Source of the DNA: a virus
Lineage: Duplodnaviria; Heunggongvirae; Uroviricota; Caudoviricetes
Reading direction: 5' to 3' (one strand)
DNA: 21,679 nt
Virus record (IMG/VR): IMGVR_UViG_3300045963_000153
Location: 64,001-85,679 of that record
The position numbers were made by a program, and so were the translations under genes. Of this stretch, positions 1-21,679 are shown piece after piece (position 1 is the first letter of the stretch; every line of letters starts with the position of its first letter). The notes under the pieces are model-generated. The model made no database searches. It saw nothing but the letters and a program-made list of their open reading frames with translations, and had not been told where the DNA came from.

Positions 1-32
1 CAATTAATAACAATAATATTTCTCCGAGGTAA
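1..32 (+). CDS. Probable 3' end of an upstream gene (..INNNNISPR*), truncated by the window edge
   Basis: Open frame from base 3 to TAA at 30-32. The stop overlaps the GAGGT Shine-Dalgarno of the next gene. Only 10 codons are visible. Confidence 0.3.
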   Translation, partial: INNNNISPR

Positions 33-38
33 TAAATT

Positions 39-1145
39 ATGAGTGGTAGTAGAGTAGCAAGTGGTGCAGTAAGTGGAGCAGCAAGTGGAGCCGCTATTGG
101 TGGTCCTTGGGGTGCTTTAATTGGTGGAGCTATTGGTGGTATTGGTGGAGCTTTATCTCCAGACGATGTTCCAACAGATCAATTTAATAATATTGCAATT
201 CCAGATTTAGTAGATGCAGCTAAAAAAATTCAGTATCAAAAATACATGGCCGGAGATACTTATAATCCTCAATTGCTATCAAGACAGGCAGTTGAAGATA
301 GTTTAGTTAATCAAATTAATGAAAATCCTGAAAATAAACAAAAACAACAAGTAGCATTAAATGCATATCAACAATTAATGAATAATGGTCTTGGTGGTTC
401 TCAAGGTAAACTTGATTTAGAAACTGCCAGAACTCTTGCCGCTCAAGATGCTACAGCTCGTAACGCATCTTTAATGCAAAAATTTCAACAAATGGGGCAA
501 GGGCCAGCTTCTGGTGCATCTCTTGCCGCTCAATTAGCTTCAAATCAAAATTCAAATCAGAACGAATATATGCAAAATCTTCAAGCATCTGCAAATGCAG
601 CAAATGCTCGCCAAGGCGCAATTGGTCAATATGCACAATTAGCTTCGGGTATTCGTGGTCAAGATTATAATACACTTGCAGCAAATACCGCAGCAAATAA
701 TCAAGCTCGTATGTTTGATATTGCAAATAGTACTCAAAGAGATCAAGGAAATAAAAATATGATTAATATGGGTAATATGGCAAATATTAATCGTAGTTGG
801 CAACAACAAGATAGAAATGTTGATCAATATAATAATCAACAAAATCTTGGATTTAATGCATTACAACAAAATTTTGCAAATCATATGGGATTAGCTAATG
901 CACAATATGGTGCAGCTAATAATCAAAACCAAGCAAATGCTCAAAACTTCTCCAATATTACTGGAGGAATTACTCAAGCTGCTGGCGCATATGGACAATA
1001 TCAAAATAATCAAGACCAATTAGCGGCATATAATAATAGAACAAATGCAATAACTAGTGGCAATCAAATAAATGCATTAAATAACATGAGAATAAGAAAT
1101 AATAATCTTCCAAATATGAATGATAATACGGAAGCTGTTGTTTAA
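39..1145 (+). CDS. Internal virion / DNA-ejection (pilot-like) protein, 368 aa
   Basis: SD GAGGT 8 nt upstream. N-terminal glycine-zipper hydrophobic segment (GAVSGAASGAAIGGPWGALIGGAIGGIGGAL) followed by a very Asn/Gln/Ala-rich helical body. First of three large co-oriented genes, as in podovirus ejection-protein cassettes. Confidence 0.7.
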   Translation: MSGSRVASGAVSGAASGAAIGGPWGALIGGAIGGIGGALSPDDVPTDQFNNIAIPDLVDAAKKIQYQKYMAGDTYNPQLLSRQAVEDSLVNQINENPENKQKQQVALNAYQQLMNNGLGGSQGKLDLETARTLAAQDATARNASLMQKFQQMGQGPASGASLAAQLASNQNSNQNEYMQNLQASANAANARQGAIGQYAQLASGIRGQDYNTLAANTAANNQARMFDIANSTQRDQGNKNMINMGNMANINRSWQQQDRNVDQYNNQQNLGFNALQQNFANHMGLANAQYGAANNQNQANAQNFSNITGGITQAAGAYGQYQNNQDQLAAYNNRTNAITSGNQINALNNMRIRNNNLPNMNDNTEAVV

Positions 1146-1162
1146 TTTAAGGATAAAATAAA

Positions 1163-4100
1163 ATGGCAAAAACACTTTACGATTACTTTAGTGGTTTACA
1201 AGATTTGGGAATGCCTGACGAAGATATTGTTAGTCATGCTCATGATACATTAAGTAATATTGTTGGAAAACAAGTTCCAACAGAAGATCTTCCTTTATCT
1301 TCTAGTGATTTGTCTGGTGTTTCTTCGCCAGAATTGGATTTAGCAAAAGCATCTGCAAATAGATTAAATAAATACGGTGATAATAAATCATTTAATAATA
1401 TTTTTAATAAAAATGATTATTCTTCTCCTGCAGATATTTATAATAAAATTAAAGAAAATTCTACTTCTAAACTTCCAGAAGAAGTTCTTTCTGATGAAGT
1501 ACAACGTTATGCTGCTGGTAGAAATACAAAAAGTCCAATTATTCCAGCAAAAATGGATGCAAAAGTTAAATCATATATTCCAGAAGAATTAGATGCATTA
1601 AAATCTAAAATTGCAGAACTTGGAAATAAAACAAAAGAAGCTGTAAAACCAATTATTGATACAGCAGCAGAAGATGCTAAATATGCTAATGTTAAAGATA
1701 TTGAAGATCCTTTAACTGCAGCAATGAATAAAATTAAAGGTCTTAGTGGTGATACTTTAGAATCATTTAAATCTGGTCTTGGTAAAGGCGCAAATGCTCT
1801 TGGTGAATATTTACCTTCCGTTGGTAGTGCTTATAGTTATGCTAAAAGTACTCAGGATGCGAATAATCTTTTAAATCCAGAACAAGACGAAACATGGCAA
1901 GAAAAACTTGGACATGGTATGAGAATGGTTGGTCATGCTGGTGAAGCTGCTTCTGTTCCCATTGCTGTTGGAACTGGTGGATTTGGTACTCCTGCGGCTT
2001 TGGTTTCTGGTATTGGTGGTGGCGCATTAGATCTTGGTGGTAGTTTATTAGAATCATATGGAAAAAATCAAAGACCACAACAAATTGATAAAAAAGTTTA
2101 TAATGGTCCAGTTGGTCCTTTTCCAAAAAATCCAAATGATATAGATGTATTGGAAGGTAGATCTTTAGAAGATTTAAAAAAAGAATTGGCTCCTAATCGT
2201 GGTCCTGCTGGTGAATTTGATAAAGAAGATGCAATACCAAAACCATCTCCAGCAGAATTTAAATCCGCTTTAATTGATGCTGCAAAAAAACACGGTAGAG
2301 ATCCTGCTGAAGTTTTATCACACGCATTTGTAGAATCTTCTTTAGATCCAACAGCAGAAAATAATGGTGCATATGGCCCATTTCAAGTTAGAAAAGCGGC
2401 TTTTAGTGATTTACAAAAAGCATATCCAAAGAAATATGGAAACCTATCTGTAGAAGATCTTAGTAAACCAGAAAATATGAAAACTGGAATTGAAGCTGGT
2501 ATGGATTATTTTGATTTATTAAAAAAACAAAATCCAAACCTTCAACATGATGAAATTTTAAGAGCATTTAATCAGGGTGCTCGTGGTAAAGATAAAGATG
2601 ATGCTTTTGATTATTTAGATAAAGTTCAAGGAAATATTCCTAAATTTCAAAAACTTTTAGCAAGTAATCCTAATCGTGGTCCTGCTAGTACAGAAAATCC
2701 AAATCAAATTACGGATGATCAAATTGAAGAACTAAAAAAACAAGGAAAAATTCCTAATATAGAAGAAAATGAATATGCAGATAATGAATCTTCACAAAAT
2801 TCTGAAGAATCTGATGAAGAGGCACAACCAAATAAAGAATTGAGCAAGAATGAAAAAATATTGGCCTTTCTTCGTTCTGGGAATGATGTCAGCAATTTGG
2901 GTGATAAAGCACCATTGCGTTTTGGTCCTTCCGCTAATCCAGTCGAATATGCTAAAAATCAAGATGACATGGGTAAATTGATGGCATTAAAATCTGCATA
3001 TGATAAATCGCAATTACCACAAAAAGAACCAGCTATTCCTGTAGATGCTGAACAAGAAATTCAAAAACAATCTCAACCAGATATTCTTCAAAAATCAATT
3101 GACGGACAAGTACAGCAAGCTAAAAGTAATCGTGAAGATTATTTAAATGCTATGAAAGCTTCAAATAATAATAAATTTATTTCTGGTCTTCTTCGTGGTG
3201 CTCAACAAGCATCTACTGGTTTAGCTGGTATGGGTTCACATGCTGTTGCTAAAAATGAATCAGATAAAGCACTAGCCGATTTACAAGAATCTTCAAATGC
3301 TCCAATTGATCAACTTAAAAACAAAATGGCGTTTGATAAAGAAGATCCGGCTAATCCACAAGCTGAAAATTTAAGACAAATTATTAAAGCTACTTTTGAA
3401 AAAGCAGGTTTAAAATCTCCAGATTTATCTGCACTTGGATATAATGATATTGTTAAAAATAATTCTCTATTTGAAAAAATTGCGGATAGAGAACTTGATC
3501 GACAATATAAAACTAGTTTATTAAGTCAGCAAATGGCTTTAAAACAAAAAGCTGCTCAAGATAAATCTGCAGATAAAGAAGATTATACAAAACAAAACCA
3601 AGTTAAAGATTTAGCTGGATTTGCTAATGGATCTTCTCGTGGTGCTCAAGAAATTAGAACTTTACATCAACAACAAAACCGTATTAATAATTTATATGGT
3701 ACTTTTAATTTACCAGAAGGATTTAATTTAGCAGAAGCAGCTAAAGATCCAAAAGCTATGCAAATATTAAAAGATCAATTAGCAAATAAGAATATGGCTC
3801 AAGTTAATGAAGCTGCAATTCAGATTTCTGGGGTTTTAAATCAAGGAAAACCTTCAGATAAAACAGTTGGCATGTTGGCACAACAAAATTTACAAAGTAC
3901 TTTAGCTAAATATAAAGGTATGTTATTTAGTGATTTACCACCAGCAAATCAACAAGATATTATTTTAAATGTAATCAGAATGGCAAATACTGCAAATAAA
4001 ATTACAGATAATCAATTAAGACAACGTATTGAAGATCAAGCTGGTTCTTTAAATATCGATCCAGAAAAACATCCTAAAGCGTATGCTGATTATCAATCTG

Positions 4101-4249
4101 TGGCAAATCAGTATGGATTAAGAAGTAATCCAAAAGAACTTCAAATTATTAAAGCTCTTATGAGTGGTGTTAAAGGTAAAAAATATACAAGGGAACAAGC
4201 TGAACAAATTTTAGATAATGGTTTAGCTAGTGGTGATATCCAACTATGA
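1163..4249 (+). CDS. Large internal virion protein with a lytic transglycosylase (SLT) domain, 1028 aa
   Basis: SLT motifs at about 2250-2630: catalytic Glu in AFVESS, GPFQ (GLMQ-like) and AFNQG (AYNAG-like). Gly/Ala-rich hydrophobic stretch before the domain; the rest looks helical or low-complexity. SD AAGGA upstream. Confidence 0.85.
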   Translation: MAKTLYDYFSGLQDLGMPDEDIVSHAHDTLSNIVGKQVPTEDLPLSSSDLSGVSSPELDLAKASANRLNKYGDNKSFNNIFNKNDYSSPADIYNKIKENSTSKLPEEVLSDEVQRYAAGRNTKSPIIPAKMDAKVKSYIPEELDALKSKIAELGNKTKEAVKPIIDTAAEDAKYANVKDIEDPLTAAMNKIKGLSGDTLESFKSGLGKGANALGEYLPSVGSAYSYAKSTQDANNLLNPEQDETWQEKLGHGMRMVGHAGEAASVPIAVGTGGFGTPAALVSGIGGGALDLGGSLLESYGKNQRPQQIDKKVYNGPVGPFPKNPNDIDVLEGRSLEDLKKELAPNRGPAGEFDKEDAIPKPSPAEFKSALIDAAKKHGRDPAEVLSHAFVESSLDPTAENNGAYGPFQVRKAAFSDLQKAYPKKYGNLSVEDLSKPENMKTGIEAGMDYFDLLKKQNPNLQHDEILRAFNQGARGKDKDDAFDYLDKVQGNIPKFQKLLASNPNRGPASTENPNQITDDQIEELKKQGKIPNIEENEYADNESSQNSEESDEEAQPNKELSKNEKILAFLRSGNDVSNLGDKAPLRFGPSANPVEYAKNQDDMGKLMALKSAYDKSQLPQKEPAIPVDAEQEIQKQSQPDILQKSIDGQVQQAKSNREDYLNAMKASNNNKFISGLLRGAQQASTGLAGMGSHAVAKNESDKALADLQESSNAPIDQLKNKMAFDKEDPANPQAENLRQIIKATFEKAGLKSPDLSALGYNDIVKNNSLFEKIADRELDRQYKTSLLSQQMALKQKAAQDKSADKEDYTKQNQVKDLAGFANGSSRGAQEIRTLHQQQNRINNLYGTFNLPEGFNLAEAAKDPKAMQILKDQLANKNMAQVNEAAIQISGVLNQGKPSDKTVGMLAQQNLQSTLAKYKGMLFSDLPPANQQDIILNVIRMANTANKITDNQLRQRIEDQAGSLNIDPEKHPKAYADYQSVANQYGLRSNPKELQIIKALMSGVKGKKYTREQAEQILDNGLASGDIQL
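2191..2686 (+). repeat. Exact 19-bp direct repeat TCCTAATCGTGGTCCTGCT at 2191-2209 and 2668-2686, bracketing the SLT domain
   Basis: Read directly from the sequence. The copies are 477 bp (159 codons) apart and both encode PNRGPA in frame. Confidence 0.95.
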
Positions 4250-6015
4250 AAGAACTAGAACATTTATCATCTAAAGATTTAGACCGTTTATTAAATTCTG
4301 GAAAAGAAGAAGCTCCAAGTATTGCACCAGTTGTAATACCCGAGCATTCTGAATTACCAACACCAGAACAAAAAGATCCCGGTCTTGTTCATGATCTTTT
4401 ATTAAATGCTGGTCAGGGTGCTACTCTTGGATTTGGTGATGAAATTTTAGGTGGAGTACAGGCTCTTGCTAATACTGCCAGTGGTAAATCTAAATTAGAA
4501 AATTTACTTGATACATATCGTAAATACCAAAAAGAAAATGAGAAGGGTGTTGAAGAATCTTTACAAAGACATCCAGTATTAGGAACTGGAGCACAATTAG
4601 CTGGTGGATTACTTATTCCCGGAGCAGGAACGCTTGGAGCAATTGGTGAAGGTGCTACAGCATTACAAGCAGCAAAAACTGGTGCCAAAGCTGGAGCTGT
4701 AATGGGCGGTCTAGCTGGTATTGGTGGATCTAAAGAAACTCTTGGTAATATTCCCGGTTTATTAGAAGAGGGAGCTAAAGGTGCTGGTATTGGTGCTTTA
4801 ACTGGTGGAGCATTAAGTGGTATTTCTAGAGGTATTGGAAATTATGCAAGCAAAGTTGTTTCTGATAGTCCAGAATTAGAAAGAGATGTTACCGCTTTTA
4901 GAGAAGGATTAGCTGGAAATAAAACTTCAGGAAAAACTGGACCACAAACAATATTAGCTGATATTCGTGATAAAGTTAATAGTGCATCAGAACAAATTTT
5001 AAAACCAGCAAAACAAGCAGCAGAAGAGTATGGTAAAGCTGTTGAATCTGCTACAGGAACATTAACTGGAGATAATCTAGATAATTTTACAAATACTTTA
5101 ATTGATAATATTGATGTATTGCCAACAAAATTTAAACCAAAACAAACTGAAGATGGTGAATTTATTGTTAGGGGATTACCAGAATTAGAAAATATTCTTA
5201 ATGGTAACGGAACTGCTCGTGATTTAAAAACTCTTCAAATTAAATTGAGAGATCAACTTGGTAGCATGGAATATGGTGATGCCAATAAAGGTAAGTTAAA
5301 ACAAATTTTAGAAGAAACTTCTAACGGATTACAATCATTAATTCCACCAGAAAAACTTGCAGAATTAAATCAAAAATATTCTGGAGCATTTTCTATCCCA
5401 GAACAATTGTTAGGTAAAAAATTATCAGGAATTAGTTATAATGATAGAGCACCCGAAGTTCAAGATGCTTTAAATCAACTTGTTGGTAAAGTTGGATATG
5501 GTAACGTTCCAGGTCACGAAGCAAGACAAACACTTAATGATATTATTAAAACTGGTGTAGATTTTGCAAATAAAAATCCAGAATATCAATTTGATTCTAA
5601 AGGTGTAAATGATTTAATTAGTCAAGCTGGTAGAAAAATGGCAGCAATTGGGGCAAGTAGTGGTTTATCAGGTAAACTTGGTGCTGAGACTGGTAAAGTC
5701 AATCCATTTGAAGCAGTAGCAAATCTATCTAGTAATCGTGCTGGTTTTGCAAATACTATAGGTAGAATTGCATCAAGTCCAGTTAGTCCATACGGTATGG
5801 CTACGGCGGCAGAACCGACTTTACTTTCTGCAGCAAATACATTAAAAAATGTTCCGGGATTAAGTAAACTTGGACAAACTTTGGAAGATTCAATTAATAA
5901 CAAGAGCAGCGTTGCTAAAAATGCTGCAATGATGGCAATTATGCAAAATCCTGCAGCAAGAAAAGCTTTGGGAGTAAATATTAAAGAACAAGAACACGAA
6001 GAAGGAACTAAATGA
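4246..6015 (+). CDS. Internal virion / ejection protein, 589 aa
   Basis: ATGA overlap with the previous gene. GQGATLGFGDEI motif, which resembles a motif common in phage ejection proteins, plus long glycine-zipper segments (GAKAGAVMGGLAGIGG, GAGIGALTGGALSG). Confidence 0.7.
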   Translation: MKELEHLSSKDLDRLLNSGKEEAPSIAPVVIPEHSELPTPEQKDPGLVHDLLLNAGQGATLGFGDEILGGVQALANTASGKSKLENLLDTYRKYQKENEKGVEESLQRHPVLGTGAQLAGGLLIPGAGTLGAIGEGATALQAAKTGAKAGAVMGGLAGIGGSKETLGNIPGLLEEGAKGAGIGALTGGALSGISRGIGNYASKVVSDSPELERDVTAFREGLAGNKTSGKTGPQTILADIRDKVNSASEQILKPAKQAAEEYGKAVESATGTLTGDNLDNFTNTLIDNIDVLPTKFKPKQTEDGEFIVRGLPELENILNGNGTARDLKTLQIKLRDQLGSMEYGDANKGKLKQILEETSNGLQSLIPPEKLAELNQKYSGAFSIPEQLLGKKLSGISYNDRAPEVQDALNQLVGKVGYGNVPGHEARQTLNDIIKTGVDFANKNPEYQFDSKGVNDLISQAGRKMAAIGASSGLSGKLGAETGKVNPFEAVANLSSNRAGFANTIGRIASSPVSPYGMATAAEPTLLSAANTLKNVPGLSKLGQTLEDSINNKSSVAKNAAMMAIMQNPAARKALGVNIKEQEHEEGTK

Positions 6016-6016
6016 G

Positions 6017-6286
6017 ATGAAAAACACGGAAGAGTTTTTTGTAAAACTAGATAATAAAATTGATAGGCTCGAAGTATCATTAAGTGAAAACAATAAAACT
6101 CTTGCCGTATATAATACTCATCTTGAAAATCATATTAAAAGAACAGAAATCGCAGAACTGCGTTTGAATAAATTTGAAGATGAAGTGAAGCCAGCATTAG
6201 ATGCGTATAAATTTGTTGCATTTTTTTGTAAAGCGATTATTCCTGTTTGTGCTATTATTGGCATTTATCTTAGATTTAAAAATTAA
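6017..6286 (+). CDS. Small membrane protein, XhlA/holin-like, 89 aa
   Basis: N-terminal coiled coil, one C-terminal hydrophobic helix (FVAFFCKAIIPVCAIIGIYL) and a basic tail, at the end of the virion operon. Confidence 0.55.
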   Translation: MKNTEEFFVKLDNKIDRLEVSLSENNKTLAVYNTHLENHIKRTEIAELRLNKFEDEVKPALDAYKFVAFFCKAIIPVCAIIGIYLRFKN

Positions 6287-6721
6287 TTATTTTTTGACAA
6301 TATTACCTTTTTTATTAAGATAACCAAGCTGTTTTAAAGTATCTAAATTTTCAAATTTAATAATATTATCATCTTCAATTGTCTTCCCCATTGCATCTTC
6401 TAATGTAGAATCATCGTTCATTGCTTTTTTTCTAGTCAGAATATCTCTATTCCTTGCATTATTTCTATCACCACAATCTTTTTTTAATGCTGGTGTATTA
6501 TGTAAATTGTTACTTAAATCTTCTCGATCTAGTGTATCGTGTACATACTCAGATGTAAATTTATTAAGCCACTCTAATTCTTCATATGTAAGTTTATGGA
6601 GATAATCAAAATCTAATAAATCTGTTCTAGTCTTTAAATTAACTCCCGGATTTAAAGCTGAGAATTTTGTTAATTCTCTCTTATTCGGGGTTTTCTTCTT
6701 TTTTCTTTTTGCTTCGTGCAT
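6287..6721 (-). CDS. Hypothetical phage protein, 144 aa
   Basis: Last gene of the - strand operon. Basic N-terminus and a helical-looking core (DFDYLHKLTYEELEWLNKFTSEYV). No function recognised. Confidence 0.7.
   Translation of the reverse strand: MHEAKRKKKKTPNKRELTKFSALNPGVNLKTRTDLLDFDYLHKLTYEELEWLNKFTSEYVHDTLDREDLSNNLHNTPALKKDCGDRNNARNRDILTRKKAMNDDSTLEDAMGKTIEDDNIIKFENLDTLKQLGYLNKKGNIVKK
6294..6321 (+). promoter_or_regulatory. Possible sigma70-type promoter firing antisense into the - strand operon
   Basis: TTGACA (6294-6299), 16-nt spacer, TAAGAT (6316-6321). Could be chance in AT-rich DNA. Confidence 0.3.
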
Positions 6722-7358
6722 TATTAAATTCCTCGTTGTTTAATAGCATCATGCTACCAACATTATTAAAATACTTCGCAACACTTTCATCTACACAATA
6801 ATATTCTAATTCTTTGTCGTACTTAAATACATTTTTATGATCGATAAATAAAACCATTAATTGATCAAAAATTACATAAGAACAACTAGACTTTGATTTA
6901 GAATAACACCATTTGTCATATAGATTATATAAGTAAACTTTTTTTAAATTGTATTTACCAGACTTAATATTAAAAGCATCCATAAACGCTTTGATATGTT
7001 TTTGATAATGTTTACTTTTTGTTGGATTTTTAGATTTTTTAGTATTATCTGCAATCAATTTAATAATTATTGCTAGATTTTTATTGATATAAAATTTATT
7101 ATATTTACAAGGTAGGAATCTTTTAATCCTTGTAGTAACATTTTTATCGGTAAGTTTTAAACTACTTTTGTTTTTATAAGACCATTTACGAAATAGTTGT
7201 GTTAAAGCACTTGCTGTTATTTCATTATCGCCAGATTCAAGATTAAAATTAACAAGGAATGACATTACAGGATCTTCAACTTCAATAGTTTCAGAAGATA
7301 TGCCACTTATTGCATCTAATAACTCTGCTTCCGAATAAAGTTGCCGTTTATTATTCAT
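6681..7358 (-). CDS. Protein with two tandem repeats resembling the C-terminal winged-helix domain of D5/P4-type primase-helicases, 225 aa
   Basis: Internal duplication in exact register: F34-W59 FLVNFNLESGDNEITASALTQLFRKW and F125-W150 FMDAFNIKSGKYNLKKVYLYNLYDKW. Confidence 0.55.
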   Translation of the reverse strand: MNNKRQLYSEAELLDAISGISSETIEVEDPVMSFLVNFNLESGDNEITASALTQLFRKWSYKNKSSLKLTDKNVTTRIKRFLPCKYNKFYINKNLAIIIKLIADNTKKSKNPTKSKHYQKHIKAFMDAFNIKSGKYNLKKVYLYNLYDKWCYSKSKSSCSYVIFDQLMVLFIDHKNVFKYDKELEYYCVDESVAKYFNNVGSMMLLNNEEFNNARSKKKKEENPE

Positions 7359-7860
7359 ATATAATTTTATTTGGAAAATTTAAACAAGCAAATTCCTTAA
7401 AAAATTCAAATGCAGCTTTATCATAAGCAATTGCCGCTTCTTCTGGTGTATTAAAATAACCCAAATGTTTGTTTATTAATCTAGCTTGCCAAGGTTTTTT
7501 TCTGTGCGTATCATTTTTTTTTCTAACACCTTTATACCCACTACTATTATCTTTTCTTTTTTTACTATTTGCGCTATTTTCCGAAGTAGTTGCTTCTCTT
7601 AAATTATTCCATTTGTTATTAGATCTGTTTCTATCTTTATGATCTACAGTTTTAGGCATTGATCCAGTCATATATAAAAAAGCCAATATATGTGCTGGAT
7701 ATCTTTTACTATCAATTGATATGGTAATATAATCACGGTCAGTTTTATAACTACAAATTTTTCCGGTATTTCTTCGTGTAAAAATACCAGTATTAGAATT
7801 ATAATCAATAACTTGTTTTAATCTTTTTTGTGTTAAATCATTTTTAGAATTGTATTCCAA
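7351..7860 (-). CDS. HNH homing endonuclease with a C-terminal AP2 DNA-binding domain
   Basis: HNH core (AHILAFLYMTG..VDHKDRNRSNNKWNNLRE) and AP2 domain (SGYKGV..WQARL..HLGYFNTPEEAAIAYDKAA). Start moved from 7902 to the TTG at 7860, which has GGAGG 5 nt upstream; the start is uncertain. Confidence 0.9.
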   Translation of the reverse strand: MEYNSKNDLTQKRLKQVIDYNSNTGIFTRRNTGKICSYKTDRDYITISIDSKRYPAHILAFLYMTGSMPKTVDHKDRNRSNNKWNNLREATTSENSANSKKRKDNSSGYKGVRKKNDTHRKKPWQARLINKHLGYFNTPEEAAIAYDKAAFEFFKEFACLNFPNKIIYE

Positions 7861-8287
7861 ACGAACCTCCAATTGTTTTATTGTTAAGCCCCCAAACTCC
7901 AAAAATTATTGGACCAATTAAATTTCTACTAATACTTGCACCATAAACTAACGTTGTAGTTCCTGCATCAATTCCTGCAAGTAAACTAATATTAAGGCTT
8001 GGTGTCATTGCAATTGTAACTTTACTACTATCTTGTTTAATATCAGTTTTAGTGGTAGAATTATCTTTTGTGCTAATATCCGTTTGCTTTGTAATAATCT
8101 TAGTACCATCTTTTTTAATAACAATGGTGGTTTTAGAATGATCTTCAGTTTGTTTTGTTTCTACTTTAATTTCTTTTTCAACAGTTACAATTTTAGTTTC
8201 TACACGAGCTGGTGTCATATATCGACCAGTAGCATAGGCAGCCCCAAGCAATGTAATACCTAGTAGTATATATAGTTTACTATTCAT
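7844..8287 (-). CDS. Envelope protein with an N-terminal signal/TM helix and a C-terminal outer-membrane-type beta segment (spanin-like candidate), 147 aa
   Basis: Hydrophobic N-terminus ending AYA, Thr/Lys-rich stalk, about four amphipathic C-terminal strands ending GGSFGIQF with a terminal Phe. No Cys, so no lipobox. Confidence 0.55.
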   Translation of the reverse strand: MNSKLYILLGITLLGAAYATGRYMTPARVETKIVTVEKEIKVETKQTEDHSKTTIVIKKDGTKIITKQTDISTKDNSTTKTDIKQDSSKVTIAMTPSLNISLLAGIDAGTTTLVYGASISRNLIGPIIFGVWGLNNKTIGGSFGIQF

Positions 8288-8633
8288 CTTGTTTCTTTTC
8301 CTTTAACTTTGCTCGGCTTTCTTTTCTTGAACTTGCCTCTGCTGAAGTTTTAGTACTATGACATCTATCACATAATGCCATTAAATTTTCTTGTGGGCAA
8401 AAAAGTCTTTCAACAAACGAATCATATCCTTGCCAACCAAGGACAGTATCAATAACTGGAACTGTATGATCTACAGAAACTTTTTCTGATAATCTTGAAC
8501 ATTTTTTACAACGATAAAAGTCACCTTCCTTGGCTTCTTTTATTGCCAATGCCCTTGTCCCTTGATAAAGCCACAAACGCCTCAATGCACTTATGATTTT
8601 AGATTTGGGGATAAGTGGTTTTTTCTTAGGCAT
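8280..8633 (-). CDS. Zinc-binding HNH endonuclease, 117 aa
   Basis: CKKC..VDHTVP..NLMALCDRCHSTKT. Start moved from 8684 to the ATG at 8633 (MPKKK), which overlaps the upstream stop by 8 nt. Confidence 0.85.
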   Translation of the reverse strand: MPKKKPLIPKSKIISALRRLWLYQGTRALAIKEAKEGDFYRCKKCSRLSEKVSVDHTVPVIDTVLGWQGYDSFVERLFCPQENLMALCDRCHSTKTSAEASSRKESRAKLKEKKQDE

Positions 8634-9147
8634 ATTTATATGTCTCATTATTAACCAAACGTCGAATACAATCTCTACCGACATTATATTCTCTAGCTAA
8701 AGATGCTTTATTTTTTCCATTTTTAAATTTTTGTCTAATTTCATTAGCTTGATTATTTGTTAATTTTGCGTTAGCACTATTTTCCCCTCTACTATGATTA
8801 TTTTTAAATAATCCAGTAGACATAGCATGTTGCATATTTTTTTTTCGATCGCACCATTCTAAATTTTCTAATCTATTATCAGACTTTATACCATTTTTAT
8901 GATTTACTTCTTTATATTTATTATTAATACCAAGAAAAGTAAAACAAACTAAACGGTGAATATATATTCGGTTTCTTTTATTATTAGAAAAAACATTAAC
9001 CCATAAATAATTTGATATATTTTGTATTGGTTTTAATACTTTAATTATCCCCGTTCTTTTATAATTCAAACTTCTAATATTTCCAAAATTGGAAGCTTGA
9101 TAATTTTCATAACCGGGAATGTTTTTCCATATTTCATTTTTAGCCAT
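8626..9147 (-). CDS. NUMOD4-HNH homing endonuclease with a C-terminal HTH, 173 aa
   Basis: NUMOD4 (EIWKNIPGYENYQASNFGNIRS), HNH (IHRLV..VNHKNGIKSDNRLENLEW), then GENSANAKLT and an HTH-like tail (SLAREYNVG). Confidence 0.92.
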   Translation of the reverse strand: MAKNEIWKNIPGYENYQASNFGNIRSLNYKRTGIIKVLKPIQNISNYLWVNVFSNNKRNRIYIHRLVCFTFLGINNKYKEVNHKNGIKSDNRLENLEWCDRKKNMQHAMSTGLFKNNHSRGENSANAKLTNNQANEIRQKFKNGKNKASLAREYNVGRDCIRRLVNNETYKYA

Positions 9148-9418
9148 TTTTTAAAACCTTTCTTGCTTCCTTGCAACCGTTTGAACAACTAATTAAACTT
9201 TTAATTCCCAAATTATTAATAATTAAATTTCCAGTTTTACAAATATTACAGTTTTTACTATCAGCTATAATTTCTTCTGTGGGTTCAATTTTCTTATTAG
9301 TTAGTTTTTGAAGCTCTCTTCTAAGATGTTTATTTTCAGATTTAAGTTTTTTAAATTCATTTCGCAAAACTCGATCTGCTTCAGTACTTGTACTACAAGG
9401 TTTCTTTTTCTTACCCAC
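9140..9418 (-). CDS. Hypothetical protein with a coiled coil and zinc ribbon, 92 aa
   Basis: GTG start with SD GAGGT. Heptad-like segment followed by CNIC..CSNGC. Confidence 0.65.
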   Translation of the reverse strand: MGKKKKPCSTSTEADRVLRNEFKKLKSENKHLRRELQKLTNKKIEPTEEIIADSKNCNICKTGNLIINNLGIKSLISCSNGCKEARKVLKNG

Positions 9419-9434
9419 AATTACCTCTACATAT

Positions 9435-9464
9435 AATTTATAATAATAAGTAATAAATTGTCAA
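9435..9464 (-). promoter_or_regulatory. Sigma70-type promoter upstream of the Zn-ribbon/HNH cluster
   Basis: Intergenic TTGACA (9464-9459), with TATAAA at a 16-nt spacer or TAAATT at an 18-nt spacer, followed by SD GAGGT. Confidence 0.6.
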
Positions 9465-9477
9465 GAATTATTTTTAA

Positions 9478-9936
9478 TTATCTTCCTGAACTACCAAAAC
9501 CATTATTACCACGAATTTTAGAAAAAAACCCATCTTTACTAAATTCTTTTACATTTTGAATACTTGGAGCTTTATAGTTAGCAATAATTAATTGAGCAAT
9601 TTTGTCACCTTTATGAACTCTATAACCATATTTTTTTAACTCAGCATGCCATTCTGATTTATTTGTTAGGTTATTCATAACAATTTTAATCTCACCCCGG
9701 TATCCTTCATCAATCACCCCACCTGCCGTTTTAAGCCCCTTTGATGCCATTGATGACCTATCTTCAATCTTTCCATATGTGCCTTTAGGCAGCTTTATAG
9801 CGATTCCTGTAGTGATTAAGGTCGTTGTTCCTTGTTCGATGAATATATCTTGATCTGTATATATATCCAATCCAGCGTCAGTTTTATTGTTTCTGGTGGG
9901 TAATGTTGCGTTTTGATGTAAAAGTTTGATTTCCAT
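9478..9936 (-). CDS. dut: Trimeric dUTPase, 152 aa
   Basis: All five motifs present: AGLDI, RSSMA, GVIDEGYRGEI, IAQL, RGNNGFGSSG. SD AAGGAG. Confidence 0.97.
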   Translation of the reverse strand: MEIKLLHQNATLPTRNNKTDAGLDIYTDQDIFIEQGTTTLITTGIAIKLPKGTYGKIEDRSSMASKGLKTAGGVIDEGYRGEIKIVMNNLTNKSEWHAELKKYGYRVHKGDKIAQLIIANYKAPSIQNVKEFSKDGFFSKIRGNNGFGSSGR

Positions 9937-9948
9937 ATACTCCTTAAT

Positions 9949-9989
9949 AACAAAAAGAGGGAATTATGTTATTTTACATAATTCCCCCT
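9949..9989 (-). terminator. Intrinsic terminator between the 61-aa gene and dut
   Basis: On the minus strand AGGGGGAATTATGT / ACATAATTCCCTCT forms a 14-bp stem (one G-U) with a 6-nt loop, followed by TTTTGTT. Confidence 0.85.
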
Positions 9990-9999
9990 AACATTTGTT

Positions 10000-10185
10000 T
10001 TATTTAGCTTCTAGTGCTGCTTGTGGTGCTTGTGGTGCTTGTGGTGCTTCTGCAGGTTTAGCTGCTTGTTTTTGTTTAGCTAACTCCTGTGCAATAGTTT
10101 GATTTACTTGTTGAAGCTGGGCTTGCAAGTATTCAATCTGAGCCATTGTATCATATGCAATTACTTTTAGGTCTTTGATTTCCAT
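10000..10185 (-). CDS. Small coiled-coil protein with an APQ-repeat tail, 61 aa
   Basis: Strong SD (GAAAGGAG), amphipathic helix, and its own downstream terminator. Confidence 0.75.
   Translation of the reverse strand: MEIKDLKVIAYDTMAQIEYLQAQLQQVNQTIAQELAKQKQAAKPAEAPQAPQAPQAALEAK
10018..10049. repeat. 9-bp tandem repeat (TGCTTGTGG)x3.5 encoding APQ repeats
   Basis: Read directly from the sequence; in frame within the 61-aa gene. Confidence 0.9.
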
Positions 10186-10201
10186 TTGTTTTCTCCTTTC
10201 T

Positions 10202-11020
10202 TTAAATTTTAGTTAATAATGATTTCTTTTTTGATTTTGTCAATAAATTTAATTTACCTGTAAACCAAGATCCACAAGATAAACATGTAAATTTTTGATA
10301 TTTACCAACTTTAGTGTAATGAAATCCACGTTTTTGAATTTTAGTTGTTCCACAATTACATTTAATATCAGTATCATCAGAGTATAATGAGAAGTTTAAA
10401 GTAGAATCCCAAGGTGATAGGTGGTGATATAATTCTTCTAATGATAAAACGTCCATTTCATTATAAGCTTGCATTTCTTTAAATGCATCTTGATTACCAG
10501 CAAGACATTCTTTCCAAAGATCAAATCCTTGAAACTTTTTTGTCTTCATTTTTTTATTCTTTGTACAAAGTTTTTTTGTCATCCACTCAAGTTTATTACT
10601 TGTAAATGCAAAATGTTTTTTAGCAATTTTTAAAGTATCAATATTTTTATGTGGGCTTGGTGGTTTCATGCCGTTCATAATAAAACGAGCATTAAGCTTT
10701 TTTAAATCAAAAGCCACGCCATTTTGGGTAAGTGTAATATCAGAATCATTTAATAAGTCCCAGATTCCTTGCAATAATTTTTTATCATTACGAATATCTT
10801 TTTCATTTCTTTGGTCTTGATACATAATTTTATTATGAGGACCATAAGTTACACCACTTTTATCTGTATAATATTTAGCAGACCAAGATAAAACTGACCA
10901 CTCGCTTTCAATTTGATTTAACGCAATGTTTTGATCAAATAATCCCCAAGTATAAGATACCAATGGACTAGTTTCAATATCAAGTACTAAAATCTTTAAT
11001 CCAGTATATTCTTTTTTCAT
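10202..11020 (-). CDS. DEDD/DnaQ-like (RNase_H_2-type) 3'-5' exonuclease with a C-terminal zinc ribbon, 272 aa
   Basis: ExoI LDIETS, ExoII QNGVAFD, ExoIII YNEMDV; C-terminal CNCG..CLSCG. Confidence 0.85.
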   Translation of the reverse strand: MKKEYTGLKILVLDIETSPLVSYTWGLFDQNIALNQIESEWSVLSWSAKYYTDKSGVTYGPHNKIMYQDQRNEKDIRNDKKLLQGIWDLLNDSDITLTQNGVAFDLKKLNARFIMNGMKPPSPHKNIDTLKIAKKHFAFTSNKLEWMTKKLCTKNKKMKTKKFQGFDLWKECLAGNQDAFKEMQAYNEMDVLSLEELYHHLSPWDSTLNFSLYSDDTDIKCNCGTTKIQKRGFHYTKVGKYQKFTCLSCGSWFTGKLNLLTKSKKKSLLTKI

Positions 11021-11349
11021 TATTTCTCCCCTATTAGTGCTGAAAACATTTCGTAAAATGATTCAAATTTATTTTCAAATGCCAATACTTCACTTTCAGT
11101 TAAATGCATACGTTTATAAAGTTTAAATGTATGTAAATATTCATGCCAAAATGTTTTTACAGCTTCTTTATCATCAAGATCTTTAAAGATTCTGATTTCT
11201 TTTGGGTCATACGAAGTTTCTCCATAATGCGGTCTACCATTTTTAGAAGATCCAATATGATCTGACCATACTATTTTAAATGTGTGCTTTTTACCAATAC
11301 TAACTTTTTCTGGAATGTTTGCTCGGAGCTGGCTCCAATTAATTTTCAT
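11020..11349 (-). CDS. Small HExxH zinc metallopeptidase-like protein, 109 aa
   Basis: GET..EIRI..TFWHEYLH with a downstream Glu (TESEV); zincin/ImmA-like layout. Confidence 0.7.
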   Translation of the reverse strand: MKINWSQLRANIPEKVSIGKKHTFKIVWSDHIGSSKNGRPHYGETSYDPKEIRIFKDLDDKEAVKTFWHEYLHTFKLYKRMHLTESEVLAFENKFESFYEMFSALIGEK

Positions 11350-11361
11350 TTAAACCCCTAT

Positions 11362-12489
11362 TTAGTGAAAGTCAGAATTGTCTTTATCTAGATAATCCTC
11401 TGATAAATATTTTAATACTTTTTTTCCAAGAAAGCAAACAGGTTCTTTTGGATCACGAATAACAATACCTTCACGGATCTTTTGTTTTGGTGCTAATACA
11501 GAATCGCCTTTGGTATGTTTGTGCGCCAATTCTTTAGAATGCGCTCCACGATAAATAACTGGAACCATCGGTAAGCCCCGTTCAATACAAAAAAGAACTA
11601 ATTCATCGTGAGTAAGCCAGCGTGTTGATTGTTTATCGTCTGCTAAGATTTTGACATCAAATACAACAATTTTATTTTCGCCATCTTTGCAACCATAAGT
11701 ATAATTTTTTTGAATACCAGAACCATAAATTTCATAATACACGGTTTCGTTTGGTTTAATTTTGTTTTCTAAATCGTATTCTTTAACCATTCTAGCATAT
11801 ACATTTTCCTCATACCAACCAGTATATTTTTTAGATTGCAATTGAACACAATTACTTCCATATGTGAATTGATATTTAGGAAGAAGTTTAAAGAATGATA
11901 ATACTTTTTCAATTAATGTTTTTGGAACTCGTGGTAAAAGTCCACAACGACCATTTGTACCATGAATTTTCTCTGTATACACGACTTCTTGACCTTCTTC
12001 AAAAAGATCAGGATACCATTTAACAGACTCTAACCCATTATACTCATGAAAATATGGATTTTCGTGTTTTTTGTTACGTTCTTTTTTAACCCTTGGCCCA
12101 TTAGCTTGAAAATCTGGTGCTGGTGGTTCGTATTTTGTAATGCCAAGTATTGTAGATACATCATCGCCTTCGGAAATTTCTCCAGTTAATTTATCTTTAA
12201 TATCTGGAATTTCTACAATCATTCCTTGTGATGGAAATTGACGAATACGAATTTGTTTAACTCGTGATTTATTTAATTTAATCTTACTTTCTGCGGTAAA
12301 TAAACGTTCTTCTAGCCATAAAGGAAGAACAGAATCAATTGGAACATAAAGAACCGTATCCCCAATTTTATATTTACCCTTTTGTGTAACAATATTAAAA
12401 TCAAAACATTTAACAATATCTAAACGGTCTGCGTTTGGATGTGAATTGACATCTTTAATAATTGTAATTGGTGTTCTAAATGTTGACAT
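11362..12489 (-). CDS. RNA ligase, Rnl2 family, DRB0094-like architecture, 375 aa
   Basis: Motif I TEKIHGTN (as in T4 Rnl2), III YYEIYG, IIIa VVFDV, IV REGIVIR, V LKYLSEDY. N-terminal HPNADRL..KIGD..LYVPIDS domain as in DRB0094-type ligases. Confidence 0.92.
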   Translation of the reverse strand: MSTFRTPITIIKDVNSHPNADRLDIVKCFDFNIVTQKGKYKIGDTVLYVPIDSVLPLWLEERLFTAESKIKLNKSRVKQIRIRQFPSQGMIVEIPDIKDKLTGEISEGDDVSTILGITKYEPPAPDFQANGPRVKKERNKKHENPYFHEYNGLESVKWYPDLFEEGQEVVYTEKIHGTNGRCGLLPRVPKTLIEKVLSFFKLLPKYQFTYGSNCVQLQSKKYTGWYEENVYARMVKEYDLENKIKPNETVYYEIYGSGIQKNYTYGCKDGENKIVVFDVKILADDKQSTRWLTHDELVLFCIERGLPMVPVIYRGAHSKELAHKHTKGDSVLAPKQKIREGIVIRDPKEPVCFLGKKVLKYLSEDYLDKDNSDFH

Positions 12490-12490
12490 T

Positions 12491-12763
12491 TTATTCTCCC
12501 GTTACCAAAAGTTCATATGTTGAAGTTACTGTTTTAAATTTAATCATTTTATCATCATTTGAAATAATTTCTTGTACTGGCGAAGTTTTAATCATATCAT
12601 AAAATCCTTTACCACTAACATAAAGCATTAATTCATTTCCGTATTCTAGTAAAGTCATGTTACCAGTTACAGAATCACCAACTTTAACCATAGAATAGTC
12701 TTTCATTGATGTTTTAGTTAATTTAACTTGTTTATCTTCAAATTTTTTAAATGTTTCAATCAT
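12491..12763 (-). CDS. Hypothetical phage protein, 90 aa
   Basis: Fills the gap between two real genes. Contains a TSPVQEI..FKTVTSTYEL pattern that recurs in small phage proteins of unknown function. Confidence 0.65.
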   Translation of the reverse strand: MIETFKKFEDKQVKLTKTSMKDYSMVKVGDSVTGNMTLLEYGNELMLYVSGKGFYDMIKTSPVQEIISNDDKMIKFKTVTSTYELLVTGE

Positions 12764-12771
12764 ACAGTACT

Positions 12772-12799
12772 ATTATCTCCGTTTAAATTTACTTGTCAA
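12772..12799 (-). promoter_or_regulatory. Possible sigma70 promoter giving a near-leaderless transcript for the 90-aa gene and RNA ligase operon
   Basis: Intergenic TTGACA (12799-12794), 16-nt spacer, GATAAT (12777-12772); ATG 8 nt after the -10 box. Confidence 0.45.
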
Positions 12800-13363
12800 C
12801 TATAATTTTTGTAATACTAATTCTATTTCATATTGACCACGACCATGCTGTTCTGGTGGGTCTGTATAAAAATGTCCTTTATCATTATCTCTCATATGTC
12901 TAACCCTAAAACTATTAATTGGTAATGCATCTTCAAATTCTTTTAAAAGTGATGCTGGAGTAAAAAATACCTTATGATCTTCATTAAACCGACTGGGTTT
13001 GTCAAGTTTCTTTTCATATAAATCTCGATGAGGAACAACACAAATTATGTATGCCCCAAATTTAAGTACTCTTAACCAATCTCTAATTACCGCAGATCTG
13101 TTATCGATGTGTTCTAAAACATGTGATGAATAAACATAGTCTTGGCTATTATCTTCAAATGGTAAAACAATTCCATCATAATCGTCTAAAGTTATACCTT
13201 TTGCAGTGGGAAGAATGGGATGTACATTTTCAAGATATCCTTTATATCCAATATCTAAACCATTACCAAACATATATTCAGCAAAAAATCCATTTTGATT
13301 TTTATTTGCCCAAGTTTTTCTAGATTCTTGACCGACATTTAATCCCCAATTTTCATTTATCAT
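12800..13363 (-). CDS. Class I SAM-dependent methyltransferase (Methyltransf_11-like), 187 aa
   Basis: GLDIGYKG (variant motif I), LPFEDNSQDYVYSSHVLEH, WLRVLKFG. ATGA-coupled to the glycosyltransferase. Confidence 0.85.
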   Translation of the reverse strand: MINENWGLNVGQESRKTWANKNQNGFFAEYMFGNGLDIGYKGYLENVHPILPTAKGITLDDYDGIVLPFEDNSQDYVYSSHVLEHIDNRSAVIRDWLRVLKFGAYIICVVPHRDLYEKKLDKPSRFNEDHKVFFTPASLLKEFEDALPINSFRVRHMRDNDKGHFYTDPPEQHGRGQYEIELVLQKL

Positions 13364-14307
13364 TTTAATATCCTGTTAATTTGCTCTATCCATTTATTAG
13401 AAATTAATTGATCATTACATAAATAATCTTGATATGCACAAGTAGTAAAAGAATGTTCGTTTGGTGCAAAATTCATATTTGATTGACAATAACGACATTT
13501 AAGAGATTCATCTGGAACTACGGTATAACAACCTTTGCCCAAAATTCCATCTCTGTATGGTAATCTGTGGTACGGATCTACACTAGTAAATCCAACAATA
13601 ATTGGTGCTTTGCCCATTCCAGCTAAATGGATAAGACCATTATCTACACCAAGTACTCCAGTAGAATTATTCATAATAGCATGAGCTTGGAACAAATTTG
13701 TTTTATCAATTAAATTAATTCCATTTGAATAGTCGGCTTTAAAAGTTCCAATGATTGCTTGTTCTTTATATGATGGAGTATATGATTTACCAATATAAAC
13801 AGGCGTATATCCAATACTAACACAATAATCACTAACTTGTTTTACAATTTCTGGTTTAAAAACTCTAGTATCGCTAGTGTATCCTGTTGTAATAACAAAA
13901 TATTTTTCTGGAAGATTAAATTCAGAAACATCGATTGGATCTAATTGAATATAGTTTTTATACTTGTCTTCAACTGATCTACCAACAATTGATAAAAATC
14001 CTTGATCTGTAAGGTGTGATGCTAAATTTGTAATTTTGTGAACATATGGGCTACGAGCTAATAATTCGTCATTGTATTTACCTTCAGAGTTATTTAAACT
14101 TTCAACAGTAATCATATTATAATCTTCAAACACTTTTTTCGCCAAAGGTTTAAAATATTCATGTGTCCAAAGTTTTATTTCAATATGAAAATGATGATCT
14201 AATACAAATTTAACTGCTGGCAATTGTGCAATAGCATCGCCCAATCCACCTTGATGAAGAACAAAGTTAAAAGGCACTACTTCTAGTTTTGTTCCACTGC
14301 GATACAT
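13360..14307 (-). CDS. GT9-family (ADP-heptose-type, GT-B fold) glycosyltransferase with a C-terminal four-Cys motif, 315 aa
   Basis: N-terminal GGLGDAIAQLP, donor-binding TNLFQAHAIMNNSTGVLGVDNGLIHLA, C-terminal CRYC-x15-C-x6-C. SD AGGAG directly after tRNA-Gln. Confidence 0.88.
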   Translation of the reverse strand: MYRSGTKLEVVPFNFVLHQGGLGDAIAQLPAVKFVLDHHFHIEIKLWTHEYFKPLAKKVFEDYNMITVESLNNSEGKYNDELLARSPYVHKITNLASHLTDQGFLSIVGRSVEDKYKNYIQLDPIDVSEFNLPEKYFVITTGYTSDTRVFKPEIVKQVSDYCVSIGYTPVYIGKSYTPSYKEQAIIGTFKADYSNGINLIDKTNLFQAHAIMNNSTGVLGVDNGLIHLAGMGKAPIIVGFTSVDPYHRLPYRDGILGKGCYTVVPDESLKCRYCQSNMNFAPNEHSFTTCAYQDYLCNDQLISNKWIEQINRILK

Positions 14308-14321
14308 AGTTCTCCTGTAAC

Positions 14322-14396
14322 TGGTAGGGGATGATGGACTTGCACCACCGTAGCTGGCATCAAAAACCAGTGTATTAGCTGCTATACGAATCCCCT
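14322..14396 (-). tRNA. tRNA-Gln(TTG), atypical, CCA encoded, 75 nt
   Basis: Hand-folded cloverleaf: acceptor AGGGGAT/ATCCCCT + A + CCA; D arm GTAT/ATAC with loop AGCAGCTA; anticodon arm CTGGT/GCCAG with loop TT-TTG-AT; variable loop CTAC; T arm GGTGG/CCATC with loop TGCAAGT. Confidence 0.88.
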
Positions 14397-14400
14397 AAAA

Positions 14401-14475
14401 TGGCTCTCCCGATTCGGATCGAACGAATGACCTACTGGTTAACAGCCAGTTGCTCTACCTCTGAGCTACAGGAGA
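14401..14475 (-). tRNA. tRNA-Asn(GTT), CCA encoded, 75 nt
   Basis: Canonical cloverleaf: TCTCCTG/CGGGAGA + G + CCA; D arm GCTC/GAGC; anticodon arm ACTGG/CCAGT with loop CT-GTT-AA; T arm ATTCG/CGAAT with loop TTCGATC. Confidence 0.97.
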
Positions 14476-14481
14476 AAACTT

Positions 14482-15171
14482 TTATAATTCTACCAATAAT
14501 TTTTGATTTTTCTTTAAAGCATAATTAGGAAAAATCTCTTTAACTGGAAGAAAAGTTTCAAATCTTTTAGTAATCTTGAAAAGTTTTTCCAAGTACTTAC
14601 TAGGATTATATTGTCCTGAATATCTTTCTGTCAAGCACAAATCTTCATTTGGTAAAATAAAAACATATATTCTATCACCAGACCTATATTCAGATCCTTG
14701 AATAGCATCAATAATCTTTGTTTCATTTGTTCGTTCTGAATTAAAAGTAGTTGGGCTTAACTGGATCTTTTTACTCCACTGTTTAATGTCTTTTATTCCA
14801 TCTCGAACTTCTCTAATGAATTCATTATAAATATTCACCATCTCTGGTATTGGTTCATCTTTATACATTAAAGTATCTACCATTCGATTTAACATAACTT
14901 TTAATGCTGGTTCTAATGAAGCAGATTTAAGACTAGACCCTTTAATTTTAAGTTTACCTTTTTCATCTAACATTGCGTAATTTTTAGCTTTTAAAATCAA
15001 TACTTTAGAAAATACACCATCATTAGCAAATTTAATATGCTCAGGTAATAGACTATTAATTTCATTAATGAGCAATTGTTGTTCTTCTTTATCAAATGGA
15101 GTTTGATCTGGTTTACAGAACATAATGGAATCTGTATCTGCGTTTGTAATTACAAAATTATGTTGATTCAT
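14482..15171 (-). CDS. polB: Family B DNA polymerase, C-terminal subunit (motif C palm and thumb), 229 aa
   Basis: VITNADTDSIMF (motif C), KAKNYA and KGSSLK. Has its own SD (GAGGT) and an in-frame TAA immediately before the ATG. Confidence 0.9.
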   Translation of the reverse strand: MNQHNFVITNADTDSIMFCKPDQTPFDKEEQQLLINEINSLLPEHIKFANDGVFSKVLILKAKNYAMLDEKGKLKIKGSSLKSASLEPALKVMLNRMVDTLMYKDEPIPEMVNIYNEFIREVRDGIKDIKQWSKKIQLSPTTFNSERTNETKIIDAIQGSEYRSGDRIYVFILPNEDLCLTERYSGQYNPSKYLEKLFKITKRFETFLPVKEIFPNYALKKNQKLLVEL

Positions 15172-15448
15172 TTAATACCTCTACCAGACCATCTGGAAAT
15201 TTAATTCTAACATGTTTATATTTATGCGGTCCAGTTTTCTTTTTTGGTTTCCATTTTAAATTTTCTTTTCTCTTTGCTGTATTTTGATTAATTTCCCAAT
15301 CGTGGCTTCCAGCATCGTCAAACCATAAACATTCAGCGCAACGTGGGCATCTATAAGTTACACCAATACCTACCCATCCACTAGCATAACCATAGCCATA
15401 ACCAGTTTCTAATTTTGTTACTTTTACATGACCGCAAGTATCAGACAT
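15158..15448 (-). CDS. Small putative Zn-binding protein between the two polymerase halves, 96 aa
   Basis: ATG at 15448 with SD GAGGA, an 8-nt overlap with the polB-N stop and a 14-nt overlap with the polB-C start. CGH..CPRCAEC and a basic C-terminus. Confidence 0.7.
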   Translation of the reverse strand: MSDTCGHVKVTKLETGYGYGYASGWVGIGVTYRCPRCAECLWFDDAGSHDWEINQNTAKRKENLKWKPKKKTGPHKYKHVRIKFPDGLVEVLNEST

Positions 15449-16970
15449 TGACTTCTTCCTCAAATTCTGTAACTTCCATAAAATCACTTAACTTTTTTTG
15501 TGCTGCCCAATTAATAGTAAATTCAAGAATCTCTCTACCTTTAGCGGTAATAAATTCAGCACAAGGCATACTATTGAATAGCAAGCCAGAAGCCCCCATA
15601 AAGCCATAAAAGCTGTTTAGAATACCTTTAGCTGTTGTATCCATCTCTTTCCAATAGTTATCTCCAGTTTCTGCTGCAAGCTTTTTATACTCTAACCGCT
15701 TCTCTCTAAAAATCTTGACCATTTGAAGTAGATATGCTTTTGGATCTTTGTCGCTATCATATACTTCATATTGAATCATAATAGATGGATATAGTGCTGC
15801 CAAATCGATCTTAAAACAATTTTTATAAAGCCCCGGAACACCAAACGAAATTGCTCCTTGAAACTTCTGTGCTTCATCTGCCTTTGGTAACGAGTGACCA
15901 TCTTGTAAATATGCTCTTACCATCATTCCATTAATTTTACTACCACTTGCGGATAGAAGAATTTCTGTAAATGGTTTTGGCATCATTGGAGCCATATTAA
16001 AATATAGTGGCCCCATATAATCCCAAATTTTTACTGCATCTTCAGCATCTTCAACTGCATATTGTTTAATTTTAGCCCACTCTGTAGGATTTTTATAATG
16101 ATCCCTAATTGATCCGGCATCATAATATTGTCTGCCTTCTTTTTCAAACCCAAGCTGTTTGATCATCGGTTTCAAAGCATAACTTTCAATGCTTTTAGAA
16201 ACATCAAAACTACTTGCTAGAAAAAATGTATCTACAATTTCTCTACCATATATAGTTACACCTTTATATAAAAGTTCTCTGGTTCCATCTAAACGAAATT
16301 TAGAATCATAATTATTAAATTGTATTGTAGAATTATCTCTCCCCATTTTAAGTTCAGTTTCCAATGTATCACATCTGTTTTGCAAATATGGAAAGTCGAA
16401 AGTTAAAATATTATGACCAACAATTAAAGATGGATTACATTTTCTAACGTATTTACAAAAATCAATAATCATATCTTTTTCAGAATTATAATTATCATAT
16501 GCAAATAATTTATTTACTTGTGAGTTTTTATCTCTAAATGTTGTTGAAATTAATAAAATTTTGGCATCTTTATCTAAACCATCTAATCCTGTAGTTTCTA
16601 AATCGAAAGATAATAAACTAATCTCTTTAAATGTTAAATCTCGGAAAAAAGTAATTCCATCTTTTAGCATGAATGCTTCTTCATTATTATAACAAGAATA
16701 GATATCATTATTTCTGTTTATAGCACGAAATCTTTGCCAATCAGCCTTTTCTTTAAATTGATAACCATATTTATAATAAAGATTCCCACTCATACGAGCA
16801 GCATTCTTACTTAATTTATTATGAGATAAAACCCAATACCGATTGTCTCTAATTTCAGAATTGATATTACCATCTATATCTTGTATAAAGATTTCAGCAG
16901 TACCATCTTTAACTTCAAGACCAACAACTCGCCTTAAATTTGATTTACCATAGATAAGTGAATCATTCAT
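15441..16970 (-). CDS. polB: Family B DNA polymerase, N-terminal subunit (3'-5' exonuclease plus motifs A and B), 509 aa
   Basis: ExoI FDLETTG, ExoII GHNILTFDFPYL, ExoIII YAVED, motif A DLAALYPS, motif B KGILNSFYG, ITAKGR; stops before motif C. Start set at ATG 16970 (ATGA overlap). Confidence 0.92.
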   Translation of the reverse strand: MNDSLIYGKSNLRRVVGLEVKDGTAEIFIQDIDGNINSEIRDNRYWVLSHNKLSKNAARMSGNLYYKYGYQFKEKADWQRFRAINRNNDIYSCYNNEEAFMLKDGITFFRDLTFKEISLLSFDLETTGLDGLDKDAKILLISTTFRDKNSQVNKLFAYDNYNSEKDMIIDFCKYVRKCNPSLIVGHNILTFDFPYLQNRCDTLETELKMGRDNSTIQFNNYDSKFRLDGTRELLYKGVTIYGREIVDTFFLASSFDVSKSIESYALKPMIKQLGFEKEGRQYYDAGSIRDHYKNPTEWAKIKQYAVEDAEDAVKIWDYMGPLYFNMAPMMPKPFTEILLSASGSKINGMMVRAYLQDGHSLPKADEAQKFQGAISFGVPGLYKNCFKIDLAALYPSIMIQYEVYDSDKDPKAYLLQMVKIFREKRLEYKKLAAETGDNYWKEMDTTAKGILNSFYGFMGASGLLFNSMPCAEFITAKGREILEFTINWAAQKKLSDFMEVTEFEEEVNV

Positions 16971-17353
16971 GATATTGGCTCCCAACGTAAAATCGTAATT
17001 CTTTTTAATTCTTCGTCTGTAAATACTTCTTCATGATCCATGCAATGGTCTAATGGACCAAATTTTTTAGCACATTCTAAATATGCTTGTCTATAACAAT
17101 AAACTCTCCATTTTCCAATTAATTTACCAAAAACTGGAGTAAGAAAATAATAATCAATAAATCTACACCATTTTGGAAGTCTATAATAATAATGCATAGG
17201 ATAAAATATATCATTTAAAGAAAAATCATAAGTTAAATGAGCATACCACCTAGTATCACCCCATTTTTCTTTAATTTGACCAATAATCATTCCACGTTTA
17301 GCCCATTTATAAAAAATATTTAATGCTGCACCTATATTATGATTAGGTTTCAT
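16967..17353 (-). CDS. Conserved hypothetical phage protein (QIKEKWG..R.Y family), 128 aa
   Basis: QIKEKWGDTRWY resembles the widespread phage QxKEKFGxLRxY motif of unknown function. Start set at ATG 17353, overlapping the upstream stop. Confidence 0.7.
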   Translation of the reverse strand: MKPNHNIGAALNIFYKWAKRGMIIGQIKEKWGDTRWYAHLTYDFSLNDIFYPMHYYYRLPKWCRFIDYYFLTPVFGKLIGKWRVYCYRQAYLECAKKFGPLDHCMDHEEVFTDEELKRITILRWEPIS

Positions 17354-17567
17354 TTTCTGATTCCCAAGTAAAAAAGTAAACTGCATTATTTACAACTTTT
17401 CTATCATCATTATCATGATGACAATAATTCTGTTCATTGATTGGAGGATACATTCCTATACTTTCTAAAGTTTTTAGAATAGAATCTGCTAATTCGTATG
17501 CTTCTACTGAATTTGGGTTTGTGGGTAATTTACCAACAATTAAATCTAAAGCTTCCGATCTTTTCAT
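17343..17567 (-). CDS. Hypothetical phage protein, 74 aa
   Basis: Coupled at both ends. ADSILKTLESIGMYPP..WE pattern recurs in small phage proteins. Confidence 0.65.
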   Translation of the reverse strand: MKRSEALDLIVGKLPTNPNSVEAYELADSILKTLESIGMYPPINEQNYCHHDNDDRKVVNNAVYFFTWESENET

Positions 17568-17764
17568 TTTTGCTCCCTTTCTAAAACTAATTCTCTCTTA
17601 TTACAATTTAACATATCTCCATCTTCAAGTAAAACAACAACCATATTATCTGCTAAGATTTGAACAATCGTACCAACTAATAAACCGTCAATCTTTTTTG
17701 TTCTTACCTTTTGATCCAATTTTGTTAGAATTACTACTGTGTCGCCCAATTTCACGTTGTTCAT
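17564..17764 (-). CDS. Small SH3/KOW-like beta-barrel protein, up to 66 aa
   Basis: KLGDTVVI..GTIVQI..VVVLLEDG pattern. The GTG three codons in may be the real start (AAGGA 9 nt upstream). Confidence 0.6.
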   Translation of the reverse strand: MNNVKLGDTVVILTKLDQKVRTKKIDGLLVGTIVQILADNMVVVLLEDGDMLNCNKRELVLEREQK

Positions 17765-17906
17765 TCCTTCTATATTTTAACATCTCATGTTCCATTGCAC
17801 AATATCTATTACAATATTCTTTTTTGTGAATAGATTGTTCATACATCTTTCCACAAAACATGCAAGTACCACTAAATAATTTTGTTTTTTTAGTTAAAGG
17901 AGGCAT
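17688..17906 (-). CDS. Small zinc-finger protein (CxxCG..YCxxxC), 72 aa
   Basis: CMFCG..YCNRYC. Its C-terminal tail overlaps the next gene by 77 nt. Confidence 0.55.
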   Translation of the reverse strand: MPPLTKKTKLFSGTCMFCGKMYEQSIHKKEYCNRYCAMEHEMLKYRRNEQREIGRHSSNSNKIGSKGKNKKD

Positions 17907-18219
17907 CTCTTTTTGGATTCTTAAGAAGTTCTTTTAGTTTATCTGAATCAGATTTAGGTTCTTCAATTTCTTCATTGTGAATTTCTACATGCACAATAAA
18001 TTCTTTTTTAATAGCTTGATGAACTTCATCTGCGCTATGACCCAAATATAAATAAGTTTCATCTTGCTCTAAAAGATATCCAACTGCAATCATTGGTGTT
18101 TTATTTACTTCCGTCATTTCTACACTTGCAACTGTATTTTCTGTATCTTTATTTAAAACAATAATTACATATTGTCCTGCAAAAATATCAAAAAACATAT
18201 CGCTACTCTTTTTTGCCAC
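17890..18219 (-). CDS. Putative Sm/LSm-like fold protein, 109 aa
   Basis: Start moved from 18345 to GTG 18219, just after the helicase stop and with GGAG upstream. GQYVIIVL..GYLLEQDETYLYL..AIKKEFIVHVEI resembles Sm1 and Sm2 motifs. Confidence 0.5.
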   Translation of the reverse strand: MAKKSSDMFFDIFAGQYVIIVLNKDTENTVASVEMTEVNKTPMIAVGYLLEQDETYLYLGHSADEVHQAIKKEFIVHVEIHNEEIEEPKSDSDKLKELLKNPKRDASFN

Positions 18220-18223
18220 GATG

Positions 18224-20140
18224 CTATCTCCATTGGTTGTCTGTTTGTTCACTATCTCGTTCTTCTCTAATTCCTTGTAATTCTTGTCTATCTTCATCAG
18301 TAAGAGTAGAAAACGTACCAGATAATCCATGCCAACCAAAATCAAGAGAAAATAATTTACCCATACGATTCTTTAAACAAGAAACTGTAGCAAATTTATC
18401 CATTTCTGGATTTCTTGGATTATATCCCGGTCGGTTCATTCCAAGCATAGCACTAACAGATTGAGCAATTGCTCCAGATCCTTTAGCACTATTATAAGAT
18501 TTAACTTCATCACTTGGAGAACCTAATAGCTTATTAGGTTGAAATAAACTGAATACACAAATATCCATACTTTGAGCAATCTCACGCATTTTTTGAGCAA
18601 CATGAGCACTTGATTGAGTAGGATCTGAATAATCAGTAATAACCAATTCGTTATAATCCATAACCATAAATTTTACTTTCTGGCCTGTGGTATCTTCTGC
18701 CTCTTTAATAGTATCAATAATGTCTGGAACATTTTGTCCAGTCTTAAAACAGAAATTAACGTTCTTATATTCTTGGCTAATTTTTTCTTTAACAATATCA
18801 CGGAAGTTTTTTTCATGTTTAAATTTATGAAACATGACTTCGGGTGTAATGTTAAAATGTTTTTGAACTAACTTTTGATAAACAATAGGTGCATACATAT
18901 CATACGAAAAGAATACACTACTATTGTTTTGATTACTCATGTTGTTTAGAATTTGTAATGATAGAGAAGTTTTACCAACTCCGGGACTAGCAACAAGACC
19001 AGAACTCATACCGACAGTTAAACGTAAATTATCATCTAGCTCTGGAATACCAGTTTTAATTGTCAAATTATCAATGTTGGTAGCATAGTTTTCAAAACTA
19101 TCAAATGCTGTGCTAACACTTGTAATATTTGCGTCAGTCAGATTATTCCAACGAATCTTATGCTTTTCACAAAACTTAGCAAGCCAAGGATTATTCTTTG
19201 GAGAATATGATCCACCCTCCCAACGATCAGAGTAAATTGAACCATGAATAATATCTTTCCAAAGTTCTTCTTTATCGAACTCTGAGCTTCCTGTACGCCC
19301 AGCCTGAGCCTTTAAACTCTTTTTACATAGGTAATATGTGGCTTCCTTATCAAACCCCATGCTACGGCATTTTGCGGCTAATACCATTAGAGCATTATGA
19401 CGTTCGCCACTTTCATAATGACCTTCAAGAATTGCATAAACATAATCTTGCCATCCTTTAGGTTTCTTTGAAAAATCTAAAGCTGGAGAAATAATTGAAG
19501 ATGCTTCTTTCTTTTTTTCTACAGTAAATAGTGTTTCGGGTAATTTATTAGCAGTGACATCAAAATTATTGTTAACTTTAGTTTTTGCTAAAGCTTTAAT
19601 TTGATCTACAGTCATTTCGTCAATTTCAGCAATATGAAGTGGAATTTTGTATAAACCAGATTTTGGATTTAAAGAATTATCAATTCGTACAATTCTAGCT
19701 GGATCTGAAACGCTTGGATCATAAGTATTTAATCCTTGTGCAATAAGCCCCGTTGCTTTTTTAAATTGTTCTGGATTGATCTTTTTGTTTAATTTGATCG
19801 AAGCGTGGAATCCTTTATTACCAGAGAAAGCACAAATAATATTATCTGGTTCAATTCCATATCCATCAATAAGTCTAGTGCAAAGTTCAATGGTATCTTT
19901 TTTTGCAGCTTCAATATTATCTTTTGAATCAAAATCCCAAACTAATGTATCTGTAAGAACATCAGTAATCCCTGCAATAGATCCGGTTGATTCGACCTTT
20001 TTCTTTTGTTCTTCTGTGTAAGCAAAAATTGATTGGTATGCTTCTTTACCGTCGTTGAGTTTGTTAATTTCTTCTTGAGTTAAAAGTTTTGGCTTATCGT
20101 TTACTTTATTCTTAAAGTTGTAATACATGTTGTTATTCAT
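18224..20140 (-). CDS. Fused AEP primase(-polymerase), PriCT and SF4 (DnaB-like) helicase, 638 aa
   Basis: AEP motifs WDFD, FSGNKGFH and YDPSV; PriCT-like GERHNALMVLA; Walker A ASPGVGKTS, Walker B MDY, H3 FQPNK, H4 KGSGAIAQ and arginine finger KNRMG. Confidence 0.92.
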   Translation of the reverse strand: MNNNMYYNFKNKVNDKPKLLTQEEINKLNDGKEAYQSIFAYTEEQKKKVESTGSIAGITDVLTDTLVWDFDSKDNIEAAKKDTIELCTRLIDGYGIEPDNIICAFSGNKGFHASIKLNKKINPEQFKKATGLIAQGLNTYDPSVSDPARIVRIDNSLNPKSGLYKIPLHIAEIDEMTVDQIKALAKTKVNNNFDVTANKLPETLFTVEKKKEASSIISPALDFSKKPKGWQDYVYAILEGHYESGERHNALMVLAAKCRSMGFDKEATYYLCKKSLKAQAGRTGSSEFDKEELWKDIIHGSIYSDRWEGGSYSPKNNPWLAKFCEKHKIRWNNLTDANITSVSTAFDSFENYATNIDNLTIKTGIPELDDNLRLTVGMSSGLVASPGVGKTSLSLQILNNMSNQNNSSVFFSYDMYAPIVYQKLVQKHFNITPEVMFHKFKHEKNFRDIVKEKISQEYKNVNFCFKTGQNVPDIIDTIKEAEDTTGQKVKFMVMDYNELVITDYSDPTQSSAHVAQKMREIAQSMDICVFSLFQPNKLLGSPSDEVKSYNSAKGSGAIAQSVSAMLGMNRPGYNPRNPEMDKFATVSCLKNRMGKLFSLDFGWHGLSGTFSTLTDEDRQELQGIREERDSEQTDNQWR

Positions 20141-20181
20141 TTAATTTATTCCTTTCATTTAATAAATTAGTTCTTTCTTAT

Positions 20182-20219
20182 AAAAAACCCCCCTACGCCA
20201 GAAAGGTAACGTAGGAGGG
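20182..20219 (-). terminator. Intrinsic terminator upstream of the primase-helicase
   Basis: On the minus strand CCCTCCTACG / CGTAGGGGGG forms a 10-bp stem (one G-U), followed by TTTTTT. Confidence 0.85.
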
Positions 20220-20253
20220 AAGGCGAAGTACAAAAGGATAATCTCCCCCGAAA

Positions 20254-20565
20254 TTATACGTCTTGTACTAGAGTGACCGTTGCAATAACAAAGTCTTGCG
20301 ACACAAGATCAATAATCTTGTCTGCCACAGTTTCAGATAATTTACCAGCAGCTTTTAATGATTCAAGTTCTGCTACCTTGTTCTTTTGTGTGGTGAATTG
20401 GAGGTAATCACCAGCATTAAGAACAATACTTTTTCCATCTTTAGGGTTTAAGCTAACACGAATTGATGCCTTAGCTTCTGAAGGATCTTTATCTGGGAAA
20501 CGCTCCTTGAATTGTTTCAAGTTTGGTTTACAATAAAGTCCGATATCTGTATATTTCTTAGCCAT
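20254..20565 (-). CDS. Hypothetical protein, possible atypical SSB or replication accessory factor, 103 aa
   Basis: Located between ERF and the primase-helicase; alternating beta-strand-like segments. No motif recognised and no acidic tail. Confidence 0.55.
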   Translation of the reverse strand: MAKKYTDIGLYCKPNLKQFKERFPDKDPSEAKASIRVSLNPKDGKSIVLNAGDYLQFTTQKNKVAELESLKAAGKLSETVADKIIDLVSQDFVIATVTLVQDV

Positions 20566-20923
20566 TTTCTGTTTCTTCTTTCTTTGTTTTGTTTAATTCT
20601 TCAATTTGTTCTTGAATTACTTCCTGCATAACGAAGTCTCTCATAATCATCTTAGCATCCATTAAACGCTTTGACAATTGAAAAGCATTTTTTGCATTGA
20701 TACCATTAAAAGATTCATCAATATCTTCTAAAGGATATGCCATTAAAGCTACAGCTAAACGACGAGCATCTTTATTTGATAAACCTTTAGTCAATGCAAC
20801 AAATACAGGATATCCTTCAGTCCATACACGAACAGCAGCATCTTCTGGTGAAAGATTTGCATTTTGTTCTGCAATTTCTGTAACTTCTTCTACAGAAGGA
20901 ATATTATTTAATGTTTCTTCCAT
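20558..20923 (-). CDS. Hypothetical acidic helical protein, 121 aa
   Basis: Tiles between neighbours with an 8-nt overlap downstream. No motif recognised. Confidence 0.7.
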   Translation of the reverse strand: MEETLNNIPSVEEVTEIAEQNANLSPEDAAVRVWTEGYPVFVALTKGLSNKDARRLAVALMAYPLEDIDESFNGINAKNAFQLSKRLMDAKMIMRDFVMQEVIQEQIEELNKTKKEETENG

Positions 20924-20925
20924 AA

Positions 20926-21558
20926 TTATACCCAGTCTGTAGGTGTAGTTACTGCTTCACCGTTTACAATTGGTGCAGTATTAACTACCTCTTTTTTGGG
21001 TTTACGGAAATTAGAAGTTTTACCTGCAAGACTTGCTGGACTATTAGTAGTCGTAGCTTGTGATGCTGGAGTTTCTACTGCAACCTCAGTTTGTGGAGGA
21101 GGTGGGGGTGAAGCTGCTGCGACTTTTGCTGCTGGTGCAACATAAGTTTTTGCTGGAGCTTGGCGACCAGATGCAGTATTACCATCATCATCTTCTGCTG
21201 GAATGAATAGCATAGATTGTAATCCGAAACGACGAGCATACGTTTGTGCTGCTCCAAAAGATTGAGGATCATTTTGTTTTGCACAAATAACTTCAGTTTC
21301 ACTAACCAACATTTCTCCAGTATTAGAATGTACTAATGCAGTAATAATAAAATTTTTACCATCACGATGAGAAGCTGGTTGTAATACAACAATACCCTCT
21401 TCGTTTAGTGGTTCTTTTACTACTTCCATGACTGTAGGAAGATCCGCATAGCTAGATTTAAAAAATGGATTTTTTGCACCTTTAACTGCAGCACCCATTT
21501 TAACTTGAGCTTTTAACAACGCTTTTGTCAAATTACTAATATTTTCACTTGTTTTCAT
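20926..21558 (-). CDS. erf: ERF-family single-strand annealing recombinase, 210 aa
   Basis: KNPFFKSSYADL and the ERF signature PQSFGAAQTYARRF..AEDDDG, followed by a Pro/Ala-rich disordered tail. Confidence 0.92.
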   Translation of the reverse strand: MKTSENISNLTKALLKAQVKMGAAVKGAKNPFFKSSYADLPTVMEVVKEPLNEEGIVVLQPASHRDGKNFIITALVHSNTGEMLVSETEVICAKQNDPQSFGAAQTYARRFGLQSMLFIPAEDDDGNTASGRQAPAKTYVAPAAKVAAASPPPPPQTEVAVETPASQATTTNSPASLAGKTSNFRKPKKEVVNTAPIVNGEAVTTPTDWV

Positions 21559-21577
21559 ATTTGCCTTTCTTGTTTTT

Positions 21578-21605
21578 ATTATAGAACATCTAAACCATTA
21601 GACAA
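21578..21605 (-). promoter_or_regulatory. Sigma70-type promoter for the erf operon
   Basis: TTGTCT (21605-21600), 16-nt spacer, perfect TATAAT (21583-21578), then SD AAGG and the ATG at 21558. It lies inside the 3' end of the upstream gene. Confidence 0.55.
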
Positions 21606-21679
21606 GAGAATTACATGTAATCTTTCTTGAATAATGAATTTATCTGTATTGCTTTCAATGATACGGATCTCACCCGTTT
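21579..21679 (-). CDS. 3' end of an upstream gene truncated by the window edge (..TGEIRIIESNTDKFIIQERLHVILLSNGLDVL*)
   Basis: Open frame of 32 codons to TAA at 21581-21579. Confidence 0.55.
   Translation of the reverse strand, partial: TGEIRIIESNTDKFIIQERLHVILLSNGLDVL

Follow-up and report, generated by a model that had tools for sequence, protein, structure and literature searches.

G18 and U55 are taught as near-invariant bases of tRNA. A tRNA-Gln(UUG) gene carried by an uncultured phage has A18 and G55 in their place, together with A1:U72 and A73 at its acceptor end, and raises the question of whether such a molecule works as a tRNA and why its elbow and its acceptor end both depart from the canonical form. 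The gene lies in an 85,679-nt phage genome of 32% G+C recovered from wetland metagenomes; the window analysed here, 21,679 nt long, is the end of that genome, and positions refer to it unless another locus is named. What is new here is a matched pair of orthologues, apparent repeated flips of the elbow within one phage group, the uncoupling of the elbow from the acceptor end, and the finding that A1:U72/A73 has precedents on bacterial chromosomes.

The tRNA-Gln gene

ARAGORN, a check that the earlier note on this DNA had proposed, calls two adjacent genes on the minus strand at default settings, tRNA-Gln(TTG) and tRNA-Asn(GTT), separated by a 4-nt spacer, TTTT (14397-14400). The tRNA-Gln also passes the threshold of the tRNA family RF00005 (52.6 bits; gathering score 29), with the 3' CCA present. 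Because both ARAGORN and Rfam detect the gene, it does not deserve the label "cryptic" that the note had given it. Its full cloverleaf, encoded CCA and four-nucleotide distance from tRNA-Asn, also described there, were confirmed in the sequence at every named base.

Table 1. Features of the tRNA-Gln locus and of related tRNA loci
Feature	Position	Strand	Evidence or remarks
tRNA-Gln(UUG) gene, 75 nt, encoded CCA	14322..14396	-	ARAGORN default; Rfam RF00005 52.6 bits; cloverleaf fold
D-loop A18 (14380) and G19 (14379), replacing G18G19	14379..14380	-	Sequence; L320 orthologue has G at position 18
T-loop U54 G55 C56 A57 A58 G59 U60, UGxRA consensus; G55 is 14343	14338..14344	-	Sequence; PMC7583486; L320 has U55, G57
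Anticodon loop U32 U33 UUG A37 U38; anticodon 14363-14361	14359..14365	-	Sequence; U38 in 5/5 clade tRNA-Gln
3' end C70 C71 U72 A73 CCA, paired with A1 G2 G3 (14396-14394)	14322..14328	-	Invariant in five phage and four bacterial tRNA-Gln
tRNA-Asn(GUU), canonical G18G19 / UUC elbow, U1:A72, G73	14401..14475	-	4 nt upstream of tRNA-Gln; RF00005 65.9 bits
Predicted sigma-70-type promoter, 12/12 match to TTGACA-18-TATAAT	14605..14634	-	In polymerase gene 3' end, 130 nt upstream of tRNA-Asn
GT9 glycosyltransferase gene, starting 15 nt past CCA	13360..14307	-	Pfam PF01075; syntenic in L320, L489, L490
C-terminal half of split family B DNA polymerase; contains promoter match	14482..15171	-	Pfam PF00136; homologues
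RNA ligase gene, PF09414 with PHA02142 domain	11362..12489	-	1.8 kb downstream of tRNA-Gln
tRNA-His(GUG), third tRNA of the genome, A18/G55 elbow	G000:C1:13850-13925 = L319:4851-4926	-
T-loop variants in related phages	L320:9001-9077; L489:1419-1495; L490:9024-9098
Chromosomal A1:U72/A73 tRNA-Gln(UUG), Bacteriovoracia	L387:39-113; L430:22-96; L445:1772-1846; L479:1289-1363
Chromosomal A1:U72/A73 tRNA-Gln(UUG), a Psychrobacter and another gammaproteobacterium	L400:2939-3013; L412:2976-3050

Read on the minus strand from 14396 to 14322, the sequence folds into a 7/4/5/5 cloverleaf that is the same in the minimum-free-energy and centroid structures. All 21 of its 21 stem pairs form and the U13.A22-side pairs are intact; to the features listed in the earlier note we add two wobbles (U31.G39 and G50.U64), an extra D-loop base 20a and a 4-nt variable loop. 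The D-loop reads A14 G15 C16 A18 G19 C20 U20a A21. G19:C56, U54-A58, G53:C61 and G15:C48 are kept, and the molecule departs from the canonical elbow at G18/U55. The acceptor stem opens with A1:U72 (14396/14326), G2:C71 and G3:C70 and ends in A73 (14325); G10 is also present. The folding z-score is weak (−1.29, against −0.74 for the canonical tRNA-Asn neighbour), so the evidence for the gene is its covariance-model score and its conservation. A second, separately assembled contig of 4,412 nt, possibly from the same sampling campaign, agrees at every base of 14137-15300, which makes an assembly error unlikely. The phage tRNA-Gln(UUG) is a real, conserved gene, and it probably works as an elongator tRNA. 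Searching it by BLASTN against cultured phages gave weak matches only, to other isotypes. An alternative register in which U(−1) pairs with A73 was dropped, U at −1 being equally common in the U55 control tRNAs described below.

The tRNA pair is flanked by the C-terminal half of a split family B polymerase on one side and by a GT9 glycosyltransferase gene on the other, the latter followed by methyltransferase and RNA ligase genes. GT9 is probably on the same transcript as the tRNAs, and the RNA ligase may provide a context for tRNA repair. The predicted promoter upstream is the only perfect 12/12 match to the sigma-70 consensus in the genome, where about 0.26 would be expected from composition and nine sites match at 11/12 or better. 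A match also precedes the tRNAs of relatives (12/12 in L320, 12/12 in L489 and 10/12 in L325). It is embedded in frame, in the Leu-Thr ... Tyr-Asn codons of the polymerase 3' end, and conserved in L320; since it is coding in both phages, protein constraint may help to conserve it. Glutamine is encoded by CAA in 866 of 959 cases (90%) and by CAG in 93, and a search of the phage genome for glnS found none. The polymerase is split into two genes (14482-16985, minus strand), an arrangement common to most fetched relatives; in L491 it is a single 721-aa gene.

Covariation of positions 18 and 55

We searched IMG/VR for tRNA-Gln(UUG) sequences with G55 while leaving the D-loop free, and ran a parallel search for U55 as a control. 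Among 48 distinct well-formed G55 sequences, 43 had A18G19, one had GG, one was ambiguous and three had U or C at position 18, whereas G18G19 was found in all 108 distinct U55 controls (A18 in 0/108). The earlier note had read the D-loop and T-loop deviations as paired and compensatory, with G19:C56 kept, and had proposed looking for A18/G55 covariation in phage tRNAs; the coupling found is strict and upholds that reading. At fetched viral and metagenome loci the other isotypes comprised 170 A18/G55, 7 G18/G55, 11 A18/U55 and 1180 G18/U55 tRNAs, numbers that, like all elbow counts here, are of distinct sequences and not of independent events. A18/G55 members were found there in all 20 isotypes, and most G55 loci contain both elbow types. 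In genome assemblies, 68 distinct G55 tRNA-Gln, mostly in Verrucomicrobiota, included 49 with A18 and 15 with C18. A57 leans toward G55, occurring in 21/48 of the G55 sequences against 19/108 of the U55 controls.

Judged from this distribution, the 18/55 change is a real, compensatory covariation, and A18 and G55 would make physical contact in the folded RNA. We found no published description of A18/G55 in tRNA, in a search conducted largely without subscription papers. A natural alternative to G18/U55 that covaries across all isotypes would represent a second solution to the elbow, one in which pseudouridine 55 is dispensable. C18G19 appears as a second partner for G55 (15/68 of the genome G55 tRNA-Gln), for example in the Verrucomicrobiota loci L203, L211, L213, L214, L227 and L231.

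A matched orthologue in a sister phage

The nearest relative, L320, is 72% identical to our phage in the polymerase half, 64% in GT9 and probably 96% in the capsid. Its syntenic, orthologous tRNA-Gln differs at 5 of 75 bases (G18, C32, U55, G57 and U68 in L320), three of the five columns falling in the D- and T-loops. L320 has a textbook elbow, with the acceptor end, D-stem, anticodon stem and T-stem as in our phage. The two tRNA-Gln genes are 93% identical in DNA; since the flanking genes are merely 67-74% identical, the tRNA is under purifying selection. The decay of homologues that the earlier note had named as refuting its reading was not seen, the homologues being conserved.

Three further tRNA-Gln are known in the clade, of which those of L325 and L490 carry A18/G55 and that of L489 carries G18/U55. 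The GT9 tree pairs our phage with L320 as sisters (98/98), the polymerase tree does so for L489 and L490 (100/100), and the tRNA sequences group alike; both trees are small. With one elbow of each kind in each sister pair, the two positions must have switched together two times or more, barring an exchange of tRNAs between the phages; tRNA genes can indeed move in this way. All stems covary, with 97.9% of their cells paired and two-sided changes at 14 of the 21 pairs. By our own count, U54-U55-C56 is absent from 11 of the 28 tRNAs of the phage group, through G55, A54/U58, C54/G55 or U56. Among these T-loop variants, the reversed 54-58 pair A54/U58 occurs in a tRNA-Asp and a tRNA-Asn, and C54 G55 with A18 in a tRNA-Gly.

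A scan of 23 capsid-related IMG/VR records revealed no further tRNA-Gln, the loose G55 pattern there being at chance level. The complete record of L001, the sole viral polymerase locus, contains no tRNA, and searches for related loci with GT9 in viral data and with the polymerase half in metagenome data found none. The tRNA-Gln of our phage and of L320 form a natural matched pair that could test whether the swap protects phage tRNAs from host enzymes reading U55; being near-identical, the pair makes the reason for A18/G55 directly testable with two 75-nt transcripts and single mutants.

The acceptor end and the host

A1:U72, G2:C71, G3:C70, A73 and U38 are present in 5/5 tRNA-Gln of the clade. 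Because all five phages, with both kinds of elbow, keep A1:U72/A73, the acceptor end does not depend on the elbow; the two had been presented as one linked deviation, a view that the same end in the canonical-elbow orthologue of L320 does not support. In the IMG/VR tRNA-Gln(UUG), A1:U72 is as common among the U55 (22/108) as among the G55 sequences (15/48), and the full A1:U72/A73 is rare in both (1 and 2, respectively). A direct search for A1:U72/A73 tRNA-Gln(UUG) yielded 49 distinct sequences, 46 with G18G19 and several of them chromosomal. L400 and L412 lie in a lolB-ispE-tRNA-prs locus, and the L412 Prs clusters with Psychrobacter. L387, L430, L445 and L479 adjoin prs, pth or the gene of a Bdellovibrionota-type protein; the clusters bear the names Bacteriovoracaceae, Bacteriovoracia or Bdellovibrio sp., and all four tRNAs share the loop UUUUGAU with our tRNA-Gln. 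Sampling genomes by pattern gave 0 such tRNA-Gln(UUG) in 401 Pseudomonadota and 0 in 251 Bacteroidota, zeroes that indicate rarity only roughly because the patterns miss many tRNA-Gln genes; a U1:A72/G73 control pattern matched only 1 of 5 genomes.

The identity set of E. coli GlnRS comprises G73, U1-A72, G2-C71, G3-C70, G10, YUG, A37 and U38 (PMC9976931). Our tRNA-Gln has the YUG anticodon, A37, U38, G10, G2:C71 and G3:C70 and lacks U1:A72 and G73, and since these last are identity elements of the E. coli enzyme, charging may be poor in many hosts. U32-U38 marks the tRNA-Gln of gamma-, beta- and a few alpha- and delta-proteobacteria (PMC3927822). Bacterial GatCAB recognises its substrate mainly by U1, and base 20A acts as an antideterminant, lowering efficiency about 7-fold (PMC1635274); in place of the U1-A72 pair and short D-loop that this enzyme favours, the phage tRNA has A1:U72 and an extra base 20a (PMC1635274, PMC2811023). 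Archaeal GatDE does read A1-U72 (PMC2811023), yet the sigma-70-type promoters and bacterial-type tRNA-Asn do not form an archaeal context. The same end in chromosomal tRNA-Gln of Bacteriovoracia and of a Psychrobacter also speaks against taking A1:U72/A73 as an archaeal GatDE signal, as the earlier note had done. Its alternative suggestion of a GlnRS-bearing host gains indirect support from the U1 and 20A traits unsuited to GatCAB (PMC1635274), from the same end in Bacteriovoracia, and from Bacteriovorax marinus, which has GlnRS and AsnRS and lacks GatCAB (PMC4206432). We infer that the host probably has GlnRS, Bacteriovoracia being a candidate.

No host organism could be read from the names of the clusters that contain the capsid, GT9 and polymerase homologues, for the terminase the ESM Atlas returned nothing narrower than Uroviricota, and searches with the helicase and polymerase showed no close relative among cultured phages. 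A73 and A1-U72 each lower the cleavage of E. coli tRNA-Gln by CdiA-CT EC869, an interbacterial toxin (PMC9071432); matching to the host accounts for the acceptor end more simply than avoidance of this toxin. The A1:U72/A73 end of Bacteriovoracia and Psychrobacter widens the known bacterial glutamine identity set and offers a clue to the host of a large uncultured phage family. Two other phages, L346 (3113-3187; a complete 356-kb IMG/VR phage) and L360 (721-795), carry tRNA-Gln near the Bacteriovoracia chromosomal type, a possible host clue; no glnS was found in either.

Comparison with known systems

The phage tRNA resembles canonical bacterial and phage tRNA-Gln(UUG) (RF00005) in its cloverleaf, CCA, G2:C71, G3:C70, G10, anticodon, A37, U38, U54-A58, G19:C56 and G15:C48, and differs from it in A18/G55, which makes pseudouridine 55 impossible, in A1:U72, in A73 and in the extra base 20a. 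With the chromosomal tRNA-Gln of Bacteriovoracia and Psychrobacter (L387, L430, L445, L479, L412) it shares A1:U72, G2:C71, G3:C70, G4:C69, A73 and the loop UUUUGAU, but these have G18/U55 elbows and other D and T stems, and the phage tRNA is no recent copy of them. Phage tRNAs are known to evade host tRNA nucleases by anticodon-loop variants, as T5 tRNA-Lys evades PARIS. Like them, our tRNA-Gln departs from the host consensus at a site that a nuclease could read; unlike them, it is altered in the elbow, and its resistance is predicted from the specificity of the nuclease Cash, whereas the anticodon-arm changes have been tested.

The T-loop U54-G55-C56-A57-A58 fits exactly the UGxRA motif of T-box riboswitches (PMC7583486). 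In the T-box the partner is a second T-loop, whereas here it is a tRNA D-loop with A18. No published description of UGxRA as a natural class of tRNA elbow was found. The discriminator of archaeal tRNA-Gln is A73, as in the phage. The archaeal tRNA-Gln read by GatDE likewise begins with A1:U72 (PMC2811023), but the phage gene has a bacterial-type context (promoters, tRNA-Asn with U1:A72), A37 and U38, and the same end exists in bacteria. Finally, the non-proteinogenic tRNA-Gly of Staphylococcus, which binds EF-Tu weakly, has also lost G18 (PMC4574755); it lacks G19 as well (U18U19 or C18U19), whereas our tRNA-Gln keeps G19:C56 and its position 18 covaries with 55.

Why an altered elbow?

We propose that the gene encodes an elongator tRNA-Gln reading CAA, in which A18/G55 has been favoured by escape from T-loop nucleases, a reading to which we give just under an even chance. 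The upstream sigma-70 promoter would drive a joint transcript of tRNA-Gln and tRNA-Asn, to be matured by enzymes of the host. The tRNA-Gln would then fold into a normal L, for it retains U54-A58, G19:C56 and G15:C48 and would pair A18 with G55; A18 would meet the sugar edge of G55 in the UGxRA T-loop, and G55 would make the turn. This proposed geometry draws on what is generally known of RNA motifs. Charging would be direct, by host GlnRS, since A1:U72/A73 together with U38 reproduces the tRNA-Gln of bacteria that use GlnRS, such as Bacteriovoracia, and is unsuited to GatCAB. Jointly, transcription and maturation, L shape and charging are quite probable, and, granted these, selection through nuclease escape stands slightly better than even.

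In this last step, A18/G55 would be favoured by the loss of the U54-U55-C56 site, a loss that leaves no pseudouridine 55 and would be expected to bring resistance to Cash-type T-loop nucleases. Cash, a type III CRISPR effector, cleaves a UUC motif on the 5' side of U55, and a change at U54 or U55 alone is enough to abolish cleavage (PMC13462974). TruB requires 53-GUUYRANYC-61 (PMC7912444). The ribosome and RNase P read the flat face of G19:C56, behind which 18-55 is a pair with a single hydrogen bond (PMC4810234). Escape from elbow-reading enzymes such as Cash and TruB is plausible, and selection is favoured by the many losses of U54-U55-C56 by several routes together with the scarcity of intermediates. 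Against it, tRNA-Asn and most tRNAs of the clade keep U55, the canonical elbow serves the sister phage L320 well, and one or two resistant tRNAs would not be enough against a nuclease that attacks T-loops broadly. More generally, we tentatively suggest, at odds somewhat short of even, that phage tRNAs have a two-state elbow, G18/U55 or A18/G55, flipped repeatedly to escape T-loop-cutting defence nucleases. If true, counter-defence would act at the tRNA elbow and not at the anticodon, and our phage and L320 would hold a natural before-and-after pair.

It is also possible, if on balance doubtful, that the same working ribosomal tRNA acquired A18/G55 by drift, as a neutral elbow in a dispensable accessory tRNA, with no enzyme avoided. 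Drift would suit the canonical elbow of L320 in an otherwise near-identical tRNA, the canonical adjoining tRNA-Asn, the mixed composition of most G55 loci, the standing of UGxRA as a natural T-loop consensus (PMC7583486) and the many related phages without any tRNA-Gln. The rarity of intermediates (7 and 11, against 170 and 1180) nevertheless implies a valley, yet one crossed at least twice among five phages, and the same group also loses U54-U55-C56 through A54/U58 and C54/G55. That the gene is a decaying pseudogene or an assembly error is highly improbable and largely refuted: in its favour, this one gene departs from the bacterial consensus at several points and many relatives lack tRNA-Gln, but every stem pair forms, the identity to the orthologue far exceeds that of the flanking genes, A18/G55 with A1:U72/A73 recurs in L325 and L490, and the second assembly is identical.

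A non-ribosomal function, as an aminoacyl donor or decoy kept from EF-Tu and the ribosome, is unlikely. It would find a parallel in the staphylococcal tRNA-Gly without G18/G19 and with weak EF-Tu binding (PMC4574755), and glycosyltransferase and methyltransferase genes lie behind the tRNA-Gln. Under an additive EF-Tu model (PMC3239215), our tRNA-Gln has a predicted affinity of −8.1 kcal/mol, indicating a weak T-stem in the tail of the bacterial Gln-UUG distribution (mean −9.1 kcal/mol, sigma 0.56), but the canonical L320 orthologue has the identical T-stem and sole-copy bacterial tRNA-Gln are predicted down to −7.6 (PMC3239215). The G55 tRNA-Gln average −9.27 and the U55 controls −9.30 kcal/mol; because these means match each other and bacterial Gln-UUG, the G55 class, which spans all isotypes, appears to be tuned like ribosomal tRNA-Gln, contrary to the non-ribosomal role raised in the earlier note. 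Our tRNA-Gln also retains G19:C56, whose face the ribosome and RNase P read (PMC4810234), where the staphylococcal tRNAs have U19. Indirect charging, by archaeal GatDE in an archaeal host or by bacterial ND-GluRS/GatCAB, is very unlikely. A1-U72 is the first pair of the GatDE-bound Methanothermobacter tRNA-Gln (PMC2811023), and the distant matches of the polymerase include haloarchaeal viruses. The adjoining tRNA-Asn, however, has the bacterial U1:A72 where archaeal tRNA-Asn has G1-C72 (PMC1635274), the genome holds its nine sigma-70-type promoter matches, bacterial chromosomes encode A1:U72/A73 tRNA-Gln, and amidation by GatCAB depends mainly on U1 and is lowered by 20A (PMC1635274; A1-U72 is not among the variants found there).

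Other RNAs and genes of the phage group

The tRNA-His(GUG) of the genome is more aberrant than the tRNA-Gln and was unlisted by the Rfam scan of L319: besides its A18/G55 elbow it has A54/U58 (T-loop AGCGUCA), a 4-bp T-stem, C1:G72, A73, and A at −1 replacing G-1. At L326:3674-3745 lies a gene resembling a tRNA, with AGC as its anticodon and an unusual T-loop, followed by about 640 nt of non-coding sequence before GT9. Other non-coding stretches between polymerase and GT9 (L325:4247-4540, L489:1002-1419, L322:6480-6817 and L320:8844-8919) may hold structured RNAs. Three related phages carry tRNA-Ile(UAU) (L532:1501-1573, L533:832-907 and L535:640-716), which is rare in bacteria, where a lysidine-modified CAU is normal. 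L320 encodes the anti-CBASS protein Acb5 (PF26761) at 16375-16587. In the genome of our phage, a YrlA-like RNA scoring 40.3 bits, under its gathering score, adjoins a gene that we take, from its sequence, to be Ro60-like; YrlA-like RNAs lie upstream of this gene at L319:2584-2696 and 2830-2888 (minus strand).

Follow-up and report, generated by a model that had tools for sequence, protein, structure and literature searches.

The stretch of DNA analysed here (the window, 21,679 nucleotides) belongs to an uncultured wetland phage with a genome of 86 kb, whose sole DNA polymerase is encoded by two neighbouring genes. The record was rated complete by CheckV and contains neither a second PolB nor a PolA; the genome also encodes a DnaB-type helicase fused to a primase-like N-terminal region. 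PF01896 was matched only faintly, in one relative (L006). A DNA-level search of cultured phages gave matches only at the neighbouring tRNAs, and the nearest cultured-phage PolBs (Salinibacter phage and cyanophage) are 23-27% identical.

The two polymerase genes, polB-N (15441..16970) and polB-C (14482..15171), are accompanied by a small middle gene (15158..15448), all three on the minus strand and in three different frames, with overlapping stops and starts. PolB-N, 509 aa counted from an ATG that overlaps the TGA of the upstream gene, comprises the N-terminal domain, the 3'-5' exonuclease, the first part of the palm and the fingers. Its own TGA is overlapped by the ATG of the middle gene (ATGTCTGA), a 96-aa ORF coding for a small predicted Zn-binding protein, which in turn shares its last 14 nt with polB-C, a 229-aa ORF that holds the second part of the palm (motif C and KxY) and the thumb. 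The distance between the halves is 269 nt, from the polB-N stop (15441) to the polB-C ATG (15171). Each downstream gene has its own Shine-Dalgarno (SD) sequence on the same strand: GAGGA (15457..15461), 8 nt before the ATG at 15448, lies within the polB-N tail and is contained in its Glu codons, while GAGG (15178..15181), 6 nt before the ATG at 15171, lies within the 3' end of the middle gene. An in-frame TAA (15172..15174, minus strand) stands immediately 5' of the polB-C ATG. The separate frames, the individual SD sites and this stop codon had already been described in the initial annotation, and all of them were seen here. No terminator-like site was found between the polB halves.

The two halves are a family B DNA polymerase, with profile matches above the curated cut-offs and a full set of catalytic motifs. 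PolB-N matched PF03104 with 60.9 bits (1.6e-16) and PF00136 with 50.3 bits (2.1e-13, profile positions 116-208 of 453), and polB-C matched PF00136 with 33.5 bits (positions 221-420 of 453), the Pfam cut-off being 23 in each case; the two PF00136 segments abut on the profile. All the motifs attributed earlier to the 509-aa ORF could be located on the minus strand, and their key residues show no variation across 66 split N halves: ExoI (residues 122-126, 16593..16607; D123 and E125), ExoII (186-196, 16383..16415; D192), ExoIII (304-309, 16044..16061; Y304 and D308), motif A (389-396, 15783..15806; D389, Y394 and P395) and motif B (448-456, 15603..15629; K448, N452, S453 and G456). The 229-aa ORF starts 11 residues ahead of DTDS, in agreement with the claimed break between motifs B and C. 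Motif C (residues 12-15, 15127..15138, minus strand; D12, T13 and D14) and the region of the KxY primer-terminus motif (61-66, 14974..14991, minus strand; K63, N64 and Y65, the KxY itself being 63-65) are invariant in 61 split C halves. The motif A aspartate and the motif B lysine belong to polB-N, the motif C aspartates to polB-C.

At its 3' end polB-N runs from motif B through GREIL...WAAQK into a tail of 17 residues (15444..15494, minus strand), a hydrophobic xDF(M/I/W) followed by an acidic run, which recurs in the tails of ca. 100 split N halves. Compact contiguous PolBs lack this tail, and its motif also opens the in-frame insert of the loop-bearing whole PolBs. With the tail excluded, the joined halves have a GR-to-DTD spacing of ca. 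24 residues vs. 22 in contiguous relatives, so that, as first proposed from the sequence, nothing is missing at the break. Residue 6 of polB-C aligns with residue 535 of Pfu Pol, and the break maps to approximately Pfu 530.

The middle protein has a CxH...CxxC arrangement, a GYGYG..SGW core and a basic stretch. It had no family matches in Pfam, PHROG or NCBIfam, and its AF2 model (pLDDT 82) matched none of the PDB folds. A GIY-YIG remnant was considered and rejected, as none was detectable with a relaxed HMM (E=2.6). Its family consists of 21 representatives, mostly of 68-98 aa. In the two closest relatives examined a homologue is found upstream of polB-N (64% identity in L004; 55% in L089, directly upstream), and for this reason we do not regard the middle gene as part of the design. 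The gene that the initial annotation reported between the halves is there, but it is best read as a Zn-finger-like passenger sitting in the gap, probably without a part in the split itself.

Conservation of the split

Logan contigs of three runs cover positions 14300-17100 with zero differences, although these three DNA runs may be the source samples and their independence from the assembly is incomplete. An assembly chimera, which would have undone the initial reading, is not borne out by these identical contigs. The runs listed for this stretch are all DNA runs, with no RNA runs among them.

The same architecture is widespread. Free-standing C halves number at least 242, and every one of those listed begins 5-20 aa ahead of DTDS; of distinct homologous C halves with a start in this interval there are at least 118. 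The split architecture is therefore far beyond chance. The survey of homologues suggested at the outset has shown that a break point before DTDS is common to more than 100 distinct relatives, and that whole forms exist as well. Many of the C halves have been left unnamed, or as "hypothetical protein", by annotation pipelines. A pattern search of IMG/VR with the N half only gave zero related loci; the C half, and then the alignment A2, did find loci.

All N-half relatives with at least 54% identity are split, with lengths of 504-542 aa except for two shorter, partial ones, and in the C-domain tree the window falls within an all-split clade (71 rows, support 96). The catalytic residues of both halves stay invariant in relatives down to ca. 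45% identity. The arrangement of the pieces varies: in the closest relative, L004 (72-75% protein identity to the window), a 35-nt spacer separates the halves and the C half has its own start, in L010 they are ca. 4.8 kb apart, and in some other relatives they overlap by 4-20 nt.

States of the break site and nuclease genes in the gap

Among 75 IMG/VR relatives the break site was compact in 22, carried an in-frame insert of 30-85 aa in 21 and was split in 32. Left out of the split count was L044, in which the break is in the motif B region and the tail is out of frame, probably a frameshift; the overlapping split calls of L020, L023 and L029, which are metagenomic contigs, are possibly frameshift errors too. 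The passage between split and whole requires at least 12-16 changes (a tree of 79 rows needs at least 16, and 12 are forced by well-supported branches), counted on unrooted trees on which fission and re-fusion, and the order of loop and split, are indistinguishable. A single split clade was rejected by the AU test (p=0.005).

The gap between the halves can be empty or can hold a GIY-YIG gene, an HNH-like gene or other small genes. GIY-YIG homing endonuclease genes, all of one family, were found in the gap of 11 loci (L006, L007, L008 and eight IMG/VR loci), and an HNH-like gene in four further ones. The possibility that the gap ORF of L025 derives by decay from the nuclease gene of L028, a close relative, was examined and gave no signal. 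The gene in the window's own gap had no nuclease family match, and an endonuclease origin of its split is what we infer from the relatives. The homing endonuclease genes in the gaps of so many relatives would be the driver of the process, one that the initial annotation had missed.

A more far-reaching idea, which we put forward tentatively and hold to be somewhat less probable than its opposite, is that homing endonucleases have a dedicated landing pad at the spot just before motif C, that the split state itself may spread between phages, and that the xD(Y/F)W motif shared by tails and loops is a clasp derived from the element that holds the chains together. If this were so, a nuclease gene would have been copied in together with a stop codon, an acidic tail bearing an SD and a new ATG, and at least a dozen independent switches between compact, loop-bearing, split and split-plus-nuclease forms would have taken place within one phage family.

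A probable two-chain polymerase and its alternatives

We consider it very probable that the window encodes a two-subunit PolB, whose chains are not covalently joined and which arose from homing endonuclease traffic. The three tightly overlapping genes would form one operon, given their overlaps, their SD sites and the lack of a terminator-like site, and each downstream gene, with its own SD and an ATG at or near the end of the preceding gene, would be translated in a coupled fashion. The 509-aa chain would bring the exonuclease and motifs A and B, and the 229-aa chain the motif C hairpin, KxY and the thumb; according to the model of the complex, the two would associate non-covalently and complete the palm beta-sheet across the chain boundary. 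The break would correspond to a surface-tolerant, hypervariable spot between the helix that follows motif B and the motif C strand, which in this phage family appears to be a landing site for free-standing GIY-YIG and HNH homing endonuclease genes. Insertion, decay and replacement of these genes would account for the compact, loop-bearing, split and split-plus-nuclease forms that are observed. In the lineage of the window the nuclease gene would have been lost, and an unrelated small Zn-finger-like gene of the same replication module now occupies the gap.

The joint modelling of the two chains that had been suggested gave a score of 0.72 vs. 0.16 for the best of three controls, a pass at a mark attained by 58 of 80 solved complexes and by 2 of 110 mismatched pairs. 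At least 94% of the contacts are common to the runs, and the partner pLDDT is at least 85. Residues 373-400 of polB-N contact residues 1-20 and 41-63 of polB-C, and the motif A strand of the former touches the motif C hairpin of the latter. Such a pass is expected for the halves of a fold already solved in one piece, and it may reflect no more than known structures of contiguous PolBs. Together with the conserved split, the invariant catalytic residues, the presence of a single polymerase and the lack of intron, intein or bypass signals, the model supports the two-polypeptide reading from which this work started.

Alternatively, a single polypeptide or mRNA could be restored from the halves through a group I intron, a translational bypass, a double frameshift or a split intein. 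There is a precedent in phage 25, which carries a group I intron in 43B (PMC2993671), and the overlaps of 4-20 nt in some relatives make a frameshift at least conceivable. However, Rfam gave no intron match at the gathering score or at E<=1 (only a neighbouring tRNA and one weak hit to a miRNA model), neither half has a Hint or intein domain in Pfam, and the 17-aa N tail and the 11 aa before DTDS are too short for intein halves. The gap is filled by a conserved protein gene of 291 nt with homologues at other positions, polB-C has its own SD behind an in-frame TAA, and the relatives with the halves ca. 4.8 kb apart (L010), or with a 35-nt spacer and a separate start (L004), fit rejoining poorly. 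We thus give this explanation very little credence, and slightly less to that of a decaying pseudogene in a phage that replicates with another polymerase. Metagenomic contigs can indeed carry defective genomes, but here both halves are intact, their catalytic residues are invariant in relatives as distant as ca. 45% identity, no other PolB or PolA is available in the genome, and the phage encodes its own DnaB-type helicase with the primase-like region.

A functional role of the 96-aa middle protein as a third component (clasp, chaperone or regulator) is unlikely too, if the least so of these alternatives. The gene appears to be translationally coupled between the halves, its family tends to adjoin polB-N in the relatives, and the product, which has a basic stretch, is predicted to fold and to bind Zn. 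Yet most split relatives do without it in the gap, which is empty or contains endonuclease or unrelated genes; one family member (L091) is in a locus with no polB within the 4.3 kb covered, and there is no match to a known family or fold. Finally, the window does come from a metagenome assembly, and the split might have been created in assembly or sequencing, as a chimera or an indel. This is hardly credible with identical contigs from three runs over the whole stretch and the same architecture in more than 100 distinct clusters from many samples; besides, an indel is unable to make a conserved gene of 291 nt plus two starts with SD and ATG.

Returning to the two-chain polymerase, the gene fission is real and of an already familiar kind, at a new site. 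A replicative PolB can evidently tolerate a cut between motifs B and C, a site distinct from the finger tip at which the T4-like enzymes are split. In this large family of phages, uncultured and from fresh waters and wetlands, the cut recurs as a polymorphism across the population. Marker-gene surveys based on PolB should expect two pieces per genome. The compact, loop-bearing, split and split-plus-nuclease forms also offer a natural series in which to study the fracture of essential genes by homing endonucleases and the means by which the pieces remain associated.

Comparison with known split polymerases

The closest precedent is the split gene 43 (gp43A/gp43B) of the Aeromonas phages 44RR2.8t, 25, 31 and 65 and of Acinetobacter phage 133 (Petrov et al., 2006, 2010, as cited in PMC2988022, PMC2677866 and PMC3061061). 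As in the window, the PolB comes from two adjacent cistrons, each with its own start, and the catalytic aspartates are divided between the chains. The cistrons may be separated by a few bases or by as much as kilobases, and the gap includes a GIY-YIG homing endonuclease gene in some members and none in others. Their chains co-purify and are active, as found for phage 25 (PMC2988022), whereas the window is known from sequence and model. The T4-like precedent invoked by the initial annotation does exist, but its break is elsewhere: in the record of phage 44RR2.8t, motif B is found in 43B, beyond the end of 43A, so that the cut falls between motifs A and B, in the finger tip (see also PMC3061061), while that of the window is in the palm, just before motif C. 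The lineage of the window is not of the T4 gp43 type either, its nearest cultured PolB being 27% identical; the organism tally of cultured-phage PolB matches names no Aeromonas or T4-like records, with one genus left unnamed. The site is also much more polymorphic in the window's family than in T4-like gp43, with four states and many switches.

Another split enzyme is PolB3 of Methanothermobacter thermautotrophicus and other Methanobacteriales, encoded by two genes whose chains are both needed (Kelman et al., 1999, as cited in PMC3061061 and PMC4104785). Its break too is in the palm domain near motif C and leaves a small subunit of similar size. The literature puts this break ca. 83 aa after Pfu 467/468, i.e., at approximately Pfu 550 (PMC3061061), vs. 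approximately 530 for the window from our alignment. The system is, however, archaeal, with genes ca. 85 kb apart (269 nt in the window and 35 nt in L004), and faulty intein excision has been proposed as its origin (PMC4104785).

Among phages, the split PolB of PhiKZ and other chimalliviruses (gp82 and gp50) forms a stable 1:1 complex seen by cryoEM (2026 preprint, PMC13648687). It is likewise a two-chain enzyme in which separate chains contribute the aspartates of motifs A and C, but the split is within a large insertion of the palm domain, before the fingers, so that the C chain has motif B as well as motif C; moreover, the genes are non-adjacent and a clamp-derived subunit is added. With respect to the proposed mode of origin, the parallel is to the "fractured genes" such as nrdA/mobE of phage Aeh1 (Dassa et al., 2009, PMC2677866; PMC3045599), in which a homing endonuclease gene lies between the parts and these reassemble into an active enzyme. 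In Aeh1 NrdA a tail serves as an interaction module, a role that the tail of polB-N may conceivably share. In both cases an essential gene of nucleotide metabolism or replication is broken into two parts, and in relatives of the window, too, a nuclease gene can lie between them; the window differs in that neither half carries split-intein halves detectable by Pfam.

Gene layout of the split polymerase

In the window, polB-N (16970..15441, 509 aa), the middle gene (15448..15158, 96 aa) and polB-C (15171..14482, 229 aa) are consecutive on the minus strand, each in a different frame. The window makes up the final 21.7 kb of an IMG/VR record of 85,679 bp, rated as complete by CheckV. The N half contains ExoI-III and motifs A and B, and its C-terminus reads GREIL...WAAQK plus 17 extra residues; polB-C has DTDS at residues 12-15 and KxY at residues 63-65, a distribution of motifs that agrees with the initial annotation. 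Pfam places the exonuclease domain and positions 116-208 of PF00136 in polB-N, and positions 221-420 of the same family in polB-C. The ATG of the middle gene overlaps the polB-N stop and its 3' end extends 14 nt into polB-C, the polB-C ATG is immediately preceded by an in-frame TAA, and GAGG-type ribosome-binding sites are found at the starts of the middle gene and polB-C. The three frames, the Shine-Dalgarno sequence of each downstream ORF and the TAA had been described before and were all seen in the sequence. No terminator-like sites were found between the three genes on the minus strand; they would be co-transcribed, and the translation of the overlapping genes may be coupled. We also noticed a perfect sigma-70 consensus (TTGACA, 18 nt, TATAAT; 12/12) on the minus strand at 14605-14634, within the 3' end of polB-C; it may be the promoter of tRNA-Asn and tRNA-Gln (14322-14475), which lie ca. 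130 nt downstream.

Separate genes or an artefact

The initial annotation had raised the possibility of an assembly chimera. Logan contigs from three wetland-metagenome runs each span 14300-17100 with zero differences, although these runs are possibly the source samples themselves, and we find the comparative evidence more telling. Searching with the C half gave at least 242 proteins comparable in size; all 118 short relatives among the matches listed begin 5-20 residues before DTDS. Along the same lines, relatives of the N half at 54% identity or more (ca. 90 clusters) are all 504-542 aa long, except for two shorter and presumably partial ones. As for a product rejoined after transcription or translation, no Rfam intron was detected at gathering scores, nor with the cut-off relaxed to E<=1, and the Pfam intein domain is absent from both PolB halves; we also considered the added PolB ends as intein halves and rejected this, as they are too short. 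In L004, the closest relative of the window (72-75% identity), an empty 35-nt gap separates the halves; they overlap by 8 nt in L009 and lie ca. 4.8 kb apart in L010, and so, on gene arrangement, they are separate genes. In this last locus the C half (5001-6317), ten genes away from the N half, is fused C-terminally to a uracil-DNA glycosylase domain (PF03167), a fusion that some relatives have on the C half (P0132, P0138 and P0139, ca. 435 aa) or on the whole PolB (P0160 and P0167, ca. 925 aa).

Recurrence of the split and traffic through the gap

Whether homologues are contiguous or split, a question also posed by the initial annotation, was answered with 77 IMG/VR loci fetched with alignment A2, 75 of which could be classified. 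A compact form, with a GR-to-DTD distance of 22 residues, was found in 22; another 21 are contiguous with an in-frame insert (ca. 30-85 residues) placed precisely at the break site (L015, L016, L018, L038, L051, L054, L059-L061, L070, L072-L074, L076, L079, L080, L083-L086, among others); and 32 were classified as split there, including L044, whose break is actually a frameshift in the region of motif B. Split N halves have tails that begin as the loop-form inserts do, with xD(Y/F)(W/I/M) after WASGK, followed in the split tails by an acidic run whose Glu codons also serve the next gene as its ribosome-binding site. The insert is either a permissive loop where fission happens or the scar of a re-fusion.

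With 79 loci in a concatenated tree, the split/whole label has to change 16 times, and well-supported branches force 12 of these changes; the state differs within close groups (for example L020/L039, L025/L028, and L013 and L008 versus a loop clade). A smaller independent set of loci gave the same pattern, and in that set the AU test rejects a single split clade (p=0.005). The window itself falls inside an all-split clade in the C-domain tree (71 rows, support 96), and the smallest well-supported group that contains it in the concatenated trees is also all split. These trees are unrooted, so that the loop could have come first and fission later, or fission could have been followed by a re-fusion that left the loop.

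The gap is occupied by different genes. One family of GIY-YIG homing endonuclease genes (some with NUMOD) sits in it in L006, L007 and L008, with 40-50% mutual identity and each stopping 8 nt within polB-C, and the same family fills it at eight IMG/VR loci; a second, HNH/endonuclease VII-like family (PHROGs) was found at four more. Small genes unrelated to these are found in other gaps, such as a DUF6939 gene in L037 and three small ORFs in L005, and 13 gaps measure 126 nt or less. One of at least six small ORFs of the related phage L003 with a common C-terminal motif, F-N/D-x-K-M-D/E-x-L/F-L (1539-2164, 3628-3843, 4860-5135, 5334-5609 and 6568-7056 among them), also lies in the gap; their products look like a paralogous family with a shared tail.

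The middle protein of the window matched no known family or fold; the members of its own small family share a CxH...CxxC pattern and a GYGYG..SGW core. In L004, otherwise collinear over this region, its homologue (64% identity) stands two genes upstream of polB-N, that of L089 (55%) is directly upstream of polB-N, and another member is in a locus showing no polB. We read the middle gene as a probable passenger that entered the PolB gap. The Phage_ABA_S gene (PF18066), located between the halves in L089 (5827-6222) and just downstream of polB-C in L005 (6029-6415), is, by its position, a second case in which a small gene moved into or out of the gap. The core of the middle protein (ca. residues 17-56) is also repeated 4-7 times in large proteins of unknown origin (P0371, P0375, P0376, P0380 and P0381; 459-1307 aa).

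Three points are direct observations: two genes with their own starts, the conservation of both halves, and the recurrence of two classes of homing endonuclease genes at the exact site. The split would have originated through homing endonuclease traffic, with the nuclease gene later lost in the lineage of the window.

Function and comparison with known split polymerases

The catalytic residues (exonuclease carboxylates, motif A Asp, motif B Lys/Asn/Ser/Gly, motif C DTD and KNY) are invariant in the 66 split N halves and the 61 split C halves that were aligned, and no second PolB, nor any PolA, was found in the phage genome. The genome has its own DnaB-type helicase (18224-20140, minus strand, 638 aa; DnaB_C at residues 361-610), fused to a long primase-like N-terminal region that is probably a primase, PF01896 giving only a faint match in the L006 homologue. 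In all relatives examined the helicase gene is upstream of polB-N by four to five small genes.

Joint modelling of the two chains, suggested by the initial annotation and built with the split-half alignments, gave a score of 0.72, the best of three controls reaching 0.16. Of the solved complexes, 58 of 80 attain this level, as do 2 of 110 mismatched pairs, although the result may mirror mere likeness, because contiguous PolB structures are already solved. Contact agreement between runs was at least 94% and partner pLDDT at least 85, with the motif A strand (N 373-400) packing on the motif C hairpin (C 1-20) and on C 41-63. The chains would assemble non-covalently across the palm sheet. The PolB of the window is real, functional-looking and encoded by two genes.

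The idea that two chains make up one active site is not new, since there are precedents in T4-like phages, Methanothermobacter and PhiKZ. The gp43A/43B proteins of T4-like phages are described as co-purifying and active, with a GIY-YIG gene in the gap of phage 25 (PMC2988022, PMC2677866). Their break is placed in the finger tip (PMC3061061), as confirmed by the record of the Aeromonas phage 44RR2.8t, where motif B sits in 43B, whereas the PolB of the window is broken just before motif C and keeps motif B in the N half. In Methanothermobacter the two genes lie 85 kb apart and the palm is reported as split near motif C (PMC3061061, PMC4104785); by the published offset this break would be ca. 20 residues from that of the PolB of the window. 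In the solved structure of the split PhiKZ PolB the aspartates of motifs A and C are on separate chains (PMC13648687). What is new in the family of the window is where the PolB breaks, which phage lineage is involved, and how extensive and recurrent the polymorphism is.
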